A DNA stretch of 64,000 nt from Eledone cirrhosa (Eukaryota): positions 86,118,001 to 86,182,000 of the forward strand of contig OZ024742.1 of assembly GCA_964016885.1 (NCBI GenBank), given 5' to 3'. Under the pieces are notes generated by a model that worked only from the letters and a program-made list of their open reading frames with translations, ran no database searches and was not told the origin of the DNA. Positions 1-64,000 of this stretch are shown here, one piece after another; position 1 is the first letter of the stretch; each line of letters begins with the position of its first letter. The position numbers and the translations under genes are program-made.

Positions 1-385
1 TTGCTGAAAACAGAGCAGTATTGTTTCTGCAGTATCTCACCCATGGTTTTAGCATTGTCTTGAAGAGTGCCATTTTCATCAATTAGAGGGCCAACAGTAG
101 AGCCAGTGATTTTGTGTTTTTTTTGCAAATGAAAAGAACACTTTGGGATTGAGTTTGATCTTCTCAATGGCCCAGGCCTCTTCAGCTCTTCTCTGATTGT
201 TGATGAGGGACATTATGTTGTTTTGGAGGTTATGTTTTTTAATCTCTAGTGATGAAATGGCAGTCAAGTTGATGTGTTGCTGCTGACAGTATTTCAGCTT
301 ATTGATTTTTTTGTTCGTTCTCTTAATTTTTCTGATGAGCGTTTTTCTATTTCTAGGGATTCTGCTCTTAGATTTGTTTATAGTT
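1..385 (-). mobile_element. CR1/L2-like LINE ORF2 fragment (APE-RT linker), decayed
   Basis: Minus frames read AIEKIKLNPKVFFSFAKK...GPL...MGEILQKQYCSVF, the typical CR1-group linker. Frameshifted; runs off the window. Confidence 0.7.
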
Positions 386-414
386 CTTAATGGGGTGTGT
401 TTAACACATATGTT

Positions 415-709
<295 letters not shown>

Positions 710-1539
710 TGGAATTACAGAATCTAACAACGTGAGCTCGCCGTAAATACTTTTCTTTCAGTAAATGACCACTTTGCACCTTACATTGAACGTCCTTAAT
801 TAGTTGTCCTCCCGCTTGCAGTACCGCATACTATCAATATACATATATATATATATTCTCACTAAATATCGCAGTGAAAACATAAATAATCAAATGTTTC
901 ATATATTTGAATTGGTCATGTAAGGCAAATATCTTAACGTAGCCATGTGCATTTTGTTCTCCTCCGTTCTGTTGAATTCTGCAAAAGCTTTGAAGTATTA
1001 ATCTTTGGTTATCAACATTTCAAATCATTGTAAAATATTTCTGCTTCATCAAATATTGATGTTGTGGTTTATGCTTCAAACATAATACACACATTATTAT
1101 AATAGAGTAAACATAATGTCGAATGTACGAGATTTTTCGGTTCAGCTTTTGGGACAGGAAAAAACATGTTGCCACATTTAACGCATTTAAATTAGTTTTA
1201 ATGTAATTACTTTGCAATATTCGAAAATAATTCCCGTTTAGTTAGTAGTAATTCCATTAAAGTTGTTATGAGTAAGAGCAGGAAGCTCCGTTGCAATATA
1301 TATGGGGAAACTTCAGAACGTTCTCTTCTCAAGAGTAGATAAGGAACCAGAGGCCAACTTCAAGAACCGAAAAGGAACAATAATAAATCCAACAAAGAAC
1401 AAAGACAAGAGCACCACCAAATATGGAAAAAGCAGCTATATCGACAACATTTATACAGGATGACCAACTGCTGGAGCAACTGACACATATGCAGCAGTAG
1501 CAGCTGGAGAAAGAAAAACAAAACAAAATACGACAAAAT

Positions 1540-1727
1540 TATTGTTTCTACTTTTGGCACAAGGCCAGCAATATGCAGTGAATTACTGGTCTTTATTTAA
1601 TCGACCTCGTAGGGATGAAAGGCAAAGATAAACTTGGCGAGATTTGAACTCAGAATGGCAAAGGCCGTAACTCCATGTGTCAAAGCATGGTGTCCGATCC
1701 TCTACAGGAACTGCCAATCCACCGCCA
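1540..1727 (-). mobile_element. tRNA-derived SINE (octopod OK/OR-like)
   Basis: Reverse complement aligns with 60570-60755: B-box GAGTTCAAATC, core GCCTTTCATCC..GGTCGA, tail GGCCTTGTGCC..AAGTAGAAACAAT. Confidence 0.85.
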
Positions 1728-1810
1728 AAACACCACATGAATTATATTATAATTCATAATCTATAACGACGGATGTGTAATACCAACGAGGATCTGACTC
1801 CCTCTCTCTC

Positions 1811-1925
<115 letters not shown>

Positions 1926-2302
1926 GCTGGGTGTGTGTATGTGTGTATGTGTGTATGTGTGTATATCCTCATAATAGTATTTATACGTATATATAATAAC
2001 TATATACAATTATAAATACGAAAGGCTAGTATGTTGTACTACACGATTACCAGTAAGGAAAATAGCACAATGCAAATTATCAGATGTATTAAAGAACAGT
2101 AATACAAATACATCTGATATAAAATTAATAAATAAATAAATAATAAATAATAATTTATAAATAATAATTTATAATAATTCATAAATAATAATTTATAATT
2201 TATACATAACAATGTATAATAATTTATAAATAATAATTCATAATAACTTTTAATAAATAACAATTTATAAGAGATATTTGTTTCTACTTTGAGTATTATC
2301 AT

Positions 2303-2304
<2 letters not shown>

Positions 2305-2342
<38 letters not shown>

Positions 2343-2343
2343 C

Positions 2344-2405
<62 letters not shown>

Positions 2406-2460
2406 CAGTAATGGCAGTAGTAGTAATAGTAGAAGTAGTACTAGTAATAGTAGTAGTAGT
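2305..2460. repeat. (AGT)n microsatellite
   Basis: Direct reading; it produces the spurious poly-S/T/L ORFs. Confidence 0.95.
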
Positions 2461-2601
2461 ATTTGTATTAGTACTAGTTGTAGCATGACTAACAATACAA
2501 GAGAATACATAGTCGCACACACGTACACGCAAGCACACACATAAACCATATACATACATACATACATGCATACATACATACATACATACATATATATATA
2601 T

Positions 2602-2920
2602 AAAATAAGAAATTAAAAGATGATTAAAGAAGTTCTATATATTTCATTATGCGCATTTCGAAACAACATCATCCTGGGACAAGAATAGTGTTCTCATAAG
2701 GTAAAATAAGGTAACATGATATGAGGCCTAAAAACACTTGTCAACAGGAAAGTGCAAAACCTACATATTGCACTTGCCTGTTGATAAGTGTTTTTATGCC
2801 TCATACCTTATTTTATCTGATGAGAACACAATTGTTGTCCCAGGATGATGTTGTTTTCGAAATGCGCATAATAAAATATATGGAGCTTCTTCAACCATCT
2901 TTTAATTTCTTCTTGAATAT
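2602..2920. repeat. Imperfect ~320 bp palindrome of a HHR-bearing PLE-type terminus
   Basis: Arms centred near 2762 (aagtgcaa..ttgcactt). Both arms carry the HHR; the left copy has a mutated core (CUUAUGA). Confidence 0.85.
2810..2877 (+). ncRNA. Type I hammerhead ribozyme
   Basis: AUUUUAU-CUGAUGA-GAAC..GUUUUC-GAAA-UGCGCA-UA|AUAAAAU. 7-bp stem I, palindromic stem III. Confidence 0.85.
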
Positions 2921-3001
2921 ATACTCCAGTTCTACCAACTGCTGAGTGCTACTTATCTGAATTATGCATAGTTTTATTGTTCTACAACAGTACTCACCTT
3001 C

Positions 3002-3078
<77 letters not shown>

Positions 3079-3196
3079 AGTACTCATCTTTTTCCATTTC
3101 TCCGAGGGTTCTTAACCCCACCATCAGGCTAAATAATTTCTTTAATTTCTTTAGTCAAAATCCGGCAATAGCTTATATTTCTAATATATATATATA

Positions 3197-3510
3197 TATT
3201 AGTTTTGCGAGATTTTTTATATGAAAAGATGACGTAGACCTACAATATAACATGAGGAAACATAGTAGAATCACTGACGATGTTGCAGATGTGCAACGAA
3301 AGAACTGTGTTAGACTATATATATGTGTTTGTGTCTATATTAGATTTCTGTATATTTGACCGTTGGTCAATCAATGGTAACATTGAGGACCGAATACATT
3401 AAATTAACTGATATAAAAGATACAGAAGCGAAAACCAACCAAAGAGTGAGAGTGTTCTGTTATTAATTCTGGCAATATTATTACACAAATATGACCCTCC
3501 CCAAGTATAT
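3197..3510 (+). mobile_element. PLE-type 3' terminal segment with minimal HHR (core 3274-3301); second copy 8430-8745
   Basis: CUGACGA-U-GUUGCA-gaug-UGCAAC-GAAA. Ends ATGACCCTCCCCAAGTATA then TA. Stems I/III weak and the triplet is CUG here. Confidence 0.6.
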
Positions 3511-3777
3511 ATATATATTAGTATAATAATAGTCATTAACCAAATGCCCTATGTAGACAGTGAGGTGTTTAGTGGGACACAGTATCTACTGAACACACAC
3601 ACATTTAAATATAGGTAATTATATATATAATTGTATATATATAGTATATCATTATATATTATATATATCATTGCATATAATTATATATATAATTGTATAT
3701 ATATACATTATGAAGAGAGAAGAAACATTTAGATATAATAAGTAATAAAATGTATCATACCTAAACTGCTCCTAGAT

Positions 3778-3867
3778 TCCTCGACTACGTAGTTTCGTGG
3801 CATAAACAAAAACAATACGTCATGAAGATATAGAGTCCCTGCGAGGTCTGCCGACTTATCAAGAGGA
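3778..3867 (-). ncRNA. Type I hammerhead, U3-A8 variant, long stem II loop
   Basis: UCCUC-UUGAUAA-GUCGGCA..(~45 nt)..UGCCAC-GAAA-CUACGUAG-UC|GAGGA. Confidence 0.85.
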
Positions 3868-4369
3868 TACCTCATTTTACTAGTCTCAAGAACGCGTCTA
3901 GACGACGTGAGAAAGAATCCCAAAAGGCGGAGGGGGAGATAGTCACGCGATATAACGGTCGGGAAACAGAGCTAAGCCTCTTATAACCCCGAAGAAAATA
4001 CCACAGAGGCGGAGGGGTATTTATATCAAAGCCGTAGAAGAGGTGGTGAAGGGGGAGAGAAGTATGAGTAATGGCAGCTTTCCAGCAGTCACCACACTTC
4101 AAAGATTACTCAACCAGAGGGAGTTATTAACAATATATTTAGAAACACACAGATACATGCGGACACACACATATACATGAATGCATCCACACCAAACCGT
4201 GAGTTAAGGGTGCCAACCTCACCGATGTTGCTCAATGAATGACTGGGACAGACCAATCCGGTTGAACACGACTGAACCAGTATCAGAGTTAAAAATACAT
4301 TATGAAGAGAGAAGAAACATTTAGATATAATAAGTAATAAAATGTATCATACCTAAACTGCTCCTAGAT

Positions 4370-4459
4370 TCCTCGACTACGTAGTTTCGTGGCATAAACA
4401 AAAACAATACATCATAAAGATATAGAGTCCCTGCGCGGTCTGCCGACTTATCAAGAGGA
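4370..4459 (-). ncRNA. Type I hammerhead, U3-A8 variant (copy 2)
   Basis: Core and stems identical to 3778-3867; differences fall in the stem II loop. Confidence 0.85.
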
Positions 4460-4824
4460 TACCTCATTTTACTAGTCTCAAGAACGCGTCTACACGACGT
4501 GAGAAAGAATCCCAAAAGGCGGAGGGGGAGATAGTCACGCGATATAACGGTCGAGAAACAGAGCTAAGCCTCTTATAACCCCGAAGAAAATACCACAGAG
4601 GCGGAGGGGGTATTTATATCGAAGCCGTAGAAGGAGTGGTGAAGGGGGCGAGAAGTATGAGTAATGGCAGCTTTCCAGCAGCCACCACACTTCAAAGATT
4701 ACTCAACCAGTCCCAGTGATTCATTGAGCAACATCGGTGAGGTTGGCACCCTTAAATCACGGTTGGGTGTGGATGCATTCATGTATATGTGTGTGTCCGC
4801 ATGTATCTGTGTGTTTCTAAATAT

Positions 4825-4861
<37 letters not shown>

Positions 4862-4872
4862 TTACAGATTAA

Positions 4873-4923
4873 AGTTTAAGCAAAGAATTGCTGCTTTCAC
4901 CCTTAACGGGATCTTCTGAAACT
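4873..4923 (-). ncRNA. Hammerhead-like motif with U4A core (CAGAAGA); mirror copy 7566-7616 (+)
   Basis: AGUUU-CAGAAGA-U-CCC-guuaa-GGG-U-GAAA-GCAG-caauucu-UUGC-UU|AAACU. All three stems pair. Confidence 0.7.
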
Positions 4924-5710
4924 AACAAAGTCAATCTGTAAACGCAGAGCTGGATATTTCGAAAAACGTTGCAACCGGAGGAAGACAGGAAGACGATACT
5001 TTGGTTCGTGGAAACGTTCGCTGGCAAAGAACGGGAAAAAACGAATAATATGTCATTAATAGGAGCGGTGAAAAACAATTACGCGCAAAGACAGAACCAC
5101 GTTTATGGTATAAAAGAGGTCGTAGACTAATGTTCTCTTAGGTGGTGCATAGAGACATTCTCTGGCAATGAACGAAAAAACGAAGATAATAAGTCATATG
5201 TGGAGCGTGGAGAACAATAGCACGCAAAGACAGAACCACGTAAATGGTATAGCAGAAGTCGTAGACTAAAATTCTAACTAGGAGACCAAATGAATCTCTG
5301 CCACAGAGTTAAGAACAAGGTGAATAAATACAATACAGAAGTAATAGAAATAAATAAATACATACACGCAAACAAATACGTACATACACAAGAATACGCA
5401 AAACCTTACCATAAGTATACAAAACCACGCACATATAAATATGTGTGTGTATGCTTTGTACAAATAAATAAATAATTATATAAACGTATATAAGTAAATA
5501 AATACGTATATAACAAGCGCGCACACATACCTACATATAAATACACGAATGTTCGGAGACGTAAGTCAACTAAAACAAGAAGTACACATATACACACACC
5601 CAACATACGTACGAACCTGCATACTCACGCAGATACAAAACTCCCGTTTACACATAGCCAAACCCTAAATACCAGAATATAAAAATTATACGCCATAACA
5701 ATCAAATGGG

Positions 5711-6637
5711 TTGTATTACCCGTATAGAAAGCCGAATGATACGCTTAATTACATAAGTAAGCATTCCAACCATCCTTCCAGCATAACCAAGAACCTGGTA
5801 AGAAACGTTTCGTTGAGGCTTTCCCGTCTTTCCACCAACGAGCGCATTTTCAACGACCATTCCACTTATTACTATGAAGCTCTTGCTCAAAGTGGATTTG
5901 TCGATAAGGTAGCATATACAGAGTACGAAAATAGATCTAGAAGAAATAGATCCCGTCGCATTTGTTGGTTTAACCCACCATATAATATGGAGGTGGCCAC
6001 ACCATTAGCTAAGAACTTTATTTCCCTTATTACGAAGCATTTTCCCCCTACACATAAACATAGTAAAATTTTTAATAGAAACAATATTAAAATGTCTTAC
6101 TCAACGACTCCTAACCTTGCACATAACATCACAGCTTCAAATTTAGCTAAAATACCTAGCCGTAGGAACACGTGCAACCCTGTAGTTAGTACTAACTGTA
6201 ATTGTAGGAATCGGGCTGATTGTCCCCTATCCGGGAAATGCCTCTCTAGTAACATTGTCTACAAATGTAAGGTTGTAACACCCACGTCCCGTAGGGCCTA
6301 CATAGGGTTAACAGCCAATAGTTTCAAGCAGCGTCTTTACATGCATACCCATTCTTTTCGTTAACTTCTAAGAAGGAATATGACGTCACTTTCAGCTTAT
6401 ATCTGGAGTCTAAAAGACAACCACACCCAATATAAGTTACACTGGGAGATCCTAGCTAGGGCTAGATCGTATAACGGAAATAAAAGACCATGTGACCTCT
6501 GCGCCGCTGAGGCCCTGGAAATACTCTACGCCACAGACCACATCTTAAACAAAAAATCTGAGGCAATTTCGGCTTGTAAACATAAATTGCACAAAACTTT
6601 CCTGTATTACAGCCCCACGTTATACCCTAACGGATAG
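5711..6637 (+). pseudogene. PLE RT C-terminus plus GIY-YIG endonuclease (one in-frame TAA at 6362-6364)
   Basis: YRKPN..YI..SNHP, WFNPP, CNCRNRADCPLSGKC, NIVYKC..YIGLT..FKQR..H, CDLC..E..LNK. Confidence 0.92.
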
Positions 6638-7722
6638 TACGATCTATACGTGGATATTTTACGTCTTGATGTGGGAGCTAAGTATATGTTTTGTTTATTC
6701 CTTTACTTATCTGCATAGGTAAGTATATATTACCCGTATGTTTTGTGAAGGTATGTATACCTTCTCGTACGTATATTTGATTGTTATGGCGTATAATTTT
6801 TATATTCTGGTATTTAGGGTTTGGCTATGTGTATACGGGAGTTTTGCGTCTGCGTGAGTATGCAGGTTCGTACGTATGGTGGGTGTGTGTATATGTGTAC
6901 TTCTTGTTTTAGTTGACTTACGTCTCCGAACATTCGTGTATTTATATGTAGGTATGTGTGTGCGCTTGTTATATACGTATTTATTTACTTATATACGTTT
7001 ATATAATTATTTATTTATTTGTACACAAGCATACTCACACACACACATATTTATATGTGCGTGGTTTTGTATACCTATGGTAAGGTTTTGCGTATGCTTC
7101 TGTATGTACGTATTTGTTTGCGTGTATGTATTTATTTATTTCTATTACTTCTGTATTATATTTATTTACTTTGTTCTTAACTCTGTAGCGGAGATTCATT
7201 TGGCCTCCTAGTTAGAATTTTAGTCTACGACTTCTGCTATGCCATTTACGTGGTTTTGTCTTTGCGTGCTATTGTTCTCCACGTTCCACATATGACTTAT
7301 TATCTTCGTTTTTTCGTTCATTGCCAGAGAACGTGTCTATGCACCAACTAAGAGAACATTAGTCTACGACCTCTTTTATACCATAAACGTGGTTCTGTCT
7401 TTGCGCGTAATTGTTTTTCACCGCTCCTATTAATGACGTATTATTCGTTTTTTCCCGTTCTTTGCCAGCCAACGTTACCACGAACCAAAGTATCGTCTTC
7501 CTGTCTTCCTCCGGTTGCAACGTTTTTTGAAATATCCAGTTCTGCGTTTAAAGATTGACTTTGTTAGTTTCAGAAGATCCCGTTAAGGGTGAAAGCAGCG
7601 ATTCTTTGCTTACACTTTAATCTGTTATTTAATAAATATTTGCTCTACGGTTCTTATATATTTGATATATATTTATCCTTATCGAGCCCTCTTTGGATTT
7701 TAGTCTTCAATGTTATTATTAT

Positions 7723-10303
<2,581 letters not shown>

Positions 10304-10450
10304 AACGGCTTTGATATATCAGCGTAAACCAAAACCATTTTATCAAATGTTAAATACTACAAATAAAAATAAATAAAAATAATTAAAAGTTAAAAATTTA
10401 AACTTAAAGGTTGAAAACGTATGTTCATCCTACTTGTTTCGAAGACTGGG

Positions 10451-10552
<102 letters not shown>

Positions 10553-10555
10553 GAT

Positions 10556-10587
<32 letters not shown>

Positions 10588-11829
10588 GTATGTAGTCATA
10601 GTAGTAGTAGTAGCAGTAGTGTTGGTAGTTGTGTCTTTTCACAGAACAAATTTATTTCTAGGAATACTCTCAATTGTGTTAAAGGATTGGTCAATAGTTC
10701 AGTCATGGGTGGCGAAGGGTGGAAATGTTAGATAGAGACAATTACTATAGGAGAGAGAGTTCAATGAGAAAATTAATGCACCACCTATATTGCAAATTTA
10801 CATAACCAATAACACTCTAAAATATCTAAGAAATTAGCTATTCTCAATCATTAATTTATTTTCTGGTATACGATGTTTACTTACAAATAATTAGTTGCAA
10901 AGTTCTCATGTTCTATTTCTGCATCCGTTGTTTCTATTGATGTTAGAACACAATAGGTAGCATACTACTGCCTCAGAGCTTATTCTACATATATGCATTA
11001 ATACACTGAACGTCTCATTGAATTTCTACTCGTATATTTGGGTCATTCGGTGGTAAGATGTGTGGCATTATTTTTCGTACGAAGAGAGAAAATAATTGAT
11101 TGAATATTCGTTCCTTATAAGGAATGTGACTTAAACTTGTATATAATACATAATAATAATATCATTATTGCATATAATATTCCATCTAATAGTTATACAC
11201 AGCTTTGAACAATTTCCTTTTTTGAAGAATGTAAATTAGGTTACTGTGTAGAATCTTTCACCGAAATATTGTAAAATAAATTAATTCTGTGCATAAATAA
11301 TATAGCAAGCATAGAATGTTGCTAGAGTACCTCAAAATAAGTTTTAGTCATATTTATTGCTCATCAAATCCGGATTGACTAAGCACAGTCATGCCATCAC
11401 CGTGAGAATGAGGCATATTCTTAAAATGAAAGAAAAGTGCTTTTGTATCATATTAACCGTCTAGAAACTACAAAAGATTTCGTTTCTTTAATGCAAAATA
11501 ATGAATTTAAGCTAAGCGAATCGTCAATTACAAAGAGAATAAAATGTGAGGACATAACGAGACGTACATATTTAAGCCTGAGAGCAACTCTTATAATATC
11601 GCGTCTCAAAGATTAACCACTTACAATACAGATTATTTTGTACAAAAAGGTATCACTTTTTGTACAAAAAAATATATATATATATATAAATGAATAACAC
11701 CACTTATAATTCATGGAATATAAAAAATAAACATCATTAAATCTCATTTGATAAAACAATTTATCAAACGATATATCTGAATCTAAAAACGAGCATATTA
11801 GGGAGTGATACATATATATATATATATAT

Positions 11830-12100
11830 AAAAGGAATTCCAAATTTGTCTGATTAACTCGTTTTATTTACATTTCTTTCAAATTATAATGATATTATAA
11901 TGAAATAGTAAAATTTTCGACTGTCGAAATTTGCAAACTTGACTGTCACCACCGAATATGAACCTGAAGATTGCGAAAGCATGAAAGTACATGTTCAGTT
12001 AACATTTAATATTCTACCATACTATTTCATTATAATATCATTATAATTTTAAAGGATTGTAAATAAAACGAGTTAATCAGACAAAGTTGGAATTCCTTTT
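11830..12100. repeat. Inverted repeat (11830-11910 / 12021-12100) enclosing a HHR
   Basis: aaaaggaattccaa..gaaatagt versus actatttc..ttggaattcctttt. Confidence 0.85.
11959..11997 (+). ncRNA. Minimal type I hammerhead, U16.1 mutated
   Basis: UGAAC-CUGAAGA-U-UGC-gaaa-GCA-U-GAAA-GUAC-AU|GUUCA. Confidence 0.7.
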
Positions 12101-12178
12101 ATTAAAATAATCTTCTATAGAGAATCATACACACCCGTTTATTTACACACCCGTTTATTTACACACACACGCACACAC

Positions 12179-12214
<36 letters not shown>

Positions 12215-12229
12215 TTTTTTTTTTTGTAG

Positions 12230-12519
12230 CAAAAATAAAAAGATAATGGTCAAGAAAAAAGGGATGGGGAGAATTGTTCTGATTCAGTGACTATGGCAGA
12301 TGTGCTGAGGTGTCAAAATTCAGACTTTCTATTGAAATAAGGAAAGTAGAGATATGTATTTTTATTTGAGTGCTGGTGTGTGTGTGTGTGTTGGTATAAG
12401 AAGATGATTCTATTAGTAGAAATAGGGGAGGGAGTTATTTGTGTGTGTGTGTATGGGTGTATATGTATGTGTGTATGTGTGGGAATATGATTAGCATCTT
12501 AAGTTGGAGAGAATATCTA

Positions 12520-12556
<37 letters not shown>

Positions 12557-13560
12557 AAATGATTCCGTTAGTAGAAATGGGGGAGGCAGTTATGTATGTT
12601 GAGTGAGAGGGTGGGCTGCTTAGCATGTTATGGTGTTAGAGTATTAACGTATGTTAAGGTTTATTAAGCTCTGGTTTTTATTTTCGAATATAGGTGTTAT
12701 GTGTGTGTATGTGTGTATATGTATTTTTCTGTATGTATGCTTAGCATGTTATGGTGTTAACATAATGTATAGTAAACTATATTAAGTGCTGGTCTATATT
12801 TTTGAATAAACATATTTTCCTTATTTATTCGTATTTGTTCTGTTGTATTGTCAGCGCAAAGATAACATGGGAAGACTTGGAATTTGGGTGTTATATCACT
12901 TGCGCATATGTCTAGATGTGCACTGAGTGGTATCTGTCTCGTGGTTGGGTCTCGTAATTGTTGGCGATGAATTGTCATTCTGTTTCTGAGTGTGAGTTTA
13001 GTTTGTCCTATATAATCTTCATTGCATCCTTTACATTTAATGGCATGAAGTAATATTTTGGTGAGCAAGTCAAACGATTTTTTACAACAAAATTTTGTCC
13101 TGATTGAAATATATACATGTTGCTTTCAATGAGGTGAGTGCCGGTTCCACAATTAGAGCGACCAATTTTTTCTGACAGTTGGTTGTGGGTTTGTGGTAGG
13201 TAATTTGGCATTGGTGAGTAATGATTTTAGTGATTTCGGTTGTCTTTCGCTTTTGATTATTTTGTCTGTTTCAAGGGCTTTTTTTCATTTTGGGGTATTG
13301 TTTGAATAGTGGGATGTTCTTGTGAATAATGTTGTATGCTTCCGCATTTCTCAGTTTGGTTGTGTGTTGAGATATATTATAGAATATTGGACGTACCTTG
13401 AATTTGTTTCTGTTTTCGTAATTCACCAATGTCTATTGCTTTACCCCTTTCTATTCCAATGTTTATTAGTAATGCTGGGTACTGTCTTTCGAGCAGAATT
13501 TCCTTTAATTCTTAAACTCTTTTATTTCTTTACAGCCATCATTAATTATTTTACACGCAA
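12230..13560 (-). mobile_element. Decayed PLE 3' part with CCHH-type GIY-YIG (12757-13068)
   Basis: IKCKGCNEDYIGQTKLTLRNRMTIH..PLSAH..KENMFIQKYRPALN. Frameshifted RT tail upstream; CA-rich 3' UTR. Confidence 0.85.
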
Positions 13561-14163
13561 GTCCGTAAAGTTTGCTGGTTCTGTATTCAAAATGTGTTAA
13601 CTAATCAAAATACGGTTTTAACTTCCCAAATACGGGCTCGAAATTTAATGTACTTGTTCACATGACAGTTATAATTTCGTTTATAACCCATCAAATTACA
13701 TTTATAAAAAAAAACATCTTGAGACACATTTTTAAGTAAAAAGAAATTCAAACACAAACTGGCGAGAAGGTTGATGCGTTTATTCACGTGACTGCATCAA
13801 CCAGCCAAATTTCACTCATATATGAAAAAACAATATGTTTAAAGGCAAATATGACATCAACTTTGTAACGTGAACTGGCACGAAATATATTATACTTATT
13901 CACATGATTGTCATCAACTAACCAAATTACTTTTCTAAAAACCTAGCATTTCGAGCCACCTTTTTCAATATAAAAGAGAAGTAACATTCGAACACCAACC
14001 AGATGCGAGAAAAACGAAAAACGCTCCATTTCACTTTGAAAAAGCACAAGAACTGCGAAACCGGTAAAGGAACCAAATAAATATCTTTAAAAAGACTCCA
14101 CTTGCATTTTCGATTTCAACTTTTTTCCTTATAATTTTACTCGTGTAGGACATCTCGATTTTT

Positions 14164-14242
14164 TTTCATTTTTCATTTTTCATTTTTCATTTTTCATTTT
14201 TCATTTTTCATTTTTCATTTTTCATTTTTCATTTTTCATTTT
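14164..14242. repeat. (TTTTCA)n hexamer tandem
   Basis: Direct reading. Confidence 0.95.
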
Positions 14243-15121
14243 ATAACAAAACCTCATTTTCTAATATGCATATATATACACACAGACACACCCGCCTCAC
14301 TCCAACTTTCACACCTACCCATCCTCGCCCCTTTACCATTCCACCCGACTGCTGCTATTCCCTCTGACCACCTCCCAGCACAAACAGACACACAGCACTC
14401 CCACCGCTTGACCACTTCCTGTTGCGCGCGCACCCCACATCTCTCCTCTTCCGACCATCTCTTCATGGAATACTCGTATGTGGAACTTGACCACCACGGA
14501 ATCTACTAAACATCATAGAAATTTACCAACATTTCAACCATCCTCTTACGGAATCACCTATATAACTCACCCACACACACACCCAAAAAATTTGTTTTCT
14601 CCCGCACGCCACCTACACCCACAACACGCTTAAACCCCACACACACGTGCTTTCCACCACATATTTACACCCTCAGCCTCCTGATTCCTCTCCCCCCACC
14701 CCTCTATCCACACATGCACAGACACTCCGACCTACAACCCCCCCCCCCCACACACACACACCTATTCCTGAACATGCAACCCCGTTCTTCCCTCAACCCT
14801 TACTTTTACACACACACACACGTACACCTACACACACACACCATCTTCAGACCTTCCCGCTCGGACACCCCGTCTCCCTCTCCCCACTCCGCCCGCCACC
14901 ACGCCTACACAACCCACACCCTTCCACCACCTGTTTTACCCCTTTTTAATTTCAGTTTCTTTTGATCATGCTTTTATATTTATTTTTATTTCATTCCTTT
15001 TATTTTGATCATGCTTTATTTTTATTTTTATTTTTAATTTCATTCGCACCGATTCCTTTCGCTATATGTCTCTCCACCACTCCCCTACACACCCTTTGAA
15101 CTCTGTTCCCACACACTTCTC

Positions 15122-15153
15122 ACCTGAGGAAGGGCTTATGCCCGAAACGTCGT
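15122..15153 (+). ncRNA. Minimal PLE-type hammerhead at the end of a CA-rich 3' UTR (14245-15245)
   Basis: AC-CUGAGGA-A-GGGC-uuau-GCCC-GAAA-CG-UC|GU. AATAAA at 15190. Confidence 0.75.
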
Positions 15154-15358
15154 TCCCCACCACCACCCCACTCTCCAGAGCGTGAAATTAATAAACATTC
15201 GTTGTACTGCCTCTCTGTTTTGTTCCTGTTCAATTTTTTCCATTATATATATATATATATATATATTCCCGACGACTTCTCCCGAATGAAACAGTTCCAG
15301 TCATGTAGAACCCTTTTCTATACTATACTATATATATATATATATATATATACATGCA

Positions 15359-15413
<55 letters not shown>

Positions 15414-15417
15414 CCCC

Positions 15418-15455
<38 letters not shown>

Positions 15456-15529
15456 ATACGTGTTGGATGCTTAAAGCGTCTGTATGCTGTAGGCCGTATG
15501 AGAACTCAATGCCCTCGTAGAGCAGAGTA

Positions 15530-15658
15530 TGATATCACAGAAAAAAAGAGAATCAGTGTTGCGACGAAAGGAATTTATTGGACTTATTACAATTGTTTAT
15601 TACAATTGTAATATGTCCAATAAATTCCTTTCGTCTCAACACTGGTTCTATTTTTTCT

Positions 15659-15665
<7 letters not shown>
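15530..15665. repeat. ~135 bp palindrome
   Basis: atcacagaaaaaa..gacgaaaggaatttattggac..tacaat / attgta..gtccaataaattcctttcgtc..ttttttctgtgat. Confidence 0.9.
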
Positions 15666-15711
<46 letters not shown>

Positions 15712-15900
15712 TACCCGAATTTCCCGCGCCTTGCTGCCTTTCAGACACATTTCTTTGGAAGAAAATGATGATTGATTTTAAATCAGTAATATAATTTATG
15801 GTCGGCTGACCATAGAAGTTGCTAAATGTTCGATCGCCCTCATGTCTCTGATTTTCAGCCCCATGGATTTTGTCTATTATAAACTTTTGTTATATTTAGA

Positions 15901-15958
15901 ATACCTGATGATGTCACCCGATTCATACTGAACTCGCTCATTGAAATGATCATAGTAT
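15901..15958 (+). ncRNA. Type I hammerhead
   Basis: AUAC-CUGAUGA-(weak stem II)-GAAA-UGAUCA-UA|GUAU, immediately followed by AAUAAA. Confidence 0.7.
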
Positions 15959-16070
15959 AATAAACCTTTTAAGCAATTACACCAGTCCAGCCTTCTGTTC
16001 TATTATAATATATATATATATATTAATGAAAAAGAACAAAGGAACTATTATGACATTACAACAAGTTTAT

Positions 16071-16117
16071 TGCCGACAGCCGTTTCGTCCGAACATATGG
16101 TGGGACTTTTCAAGGCA
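16071..16117 (-). ncRNA. Type I hammerhead, U3-A8 variant
   Basis: UGCC-UUGAAAA-GUCC..GGAC-GAAA-CGGCUG-UC|GGCA, then AAUAAA overlapping the end of stem I. Confidence 0.8.
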
Positions 16118-16224
16118 TATAACATGTGATTGTAAGTTCGTTATTTACATCAACGTTTCACTCAAGATTAGCAGTTTGAAATTGTCGGAGTTGTCGATTC
16201 ACATACGACGTACCACACATCTTG

Positions 16225-16311
<87 letters not shown>

Positions 16312-16430
16312 TAATATTCGTAAAATGTAAGTATTCTAAGCGCGGAAGTTAGCCGTTAACAACTGTATACTATTTGCATATAAAGTTTCTGGGGGTAATT
16401 AAGACATAACCACATATCGAATGGAGAGTA

Positions 16431-16467
<37 letters not shown>

Positions 16468-17840
16468 TAGAGAGAAATGAGAAAAAATGGGGTTATAGGG
16501 TGAAAGGGGTGGAGGCGAGGTGAGAAAGAAATGTTGACTAGAACGATGGAGAGATGGAGAGAAAAATGGAATGAAAGATTAATAAGAATACGGTACTTGG
16601 AGTTATTTGGTTCGTCAGCCCCCTATCAATTTGTTTAATAAGGTTTTTGATATGAAATCGTGTCACAGGTGATGTCACAGTGGTGTTTTAAAAGAATTTG
16701 ATAGACATTATATATATAGATATATATTTATATTCATATTTATAGCCAATGGAGGATAAACATTGATTGCCCGCTAAATTAATTATAGGCCTATAAAATA
16801 TACAGAATCGAAAATCAATCCAAACTAAATAGTGAGTGCGCTTTATTATTATTTCCGGCAATATGTACTGGTACTAGGCATGTTTATGTGAGTGAATGTA
16901 AGTTTGAATGTGTATTCTATATATGTAAATTGATTTAATTTCACGTTTGTGTAAAATATCTTCCAGTGTTAACGTATATCAGTGAGATTTGTAGATATGT
17001 ATGTGAGTGTATGATTCATTCTAACGTGTATATCTATATTGAGGTTTATAATATGAACGTGTACATTATCTAACTGCGATATGTATGTAAGCCTGTGTCC
17101 TTTAATGCGTATGTGTCATAGGAAAAAGAAGCATGTTTAGTGTGCAATAGAGAGTATACGACATAGTAGATTAAAGGAAGATGGGTGGTCCATTAATTTT
17201 AGGGGGAAGAAAAGTTATTGACAAGAAAATGAGTGGCTCTTCTATCCGCTAGCGCGCGTAAGAGAGTCCGGCACAATGTGCGAGCTGGAAGGCAGTGAGT
17301 TCGCGTCTGGAGAGGCCTGCGGATCGATAATGTCGAAAGATCGGAGTCGAGTTGCCTCCCTCGCTATCCCGAAGGTATTCAGGAAATATGTTGTTAATAG
17401 GGGTTACCTTTACAAAATACATTTATTGCATAATATATATTTCAAAGACATGGCTATTTAATGGTTATATCAGTGACAGTACCATGTCATCTGATGACCA
17501 TGTAATTGTGAGATGTAGTTATGCAAGTGTGCTGATATATCGCTGTTATCATCATATTTGCATAACTACTCGTCTTAAGTTTATTAGCATCTGGAGATTG
17601 TCGTTAATATAACCATTGCAATAACATATGTACGTAAAAGTAACCTTGTTTTAACAACATTTCATAAATTGAATCTCCGTAACAGGTAACCACCAACAAT
17701 TCACTGTGGTTACACTAATGTCGTGAAGTGCATATGGATTGCTTAAACCGGTTTATCCTCGCAGCGTTATAACATTACCGCCACGGATAAAGACCCTTAT
17801 TATCTGCTCTATATTCTCTCTCTCTCTATATATATATATT

Positions 17841-18043
17841 GGAATTTAGTCCTCGCTTGCTTTTTTTCCATCCACTGAATTATTTTTGTATAAGTTCCCT
17901 GTGTCCACGCATTGCCTGGGAACTTAGCTGAGAATTGACTTCCGATGACGAAAGGTATTCTCCATGTTGTTCCATTCGGAAACCATGTTTATTCCCTTTC
18001 AGAAACTAATTAGTTGGACTAAAATTTTAGTAAGTAAGTTAAT
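17841..18043 (+). mobile_element. HHR-bearing terminus family; diverged copy 37690-37893 (-)
   Basis: Consensus ACUUCC-CUGAYGA-C-GAAA(G/U)G..C(C/A)UUUC-A-GAAA-CUAAUUAG-UU|GGRAGU. The core is damaged differently in each copy. Confidence 0.75.
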
Positions 18044-18068
18044 TTTCATAATTTTCTTATTTTACGTC

Positions 18069-18109
<41 letters not shown>

Positions 18110-18111
<2 letters not shown>

Positions 18112-19160
18112 AAATGTAATCTGAGTTTTTCGAATATTAGTAAGAACATTCAATTCGTTTGCAATTATGCAAACAAGCCTCAATGTTATAGCCATGTTAG
18201 TAGAATGAACCCTTCATTCTTGCTCTTGTGTTGGCATGTGAACAGAACTGCAAACACTAATGTTTCTAGGTATCACCCGTCATCAGTACAGCTCACTGTT
18301 CACCTGCCAAACTGTCAGAGCCTGGGAAAATATATTCTATTTTCAAAAATAGACAGTGACTGATCAACCTGATTTGTATATTAGCAGACTGGCTGATCAG
18401 TCAAATCTGCATATTAGGATATCCACTGATCAGCCAGATTTGCATATCAACAGACTGGCCAGTCAGTTTCCTGTATACGAGCCATAAATGGCCGGCTTTG
18501 CCAAATTCAAATAAAAAATAAAATTTCGCTCTACATGGCTGAATACGATAAATGTAATGAGTTATTCGAATATTAATAATACCATTCAATTCGTTTGCAA
18601 TTGTGCAAACAAGCCTCAATTTTATAGCCATGTTAGTAGAATAAACCCTTCACTCAGCTCTTGTGTTGGCATGTGAACAGAACTGCAGGCATTAATGTTT
18701 CTGGGAATCAGCCTTCATCAGTAAGCTCACTGTTCACCTGCCAAACTGTCAGAGCTAATGAAAATATAAACTATTTTCAAAAATGGCCGGCTTTGAATTT
18801 GACAAAGCCGGCCATTTATCGCTAGTATACAGGAAACTGACTGGCCAGTCTGCTGATATGCAAATCTGGCTGATCAGTGGATCTGCTAATATGCAGATCG
18901 GACTTATCAGCCAGTCTAACAATATGCAAATCAGGCCGTTCAGTCACTGCGTATTTTTGAAAATAGCATATATTTTCACTAGCTCTGACAGTTTGGCTGC
19001 TTAACAGTGAGCTATACTGATGAAGGATTATACCCAGAAACATTAGTGTGTGCAGTTCTGTTCACATGCCAACACAAGAGCAAGAAGGATGGGTTTATTC
19101 TACTGACATGGCTATAGAATTGAGGCTTGTTTGCATAATTGCAAACGAATCAAATGTTAT
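18110..19160. mobile_element. ORF-less HHR element: ~435 bp unit x1.5 (18110-18783) then an inverted copy (18783-19160)
   Basis: Three HHR copies, internal ~29-bp subrepeats, and a perfect 15-bp-arm hairpin at the junction (18781-18817). Confidence 0.85.
18248..18291 (-). ncRNA. Type I hammerhead (canonical); degenerate copies 18683-18725 (-) and 19012-19055 (+)
   Basis: CUGUA-CUGAUGA-C-GGGU-gau-ACCU-A-GAAA-CAUUAGUG-UU|UGCAG. Confidence 0.85.
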
Positions 19161-19164
19161 TATT

Positions 19165-19860
19165 ATTAATTTCAGGTCATAACTTTTAAAGAATTCTATA
19201 ATTACTTTCGTTACTCTATTTAATTCGCTATTATTATGCCTAACTACAGTAACATATATGTCGTCTCTATATAAACCAGCGGTAATCTCCGGCAGTTTTC
19301 TATTTATCATATTGAGGATGAACATTCCCACAAGATCGGTAACTTGCGCCGAATCAGATGAGCCCATAGTAATGTGAAAGGTATTCTGCCTATCAGATCT
19401 CGTCCAAAATCATTATTAAAATAGATCAAGGTTCGCCTTGCCGTTAAAATAATATTAATCTCATCACTAGACAGATCCGTGTGTTTATATGCATATGAAA
19501 GCGCCTTATTTAGTAGTTAGGAGTTATTGAGGAATAACTCGCTATGTCAATTTGAATAAATTTATGATTTTTCTTATTTTCGATATTATTGAACCAACCT
19601 ATGACTTCACTAGTGCCCTTCAGTAAGTTAAGTAATTGACATCAATTTTAACATTGGCAAAATCCTATCTATTATGATTTTACTAATTATTCCAAGGTCG
19701 GATTTCGAAGGTGCAATGAGTCTAACAGGTAAGTTCTCTTCGAAATGTGTTTCATGGACTTTAAAATTCATCCGCGGTTGCCTCGGTATGAAAGGTTCTA
19801 TCTTCCGCTCTATTCCGAGATTGGTGATAATTTCAAATGCATCATTATTGATATCCAATA
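19165..19860 (-). pseudogene. PLE reverse transcriptase fragment
   Basis: PVRLIAPSKSDLGIISK, FIQIDI, ITMGSSDSAQVTDLVG, GLYRDD. Confidence 0.85.
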
Positions 19861-19869
19861 AAAAAAATT

Positions 19870-20330
19870 AAGAAATAACATTGAATTGAATTGTAACTGT
19901 AGAAGGAAATATGAATGCCCTTTACAAAATAATTGCCTTGACAAATATCTAGTGTATAAATGCACCATTAGGACAAATAATAATAATACTTATAACTACA
20001 TTGGTGCTCCTTCATCGAACTTCAAGTTTCGCTTGAAACATTCGTTTTCTAATCCAGATAAAAAAATGTTCCACATCACTATCACAATTAATATGGTGTT
20101 TCAAAGAGAAAAATATTAAATACTCAATTTCTTGGAGTAAATTAAAGAATTTTGGATTCCTACCGGAACGCTTCCATTTCATCAAATTACAACATTTGCA
20201 ATTTAGAGACTCTATTAATAATTACAAATTATAGTAATTTAATTAATAAGAAAAAATAATTATTTGGAAGCTGTTTACATAAGGTTGGAAGAACCTTTCA
20301 AGCCTTATACAAATTTCGAAAAAAACATTA
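19870..20330 (+). pseudogene. PLE (Naiad-like) GIY-YIG fragment
   Basis: NCNCRRKYECPLQNNCL..LVYKC..YIG..FKFR; frameshifted C-terminus. Confidence 0.85.
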
Positions 20331-21450
20331 ACTATTAATAATTCTTGAAATATTATTATATATATAATGTTTTGCCTTACCTTAAAAATTGTATATCGTT
20401 TTTATATAGTAACTTAATCTCATGATGAGTCTCGGTATCCTAAGTTTGGATTTAAAAAGGTCATTATTTAACTAGAAATTTCTGAATTTGTGGTTTGAAA
20501 TATCTTTTCTCTTTCAAAATACTTAAATATCTTAAATGTTCACATATGATGAACGAGTTACCCCCGTGTGTTTACATTCTTCGTAAATAATTTTGTTCTG
20601 TCCAAATTGCTTGCTAATGTATATTTAACATGATTTATACAGTTTAATAATATATGAAAAATCATTAAAGAGAAACTATATATAATAAGATGTAATTACT
20701 GAAGTAAAATCGAAATAATAATAGTTTTAAGACTAAATATAAGTACTAATTAATCCTGTAATTTAAATGACAACCAATGCATTGAAATGATTTTATAATG
20801 AAAATAGAATAATTCACATAATACTTCTTAATATAATATAAAATATATATACTGATGGTGATATATGCATGGGTTTTAATAAATATCCTTATACATATTT
20901 AATAGGTATTTAAACATGCTTTACATATAATAATGTTTTTGAATATTGTAACAAAATATTTAGTAAATATATTACTTAATTAAAATATGGTTCTGATTCC
21001 TATAGAAAATATTCTTATATTGTTTAATTTTTATATAATATATTAGTATAATTAGCTTAAAGATAACCAAATACAAAACAAATACAAACATTCATGTATT
21101 TAATTGGTAGCCTCTATTTGACTTAATATTTGAAAGCAAGGGTCACACATCATTTCTCTTTCTTTCTTTTTTGCCGATATTTCTTTCTTCTTCTCCCTTT
21201 TTCTTCTTTAATACGTCTATTTACGCATTTAAATATGTATGTATGTATTTATTTATTTTCTTCTTGCATTTCCTCATACTCACCCCCTCCTTATACCCAT
21301 ATCATGCTCCACATCTTCTTCTTCATTAAATCTAATTTTATCATGTTATTATTTGTGGTATAAATGTTGAGATTTGTTGTTATAAATCACTACCAATACT
21401 GGAATTGAACCATTAAGACCGTTGAGGTATATCATACATCAATTCATGTA

Positions 21451-21512
21451 GTTTATCTGACGAGGACGTACTGAAAAACAGCACAGTACCTTCGAAATAT
21501 ATATAATAAAAC
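21451..21512 (+). ncRNA. Type I hammerhead; relative at 39291-39355
   Basis: UUUAU-CUGACGA-GG(AC)GUACUG..CAGUACC-UUC-GAAA-UAUAUA-UA|AUAAA. Confidence 0.8.
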
Positions 21513-21553
21513 ATATTTTGATTATGAGAATGTCTTCATTTATTAATATTCTG

Positions 21554-21614
<61 letters not shown>

Positions 21615-24343
21615 TATATACATATTCATTATCTATGTATACGAAAATCTATATCTCACATATAGAATTTGGTACAGGTAATATGAGTTACGTTAGATGC
21701 ATAAGCGTATTCCTACTTAATTTTTCTTTCGTATCATAGAATCTTCTATTAGATTAATGTAAACTTAGATTTGATAATAATTGGATCTAAATTAAAGTTA
21801 TTTCTCAAAATAAATAACGACTCTAATCACCTATGCTCAAATCTGGAAAGACATGTCCTGCGCTTGTTTTACATTTTCAATGAAATTCTGTGTATCATTC
21901 TCCATCGACTCATCCGGATTTCAGAATCAAAATGTAAACTGAGTTTTTGTTCCGTTGAACATTATGAATTAGGATATGTATACAAGTATATTAGTTGATT
22001 TACTTCATTATATAACGAACATGTTTGTCTCAATGATACAAAACACATGGTAAGTAAGTTGGTGGTAAACAATGCATTGAACTAAATATATCCCCAGGCA
22101 TAATGTATTGATTAAATATATATAATGAAACACTGGCCTTCGACATATGAATATTCCGAAACAAAAGGCATTTGAGTTCATGAGAATATATCTATTGTGA
22201 TTAAAACTATGTTCATATTATGTGTGATTTTAAACAGTGTATATCATTTGTAACTTTGGAACATCACCAGATCTTAGTTTAATAGACATGGTTTTGAGTG
22301 ATGTAATCAGTTTGAACTTTTTCGTCTACAACGCCCAACAAATCATAGGACATTTGACCAAGGTGATGCATTTCATTTTTGAGAATATCCGGTGAATAAA
22401 GTTGTTCATTGACAAAAAGTAATGGATTGCTTACTTTTGTCAGTTGTTTTAATTTTTGATACTGTTGTTTTCGCCTACAGTGAAGGAAAACATATCTTCA
22501 AAATATTCACTGCATTTATTCCATTCCATCCTCATTATATTAAATTCTGTCCATGATTGAGATGATTTTAGGATCTCGTCTCTCCATGTTACAGTACATA
22601 TTAGATTTGTTCTAATTGGTATCATCCGCTCTCGGCATGGTTTTGAAGAGACCATGTGTTGTACTTTGAATGTAAGCAAGCGTTTTCTGAGTGCTGCGTT
22701 TGATTTTATTTTTGGAATATTGTTTGTTACATCGTCATTTCTCTTCGATGGAATCCTTTAATTCGCTGTCGGTTACTTGCTTTCAAGGAAATATCACGTG
22801 ATATAATTTGAATTAACGTTGTTGCAGATCAGGTAATCCATACCTATGTACAGTTTCAAAGTGAATGCTATATATCTTAAATGCCCCTTTGATAAGTATT
22901 CGATTGAATTTATAAAATGTTCGTCCCCTGTTTATGCCAATGCAATTTTGTGGTTGACACTGATTTCAAACATAGTTTAATATGTTAGGTTATGTGGTAG
23001 GTAAATAAATTCTGTTATTGCCTTATACTTTTTCTTTAAACGTATGTATGGCAAGAAAATTCCGGAAATATAAGTTAAAATCTCATTATTTTATAATTAG
23101 TATTCTGTTCAGAAGTAGCAACTTTAATACGGTAATATATAATATAGCTATTATTCATTCGTACGATAACGAATGTTATTTATCACACACATGTAGAGTG
23201 TAGACTTTTTGGATAATTAGATCGATTTGGATTTCCAAGATTATAATGGTGTGATAGAAGAATACATTGGCTATTAAAATAAAGATCCATAAGTACTTTG
23301 TTAGTACCAGCTCGATGGTTTTCCTAACAGCATACAACATTTTAGTAGAGCAGAAATTAAATCTAAGACGCTAATATATATGTCATATAATAGTGTGGTA
23401 ATATGATTGTATCTAGATACTAAATAGAAGTAGAGAATAAACAGAATTGAAAATAAATTGTATTATAATGATTCAGATCACCAAGAGAAACATACGCCAA
23501 AACAAAAAGAAGTTCACCATTGTAAAACCAAAGCAGATTACAAAAACAATGTATTTCAAAAGGGGGAAAATATCTGCCTAGAAAATAAGGAAGATAGAGA
23601 TTCTATTATAGATAAATGTTTCAGCGATTTCTTATTGGACTTCAACAGAAATCTAACGGGGCTTCATGGCGGCATGTTATAATGAGTGTGTGGGAATATA
23701 TCAGAGAACCCTGCTGCAAGTGATGGAATGTATTGACCGTCACTAATGTCTAACGAGAAGCCATTTATAGTAACTGATATATGTCATATAGTATTGCAGC
23801 TTTCAATGAGAAAATTGTGGGGTATCTTGGAACTCAAAAGCCACTATTCATATGTATTTTAAACAATACCTTTAAGAATGTCTTAGAAAATACATTAACT
23901 AGTTTGAATACTAGTTCAATAATGCTCTACAGTTTTATAGTGATATCCAAAAGGAATATAATTTCAAAATATATTAGAATCATTCTATTAGTGAATTGAT
24001 TCAACCTGCATGCAAGAGCGATTGTGATTGGATTAATCAACTCATGTTGTTTGTAATTTACATCACAAGGTCAAAAAATGGAAGAATTCCATTAACTCCA
24101 CAGAACAATCGACAGCAATCTTTATGCCTGAAAGTGGATTGTTTTAGACTAGTTTTGCAGGTAATCACTAAAGTAGGAAAGAATCATCGACATAATAACG
24201 GACAGAGTAATTCAGAATTTAGGTAACTTAATAATATATATATACATACAAATGCGCATACGGGTGGATGCCTATATTTATGTTTGTGCACACACACACA
24301 TACGCACACACACATACGCATACACACATACGCACACACTTAC

Positions 24344-24408
<65 letters not shown>

Positions 24409-24411
<3 letters not shown>

Positions 24412-26400
24412 TGTTATATTTTCGGAGGATGAAGCTGCCAATAAAAATCCACGAACCTATATTTTTTCACTTCAATTTATTATAACCGGATGGTTGTTCA
24501 GTTGTTGACCTCATTTGTGACCTCCTCACATATAGTATTTGTTTTGAATTTATGTCATTCCGACACCTTGTTTTTGTGACTTGCTCATGCAACATACAAC
24601 ACATACACACAGACAACGGTATTGTATGTGTGTATGTGTGTGTTTATTTATTTATTTATTTATCTTTTTTAGTACATTTATTTGCTTATATATTTTTACT
24701 TATATTATTTGTCACTAGTTCGTTACCTGTTCTATCTCTGTGTGTCTGGTGTGTTTCATTAGTTTATTTTTTGCGTCTCTGTATGTTTTTATATTGACAT
24801 TACTTGCTACATTATGCCGTAGAAGTTATTCCACTCACATTTTCTGTTTAGTTTTTGATGGAGGTCTTTTGTGTTTAACGCTTCTATAAACTGACGGAGG
24901 AGTGCGCTTTCCCGTGTGGATAAGATGTTTATCTCGATGCACACTAGTCTACCCCATGTACCATTTTGGAACTTTTTTGGATGGCTGATGAGATTTTCCT
25001 ATCATATTGTTTTCCTGAGTTTTCTTTTACACATTCTCCTATGCCACAGGCACTCTTGCCTACGCAAGTTGCATTGCTATTCCTAAAATGTCCCTGCTAT
25101 ATATTATGTCCTTGTGATGCAGTTAATTTGTGCCGCTAATCTGCAGACAATATATTTTACTTTAGTGTAGAGGTTTTCTGAAAAGGGTACGTTCTGCTAA
25201 TTACGGCTTTTGTTGGAATATGTACTTTATATAATAACTTATTATTTAGTTTTAATCAAAAATCATATGTGAGGGCATGGAAGACATCCTCACCAGAATC
25301 ACCGAATGGAATCTGGGTACCTGACAGGCTGTACAACAGGAAAAAGGGATGTAGAGTCCCTATACTCATCCATTGAGGTAGATTTTGCCGTGTAATAATG
25401 GAGATAATCAACCAGTGTGTAGTAGAATTCCGTGAGATAGACATCAGCGAGCTGGGACTCCTTAGATTTATGCGCGATTAGGAATAGGTAGAAACATTCA
25501 ATTTTAGCAACTTCTGTCTCACAATGCCAAGGAGCAACAGACCACCTACAATTCGTTCAATGACGAAGAGAACCCACACAGAAAGATGGAGCAGATGGAC
25601 CAGAGCCACACGGACACACGAAAGCCACGACCAAGAAAAGAATATTAACGCACATGCGGTGGTTGGCAGTAACATACTAACCCTTATGTAACATATGCTT
25701 AAGTTCAATGGAAAAACATATGCCTGAGAGAAGAGGGTGGACATTGGCGATGGCATTGCTGTTGATCTATCTTATCTCTTTATCGTGTGGTCGGAGAGGA
25801 ATATGTCCTCCCTCAACGTACATGACATAAAATTGTAGTTAAATCAAACACACAAGAAAACAGTCAGGAATTAGAAAAGAACACCATGGATATCGCCCAG
25901 CCAATAGATAACTCAATCCACCAGTTTTAACTTTATCGCAGAGTACCAAATTAAACACACCAACAATAGACTATCTGTTCTCAACAAAAAGTTCTGGTTA
26001 GTAACCAGCAGTAATAAAGCACATGTCCTTCATTGACATTATACCAAACATATGGCCTAGATGTAGATTGACCGAAACACAGCTATTTCGAATAACGTAG
26101 AAATCAAATAATTGCGAACTCATGGCGAATATGTTCAGCATTTGCGATTCTAAAGAATTAGAGATGCACATACAACACTTCTTACCTGAATGCATATCTA
26201 TGTCTATGAACAGAGAGACCCGATCATGGTGTATAAAGGAGCCGGGTCCAAATAAATGAAGATTGTAGAAAATGATGCCAATGTAACTTGGCCAATGCAT
26301 GGGAGCAAATCCTGGAATGCGATAGAGAAAACTAAGAAGCCGATTATAAACAACTCATGGTATGACTGCAACAATTATGTTAGTGCGATGTTCACCATTG
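24409..26400 (+). mobile_element. Highly decayed PLE (pLTR-like 24409-25250 followed by RT remnants)
   Basis: 25695-25800 reads MLKFNGKTYA*EKRVDIGDGIAVDLSYLFIVWSER, resembling PLE RT motif B'. Confidence 0.55.
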
Positions 26401-26845
26401 CAACCCCAGAGGCAGTCTAGCATACTGATTTAACTGGGCAATAGAAAATTATATTCAATATTGAAATACTAGTAAAATATGTTTTCCTATAAAAGCTTTA
26501 ATTAGTAGAAAGCATGCGTGTGATATTAGTCGCAGCATGGACCTTTCAAAATGATACACAAATTACGTATCAACACACGTTTTCAAGTAAGAAATATTGA
26601 AAAACAAATTGAAAAACGAATGACATATATGTATGTATCTATCTGTCTGGATAACCAAAGATGTGGGTTTGACTGCCATGTACGTCAATACTCATCTTGT
26701 TTCCAGTTTTCTGAGGGTTCTGAACCCCACTATCAGGCTAACATTTCTTTAGTAAAAAAAATACTGTGAAAGCTTCTATTTTCTAATGTCAAACATGCTC
26801 GCTGTTTCAAAACATACTTACTTGATATATATATATGTATATATA

Positions 26846-26963
<118 letters not shown>

Positions 26964-27057
26964 TAGTTAGATAAATAGATAGATAGATAGATAGATAGAA
27001 ACATACATACATTCATACATTCATACATTCATACATACATACATAAGTACATACATT

Positions 27058-27547
27058 TATGCAGAACTGATGAGAAATCTGCAGATACTCCACCCTAATT
27101 ACACCTTCAGATTTATTGGGGCTCTGGGGTATGCTAGTAACTGCCTCAATACAAATCTTGAGAACCTAGGCTTCACAGGAACAGAAAGAACACAACTAGT
27201 TAGGAAATTACAAGTACAATCCATTAATGGAACAGTAAAACTATGTAAAGCAGTCTAAACATGTTGCATCTAATAACTGCATGTATACACATGTACAGAT
27301 ACATTTTGCATCTAATAACTGCATATATTCAAATGTACAGATAAAAATCATATACACATGAACACATACAACTCAAAACATCCACATCCACAAATACAAT
27401 AACATCCAGATCTACACATGCATGCATGAATGCATACATAATCTACCTAGTTGATGTGTAAATTCCAATGAGAGAGTCTTGTGTCTAAGTTAGAAACCCA
27501 CTCTCTGTCTATTGGTAAAAATTGTGAAGTTATAAAACCATAAGAAC
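27058..27547 (+). mobile_element. 3' end of an R4/Dong-like element in (ACAT)n
   Basis: LMRNLQILHPNYTF..IGALGY..LENLGF..LQVQSINGTVKLCK is homologous to the C-terminus at 31570-31790. ACAT repeats on both sides. Confidence 0.8.
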
Positions 27548-27685
27548 ATACATACATACATACATACATACATACATACATACATACATACATACATACA
27601 CACACACATACATACATACATACATACATACATACATACATACATACATACATACATACATACATACATACATACATACATACAT

Positions 27686-30600
27686 AAATGGCGACCGTTG
27701 TGGTCAGTGTCCGATAATTGGACGTGTGTAATTACGGCTTACATGAAGGCAACATACCATATATTGAAAAAAGTTGAGCTACATTACGCGGTAAGATTAC
27801 ATACAATAATTCTACATAAGTGTTTGGACTGTGTGTTGTAAAACACCTATTTATATGAACGATACATACACTTATGATATATGAACGATACATACACTTT
27901 AACATATAAATGCAACGTTGTTATATTACATTTATAAAGAAATATACAAGTAACGTTTTCGATTCAGAAACAAAAATATAAGTGTTTGAACTGTGAATAT
28001 GTTGTGAATAAGTTGTAGAACACCTATTTACATGAATGATACATAAACTTTAACATATAAATACAGCGTTGTTATATTATATTACATTCATAAAGGAATA
28101 TACTAAGTAACGGTTCTTTTTGTTCTCGATTCAAACGATTCAAGAACAACGTTTAAAACACAGTTGTAGAATTAAAAACTAATTGAAAAGAAATATTACC
28201 TAAGCTGTGAATAACTTTAAATTTGATTCTGACAGAACTTTGTCGTAACTTTTAAAGAAGATCATCGACTATTTTGAAGACGAACTCATCATGGCAAAAA
28301 GTACAAGTCTCCTTCGACCAAATCGCAACTACAATCGTTGTACACAGTAGAGCTACGAGGTTAACAAAGTATTATATGAAGCATACAAACAATCTGAACC
28401 CCAAAAGTTCGGTTTTATCCAAAGGCTAAACACTTTATGGAACTCCAAACACCCAGAATTAGACTAAAGCATCTAAATGAACAGGCAAAACGTATCATTA
28501 GATGTAAATTGATACATCTAACGGAATTGAGTGATACTACAAATACAGCCCTTGTAGACAACCACCCCACCTCCACTGACAGACAAAGAGAATGGCCAGC
28601 TAAATCTAACAGTGAACAGCTCACCAACAATTTTGCTGAAACCCATCCCACTTCCACTGAAGAACAGCGAGAATGGTCAGCTAACTCTAGTAGTAATTGT
28701 CACCACATCAACAACGAGGCTGAAATTCATGACTCTACTGAACAAACAGAGCACCAAAAACTTGTGGGCACCCTACAAGTGATATGGAACGATATGTTTC
28801 AAGAGATACACAGCCTTAATGTGAGTGACAGACCATATAACACTAGAGTCAGTAAAGAACCCACTAAATTGGAATTGGAAGCGGTGAACGAAATAGCTGG
28901 CAATTATCTGAAGGCTATACGATCTAAAGGTGTAGAAACGACATTTGAAACGTTTAATGTTTTGTTATATGTTTCAGCTGTCACATTGCTATCATATAAC
29001 ACACATCTAAAACCACGCAATCAAGATACAAACAGAAAGCCTGAACCAGCGTGGATGCGAAATTTAAAAACCAAAATTGTGTCCCTGAGACGAGGTATCT
29101 CACACATCGCAGTCGTTATGAAATGCAACATAGAGAGCAACTTCCCACGACACCAGGAAGACCTAAAGAAAAAGCTAGAGAGACGATTTGGAGATACAAA
29201 ATTTAAAACTTTGAACTCCAAATTACACCAGTTGAAACAACAACTCACAGCTACAACAGAAAGACTAAAATATAAGTCAACAGCACATAAACGACAAGTG
29301 CTAAATAGATTGTTTGCCAGAGATCCTAAATCAGTTTATCGCAGCTTAGGTGGCAAAAGCTCAATCCCTGTAAACGACACCCCTTCAAAAGAACAGGTTG
29401 AGAGCTACTGGAGATCTGTATGGGAAACGGATGACGGATTCAACAGACAAGCTAATTGGCTAAAATAACTGGAACAGGACTACTGCCAACATGTCCAGAC
29501 AAAACAATATGACATAGATGGATCAATACTGGAAACAGCTCTACAGAAAATGTCGAATAGGAAATCGTCAGGCCCAGAGATCATTACAGGATACTGGTTG
29601 AAGAATTTCACTTTCTATCAGCAAGATCTCATACGGCTGTTTACAGAAACCATTAAGGGCACACAGGAACTGCCCAGATGGTTATCAACTGCCACTACTC
29701 TCCTCATTCCCAAAAATAGCCAAACCACCCTTGCTGAAAATTACCGTCCAATTGCCTGCCAAAACATCATGTATAAATGATATACTGGGTGCCTTAACCT
29801 GTTCTTACAGGATCACTGTGCTACCAACAACATCATAACACCTGAGCAAGCTGGTGGAAAGAGGGAGGTGTGGGGTTGCATAGATCACCTACTAACTAAC
29901 GAAATGATTCAGGAAAAAACAACAAAGAATCGCAGAAACATGACTGTCGTGTGGCTGGACTATCAAAAAGCATTCGATAGTGTACCTCATGGGTGGATTA
30001 TTAAGGCTTTACAGTTAGCTAAAATCCCACAACCATTGGTAGCTGGTGTTGAACGCCTGACCAAGAACTGGTACACCAATTTGATCCTTAGAGGTGAGAA
30101 GGAGCAGGTTAAGACTGATAAGATACATTACCAGAAGGGCATCTTTCAGGGTGATAGCTTGTCAGTGCTACTCTTCGTTCTCTCACTGAATCCACTATCT
30201 TACCTACTCAGGAAACAAGGTGGACAAAGAAGTGGGCCCAGAAGTATCTCCCATCTTTTCTTTGTTGATGACCTGAAGTTGTATGGGCCAAATATCAATG
30301 ATATCAAGAAACAATTGGACCTCATTACACAATTTTCAACCGACATCAAAATGAAATTTGGTGAGTCCAAGTGTGCATATTTGGCAGTAAAACGTGGAAG
30401 AGCTGTGCCCTCCTCTAGAAATCTAGAGATGAACGGCTGACAATACAACCTCTACAGTCAGGTGACAACTACAGATATCTTGGATAGGATGAGAATGTCA
30501 GATATGATGGACCCATAAATAAGGAGAGAACCAGAACTGAATACCTCAGAAGAGTAAAGAAAATATGGTCATCAGAACTGTCAGCATACAACAAATACAT

Positions 30601-31872
30601 TGCCCACAATACTTATGCTGTGCCAATTCTAACGCCAACATTTGGCCTACTGAACTGGTCATTGCAAGAACTAAGTGAGATGGATGTTAGAACTCGAAAA
30701 CTTCTCAGTGTTACTGGGAACTTTAACATCAATGGTGATGTGGATAGGCTATACTTCTCACGCTAGGAAGGTGGCCGGGGTCTAAAATCAATATTAACAA
30801 CATATGAGACCCGGATAGTAACACTGAAGCAACACCTTCAACAGAGGAAAAAAGTTGGCAACCATCTTGCCCAGGTTTAATTGCAAGAAAAAAGAAATAT
30901 CATTAGAATAGCGACTGATCTGGAGGAGAGATATGGAATAAAGCCTGATATAAATCTCTCACACAGAGAAATCGGAAGATCCTATTCAATGTTCAAACAA
31001 GATAAAAAATTGACCAATTTACAGAAAAAGTTGTGCATGGATACTTGAGGCGTAAAACACATACCATAGAGGGGATAAACCACTCAAAAAGCCTGGCATG
31101 GAGTTCCGACAAGTTTATGACATCACACCTTGAGGGATATCTCTATGCAATACAGGAACAAGAACTCCCTACCAAATATCTACTGCACAAAAGAGGAGGG
31201 CCAGCAGCTGACAATAAATGTAGGCTATGTAAAACAAAGATCGAGGATGTAAGCCACATTGTTGCCAGCTGCGAAAGAATGTCATCTCGCTACTACCTCC
31301 CAATGAGACACGATGGGATAGCTAGAACCATCTGGAACGCACTTCGGAAAACAAAATTAACAAAAAACGAGGAAGAATATATTGAGACAGATGGCACTAA
31401 GGAATACTGGTGGAACCTGAAAATAAAAAAACTGCCACCAAATTAAAGCACAACCGGCCTGATATTGTAGTTTGGGACCACTCATTGAAAACGTGTTCTG
31501 TTGTGGAGATCAGCTGCCCACTTGATGTAAACGTTGTCAGAAAAATCAGGAGAAGGAGGACATCTACGGACCATTGATGAGGAGTTTACAAATCCAGTAT
31601 CCAAGATACACCTTTAGCTTCATACCCATCATTATTGGTGCTACGGGTTATATACCAACACGCTTGGACTAAAGTATGACTGAACTTGGATTTGCGGACA
31701 AAACGCGCAGCTCCCTAATTCATAGTCTACAAATGGCTGCGATAGCTGGCACCTTCAAAATTTGCAAAACATTCTTGCGATTCAAGGGATGACAATTTCT
31801 TTTCTTTTACAACCTTGCCACCAGGAAAGTGGCTGGTCAAAAAAATATACTCGAAATTAAGAGAAAGAGAAA
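27686..31872 (+). mobile_element. Near full-length R4/Dong-clade non-LTR retrotransposon (RT + CCHC + restriction-like endonuclease), pseudogenised
   Basis: ORF ~28291-31792: NYRPIAC, DYQKAFDSV, GIFQGDSLS, FVDDLK, CRLC..E..HI..C, RHD, RPDI..VEISCP. Several stops and frameshifts; (ACAT)n at both ends. Confidence 0.92.
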
Positions 31873-32207
31873 ACATACATACATACATACATACATACAT
31901 ACATACATACATACATACATACAGATATATAGAGAGATAGGGAGACAGAAAGATGCCTAATTTGAGAAATGTCTTTGCAGTTCAATGAATATATGCTTCA
32001 TTGTATTGAAAATAATTATGGGATTATATTTTAACAATTGGTTTAAATCTACGTAAACTGAGACTCGTTGAACGCTATTGACGGCTATTTCTGGTCCAGA
32101 AATAACCGTCGAGACGGCTTGAGCTCTGCAGTCGGGGTCATATCTTTTCCCTACGATTTTGTATTTCGTTTCGCTTTTTTCTACCAGCCGAAATACGATT
32201 CTCACTG

Positions 32208-32284
<77 letters not shown>

Positions 32285-32293
32285 TATATATAT

Positions 32294-32500
32294 TATTAGA
32301 AATGTAAGCTATCGCCCTATTTTGACTATAGAAATTAAAGTTTCATGTACGTCAATACTCATCTTTTTCCATTTCTCCGAGGGATCTTAACCCCACTATC
32401 AGGCTAAATAATTTCTTTAATTTCTATAGTCAAAATACGGCGATAGCTTACATTTCTAATAAGTTCAAACCCACTCTCTGTTTCGAAAATATTCTTACTA
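32294..32500. repeat. 47-bp inverted repeat (32294-32340 / 32415-32461) of a small family also at 3080-3185 and 26675-26820
   Basis: Shared tactcatct..gagggttct..accccac(t/c)atcaggctaa..agctt..tttctaat. Confidence 0.8.
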
Positions 32501-33107
32501 TATATATATAAATATATAGAATCACTTAAGGTATCATAACTTACAATACATGTATGATGATTATGAGTCACAATACAAATTTGCCCTGTATATCAATGGC
32601 TAAAAATAATACATATTTTTATAAATGTATATAGAGAAATACCAACATATCGAATGCCGCGAAACTAAATATCCGATGAATCATCTTTGGTTCCGTTACA
32701 TTAGAGTACACAACAATCGTATATTTATCGGGATCTGTGCCAGCATATACAGCATATAGGACTGGACGTCATATCCACGAACAAGAGTAGCGAAATACTT
32801 GTCACAGTGTAAGCAGCCCTACACATTAAGAATTTGGAGCATTTATATATTAATTTAAGGTGCATAACATATACAATATTTATGGTCATTAAATACTTTC
32901 TGAAGAAAAACGCAATGGACATTGGCCAGAGCCTCGCTAATGCAAATTAAATGATATATTTATTTATATAGTGAAAAAAACATATATACTTTCAGAAGCA
33001 CTGTATTTTGTACATATATATGAGACATGTGTGCACTTAGTATGCACGTTTTCCGAAATCTGTGCCTTCTAATTATGCACAAAATATTATGCGGTTCTCA
33101 AAAGATT

Positions 33108-33158
<51 letters not shown>

Positions 33159-33162
<4 letters not shown>

Positions 33163-35105
33163 GAAAGAAGAGTGACTCGGTTTGCTATACAAAAAATGTT
33201 TTTTAATCTCATTGCTGACAATTGTTTCTATGAACTGGTAGGTCTAGAGATCGCTACCCGCCTGTTTTCGCGTCATTCCATCACCAACACATAGTTGTAA
33301 CCAGTCAATTCTTCAAAGTTTGCGAGAATGAAAGGAATACTCAGGTATGGCTTCTATATATAGTAATGGCATTCAATCAGAACAATAACAACAATACTAA
33401 CAATGCTAGTAATAAATTATTTGAAATAATCACAACATCAATCTAAGTAAGAAATATAGTATATCTACAACTTTAGAGTGTAAAACGAGCAGACATGAGG
33501 CAGATATATGAAATTGACATGTAAAAGCTGTCATGGTGTGTATTATATATAGTGTAGAGATAAGAAGGTGGCTTTAAACAATGTACTATTTCCTTTACCG
33601 TAGGTCTGGTGACCATAAGAATTATTTATTATCTGACAGATAAAATATTTATGATTGTAGTGAGACTAGTAATATTTGTGGTGTGAAGTGGATTCAATAT
33701 TTTTGTGGTCTATATTAGAGGAAGGGATTGTTAGTTCGAATCATGGGGTTGTTTAGCTTTCAGATCATTAATAACATACATGTATAAGATAACATTAACA
33801 GAGTAGCAATATATTAGGTAAGTTAATAGAGAGGCAATATATATATATATAGAAAACATGCTGACTACAATTATAACAGGAGGAAGGTGATGTTTTCCTG
33901 TAGTAGTATTCTGAAAATGTACTTGGATTTAGGTTCATTTGTTGAGAATCAAGGGTGAGGAAGTTGTGTTGACAGCAGCTGAGAATGAATATATTTATAG
34001 GTTGATAAGTTACTTGCAGACTTTTCTGTGGTATAGAATTAAGAAGGCTAGAATTTACTTAATGATTATAGTTCTGTGGTCCGTTTAATATTGTGGATAT
34101 CGTATGTTGAATGCTAAGTTATGTCGGTTCGATTCACGGAGGCTTAAATCCTGTGAATATAGTGGCGATCATGTGTCTGCAGAGAATTGATCTTTCTAAC
34201 TTGTTGTTGAATAGCCTTTTTACATTTCTAGGGATATACAGTAATTCTAGATCACAGAGCCTACAGTAGGACATTCCGGTACTGTAAGCCCTTGCGGTCG
34301 ACAACCTCGACCAGTTGATATTGTAGTTGGTGTTATTGACCTTAAGTTCCCAGATAGTTTTGGCGAGGATTGTAGAACCCATAACTGCAAGTTTCTTCAT
34401 CGAGTGTCTGTGCACATACCATCTTTTTTTTAAAGTACCCACGGTGGATCCAATCTAATGCTAAGTGGAGTTGATAAATATTTTATCTGTCACATAATAA
34501 ATAATTCTTAAGCTCACCAGACGTACGGTAAAGGAAATAGTACATTAATACACCCCATGACAGCTTTTACATGTCAATTTCATACATCTGTCTCATGTCA
34601 GCTAGTTTTACACGCCAAAGTCGTAGATATACTATATTTCTTACTTAGACTGATGTTGTGATTATTTCAAATAATTTATTGCTAGCATTGTTAGTATTGT
34701 TGTTAATGTTCTGATTGAATGCCATTACTATATATAGAAGCCATACCCGTGTATTCCCTTCATTCTCGCAAGCTCTGATGAATTGACTGGTTACAACTAT
34801 GTATTGGTGATCGAATGACGCGAAAACAGGCGGGTAGCGATTTCTAGACCTAACAGTTCATAGAAATAATTGTCAGCAATGAGATTAAAAATCTTTTTTT
34901 GTATAGCAAACCGTGTCACTCGTCTTTCCTGATTTATCATTACTCCAAGAGTTAACAACATAGAAATCACCGCGTACTCGCTGTATCACTATGGAAACGC
35001 CTTGTTGAGTCAAACTTAGCCAAGCGTTGATATCATCTACTACTCGGAGTACCCTAACTGGACTACACCTAAGTGGATTACCTATAACAATAATCTGTTA
35101 TCCCG
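33159..35105 (-). mobile_element. 5'-truncated Naiad-like PLE (GIY-YIG C-terminus 34134-34442) with inverted arms 33159-33655 / 34478-34932
   Basis: KKRWYVHRHS..LAKTIWELK..YNINW..AYS..CRLCDLE..NNK. Arms are reverse complements; (TA)n flanks. Confidence 0.9.
34772..34877 (+). ncRNA. Type I hammerhead with ~80-nt stem II domain; mirror copy 33214-33319 (-)
   Basis: GCU-CUGAUGA-AUUGACUG..CAGUUCAUA-GAAA-(U/C)AAUUG-UC|AGC. Confidence 0.8.
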
Positions 35106-35122
35106 TATATATATATATATGT

Positions 35123-35260
35123 ATATTTATTAAAATAAAGATTAAGTAAACTTTAATCTGTTATTTTAATAAATATTTGCTCTACGTTTCTTATATATTT
35201 AATTATATTTACCCTTATCGAGCCCTGTTTGGATTTTAGACTTCAAATATATTATTATTA
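35123..35260 (+). mobile_element. 3' tail of the 4858-7720 PLE family with a short fold-back
   Basis: 35148-35260 matches 7612-7720. 35123-35147 is the imperfect reverse complement of 35150-35176. Confidence 0.8.
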
Positions 35261-35283
35261 CTCTATATATATATACATACATA

Positions 35284-35816
35284 CATGGTGGCTGCCAACT
35301 CGTTTTCGAGTACGACCACTACTTTTCATCCATGTAGGAGAACTCCTACCAATGCGCTGAACGAGCGTGACTTTTTGTCCAGCCAGCGGCTTGAAAACTC
35401 TGGTACAAACACTACACTTGTGACAATTACTGACCCATAGTGCTGGGCCCATGGTACCATGTGATGACAAGTGCAGATAGATCTCCAGATATAAAGCAAT
35501 GCCTGTGCCGTGGAGCTTTTATAGTGAGCAAAGGCACTGCACAAAACCAGTCCCACTCTCGTAGCCAATATGATATTTATCATAAAGAAGAACAAGTCAA
35601 CATCATTGGATACCATCAGGGTTGCAGGTGTTATATCAGAGTTTTCCTTCTTCTAGAATTCTGCCTTGACAAAGGCTAAGGGGGTCATCTCTCCCGGTGA
35701 TTTTGGATGGCCATTGACTCTTAAGAGCTCCTTTGCCCTTTGGCAGGTTTTGTGTTTAGTCCTGCAGGATGTCCAAAGTCACCCTCCTCACCAAGAAACC
35801 TTGGTGGGGTTGCCAG
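35284..35816 (-). mobile_element. RTE-derived non-autonomous element (copy 1, 5'-truncated) with (GTAT)n tail
   Basis: RTE 5'UTR-like GAAGGAAAACTCTGATAT plus an RTE-type 3' stem-loop tail TACTCGAAAACGAGTTGGCAGCCACCAT. Confidence 0.75.
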
Positions 35817-35884
35817 TATACATACATACATACATACATACATACATACATACATACATACATACATACATACATACATACATA

Positions 35885-36475
35885 CATGGTGGCTGCCAAC
35901 TCGTGTTCGAGTACGGCCACTACTTTATATCCATGTAGGAGAACCCCTACCGATGGGAGTTCAGCCGGCGACTTGAAGACTCTGGTACAAACACTACACC
36001 TGTGACAATTATTAACGCACAGTGCTGGGCCCATGGTACCATGTGACGACAAGTGCAGAGAGATCTCCAGATATAAAGCAATGCCTGTGCCGTGAAGCTT
36101 TTATAGTGAGCAAAGGCACTGCACAAAGCCATTTCCACTCTATTAAACAAGATGATATTTACCAAAAAGAAGAACAAGTCAACATCATTGGATTCCATCA
36201 GAGTCGCAGGTGTTATATCAGAGTTTACCTTCTCCTAGAATTCTGCCTTGACAAAGGCTAAGGGGTCATCTCTCCCGGTGATTTTGGATGGCCATTGAAT
36301 CTTAAGAGCTCCTTTGCCCTTCGACAGGTTTTGCTCTTATTCCTGCAGGTTGTCCAAAGTCACCCTCCTCACCAAGAAACCTTGGTGGGGTTGCCTGTTT
36401 AGTCGCCAACGACCCGACCATGAGTCAGGTTGTACTGGGATACATCTTACCAGTAGCAACAACTGGTGACCTGAC
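35885..36475 (-). mobile_element. RTE-derived non-autonomous element (copy 2)
   Basis: High identity to copy 1; extends ~80 bp further 5'. Confidence 0.75.
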
Positions 36476-36498
36476 ATACCTACATACATACATACATA

Positions 36499-36611
36499 CA
36501 TGATGGCTGCCCCCTCGTTATCGAGTATGGCCATTGCACGATGAGAAAAAAAAGAAAATGAATAAAAAATAAATTAAAATAAAAAATAAAAAGAAATATA
36601 TATATATATAT

Positions 36612-36668
<57 letters not shown>

Positions 36669-37522
36669 CACACATACATACACATATACACACACACACA
36701 CACACACATACACACACACATACATTGATAACAATAATAATAATAATAATAATAACAACAATAATAATAACGACAACAACAATAATAATATACATATACA
36801 TATATATATACACACACACGCATACACATAAGCTTATATATACACACACACACACGATAGCAACTAACAGCTCTGCGATCGAATGTGGCTTTTTAGCCCA
36901 GCCAATGATCTAAAATGTCTTGCACAGAGTCGGTAACCAAAACATTCACTTGGAATAGTCGGCTGTGTTTGGAGTTCGTGTACTTTTGCATGTTGCTTGA
37001 GCACTCCTGCTGATTTACATTCTCTACCACATGCTTGGCAAGCATGATGAGTAGCATCTCTAACAGCAGCCTGGTAGTCAACCACTGGTCTTACTTTATG
37101 ACTTCGAAGATGACTTTCGAGTCCAGCTTTGCTTAGGCAGAGTCTCGCACAGACGCTGCATGTCAGCACCATAGGAGGACCCTCGCCGTCTGGAAGTGCA
37201 ACAGCAATGCCCTTCCTCACATCCCGCTTTACTTTCTCGTATGCGATTCGAGATGCCTCAAAGGCAACTTTTCCCTCATATACAGTCTTTCTCCATTTAT
37301 TACGATCAGCAGCAATATTTTCCCATGTATCAGCAGAGATGTTAGCGTCTTTCAGAGAGCCTTTCAAGGAATCCTTATACCTCTTTTTTGGTTTATGTGG
37401 CGGTCGTTTTCCTTTAACCAACTCTCCATAAAAGAGTTGTTTTGGTATTCTAGAATCCTTCATCCTGGCAAGGTGACCACTCCAACAGAGTCGTTGCTTA
37501 AGCACAAGAGCTTCTATACTGT
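36499..37522 (-). mobile_element. RTE-clade LINE 3' fragment with three C-terminal C2H2-type fingers; tail at 36499-36545 separated by simple repeats
   Basis: [39 protein letters not shown]; CSVC..HLRSH, CQAC..HAKVH, degenerate third finger. Confidence 0.9.
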
Positions 37523-37589
37523 CATACATACATACATACATACAAACATACGTACATACATATGGTGGGGTTGCTAGTATACATACATG

Positions 37590-37659
<70 letters not shown>

Positions 37660-37977
37660 CACACACACATATATATATATATATATACTATTAACTTACT
37701 TACTAAAATTTCACTCCCAACTAATTAGTTTCTGAAATGGAATAAATATATTTTCTGAAGAAGATATGGAGAATCATTTCGTCGTGAGGGAAGTCTATTC
37801 TCAGCTAAGTTTCCAGGCAAAGCATGGACTCTGGAAAACTTATACAAAAATAATTCAGTGGATAGAAAATAGCAAAGCGTGGACTGAATTCCTAGCCATT
37901 GAGAAAATCACTGCCTACTGCGTCGGTAGCAGATTCAAAAAGAATCAATCACGTGACATCGAGGTTAATCAGTATAT

Positions 37978-39130
37978 ATATAACTGAACAAAAAAGAAAA
38001 ACGAACACAGACATATACATATATGTGTTCAAATTGTAAGGGGCCATATTCACTAAGGTGAAGAGAATACTAACTATAGACAATAGGGTGTGCCAGACTC
38101 AATTTAAGAATAAATCAAGAAAATAATTATAAACCAGAATTTTGGTAACTACCAATCACCCGGACAGTTTTGATAATACTGTTTCGCAATATTAATTGTG
38201 AAGAGGAATACTAAATTCTTGCTCATCAGCGGGTGAGGAATTATTAGTATCCTAGTCACTTCTACGTATATAAAAAAACTGGATAATATGCGTATGTATA
38301 ACAACGCACATGGTTTCAGAACTTAGCGTGTCTTGCAGACTGATACCACTTAAAATAGCAGCCGGGTTTACTCGACATTTGAATTATCTCGACGATTTAA
38401 CGGAGCCGAAAATATCAAATTATATATTGAGTTAGAAACTCAAAATAGTCTCCTACAATAAATTAGCTCTAGCAAAGAGATTTTTACGAGCCGTATAATA
38501 TAACTGAACAAAAAAGAAAAACGAACACAGACATATACATATATGTGTTCAAATTGTAAGGGACCAGATTCGCTAAGGTGAAGAGAATACTAACTATAGA
38601 CAATAGTGTTTGCCAGACTCAATTTAAGAATAAATCAAGAAAATAATTACAAACCAGAATTGTCGTAACTACCGTTAATTTGTCGAGCTATTTCAAATGT
38701 CGAGTAAACCCGGCTGCTATTTTCAGTGGTGAGAGTCTGTGAGACACGCTAGGTTCTGATAACATGTGCGTTGTTATATATACGCACATTATCCAGTTTT
38801 ATTAATATACTTAGCAGTGACCAGGATACTAATAATTCTTCACTGCGAAACAGTATTATCAAAACTGTCCGGGTGATTGGTAGTTACCACAATTCTGGTT
38901 TGTATTTATTTTCTTGAATTACTCTTAAATTGAGTCTGGCAGACCCTATTGTCTATAGTTAGTATTCTCTTCACCTTAGCGAATCTGGTCCCTTACGATT
39001 TGAACACATATATGTATATGTCTGTGTTCGTTTTTCTTTTTTGTTCAGTCATATTATACGGCTCGGAAAAATCTCTTTCCTAGAGGTAATTTATTGTAGG
39101 AGACTATTTTCAGTTTCTACCTCAATATAT
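37978..39130. mobile_element. ORF-less HHR element: ~520 bp unit x1.3 (37978-38673) then an inverted copy (38680-39130)
   Basis: taactgaacaaaaaagaaaaacgaacac at 37981 and 38501, reverse complement at ~39025-39050. Confidence 0.88.
38156..38236 (-). ncRNA. Type I hammerhead (canonical, looped stem III)
   Basis: UCACCCG-CUGAUGA-GCAA..UUGC-GAAA-CAGU-auuaucaaa-ACUG-UC|CGGGUGA. The inverted copy at 38836-38876 lacks the core. Confidence 0.92.
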
Positions 39131-39146
39131 ACCTTTAATATATATA

Positions 39147-39225
<79 letters not shown>

Positions 39226-39290
39226 AAAGTTAAACAAGATTCATGACTGAATCTTAACCATCTATGTCAGTGTATGTCATGCATCATCTT

Positions 39291-39355
39291 ATTTTATCTG
39301 ATGAGGACGTACTGTTGAAGTTAACTCAGTACCTGTGAAATATGTATAATAAAAT
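39291..39355 (+). ncRNA. Type I hammerhead
   Basis: AUUUUAU-CUGAUGA-GG(AC)GUACUG..CAGUACC-UGU-GAAA-UAUGUA-UA|AUAAAAU. Confidence 0.8.
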
Positions 39356-39434
39356 ATACTTGATCACAAGAATATTTATTTTGTTAATATTCTGAATTAA
39401 TATATATATTTATATATATATATATATATATATG

Positions 39435-40200
39435 TTCCCTTTTGCTTTCCTTCCCTCCCTCCTCCGTTTTCCGAATAACCTATCCAGTTTTTGACGCCCT
39501 GGAGTGAGATGTCTTTTCTTTAAACCGTAGAAATATCCGAGACCCCCGGTAGACAACTGATGAGGAAAACTCCCCCCACCTCCGTTCTTGCTTTCTTCGT
39601 TACCTTAAATAGCAACTACTTAGCCATTTTTATTCTCCATGTATTTCATCATGTTTTCGCTGTGACCATTCTTCTCTCCCCTTCTACCTACCGGTTTCGC
39701 TACTTTCTACTCTTACCCGTCTTTCTTCCGCACCCTTTCTCCCTATCTATTCTTACACCACTTTCTTCCTCTTCCTTTCTCCCTCTCACTTTCGCCCCCC
39801 TCACCTGACCGTTTAGCAGTTCTCTTCTCACTTACAACTGTGGCGATCAGACGTGTGTCTTTTTTCTCTCGGCCACTCAGTCTTGATCTTAAGTTCTCTT
39901 ATCGAGTGGTCTTGGATTTCCTTACCTTAAGTTGCTCACACATTGCTCGGTTTGTTGTTTCTTACTGTTTTCTCTTGTCTTACCTTTTGCTTTCCTTCCC
40001 CTTTCCTTCGTTTTCCCAATAACGTATCCAGTTATTGACGCCCTGGGGTGATATATCTTGTCTTTGTAACGTAGAAATATCCGCCGACCTCCAGTAGAGA
40101 ACTGATAAGGAAACTCCCCCACACGCGTTCTTGCTTTATTCTTATTCCCACTGCATTTTAAGTTACCTGACATAGCGACTACACAGCCAGTTTTATTCTC
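39435..40200. repeat. Partial tandem repeat, period ~550 bp (39435-39640 / 39982-40200), pyrimidine-rich, in (TA)n
   Basis: tttgctttccttccc..tatccagtt..ttgacgccctgg..gtagaaatatccg..aactgat is repeated. Confidence 0.8.
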
Positions 40201-40225
40201 TCCCTCTCTCACTATCTCTCTCTCT

Positions 40226-40270
<45 letters not shown>

Positions 40271-40431
40271 TATATGCAAAAGTTCTATTTACATTGTTGG
40301 GATACAACAAGCAAATATTATTATAACTCATATAAAGCACTCGACAAATATTTGGAGTAGATATACAATATTAACTATATTTATAAAACCACACACACAC
40401 ACACACCCCCACACACGCACACATACATTCT

Positions 40432-40471
<40 letters not shown>

Positions 40472-40650
40472 CACACACACATACACACACACATACACAC
40501 GCGTACATTAACATACAAAGAGACTTATACACACACACACATACACGCACTTCTCCGTATAAGAGAAAAGCTGAAAAATATCCTTTGACATGCTAAAATG
40601 CTTACAGACACATTCTTACTGACCATCCCTGCTACCACGAATTACTCTGC

Positions 40651-40681
<31 letters not shown>

Positions 40682-40792
40682 TTATCTGAATAGCCATTTG
40701 ACACACATCCCTGCTAACCATTATCACAACATCGAACACCTTACTACTACTACACACACACACATATTTGTTGTGAAAGAGTCGTTTCTCAA

Positions 40793-41040
40793 TCTTGGCG
40801 CAAAACCAATTTTTTTATTCACATGACCTCTACCGACCAATCAAAATTGTTTTGACCACAAGAATTTTTGCAAACACCAAGTAGCGCCGGAGCCACTTTT
40901 TTAACATAAAAACAGTCTTGGCGCAAAATCAATTTTTTACATTCACATGACCTCTACCGACCAATCAAAATTGTTTTGACCACAAGAATTTTTGCAACAC
41001 CAAAGTAGCGCTTGAGCCATTTTTTTTACATAAAAACAGG
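40793..41040. repeat. ~124 bp tandem duplication; weakly related to 13780-14080
   Basis: tcttggcgcaaaa..attcacatgacctctaccgaccaatcaaaattg..cataaaaacag x2. Confidence 0.85.
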
Positions 41041-41294
41041 TAGAATTCCCAAAACTAATCAGATCAGAGCAAACAACACGGACACTCTATCTCAAAATTA
41101 TTTTTGAAAAGCATTTAGAAATGCGCAACCGGTAAAAACTTAAAAACTTAAAACCACAACTGAATACTAACCCATACAATTACTAATACTCTTTTATTCC
41201 TAATTAAACCATTTTTCAACTGTGAACAATTTGTCAGCATTTTCTATTCCGTTTACCAATATATAATAACTTGTGTGTTACACCTCTATTCTTT

Positions 41295-41364
<70 letters not shown>

Positions 41365-41366
41365 GT

Positions 41367-41398
<32 letters not shown>

Positions 41399-41426
41399 GT
41401 TATATATATATATATATATATATAAC

Positions 41427-41488
<62 letters not shown>

Positions 41489-42929
41489 TGGTGTGAACAT
41501 GCATACAATTAACATTTCGTGTCGTTCGCTGATGGATTGAATCGAACTTATGGGCGTTCTTGCTCTCTCCATTTCTAGATTGCAAAAGTAGATTTATATA
41601 TGTATTCAAATGGATGTTTACTCACATATATCATATCTACAAAAAAGGTAGCAAAATCCCATGTTTGTATACATATACAAATCGATGTAAATTAACGGCA
41701 CATCTACACATTGTGAAACTGCATTTTTTCGAAACTGATTTTTATGCGGAATTTTCCTTGAAATTATCGCAGGCATTTCCTACCATATAAAATGTTGCGT
41801 GTGGAATAACATGGTGTTTTCAAACTTCTTATGTCTCCAGGGAACTTAATATTCTCTTTTGAGTTTGGCATCTGACTGTCATTTGAAAAGAACCGCGAGG
41901 TAGATTGTAAGAATTACAACAACCAAAATACAATGAAATACAACGTTTGAAATATTTATTTCCTTGTCTCTATTTTTATAAAACAAAGCTAGCTGGTCTA
42001 TGTTAACATTTGGTTACACTCATCCTTTTAATGTGGAGTCATATATGAGAAAAATATCAAAATCTATCAAAGTGTTCAATGAGAACGTTATAATCTGACA
42101 GCAAATTATTCCTTCCATTACATTACTATAACCTGAAAGTTGTAACCTCAAAATTGGCAAAAGATCGAGCGAAATCGTACTTACAAAATGCATGATAATT
42201 TTCGTTTTCAATAGAGCTATCAAAGTGCTATCTGTGAATGTTTGTGGTAGCACATTCATTTATGTCATGTGTTGCGGAAAGCGTTGATGCTTACAAATCA
42301 AATGAATACATTCATTTTAAGTGTAATGTTATATTTCAAACGGTTTACATACTATAATTCGGAAACAGTTAATGCAAATACATAAACACCGTATGGGGTT
42401 GTGTGAGTTGAATACCAAATTTTAGGAGAATAATAGGAAGCAAAAAGCACTGTCTGATTTACGGGAATCAAATACAACAAGAACAACTTTTGTAGTTGAT
42501 TTCTTTTCGCAAAGTACGTGATAATATGCTTGTACTTCCATTTTAATCACCAGGCCAAATTCTGCATACATATTCATTTATTTTAAGTGTCTAAACAAAT
42601 ATCCCCTTTCTACTCTAATGCTTCAATGATGTACGTTTCTCATTTTTAAGAATATTTAACCATTATATTTGAACCTGAAAATATTTTCAACGTCAAAATC
42701 GTTTCTTGTATTGTAATCTCTCCTCCTTATTAATTTCGTGATGATTGAAATTGGCAGCCGTGCTGGATGTGGTTTCACGACAAATGGATTTAAATTGAAT
42801 CGGCTGGAGTTTACAAATGCCATGGAGTTTCTAAACTCGACAGAAGGTGATCTCCGTCTTGCATTTCTTAGGTTTGATGCCGAGTACTGCATGGTTCGAA
42901 TAGAAGACAGTACTGTGCAACGTGAGACA

Positions 42930-43500
42930 TTCGTCAATGGGAATGGAGCTCCACTGAATCAGTTAGAGAGGTTCAAGTGTCTCGTTGTCATATTCATGAG
43001 GGATAGAAGGCAAGAGTCTGAAGTAAGTGCAAATATTGCAGGTGAAGGTGCGGTAATCAGAACATGGTAGGTAAGTGAAAAAAAACAAACTCGCTATCTT
43101 CAATTCGGTATTCGTGCCAACCTTAACCTATTGTCATGAATCATGAGTAATCACCCAAAGAAAACAATCGAGAATACAAGCGGCAGAATTGGGGTTCCTC
43201 CGAAGGGTTCTCGTAATAACGTTTCTCGATAGAGTGCATAGCTAAGACATCAGAGATTCACTTCAGTTAGGGCCGCGACTACTCCGAATTGAGATATGAG
43301 CTCCGATATTATGGTTGTGGGGTTCGAATGTCGCAGGAATGTATCCCTGGTCAGGTTTTAAGGCATAAGATTCAGTAGTAGATTGTAAGCAAGATGATTG
43401 GATAACATCCATTAGCTTGGCAGGTCCTGCTGATCCGGATCAGCTGGAGAAGGTTGCTTCTGACAGGACACGCGGTAAGGAGTGTTTGAAGACTCTGAGA
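42930..43500 (+). mobile_element. Decayed RTE (Rex3/Expander-like) 3' fragment
   Basis: NGAPLNQLERFKCL, then AIFNSVFVPTLTYCHES*..SRIQAAELGFLRRV. Confidence 0.8.
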
Positions 43501-44277
43501 ACCTCATGTATATGGGGGTGGAGTAGATGTTGAAGTAGAAGAAGAAGAAATAAAAGAAAGAAAATTAAGATGAAGAAGAGCAAGAAAAGCGTTTTAAAAA
43601 GACTGGCTATAAATTATACACATATGATGTTCAATATCTCTTGGATAGAATGTTCTATATCTTCGAGTTCACAGATCTTTTTTTTGTGTGTATTGTATTT
43701 TTATTTTTATTTTTACATTCTAGTAAAGTTTTAACCATATGTGACCTGACATTTTATATCCTATTTTTTGCTTGCAATATGCACAAGGAAATAAGATATA
43801 TGCCATGAAATGTGTGTAACGTGTACGTTATTTCATCATTAATATTTTTATAAGTGTATTAGTTCTAAGAATACAATACGAAAAATAACTAAGATGCACA
43901 TTTCTTAAACATAATAGAATTTGACATTTCCAATGGTAAATATATATGCATAGTTATAAGATTATTTTGCATATGAACTTCATTTGCAACTTACTCTGTT
44001 ATCTTGGACTATTTAGCTTGCTTCCATTATATTATTAGTCCTACATATTAATATGAACAAGTGCGCCCATTCCTCTTATATTCACACTGAACAGATATGC
44101 ATATATATATACGTCTGCCGCAGTTTTCAATTTGTCTAGCTATTTAACGTATATTATTACTCTAAAGTGAAACAAGCCTTATCAAGTGTTTTGCTGCAGG
44201 TTCCTAAATGTATGTCGTTAGCTTGGCCACAGCCAAAATTTTACTAAACTTCCATTTGTGTATATATATATATATAT

Positions 44278-44789
44278 GGAGGAAGTTATAGTTCACTTGA
44301 AGCATTGTGTAATGAGGTATAAACGTTTGTATATGTATAATAAAGCCAAAACAATGTAGGTATGGACATAGAATAAAGAATGCAAATGCAAAAGATATTG
44401 TTGACAATTAGTATTTTACCTTAGATTTATTTAAATGTCCTTAATTTTCGAGATAATATCTTTTCTTCGGAGGTAAGTAAAGCGGTTAAACCAGTGTTCT
44501 AAATCATGCCAAGTCATGCTGACAGGAAATGGTATATAGTATCTGTTCTATCTCTAATATCAAAGAGTTAAGGTTAGGTGGATAAAGAGTAGTCTCCTTT
44601 TAAAAGGGTTTGTTTTGTACATGCCTGTTTAAGTGTGTGGGAGAATGCGTGAAGGTGTAAGTATGTGTGTGTGTGTGTGTGAGTGTGAGAACATATGTAT
44701 ATACGTAAATGTGGGGGATAGATGTGATCTCGTGTTAGAACTGGTCTTTGTATGTATGTGTGTGAGAGAGAATAAGTGGCGGTGTAAGC

Positions 44790-44849
<60 letters not shown>

Positions 44850-45880
44850 GCGTGTGTGTGTGCGTGTGTTTGGGAGGGGGTGTAAATATGGGGCTAGATG
44901 CTCTATCAAGTTATATGTCGTTGATGGGGCAGTTGGCTAGCCTGCAGCGGTTGTCATGCTTGGTGGAGTGTCTTTTGGACAACTGCTGCAGGCTAGCCAA
45001 CTGCCCTATCAACGACACAGACATATGCCACCAGGCTTACGTCGTATACAGACTAGAGTGCGACAAATGCAGCAACTTCTACGTAGGTAGCATCACCAAT
45101 CCACTCCACATAAGAATAAAAGAACACCTCCATACTAACGCTTCATCATTTAAGAAACACCTAGTTAAATGCAAAAACACCGACAAAACAATAACAGTTA
45201 GGATAGAAAGTAAGGAAAGAAACCCCGGCAATCTTAGAATTAAGGAAGCACTAATTATAGACAAAACATTAATACCAATCAATAATAGACTAGAACTCAA
45301 CACCCAATTTATAACTTAATAGACCATCTAGCCCCATATTTACACCCCCAACCACACACACGGACACACACACACGCACGCACACACACACATACACACA
45401 TACACGCTTACACCTCCACTTAATTTTCTTTCACACACACACATACACAGACCAGTTCTAACACGAGATAACATCTACCACCCACATTTACGTATAGACA
45501 TATCTTCTCACACTCACACACACACACACACACATACTTACACCTTCACGCATTCTCCCACACACTTAAACAGGCATGTACGAACAAAACAAAAAAATGT
45601 TAAAAGGAGACTATTCTTTATCCAACTAACCTTAACTCTTTGACATTAGAGATAGAACAGATACTCTATACCATTTCCTGTCAGCATGTCTTGGCAAGCT
45701 ATTTAGAACACTGGTTTAACCGCTTTACTTCCCTCCGAAGAAGAGATATTATCTCGAAAATTAAGGACATTTAAATAAATGTAAAGTAAAAGACTAATTG
45801 TCAATTATATCTTTTGCATTTGCATTCTTTATTCTATGTCCATACCTGCATTGTTTTGGCTTTATTATACATATACAAAC

Positions 45881-45885
<5 letters not shown>
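44278..45885 (+). mobile_element. 5'-truncated PLE with CCHH GIY-YIG (44978-45319) and inverted arms 44318-44916 / 45309-45885
   Basis: CRLANCP..C..AYVVYRLECDKCSNFYVGS..LHIRIKEH..KKH..KEALII..INNRLE. (TA)n flanks. Confidence 0.92.
45732..45766 (+). ncRNA. Minimal hammerhead with U4C core (CCGAAGA); mirror copy 44439-44473 (-)
   Basis: CCU-CCGAAGA-A-GAGAU-auu-AUCUC-GAAA-AU-UA|AGG. AATAAA at ~45774. Confidence 0.7.
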
Positions 45886-45919
<34 letters not shown>

Positions 45920-45920
<1 letters not shown>

Positions 45921-46160
45921 CCGATGTCATGGATTGTATACAACCACCTTGCATTGGGTCTTCCCTAGGGTCTCCTGCATGTATTGCACTTAATTCAACC
46001 TGCTGCCTTCCGTGGAAACGGTGCCGAGATGGTTGAATCTGAGCACCTACTTCAGCGGATCTCCATTCAAATGTACGCTGCACACGCAGGCACTCATCAG
46101 TTTCTGCAGTACTAATTTTCATCTTAGCCGTAATACAATCGGCAAGGGCAAGTCGAGGAT
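45920..46160 (-). mobile_element. Internally deleted RTE remnant
   Basis: NGDPLK*VLRFNHLG and RRP*GRPNARWLYTI motifs. Confidence 0.55.
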
Positions 46161-46162
46161 CA

Positions 46163-46521
46163 TCTATATATATATAAATCCAAGTTTACGATTCTGTGTG
46201 TCCGCTAAAACTAGCAAACTACCGGACCAGACTCCTCAAAATGACATGTACATATTGATCATACACTCGGACAGGAAACGGTCGAAAATGTTTTACTTTG
46301 CAAAGCAAGGAATTCATTTAAATTCAATGTATCTTATTTTCTAATGACTATCGAAAGAGACCATCCATTTTGTTTTTTTATGTACTCCAGTCTTTAGATA
46401 AGAGAGTGAGTGATGGGAGAGAGAAAGATAGAGAGTAGGGGATGAGAGAGAAAGAGAGTGAGAGAGTGGGAGATGGGACAGTGAGTAAGGGATGAGAGAG
46501 AAAGAGAAAGAGTGAGTGGAT

Positions 46522-46554
<33 letters not shown>

Positions 46555-49500
46555 AGGGGATGTGAGAGAGAAAGAAATGGAGTAAGGGATGAGATAGAAA
46601 GAGAGACAGTGGGAGATGGGAGAGAGAATAAGGGGATGTGAGATAGAAAGAAAGAGAGTAAGGGAAAACTTCCAGCGTTGTTAACTTTTATTTATTTATA
46701 ATTTTTACACAATGTTTAACTCTCCCGCTTCTTTAACGTTATCTATCTTTTCTTTATTTGTGTTCCCTATTCTGTAGAGAGAGGGGGGGGTCTGATAGAG
46801 AAAGAGAGAGAATAATAGGATGGGAGAGAGAGAAAGGGAAAGTAGCCCGCGTTCATTAACTTTTATTTATTTATTATTTTTACACACTTCTTAACTCTCC
46901 CGATGTTATTTATCTTCTATTTATTTTTTGTTCGCTATTCTAGAGAGGATGAGAGAGAGAAACAAAGAGAGGGGATGAGAAAGAGAAAGGGAGTGAGGTG
47001 GATGGGGAGAGAAAGACAATAAAAAAGAGAAAATAAGTCTAAAGAAATCACAGATGCTTTTATAGAAGTTGTATATATGTATGTATTTAACAGAAATAAA
47101 AAACGGTTTTTTTAAAAGATATTATTTGAATATATTATTTTCCGCTTTTATTTGAATTACCTCAGAAAATATTTTTTTTTGTAGTGTTTATCGTTTTTTA
47201 TTGGGGTATTACAAATGATAATTTCAGAATACAATCGGAAATCCCAATATTTTCTACTTATGTCTAAATTTAATTACACCTAATAAACATTCATATAAAG
47301 AGATCATTTAAAACAACTTTACTGAGTGAATAATACCTTCTATAATTTCGGAAAGAGTGTGGCGTGTAATAATTGTTTCTACCTTTGGCACAAGGCCAGC
47401 AATTAATCCAGTGCATTACTGGTACTTTATTTTGTCGTGTGGTGTGTAATAATATCACTTCACATGCCTAGAAAACGTTCCAGATCATTATATGGAAGGT
47501 CATCTTCAGAGGCTAAGAGAAAGAAAACACAGCGACCTGAAGAAAGTGAAGAAGTTCGGCGTGACCGTCTAGCTGCTAACAGAGCCCAAATAGCTTTAGC
47601 ACGAGCACACTGTTTGGATGAAAGGGAACAAAGGATTGCTGCTACACGAGAACAACAAATTAAGGAACAGCAGCAAATCAGACGAAATGCTAATCAAGCA
47701 CATCGTTCTACTGCCCGAACAGGAGAAAAATCCACAAGTAAAATGAACTGGCTGATGGGTGCTTTTTCTTATGACCCCCAAAAGGACTCCAGCAGTAATA
47801 TACAAACCAACATGGGGAAAATGAAGAGATGCTGCCAGTATTGTGGGGCCAAGAAGTGGGCAGCAGAAAAATCAAGTCTATGCTGCTCAAAAGGCAAAGT
47901 GAGCCTTAAAACTATACAAGAACCTCCTGAATTTCTGAAGAATGTGCTACTTCAGCATACACCAGAAAGCACGACATTTCCATAAATACATCATAAAATA
48001 TAATTCTGCCTTTCAAATGATATCTTTTGGGGCTGACAGGAATGTGACTGACATTAGATTCTGTACAACTTATACAATTCAGGGACAGTGTTACCACTTA
48101 ATGGGTCGCCTTCTGCCACTTTCACAGGAGCCTCACAAATTTGTGCAGGATTACTTCATGGGTGTAAATGAAATACAGGCATAACAAAGATGTACCAATG
48201 TCCATGGTGGATTGCAGTTCCACATAGTCATAAAGTTACAAGAAATGCTTCACCAACATCACATGTACGTCATTGTATTTAAATATGCACTGAAGTATAT
48301 GAACAACACCAGAGATCGTAAAATCATCATTAGGGCAGACAAACGCCCAGCTTCAGAACATGAATGCAGATTCAATGAACCTGTCACTGATGAAGTTGCA
48401 ATTATAATGGTTGATGAACAGTATGAACGACGTAACAATGTTTTTAAAAACGAAGTGGACATTCGGTGCGAATTTGTGAAACTCATAGAGCCTATGATTC
48501 ACTCCAATATCCGCTCATCTTTTGGAATGGTCAATATGGATATGATTTTCAGCTACGGCAGATCAGCCCAGAAACGGGACAAGAAAATGGCCGATCAATC
48601 AGCTGCAAATAATTCTATGCTTAACATTTCATGGTACGTGATCACTTCAACCAAGTTCTGCGATTCAGCCAGTTCATGGTGGACATGTATGCCAAACTTG
48701 AAACAGAAAGATTGTTTCCTGCGAAGGAATCAAACTAAGTTGAGGGCAGATAACTACTTCCACCTTAGAGATGCCATCAATTCTGATGTTGACCCAAGAA
48801 ATATTGGCCGGCCAGTCATATTACCATCAAGTTTCACGGGAGGACCACGTTACATGCATGAACGTACGCAAGATGCAATGGCCTATATCATAAAATTTGG
48901 CCGGCCAGATCTCTTCATTACATTTACATGCAATTCAAACTGGTCAGAAATATCAAATGAATTATTTCAAAATCAAAAAAACCAAAGGATCGACATGACC
49001 TCATTGCTCGGATTTCCCATGAAAAGCAAAAAAAAAAAAATCATCTGGAGAAAGAATATTGGTGAGCTTAGTGCTTGGATGACCACTATTGAGTGGCAGA
49101 CGAGAGGTCTTCCTCACTCTCACATTAATCTGGTGCAAGGAGAAGATAAGACCAGATGATGTTGATACGATCATTTCAGCTGAGTTGCCTGATAAAAGTG
49201 GTGATCCAGAGATCTTTGAAACCATCAAGTCCAAACTCATTCTTGGTCCATGTGGAGTCATCAATAATGGATACCCCCTTTATCGTAGGGGTAGAACAGA
49301 ACATGGAGGCAATAATGCAAGCCTTACAATTCGAGGAGTGGAGCTGACCATAAACAATCAGTGGATCGTCCCACACAACAAATTGTTGTGTAAACTTTTA
49401 AAACTCATATCATATGTTGAGTATTGCAGCTCTGTCAAGGCAATCCTATATGTCCTAAAATATATCAACAAGGGCAGTGACATGGCTACCTTTATTAATG

Positions 49501-49920
49501 ACAAAGAACTCAATGGTGGTGGGCTGGATGAGGTCAAACGGTATCAAACAGGTCGTTACATCTCCAGCAATGAAGCTATCTGGCGAACCTTTGGATTTGA
49601 TATCCATCAATGCCACCCAACAGTGGTCTCAATTCATCTGGAAAATGGACAGAGAGTGTACTTCACTGAGTTCACTGCTCATCAGTTGGCACAAGCATCA
49701 CATGACACTACACTAACTGATTACTTTAAACTCTGCCAGAATGATGAATTTGCTCAATCCCTCCTATATGCTGAAGTTCCAACATACTACAAGGACCAAT
49801 TGCAAGACCAATTGCAAGACCTGGAATCGAGGAAATCAGGGTCATTTAGTGGAAGGTCATGAAGTCAAATCAAGTGATGCTATTGGGCGTGTTTACAATG
49901 TCCATCCCAACAACATTTCA
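46163..49920 (+). mobile_element. Helitron, 3'-truncated (Zn finger + Rep HUH/Y2; no helicase seen), frameshifted
   Basis: 5' A|TCTATATATATATAAA; CQYCGA..CC..GKV, YNSAFQM, IQGQCYH, LPSSFTGGPRYM, PDLFITFTCN, IEWQTRGLPHSH, YVLKYINKGSD. Confidence 0.92.
47371..47437 (-). mobile_element. 3' fragment of the tRNA-SINE inside the Helitron
   Basis: Reverse complement of 60692-60757. Confidence 0.8.
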
Positions 49921-50562
49921 ATATCACTTTTGGCAGCATAGATGTTATTATAATTGTGTCATTGCAATGTCTTATTTGAACACGTTTTATAAATAGCTGC
50001 ATTTCCAGGAAAAGAAAATTCAGAAAAATAGACTCTAGCAGAGGAAAACGCCGATATTCTTTGTCACAATAACCTGAGAGGTCATCCATTTGATGATATA
50101 TAAAAGTTATTTCTCCGTGATAACAAATGAAATATTATCTTGGAATCCTTAGAGTCTGTTAAATGAAATAAAAGGGTTAACAAATTCAAATTAAAAGAAC
50201 GATATATCCATTTCTTTTCTGAAGTGCTATGTTTTTTCATATAAAATATCAATTTCGTTCATAAGCCTGCCTTCGACATTATTTTCCAATATTGATTTAG
50301 ACATTTGAAGGGGTATATAATCGCACACATATTGCCACACTTATATAAACGGAAATATATTCAAGCTAGTGATATCAGCTTGGGGGGAAGAGCGCGAAAA
50401 CAACGAAACTAAATATTTCACACATACGCTCACACACACACTTACTCACACATCCTTGCGTTTATGAATATGTGTATGTATCTATGTCCATCTCTCTTTC
50501 TCTCTCCCTCTCTCTTTTTCTCTATCTCCCTCTCTCTCACTATTTCACTCTCTTTCTCTCTG

Positions 50563-50631
<69 letters not shown>

Positions 50632-52480
50632 CTATAAATATATATGTATATATATATATATTTGTCTGCGTGTGTGTAATATATAAACATAAACAGCAAA
50701 GCAAACGACACATAGTACATTAAAGAAATATATTAGGTTAACGCTTGAAATAAGAGGAAAAGTATCTTAACGTTTCGGACATTAGTAATTGAACAAGAGA
50801 TAGAATTGGAAATAAAGCATAAAATAAAAAATATAGCGAATGACAAGAGGATAAAGCGGGAAAAGATGAGAAAAAAACATGCATGTGTGAATTCAGTCAG
50901 CAATATACAGAGAAGAGGTGTATTCGTGGATATACATAATGGGTTATATAATGAAAGTGGAGATAAGGAAAGATAAGATACGTATATCTTATAAGGGGCA
51001 TAGTTTTACCCAACCAAACATAAAGCAAAGCTATTTGTCTAACGAATTATCTGAAAAGCTATTGAATATCTTCATTAATCTATTAATTATTTATTCAAAG
51101 TAGATTATATGAATTGCGTTCCAATTGTTTTAGTTTTTGTTAATGCAGTCTGGAAATATAAAAGGAAATATATGTTTGTAGTTATGTAGATCAGGTAAAC
51201 TGACAATTGAATTCAGTTCAAATAATACCAGTAGTAATAACTTTGAAGATAGATCAATATGCATGAAATCAGCTTAAAGGAATTAGGAAATATTTGTTGC
51301 GTATATACCCTCGTACTCACTCTCATATGTACGTATACATATATATATATGTGTGAGTGTGTGTGTGTGAGCGTGTGTGTGTGTATGTGTGTTTGTTTGT
51401 GTATGTAGGTGTGCATGTGTGTGTGTGTATGCATGTAAGTATGCATGTGTTAATGCATGAATATATATACATATGTATATAATTAATAGTACGAATAACA
51501 TAGCGTGATATAAACAAAATATGATTTGACAGATTATAAACTGCGTTTACATATTATAGACATATATATTTTATTTGTATTTAGAAGGTAAGCTTGTTGA
51601 ATCACTATTGTCTTGCTTTGTCACACGTTTAGTGCGGTAGTGAGGCGACCAGTTTTTAAAGCATATACGCTGACTTTTACGTGTATACATCATGCATTTA
51701 TATACAGGATATGGACGGATATACAATTCTATTATGTATATTAATGTTACTTCTGATTTATCGCAACAAATCAATCTTGCATTATATGCAAATTAACATA
51801 CATTGTAGATTGTCTATACTCAAATTCTATCTGGCTATTTACGACGGAAATAGCGGTGACATGATCATAATCTTAAGCACTCATAACAAAACATTATGTA
51901 TGTGCAGTTTACGTAACTATAAATTATAGACTTTCATATCTTCTAATATATATTGTAAAGGTAAATTATATATTTGCATGTCGTCTGTTATAATATCACT
52001 GCAGAATTCTTCTCATTTAACCGCCATATTAACATCACATTATTATCATAATTTTCAATTCATAGTGTGACAAATGTAAGATGTAATGTTTTATTCACTA
52101 CATTAATGCCCTTATTCACATATTTAACAACATTTTAGAAAGGCCCAGAAAATATTGTGGATAAAGTATAATTACCCAGGCATATTTTCCAGGAGATATC
52201 TGTTATTGTGCGCCCTGTTAGATCTAGCATAATCATAATGAAGGATGACTTTGTTGCTCATGGACGTTTCTGCTGCAAAGCTGCTTTCGAACATCTTGCC
52301 TCTTTACAATAGTTTTATTGTGTAATTATCGCATAGAAATTGATAGTGAGTTACTCTCCAGTAAGAATATAAATGAAGAGACAGTGACAAACCTTCTCTT
52401 GCAAGAGTGGTTAAGAATGTCCGAGTGAATACAGAAAGTATAGGATCAATGGAGGCGAAAATATGTGCATGCCAGAAAAA

Positions 52481-52543
<63 letters not shown>

Positions 52544-52548
<5 letters not shown>

Positions 52549-53507
52549 GAATAATCGAGTATCGAAAAATCGGCGCACGAGTTCACGATAAACAAAATTC
52601 GACATGAGTGGCAGAGGGCTCAATAATTCAGATAAATCAGAGATATAACTATCGTTAAAATACCAACACACAAAGATTATGTCTAAAATCACCCATACGA
52701 CCGAAAAATTACGATCGGGAAGATTCGGGTCACTCAGATAAAATATCAATAAATCAATAAATCATATGAATGTAAAAAGCTTACCCGGACCCACTAGACA
52801 AATGGTAAATCTAGCTTCTTGGGTTTCTGTAAATCCTTAAACCGCCCCCTATCAGCCCACATAAAAACATATAAGACTTCTAGAGAGCGGCGGACAGGAA
52901 ATACTTTATCAACGGGCTTTGTCCAAACGAATAAAAAAGCCAACCCTAGCTGAAAACGCACATGGAATCCAGCAAGGGAGATAACCTCTATATCCGCGAA
53001 AGATATTCGGGAATGTGGGAAATCACATATCGAATAAGAGTGCTCAATAGACATGTTAAAATAAACAGGAGCTATTCCTCATTTAATAGAATCGACAAAA
53101 AATGAACAATAAAATTAACTGGTCAATAGCTAAGTCTAGAGCTAAATATAGTAGAATAATCGAGTATCGAAAAATCGGCGCACGAGTTCACGATAAACAA
53201 AATTCGACATGAGTGGCAGAGGGCTCAATAATTCAGATAAATCAGAGCCATAACTATCGTTAAAATACCAACACACAAAGATTATGTCTAAAATCACCCA
53301 TACGACCGAAAAATTACGATCAGGAAGATTCGGGTCACTCAGATAAAATATCAATAAATCAATAAATCATATGAATGTAAAAAGCTTACCCGGACCCACT
53401 AGAAAGATGGTAAATCTAGCTTCTTGGGTTTCTGTAAATCCTTAAACTGCCCCCTATCAGCCCACATAAAAATATATAAGACTTTTAGAGAGCGGCGGAC
53501 AGGAAAT

Positions 53508-53513
<6 letters not shown>
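52544..53513 (-). mobile_element. ORF-less HHR element: 604-bp period, ~1.6 units, in (TA)n
   Basis: 52544-52909 is nearly identical to 53148-53513. Confidence 0.9.
52783..52917 (-). ncRNA. Type I hammerhead, U3-A8 variant, extended stems II and III
   Basis: GCCCG-UUGAUAA-A-GUA..UCC..CCGCC..GGCGG..GGA..UAC-A-GAAA-CCCA..CUAGA..UCUAG-UGGG-UC|CGGGU. Confidence 0.85.
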
Positions 53514-53595
<82 letters not shown>

Positions 53596-53596
53596 C

Positions 53597-53628
<32 letters not shown>

Positions 53629-54294
53629 TTGTGTATGTGTGTGTGTGTGAAGATGTAAAGAACAGAATCGCCTTTTATAGATAGGAAATGCAACAGACTA
53701 CGTGGTATGGAACGGCCTTCGAGAATTATGGCCTAACTAAAAACATTATGATTTTCCCCAAAAAATTAAACGACCTCGGACGTACATGTCCATATTCCGT
53801 CGGAAGCATCCACTGCAGAATGCGCTGAGGTGATTAAATTAAAATCCAAAGTTATAAACCTAAAATCGAAAGTCATCATTCTCAGCGATAATATTATGAA
53901 CTAGCATCAATTAATCATTCGGATTGGTTCCAGTGTGACCTATCTATATGTACAGAACACACGTTTATAATGGTTTATTCTTACTTACGGATCGTACAAC
54001 GTCAAGCAGGAAATGTGGAGAAGGACACACACATCACATTTTTTTATATTAGAATGTTATTGCTATTGTATCTATGTGTATGTATGGGAATATTTATATG
54101 TACATGCCGCTATGCCATAATATATCTGTGTTTCTATGTACGTGCATATATGCCGCTATGCCATAATATATCTGTGTTTCTATGTATGTGCCTATATGCG
54201 TATGTATCTCCGTATTTATACATATCTGTGTATGTATATCTGTATTTATATATACATATAGTGATCATGAAAAAGGTGTTAGAATGTGTCATTA

Positions 54295-54650
54295 AATATG
54301 TTTTTCTCCTCAAGCCTTGTCTGTTTTTCTTAAGATATATATATATATATATATACTTGATCATCCCTTGGTCTATTGTCCTCTCCTTCAGTACAATTCT
54401 GAGCATTGGCTCCCTACTATCAGTCACGTATTTGTGTAGGTTGTTTTTCTCCATCTGAACACAGTCCTCTATGCTGATAAGGAAATCTGAAGGTGGAGGA
54501 GGTCTTAAGTGGAGTCTATCGACATCACTCCTTTTGTGGAACATGCTGTAGATAGTCAATCGCTTCCTAGTCTTCCTATCTATTTCTTTTTGTTCAGCAA
54601 CATTCCGTCTCAGAATTGCCGAACTGTACCTAATAATAGACACAGCTCGA
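54295..54650 (-). mobile_element. R4/Dong-like RT thumb fragment next to (ATT)n
   Basis: EIDRKTRKRLT..FHKRSDVDRL..LISIEDCVQMEKNNL..Y. Confidence 0.75.
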
Positions 54651-54984
54651 AATTATTATTATTATTATTATTGAATGCCATGGTCGACGTAGACTCGGCT
54701 CTGTAAGGTATTGTAAATGTTAACCGCTATAACAATTGTAAATTGTTTAAAACTTTAACCAAATTGTAGACAAAAACACCCTCCTCCTCGTGCGAGGGGT
54801 CTTTCTGCCCGTTATTTGGCCTTTCGGGGTTAAATAACCGCTTGCTGAGGTTTTGTGCCCTATATTTATTTTAAACCAAAAAAAAACATTGCTACAGAAA
54901 ATAATTTTAACAATTTTCCACGACGACGACAACGACGAAAAGGGTGTGCGGTAAATACGAAAACCCATTTCATTCGTCTGACGT

Positions 54985-55107
54985 CATGAACAATAGCAGT
55001 AGCAGTCGTAATAACAGCAGCAGCAGCAGCAACAGTGACAAGGAAAACAACAGTAGCAGCCGCAACAGCATCAGCAGCAGCATAAACAACAACAGCATTA
55101 GCAGCAA

Positions 55108-55139
<32 letters not shown>

Positions 55140-56509
55140 ACAACAACATCAACAGCGGCGGCGGCAGTCGTAGTACCAGCAGCAACAACAAAAGTAACAG
55201 CAGCTCTGACGACGAAAACAACAACAAAGAAACAACAATCTCGTTTGCAGGTATCGCAAAGGACCTGGAAAACATCCTTATAACAAATGAGGAATTACAG
55301 GAAGCAAAGAGGATGGTGACGAAAAACGGACACCGAGCAATCTGCAAGGCAGCCGAAACATTTTTCGAAACCCAAAAGCACTGTACGGTCACGTACCGTA
55401 CAGTAAGCACAAAACCCCGTAGGGTTGAAAGGGCCACAAAGGTTAAAATACAAAAAGCCTTAGGGTCTGTGTGGCAGCGGAAAACGCATATCACCCGAGG
55501 CAAGAAATATGCCACCGTGGACGTGCTTTTTGCCACACCCCGGGAGGCAAAGGCTCAATCCTTAGCGACCCTAAGGAGCGAGGAAATGTTGTTGGTGCCC
55601 TCCTACTGCGGAAAAGAATGTGAGGGTCAACTGACCCACGGACACCGGGATGGCCCCTTCTTGGCTGGCCGCGTCTCTCCTGGTCAGAATCGAGGAAAAA
55701 CAACAGTACTGCATGTACAGAAAAAAGTACGAGAAGATTGGGTCGGCACCTCCATTGAGATGTTAATCCAAACCAACCAGGAGTGCATCGAAGCTATCCC
55801 GGATGTGATATATTTCGATAACGCCACTCAACTGCCCATAAGTGTTGATGGCAAACGCCCGAAATGCTTTCGCTGTGGATCGAAGACTCACCTCAAGGCC
55901 TTCTGCAATGAGAACACCCTGAGAAAGGAGAAAACCCCCCTCCTTCCGAAACCGGCTCCACTGCTACCAGCAACAGGACAGGCGGCAACCAGGAAGGATA
56001 GGTCCGTGGCACCCATACCCACGCCACGGATATCAAGAACAGCAGCAGCAGTGGAAGTATTAACAACAACAGCTGCAATACCAACTGCAGAGACTCCACT
56101 GTAAACATCACCAACAACAACAAGTGAAAGAGTGGAGCTGGTACTCCTCTCCGACCTCACAGAATCGGACATGGAGTGTGAGGTGGGAGAGGGATGGCAA
56201 AAGGTCGCAAGAAGGCACAAACGCAGAAGCAGCGCATCGCCGCCTCCAAAAAGGGAGGAAAGAAACGAAAAAAGGGTAAACGCTACTTCAAAAATACTTA
56301 CAGCAGCAACACCACCAACACGATCACCACCCACACTAGCACCACCATCACCACCGGCGGCAACCCCACCGCCAACAACAGCATCACCATCAACACCACC
56401 ACCACAAGCACCAACATCGCAAACACAACAAAACACACACACCCAGCAACAACGACAAGAAAGTAGCAGAACCACACTCACCCCCAGTAAAACAAATGCA
56501 CAGCAATAA
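54985..56509 (+). pseudogene. ORF1 gag-like protein with CCHC-type knuckle and low-complexity termini
   Basis: ISVDGKRPKCFRCGSKTHLKAFC; GWQKVARR. Stop at 56102 and a probable frameshift. Confidence 0.75.
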
Positions 56510-56876
56510 ATACACACAACAAGAAATTAACGGCTTACATAATTGAACACACATACATTTCACAGCACGACTATAACATACCAGCACCAATGAAAACACC
56601 AACGAACATAAGACTGGTAAAAATAGCATAGAAGCAATACACAAACATTAAAACGAAATTCCCCAACGCAGTTGGTGATTACAGAGACCTAGGAGGGACA
56701 CTCAACCGGAGGGTATATTCGAATATACTCACGGAAGAGCCCACGACCAGCCGAAAGGGCGATTCAACGGTCCCTTCACCTGATGATCAAGTGAAAAGGC
56801 ATGGTGAAACATATCCTTCCTCTGCGAGAAGAGGTAAGGTAAGTGGTCTTTCCCATCTTTTCCACTACATTTCAAC

Positions 56877-59800
56877 ATGACCTCACTCAGAATAGGCAGC
56901 ATAAATGCGTGTGGCTTGGGGTCGTCATGGAAGCAGGGTCACCTGCTCAACGACCTCAGGTCACTAAACATAGATGTAGTGGCCATCAGCGAGCACGGGC
57001 CTTCGCGCCGATCTTCGGCGGCTACGATGTGTACGCAGCTCTCAGCCGTCCTGGATCGGGGGGTGGAGTTACTGTGCTTTTTTGGAGAGGTTTGGATCTC
57101 GCCATACGGGACATCTTCTTGGACCCAGAAGGTAAGTTGGCGGTGCTGGACGTGACCAGCGGAGAAGGGCAAGCTTTCAGGCTAGTGGCCGTCTATGCCC
57201 CGACAGGAGTAGGGCGGCCTGATTTCTTCGGCGTGTGGAGACTTTTCTAGGAACGTCCCGCTCTTTAGTGTTAGTGGGCGCCTGGAACGGTATCTTAGAT
57301 GCACGATGGGACTGTGTGGGATTAGCGGATAGGGGAGGAAGGTGCAAGAGCCTCACCAACCTGCTCAGGCGTTTTGAACTGTCTGACAGGTACCGATTGG
57401 ATTTCCCGAATGTGCCAATGTGGACTTGGAGAAATCGCATAGGGTCATCCAGATCATATCTAGATAGAGTAGTTTGTAACGAAATAGATAGGTCTAGCAT
57501 AAGCTGTCCAATATTCAAGATAGTCAGCTACACGGACCACACATTCGTGATCTGTATGCTTGACTTAGATGGGCTTCATAGACGAGGACACGGCTACTGG
57601 AAGCTAAACGCGTCCTTACCAGCGTGCAAGGCCTACAGAGACCGGATTAGCGATCTAGTTAAGCGAGTGTTGACAGGGGCCATCGTCAACAACAAGTGGT
57701 GGTTTGCTCTGAAAAGAGCGATTAGAATAGAGTCCATTAGGTTTAGTAAGGCTTTAGCTATAGAGAAACATAGAGCAGAGGGAGAACTAGTTAGAAAATT
57801 AGACGAGGCGCTTAGCAAAGGCAACGCTACCGACGTACTTGCAGCGAAATTGGCCCTTGTCCAATTCTTCAATGCAAAGCAAGAAGGCTGCATTGTCAGA
57901 GCTAGGGTGCGTGCTCTCAGACACGAGGGGACGAAAGCCGTTCAATTGGTCCGAGTAGCGGAGGCGCGTCGTGGCAACAAAGCCACGATCCGGTCTTTGG
58001 TGGACCACGGCGGGCGCATGCTACTCGATCCCGGGAAAATGTGTGAAGGTTTTCAGCGACACTTTGCTCAACTGTTCGGGGGAAGCCCCGGGCCTGATCG
58101 AGGGATTTACTTTAGTGTCTACATCGACGGACTGCCGCGGCTCTCGGCCACTGAGGCGGAGTGTTGCGAAAAGCCGATAACAACCGCTGAAGTACGGGAG
58201 GCAATGACTGGCTGCACAAGGGGTAAATCGCCTGGTTTGGATGGTCTGCCTATGAACTTTACGTACAAATGCCAGACTTGTTCGGAGGCCTCTTGGCGGA
58301 CGTCTACTGCAACTGGCAACAGAACGGGAGAATTCCCAGCTCTGTGAGCCGAGGAGCGGTGGCGCTGCTGAGAAAGGATCCGAATAAGGGGGATAACGTA
58401 GATAATTTCAGGCCAATAACTCTGCTAAACACAGAGTTCCAGATTTTGGCCAAGGTGCTAGCAAAGAGTTTTGCGCTTGTCATTGGTGCTATGGTGTGAG
58501 AGGCGCAGACATGCGCCATTCCCGACAGATCCATCCACGACAACCTCCACCTCATGCGATAGATCGTAGAGAGGGTCGCTAGGGAAGCTGGCACGGGTGG
58601 GTCCTTGATCAATTTAGATCAGCCGAAAGCTTTCGATACGGTCGAACATCGTTACCTAGCGGCAGTCCTGAGGGCGGCTGGCTTTGGGCCCGTCTTCAGA
58701 GGCTGGATCGCTGCCATGCACAGCGAAATCTGCTCTGTGGTGAGAGTGAACAGTCACCTTTCGGAAACGTTCAAATCATGCGCTCGGTCACCCAAGGATG
58801 TCCCCTCTCGTCCCTCTTGTACGTATTGACTCTCGAGCCATTACTGCACAAACTGGAGACGTTGAGGGGCGTCCCGCGCGAACTAGGATGCGGAAGATCC
58901 GTGTCAGCATATGCGGACGATGTCACTGTAGTGGTGTCGAACGCCAAACACATCGAGGCGATCGGCACTACACTAAGAGAATACAAAGCGGTGACAGGAG
59001 CAATGATCAACCACGAAAAGTCAGTGGGCCTGCAGCTCGGCACCTGGAGAGGAAGGTCCATGCCGTCCAACAGCGTGGTCGGAAGCTGGACGGACGGACC
59101 GCTTAAATTGCTAGGGGTCTGGTTCGGTCCGGATCTCCAGACTAACAAAAACTGGGACGAGTTGAGCAGGGTGGCTTCTGTCACGCAGAAATAGGCGGAG
59201 CGGAAGCTATCACTGAAAGGTCGAGCGCAGGTAGCTGACGCGTACATTGCGCGTCTGTCATCTGCTACCGCCCGACCGTCGTGCCTTGTCCTAAGCCCCG
59301 CCTGACTGCGCTGGAGCGTTTGCTCTTTCGCTTTTTGTGGAAGGAACGCGCTCCGATGCTCAGGCGGTGCATCTGTTGTCAACACCCGCTACGTGGAGGG
59401 CTGGGCATGCCGTGGCTGATGATGCGCAGACACGCGCTCAGGCTACGACATATCCACCTCTTCCTCGACGGTGATCAGGTGTGGTCGCCGTTTGCTAGAC
59501 ACGTCATTCCCCAGCTCGTTTCCTTGACCTGCTGCAGTCCTGGGTCAAGCGAAGACAGAGAGGGAGCGCTTGGAGACTGGAATGTATTCAAGCCCTCACA
59601 GCCCTCGAGCAATCGGGCAATATGATCGGTGGAAACTCCACTTCGGCATTCTATCAGGATTAGTGGAGGGGAAGATTGACGACGTACTTGGGGAAACTCT
59701 AGGCGTCGATGAAAATCAACTAGCCAATCTCTTCGGAAGAACTTTCGGGCCGGGGCCTATGGACAACTACCAGAAATCCCTGGCCTAGCAGTGCTACCGA

Positions 59801-60273
59801 TGAGCCTTGCCAGTTCGGGATAAACTCTACAGGCATGGAGGTGCCGTCAGCGGGCATGTCCGAGATGCGCGCACGGCGACGAAACCGTCCTGCACGCACT
59901 CGTCCAGTGTCCGAGAATTGCTGACTTGTGGGTTTATGTCGAACACCTGCTGTCGCGTGTAGGACGGATGCGGCTATCAGCTGAGTACATCGTGAGGATT
60001 GCCCCGCCCTCTGCCTTTAGCCGGGAAGGGCAGGCAGTTTTTATCTGTCTGGTGGCCATGGCGAAAGACGTAGTATGGTGGACACGTTTGAAAGGGCTGA
60101 AGACGAGCACTTACCTCTTCAGTGATGCCCTGATTGACTTTTTCAAATTTCATTTGAAAAGGAAAATCAGAGTAGAGAGGGAAGTGCTCTCTTCCCAGCA
60201 TTTTGTTGAAAGTTGGGTGAGAGAAGCAAGAATGGCCCGAGTGAATGGGTTTACTCTGAGTATGTGTCTGTAA
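56877..60273 (+). pseudogene. ORF2 APE endonuclease + RT + CCHC
   Basis: GSINACGL, DVVAISE, VYAP, SYLDR, TDH, YWKLN, KSPGLDGLP, NFRPITLLN, QGCPLS, AYADD, CPRC..ET..H..C. Multiple lesions. Confidence 0.92.
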
Positions 60274-60569
60274 ATTAAAGGTGGAAAACTGGGTGAGGGC
60301 ACTTGCCTTGGTGGTCAGGGTCACTGTGGCCTTTTAATGGGCTTTCTCCACAAATGTCCCTCCGAGGTCTCCCCCCTATTGGGGAATTTTTCATTGTTAT
60401 TTTTTTCGTTACATCCTCTGTTTTTGTTTTTTAAATGCAGAAATGCCCATTTGTACCGTCCTGTATTGTCCTGCACTGTCCTTAATGTCTACTTTATGTA
60501 AATCCTTGTGGTTAATAAAGAAATCATTATTATTATTATTATTACTATTATTATTATTATTATTATTAT

Positions 60570-60755
60570 GGGCGGTGTATTGGTAGTATCGGTAGAGGGT
60601 CGGACGCCATGCTTTCCAGCATAGTTACGTCCCTTTACGATCTGAGTTCAAATCCCGCCGAGGTTGACTTTGCCTTTCATCCTTACGGGGTCGATAAAAT
60701 AAAGTACCAGTAATGCACTGGGTAATTGCTGGCCTTGTGCCTAAAGTAGAAACAA
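60570..60755 (+). mobile_element. tRNA-derived SINE (octopod OK/OR-like, Meta-like core)
   Basis: A-box-like TGGTAGTATCGG, B-box GAGTTCAAATCC, core GCCTTTCATCCTT..GGGTCGATAAAATAAAGTACCAG; ATT tail. Confidence 0.88.
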
Positions 60756-60828
60756 TTACTATTATTATTATTGTATTTAGATATATATTAGAAATGTGTT
60801 TGGACGTCTATATGTAAGTGTATATATA

Positions 60829-61778
60829 CAGGCTGCGGACGGTATTTGTGGACAGATTTATGTTTTTTTTAAAAATGCGTATATAATAACAGAAAAAAAC
60901 TGTAATCTTATAAAAATAACATGAAGCTAAATCATCAATTTAATAATTTCATTAAATAAAACCACCATAAAAATCAATAACTGCCACTACACGGGGTCGA
61001 AATCGAAAGCTCGGATTAGGTGGTCCTTGTTCATATCGTACATGACTCGTACATGGCGGCTTTCAAAGCATCTTTGGTGCTATGGAGGTGTTCATTGTCA
61101 TTTTTCTCAAAGATGCATCATACATAGTAGTCCAGTGGATTGGCACCTGGAGAATTAGGAGGCCAAATGTTAGGGCTGATGTGATCTTGCAACATGATGT
61201 TAGTTTTGTGGTCCAGGTCAAAGTTTTTCTCATCTGAGAAAAACCAAATCACACCATCTTCTGATGGATTTTTAAGTTTGTTTAAAATTGTTTTGGATCT
61301 GATTGAATTCATTTCTTTTGTTTGTTTTTTCTGACATGTATTGACCTCTCCTCATCAAGATTTGTATCTGATGTCTTCATGCACAACATTTCTTATCGTT
61401 TTCTCTGACACACCAAATATTTGGTAATTGACCTCAATCATTTTCTGGATTGTCATCAATGTTTTGCTTAACTTGCTGAATACATTCCGGTGTCCTAATC
61501 GAATCGGAGCGTTTGAAATGTTTTTTTACGTTTTGATACAGATAATACGCTTCCATCTCTAACTTAAACAGTCGACAAAATATATTGCAACTTTCAGAAA
61601 ACGAGAAATTTCTAAATTCCCATGATTAGCCTTCAAAGCCACAATGACAGTATGCCTTTCCATTTCATTAGTATGCATATTTACTTTGATTGTTATTTTC
61701 TGAAATGGAAGCCCGATAAAAATTAGTCAAATAAAATAATCAATAAAATACATGTCCTCAAATACCATCCGAACCCTG
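60829..61778 (-). mobile_element. Tc1/mariner superfamily (maT/DD37D-like) element, internally deleted
   Basis: TA TSDs; TIRs CAGGCTGCGGACGGTATTTGTGGACA / CAGGGTTCGGATGGTATTTGAGGACA; WFFSDEKNF joined to WPPNSPGANPLDYYV with the second Asp region deleted. Confidence 0.88.
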
Positions 61779-61822
61779 TATTTCTTTTATTACGTATAAA
61801 TATATGTGTACCTGTAAAAATG

Positions 61823-61853
<31 letters not shown>

Positions 61854-62031
61854 TTAATACATTAACAGAGAAAGCTTTAAGCTATATTCTGACTGGCTTC
61901 CATCTCACTCAACAAACATTAGGATATACCTTAGTATAATCCCAATTTTACGTTTGGGGTGCCAACTATATGTATTTTGCGGATAGCCAGTTATATTATT
62001 TTATATGAGACAATTAAAATACATCTCCCTT

Positions 62032-62153
62032 TCCAAACAATTGTTTCATTATAAGATTTCTACAAGTTGGGAAAAACGTGTCCAGGTTATGTAGAAGCCT
62101 ACACATAGTCCGTAGGAATATATGCAGGTGGGTACTTATAAATCATCAGTGGA
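62032..62153 (-). ncRNA. Type I hammerhead with ~95-nt stem II domain
   Basis: UCCA-CUGAUGA-U-UUAUAAG..CUUAUAA-U-GAAA-CAAUUG-UU|UGGA. Confidence 0.88.
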
Positions 62154-62757
62154 TGCCCGTCAAACATCGACATAAAAATATTTTCTTACCGGTATCCAAT
62201 GTTCTTCGATGGTCCCCTTCCGTATCAGAATGGCCGCCAAATTTGAAATTCCAGCAGTCTCAGAATGAGAAATTTCACACTGTCATCAAGCGGAAAGGGG
62301 AGGTCATCGCGAAACATAAGAAAAGAAAATAATATGCACGCGGGTCAATTAATTCTTTCAATAATTTTAACCTTGCGTGTGAAGAACACAATTAGATTTA
62401 AAAAAATAAATATATGCATTTATTATTTATACACGCATATAGGTATTTTCTTAGGCTAAAAACAGAGATATGATACCAGAATAATAATCAATATTTCATA
62501 GAAATAATAAATACAGAAAGTTACACTTAAAAGGTATCTGGAAATAATCATCTCTGGCCAAATCAAGAGTATAATATTTAATACATTAACAGAGAGAGCT
62601 TTAAGCTATATTCTGACTGGCTTCCATCTCACTCGACAAACATTAGGATATACCTTAGTATAATCTCAATTTTACGTTTGGGGTGCCAACTATATGCATT
62701 TTGCGGATAGCCAGTTGCATTATTTTATATGAGACATAATTAAAATACATCTCCCTT

Positions 62758-62879
62758 TCCAAACAATTGTTTCATAATAAGATTTCTACAAGTTGGGAAA
62801 AATGTGTCCAGGTTCTGTAGAAGCCTACACATAGTCCGTAGGAATATATGCAGGTGGGCACTTATAAATCATCAGTGGA
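62758..62879 (-). ncRNA. Type I hammerhead (copy 2, intact core)
   Basis: Same as 62032-62153 with one mismatch in the base of stem II. Confidence 0.85.
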
Positions 62880-63177
62880 TGCCCGTCAAACATCGATATA
62901 AAAAAAATTTTCTTACCGATATCCAATGTTCTTCGATGGTCCCCTTCCGTATCAGAATGAACGCCAAATTTGAAATTCCAGCAGTCTCAGAATGAGAAAT
63001 TTCACACTGTCATCGAGCAGAAAGGGGAGGTCATCGCGAAACATTAGAAAATAAAATAATATGCACGCGGTTCAATTAATTTGTACAATAATTTTAACCT
63101 TGCGGGTGAAGAACTCAATTAGATTTAAAAAAAATAAATATATGCATTTATTATTTATACACGCATATAGGTATGTT

Positions 63178-63260
<83 letters not shown>

Positions 63261-63274
63261 AATTAAGTTAAAAA

Positions 63275-64000
63275 TGTACATCCGCATATGTATACTGAAA
63301 TACTAGTATGCATATGAATACACACACGTATACATATGTAGATGTACCAAGTCTTTCACTGCTTACTTTACTGTGAGTATCCAGCTATTATGTATGTAAA
63401 CACACAGACAAACCGGTTTTTAGAGTCATACTGGTTTTTGAGGAAACACCTTTCCTCTATTCTCCAGAAAGCCAGACAAGGAATATTGAACTAGTTTCGT
63501 TGTTGTTACAACTCATCAGCAATATTTACCTATCTACCGGCCTTTCTGGAGAATCGTAAAAGCACATATCGTTATATGCTTTTTCTATGAAAATTAGTAG
63601 TGGGCAGACTAATTTGCATAGAGTGTGAGTAAGTACCGGTTCAACGGAGACGATAAAAACAAATAACGAAACGACTACTAATTTTCATAGAAAAAGCATA
63701 TAACGATATGTGCTTTTACGATTCTCCAGAAAGGCCGGTAGATAGGTAAATATTGCTGATGAGTTGTAACAACAACGAAACTAGTTCAATATTCCTTGTC
63801 TGGCTTTCTGGAGAATAGAGGAAAGGTGTTTCCTCAAAAACCAGTATGACTCTAAAAACCGGTTTGTCTGTGTGTTTACATACATAATAGCTGGATACTC
63901 ACATTAAAGTAACCAGTGAAAGACTTGGTACATCTACATATGTATACGTGTGTGTATTTATATGCATACTAGTATTTCAGTATACATATGCGGATGTACA
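63275..64000. repeat. Young inverted repeat, arms 63275-63601 / 63674-64000+, 72-bp spacer
   Basis: About 3 mismatches seen in 327 bp; the right arm reaches the window edge. Confidence 0.95.
63749..63793 (+). ncRNA. Type I hammerhead (canonical); identical mirror copy 63482-63526 (-)
   Basis: AAUAUUG-CUGAUGA-GUUGU-aaca-ACAAC-GAAA-CUAG-UU|CAAUAUU. Confidence 0.92.

What the first reader, a model, noticed from the sequence alone, without database searches (positions are those of the whole stretch)
37978..39130. 520-nt unit x1.3 plus an inverted, permuted copy; ribozyme core deleted in one arm
Seen: module order A-B-C-A then inverted B-A-C, so the inverted arm reads C-A-B, a circular permutation of the unit. 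The HHR at 38156-38236 is canonical (7-bp stem I, GUC). The inverted arm lacks the core through a deletion at a short c(c/t)tcac microhomology. Inference: permuted arms suggest a circular or concatemeric template.
Basis: partly seen in the sequence, partly recalled or inferred. Interest (0 to 1): 0.72.

Follow-up and report, generated by a model that had tools for sequence, protein, structure and literature searches.

The report
Ribozyme repeat twin-primed by Penelope enzyme
This is one aged copy of an abundant, protein-free 520-base repeat carrying a hammerhead-ribozyme motif; its mirror-image copies end at two fixed points just before two small predicted hairpins shared with a Penelope-type jumping gene in the same genome, whose enzyme likely pasted it in, probably from an RNA circle, as long proposed for animal 'retrozymes'.

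Summary
Observation confirmed: a 520-nt unit x1.35 on the minus strand, a canonical type I hammerhead (cut 38164/38163) and a head-to-head inverted arm (38672-39141). The core deletion is private to this locus (1 of 87 passes), and the claimed microhomology explains only 35 of its 44 nt. The permutation itself does not show a circle. Genome-wide (>=819 exact end matches), outer ends sit at two fixed unit positions, S (~190) and L (~272), in TA tracts. Inverted pairs were S+L in 49 of 62 L-anchored loci, never L+L. Each end lies just before a CGGCUC...GAGCU hairpin, and the same pair marks the ends of an 844-aa Hydra-type Penelope element, the likely mobiliser. Of 180 arms, 77 read across the ribozyme cut and 31 exceed one unit, with no long master array found: this favours a circle (~55%). 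None crossed twice (about 14 expected), which keeps linear templates alive. No RNA data. New member of the non-LTR retrozymes; this scan already reported the same footprint, twin hairpins and Hydra link on other DNA of this genome.

The parts
37973..38673 (-). Sense arm, about 700 nt = 1.35 units; 3' end at the S site (unit 186-191, position 1 = first base after the ribozyme cut), 5' end at unit 11
   Evidence: 6.9% substitutions from the family majority
38156..38237 (-). Canonical type I hammerhead motif; predicted cut between 38164 and 38163 after GUC
   Evidence: compensatory pairs across copies
38465..38493 (-). First (S) hairpin CGGCUC...GAGCU, internal pass; upper stem mutated in this copy
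38385..38408 (-). Second (L) hairpin, internal pass; one change in the 3' strand in this copy
38672..38673 (.). Head-to-head junction of the two arms, 2 shared bases
38672..39141 (+). Inverted arm, 470 nt covering 512 unit positions (281 round to 272); 3' end at the L site
   Evidence: 5.8% substitutions from majority
38843..38844 (+). Private 44-nt deletion of the hammerhead core in the inverted arm
39060..39141 (+). One-sided 'tail' (unit 191-272), the stretch between the two fixed ends
37973..37982 (.). Left (TA)n target remnant, overlapping the arm's own TA-like end
39138..39221 (.). Right (TA)n target tract

Best explanation
This is an aged insertion of a non-coding 520-nt hammerhead repeat (a non-LTR retrozyme) whose two back-to-back arms were likely made by a Hydra-type Penelope reverse transcriptase-endonuclease priming one RNA, probably a ribozyme-made circle, from both cut strands of a TA tract. 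Shown: thousands of dispersed candidates, two fixed outer ends paired one of each kind, TA flanks, variable inner ends joined by 0-8 shared bases, a hairpin just past each end, the same hairpin pair at the ends of an 844-aa Penelope element. Inferred: rare loci with two ribozymes release a monomer that a host ligase would close; the enzyme, as a dimer, would bind the two hairpins, nick both strands of (TA)n, pair each 3' end with the AUAU just upstream of one hairpin, copy backwards across the ligated cut, and the two cDNAs would be joined at their 3' ends. Odds: Penelope-type twin priming 0.9; Hydra clade as mobiliser 0.75; this 844-aa family or a close ancestor 0.5; closed circle as main template of long arms 0.55.
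For: End pairing: 38 S+L, 0 S+S, 0 L+L among 59 two-armed loci of 77 (21 had one or both ends elsewhere); L-anchored sample of 98: partner S 49, other 13, none found 36, L 0; S-anchored 30: L 22, other 4, none 4, S 0. TA run within 30 nt at 34 of 45 S ends and 51 of 67 L ends against 12% background. A 560-nt sister family repeats the rule: 12 of 15 two-armed loci S+L, none same+same. Double-hairpin pattern: 93 genomic hits, 0 in the reversed control, made up of this family, one sister-like copy and one unrelated family with an 844-aa RT + GIY-YIG ORF and its own hammerhead; 29 of 30 of its sampled arms end at S or L and 6 of 6 inverted pairs are S+L. Ribozyme under selection: stem I pair G-C 53 / A-U 51 of 118 passes, stem III U-A 51 / C-G 48 of 129. 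Arms of one locus agree at subfamily-diagnostic sites: 282 of 317 inverted, 59 of 64 direct, 51% between loci. For a circle: 77 of 180 arms cross the cut and 31 exceed 520 nt; an arm's own end lacks the hairpins, so a linear daughter must be at least 438 nt shorter than its parent, yet the longest arrays found are 1272 and then at most 946 nt; 0 of 98 chains copy a parent's inversion junction; about 5 of about 164 crossings carry an indel at the cut; differences between passes are unpolarised, 200 against 215. PAc protein cuts and extends both strands from two internal starts flanking the tail (PMC11167929).
Against: No arm of 180 crosses the cut twice, about 14 expected at constant stopping rate; the longest L and S arms (766, 679 nt) stop at nearly the same unit position (~27-31), as a linear 5' end would cause. 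Stops pile up at unit 100-145 (51 of 180, p=1e-5), possibly a transcript start. Some loci carry the same ribozyme-damaging change in both passes (L021 core, L002 stem I). PAc used uncut RNA and needed no active ribozyme in vitro. The hairpin's lower stem is invariant, so it shows no covariation; only the upper stems differ while still pairing. One 844-aa locus has L at both ends (L238). The partner shares no alignable DNA with the unit beyond the motifs, and its best copies are 99% alike while this family is 5-12% diverged. Searches scored only 40 candidates each, and assemblies can collapse tandem arrays.
Confidence: 0.6

Rival explanations
1. Same Penelope-type twin priming, but the template is a linear, uncut read-through RNA from a few tandem master loci; the ribozyme is idle during insertion and no circle is needed.
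For: Ceiling on arm length at one unit position and 0 of 180 double crossings; shared ribozyme damage in both passes of L021 and L002; uncut RNA was the main substrate for PAc (PMC11167929); the 844-aa element itself forms seamless 5-kb tandems.
Against: Needs parents of 960-1350 nt or more for the 31 of 180 arms over one unit; only one such array was seen in two long-query searches of 40 candidates each. About 16 arms in the length-selected sets do cross twice. Compensatory changes show that source copies kept an active fold.
Confidence: 0.27
2. The template is the cut linear monomer; the enzyme jumps from its 5' end to the 3' end of the same or another monomer, which mimics a circle.
For: Four stray segment ends at unit 508-518 and two internal jumps landing at 508 and 518; mild excess of stops just after the cut (13 of 86 in 1-35, p=0.007; 23 of 180 in 1-45, p=0.06).
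Against: About 97% of about 164 crossings are seamless; stops within 514-12 are 14 of 276, p=0.09.
Confidence: 0.1
3. The locus is a truncated end (pLTR) of a coding Penelope element, rearranged locally by fold-back or recombination.
For: Partial tandem plus inverted copy plus tail is the standard PLE layout (PMC8557442).
Against: The unit closes on itself in all mapped loci, has no stop-free stretch over 68 aa, matches no sampled coding PLE, and reads show no common loose end inside it among the rows listed. Fixed S/L ends at hundreds of sites cannot come from local rearrangement.
Confidence: 0.03

Closest known systems
Metazoan non-LTR retrozymes (Cervera and de la Pena 2020, PMC7229834; Li, Clavereau and Pollet, bioRxiv 10.64898/2026.07.22.740005)
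   Same: Non-coding, AT-rich repeat unit with a canonical type I hammerhead, many copies, dimers present, co-existing with PLEs; both papers propose PLEs as mobilisers.
   Different: 520 nt against about 170-400 nt in the 2020 paper (51-972 nt in the preprint); mostly dispersed sub-dimer arms in inverted pairs rather than arrays; link to the PLE is a shared pair of hairpins and end geometry, not pLTR homology; circles not shown here.
Insertion structure of endonuclease-bearing Penelope-like elements (PMC8557442; PMC3846280) and PAc internal initiation (PMC11167929)
   Same: Partial tandem, inverted 5'-truncated copy, tail on one end only, AT-rich targets, two fixed internal starts that bound the tail.
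   Different: No ORF; tail 82 nt against 30-40; near-strict one-of-each pairing quantified; both starts precede a duplicated hairpin, whereas PAc has one described AC-rich stem-loop. Arkhipova 2013 explained inversions by self-priming on an antisense template.
Hydra clade of C-terminal-endonuclease PLEs (PMC8557442, section 11)
   Same: The 844-aa partner has RW(R), DK(A), CxCX5C, CxxC and CxH motifs, a hammerhead and (TA)n targets.
   Different: The finding itself is non-coding; the partner's unit is about 5 kb against 'generally <3 kb'; no tree was built.
LINE-1 twin priming (recalled; PMC2837659 seen in a search listing only)
   Same: Both target strands prime cDNA; inverted product joined by short microhomology.
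   Different: L1 arms do not overlap and the second start is variable; here both starts are fixed and the arms overlap.

Membership tests
Non-LTR retrozyme | Canonical type I hammerhead in the unit | tested here: met
   (motifs and compensatory pairs); Rfam models do not score it
Non-LTR retrozyme | Non-coding short unit, low GC | tested here: met
   longest stop-free stretch 68 aa; region about 35% GC
Non-LTR retrozyme | Head-to-tail repeats with two consecutive complete ribozymes | tested here: met
   Family level: 9 of 98 loci examined hold two passes in one arm, 5 with both cores intact by motif. This locus has one intact ribozyme only.
Non-LTR retrozyme | Self-cleavage of the transcript | not testable with these tools
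   sequence and fold only
Non-LTR retrozyme | Accumulation of monomeric circular RNA | not testable with these tools
   indirect genomic argument only
Penelope-like element insertion | Partial tandem plus inverted 5'-truncated copy | tested here: met
Penelope-like element insertion | Tail at one end between two fixed ends | tested here: met
Penelope-like element insertion | AT-rich or (TA)n target | tested here: met
Penelope-like element insertion | Target-site duplication | tested here: inconclusive
   cannot be read inside TA tracts
Autonomous PLE | RT + GIY-YIG ORF | tested here: not met
   none in the unit; present in the 844-aa partner
Hydra clade (844-aa partner) | RWK, DKT, CxCX5C, CxxC, CxH motifs | tested here: met
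   read by eye: RWR, DKA, CNCRRASGC, CNLC, CPH; 44% identical over the RT to a 713-aa family with DKT
Hydra clade (844-aa partner) | Placement in the Hydra clade by RT phylogeny; absence of CCHH | not tested
   no reference Hydra proteins fetched; Pfam gave no hit

The most novel reading that the evidence does not exclude
One ribozyme-made 520-nt RNA circle is held by a Hydra Penelope enzyme dimer at two matching hairpins and copied twice, once from each strand of the cut TA target; the 844-aa element found here is its carrier. This would name a retrozyme-PLE pair by shared cis signal, explain the one-sided Penelope tail and inversion in one mechanism, and give a two-component system for writing circular RNA into DNA.
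Probability: 0.35. Interest if true: 0.68.

Novelty: new member of a known kind. Interest (0 to 1): 0.4.

Why it matters
Retrozyme mobilisation by Penelope enzymes is proposed in print but not shown, and the origin of Penelope's inverted ends and one-sided tail is open. This family gives a counted rule (one S end, one L end), a candidate RNA signal and a candidate enzyme with intact 844-aa copies, so the question can be tested with the published PAc-type assay. The locus itself is an old, decayed copy, and the scan has already noted the same picture for other families of this genome.

Tried and rejected
Rfam: no hammerhead hit at gathering or E<=5. Sequencing runs: no RNA holder listed; three runs of unknown kind from one sample, contigs only, so nothing on expression. 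Partner search by homology: the very abundant 713-aa PLE (67209 candidates, 12 loci fetched) and 30 GIY-YIG loci in six clusters share no DNA with the unit; one loose hairpin-like match near the 713-aa start was not followed up. Three diverged relatives beside one GIY-YIG family proved to be separate insertions in its TA tract; flanks showed no preferred PLE neighbour (19 of 136 hit any, several families). A genome-wide count of two-ribozyme dimers was not obtained; a 1267-nt DNA query stood in. Microhomology deletion as a family feature: rejected. Polarised inheritance from a tandem master: not seen. Template-jump scars at the cut: weak (its de-duplication kept only 146 loci and dropped loci that shared a 40-nt end). 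Five paper searches showed no paper on twin start hairpins or strict end pairing; subscription journals and all supplements were not seen.

Full report
Observation. The repeats are as described. Window 37978-38153 recurs at 38498-38673 (period 520, 95%), and 38672-39141 is an inverted arm reading C-A-B. A type I hammerhead lies on the minus strand at 38237-38156 with a 7-bp stem I and GUC; Rfam does not score it. I number the unit in RNA sense from the first base after the predicted cut (38163 = 1). The sense arm then runs 11 to 191 over 702 nt and the inverted arm 281 to 272; they meet head to head with 2 shared bases. The arms are 5.8% and 6.9% from the family majority, so the copy is old. 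The inverted arm lacks 44 nt of the ribozyme.

The family. The 3.0-Gb genome gives 2370-3474 candidates for unit queries and 819 exact matches to one end motif. The unit has no stop-free stretch over 68 aa and folds better than shuffles (z -2.7; -3.4 as a circle). Two subfamilies differ by compensatory pairs in ribozyme stems I and III. Earlier scan notes call the animal a cephalopod; I did not test that.

Fixed ends. Outer ends are RNA 3' ends at two positions, S (~186-191) and L (~272). Of 77 distinct loci from three score-ranked searches (13 duplicates dropped), 59 had two opposed arms: 38 S+L, 16 L+other, 3 S+other, 2 other+other, none S+S or L+L. To avoid ranking bias I took 98 loci from the first 100 listed L-end matches: partner S 49, other 13, no opposed arm found 36, L 0; and 30 of 97 S-end matches: L 22, other 4, none 4, S 0. 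Ends abut TA runs (34 of 45 S, 51 of 67 L; 12% background). Inner ends fall all round the unit, mostly with 0-8 shared bases; 10 of 54 junctions are nearly symmetric, at palindromes. A 560-nt sister family follows the same rule at homologous positions, 12 of 15. This is the Penelope footprint: partial tandem, inverted copy, tail on one end (PMC8557442 passages; PMC3846280 passages). For PAc, both strands are cut and extended, and two internal starts bound the tail (PMC11167929 parts 1-2 of 4).

Start signal and carrier. Each end lies a few bases before a predicted hairpin CGGCUC...GAGCU with a 2-nt bulge, in this family, the sister and a third relative. A pattern for the pair gave 93 hits, 0 in the control; besides this family (and one sister-like copy) it retrieved an unrelated 5-kb unit with an 844-aa ORF right after the second hairpin and a hammerhead about 60 nt before the first. 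The protein has RT and GIY-YIG motifs and the Hydra marks of PMC8557442 section 11, read by eye; Pfam gave nothing. Its arms end at the same offsets: 13 S, 16 L, 1 through of 30; 6 of 6 inverted pairs are S+L; one other locus is L+L (L238). The lower stem never varies, so structure rests on folding and on the differing upper stems.

One template. Arms of one locus agree at diagnostic sites in 282 of 317 cases (inverted) and 59 of 64 (direct) against 51% between loci. Successive subfamily activity or gene conversion could add to this.

Circle or not. Of 180 simple arms in the unranked samples, 77 cross the cut, 31 exceed 520 nt and none crosses twice. An arm's own 3' end stops before its hairpin, so a usable linear transcript must take the hairpins from an internal pass, and its daughters are at least 438 nt shorter than the parent. 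Arms of 520-914 nt would need parents of 960-1350 nt; two long-query searches found one array of 1272 nt and nothing else above 946. No chain of 98 copies a parent's inversion, differences between passes are unpolarised, and about 97% of crossings are seamless. Nine loci hold two ribozymes in one arm and could release a monomer. Against: about 14 double crossings were expected at constant rate; the longest S and L arms stop at the same place; stops cluster at 100-145; two loci share ribozyme damage in both passes. The stopping rate rises for both arm types near the second pass of unit ~280, which fits an obstacle at the L start on one circle but also limited parents. I put the closed circle at about 0.55, uncut tandem RNA at about 0.3, jumping between cut monomers at about 0.1.

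Known and new. Non-LTR retrozymes, their circles and PLEs as proposed carriers are in PMC7229834 (passages, parts 3-4 of 6) and bioRxiv 10.64898/2026.07.22.740005 (parts 1-3 of 5). Five searches showed no paper on twin start hairpins or strict pairing; supplements were not read, and Craig's Hydra files may hold the partner. Within this scan the footprint, hairpins and Hydra link were reported for many other families; no note matched this unit by sequence. Verdict: real, a new member of a known kind, with a testable mechanism; interest 0.4.

Noticed in passing
G000 C1:331456000-331465900 (L228:5759-8290) and L223-L268: Young Hydra-type Penelope family: 5-kb unit, intact 844-aa ORFs with an Asn/Gly-rich insert between RT and endonuclease, seamless tandems of three or more units, copies 99% alike.
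   Followed up: partly
L133-L162 (e.g. G000 C5:125291018-125292018): 560-nt sister repeat, 3526 candidates, 90-98% alike, same S/L rule; its hammerhead core reads UUGAUAA with a long stem III, so it may spread with a changed or dead ribozyme.
   Followed up: partly
window 5699-6364; L091-L102: Fragment of a 713-aa Penelope family with 67209 candidates in the genome, many intact ORFs; my scans found no hammerhead inside its unit.
   Followed up: partly
window 2817, 21457, 39297, 63519/63756: Further minimal hammerhead motifs of other repeats; the pair at 63519 (-) and 63756 (+) forms a small inverted insertion.
   Followed up: no
window 39435-40200: Diverged direct repeat of period about 544 (80-85%) with CTGATGA/CTGATAA-like motifs, next to the finding but unrelated to it.
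   Followed up: no
L105, L123, L130: Diverged relatives of the unit sit in the TA tract at the 3' end of one GIY-YIG family in 3 of 15 loci, all with the L end facing that element.
   Followed up: partly
unit 100-145 across loci: Strong cluster of inner ends (51 of 180), many at a palindrome; a transcript start or a fold-back site.
   Followed up: partly
window 12757-13125, 44633-45319, 36864-37520, 28398-31446, 47407-49862, 54911-60273: Fragments of other mobile elements: two GIY-YIG pieces, a zinc-finger LINE end (RTE-like, label recalled), an RT-bearing LINE, a Helitron and a long LINE-like region.
   Followed up: no
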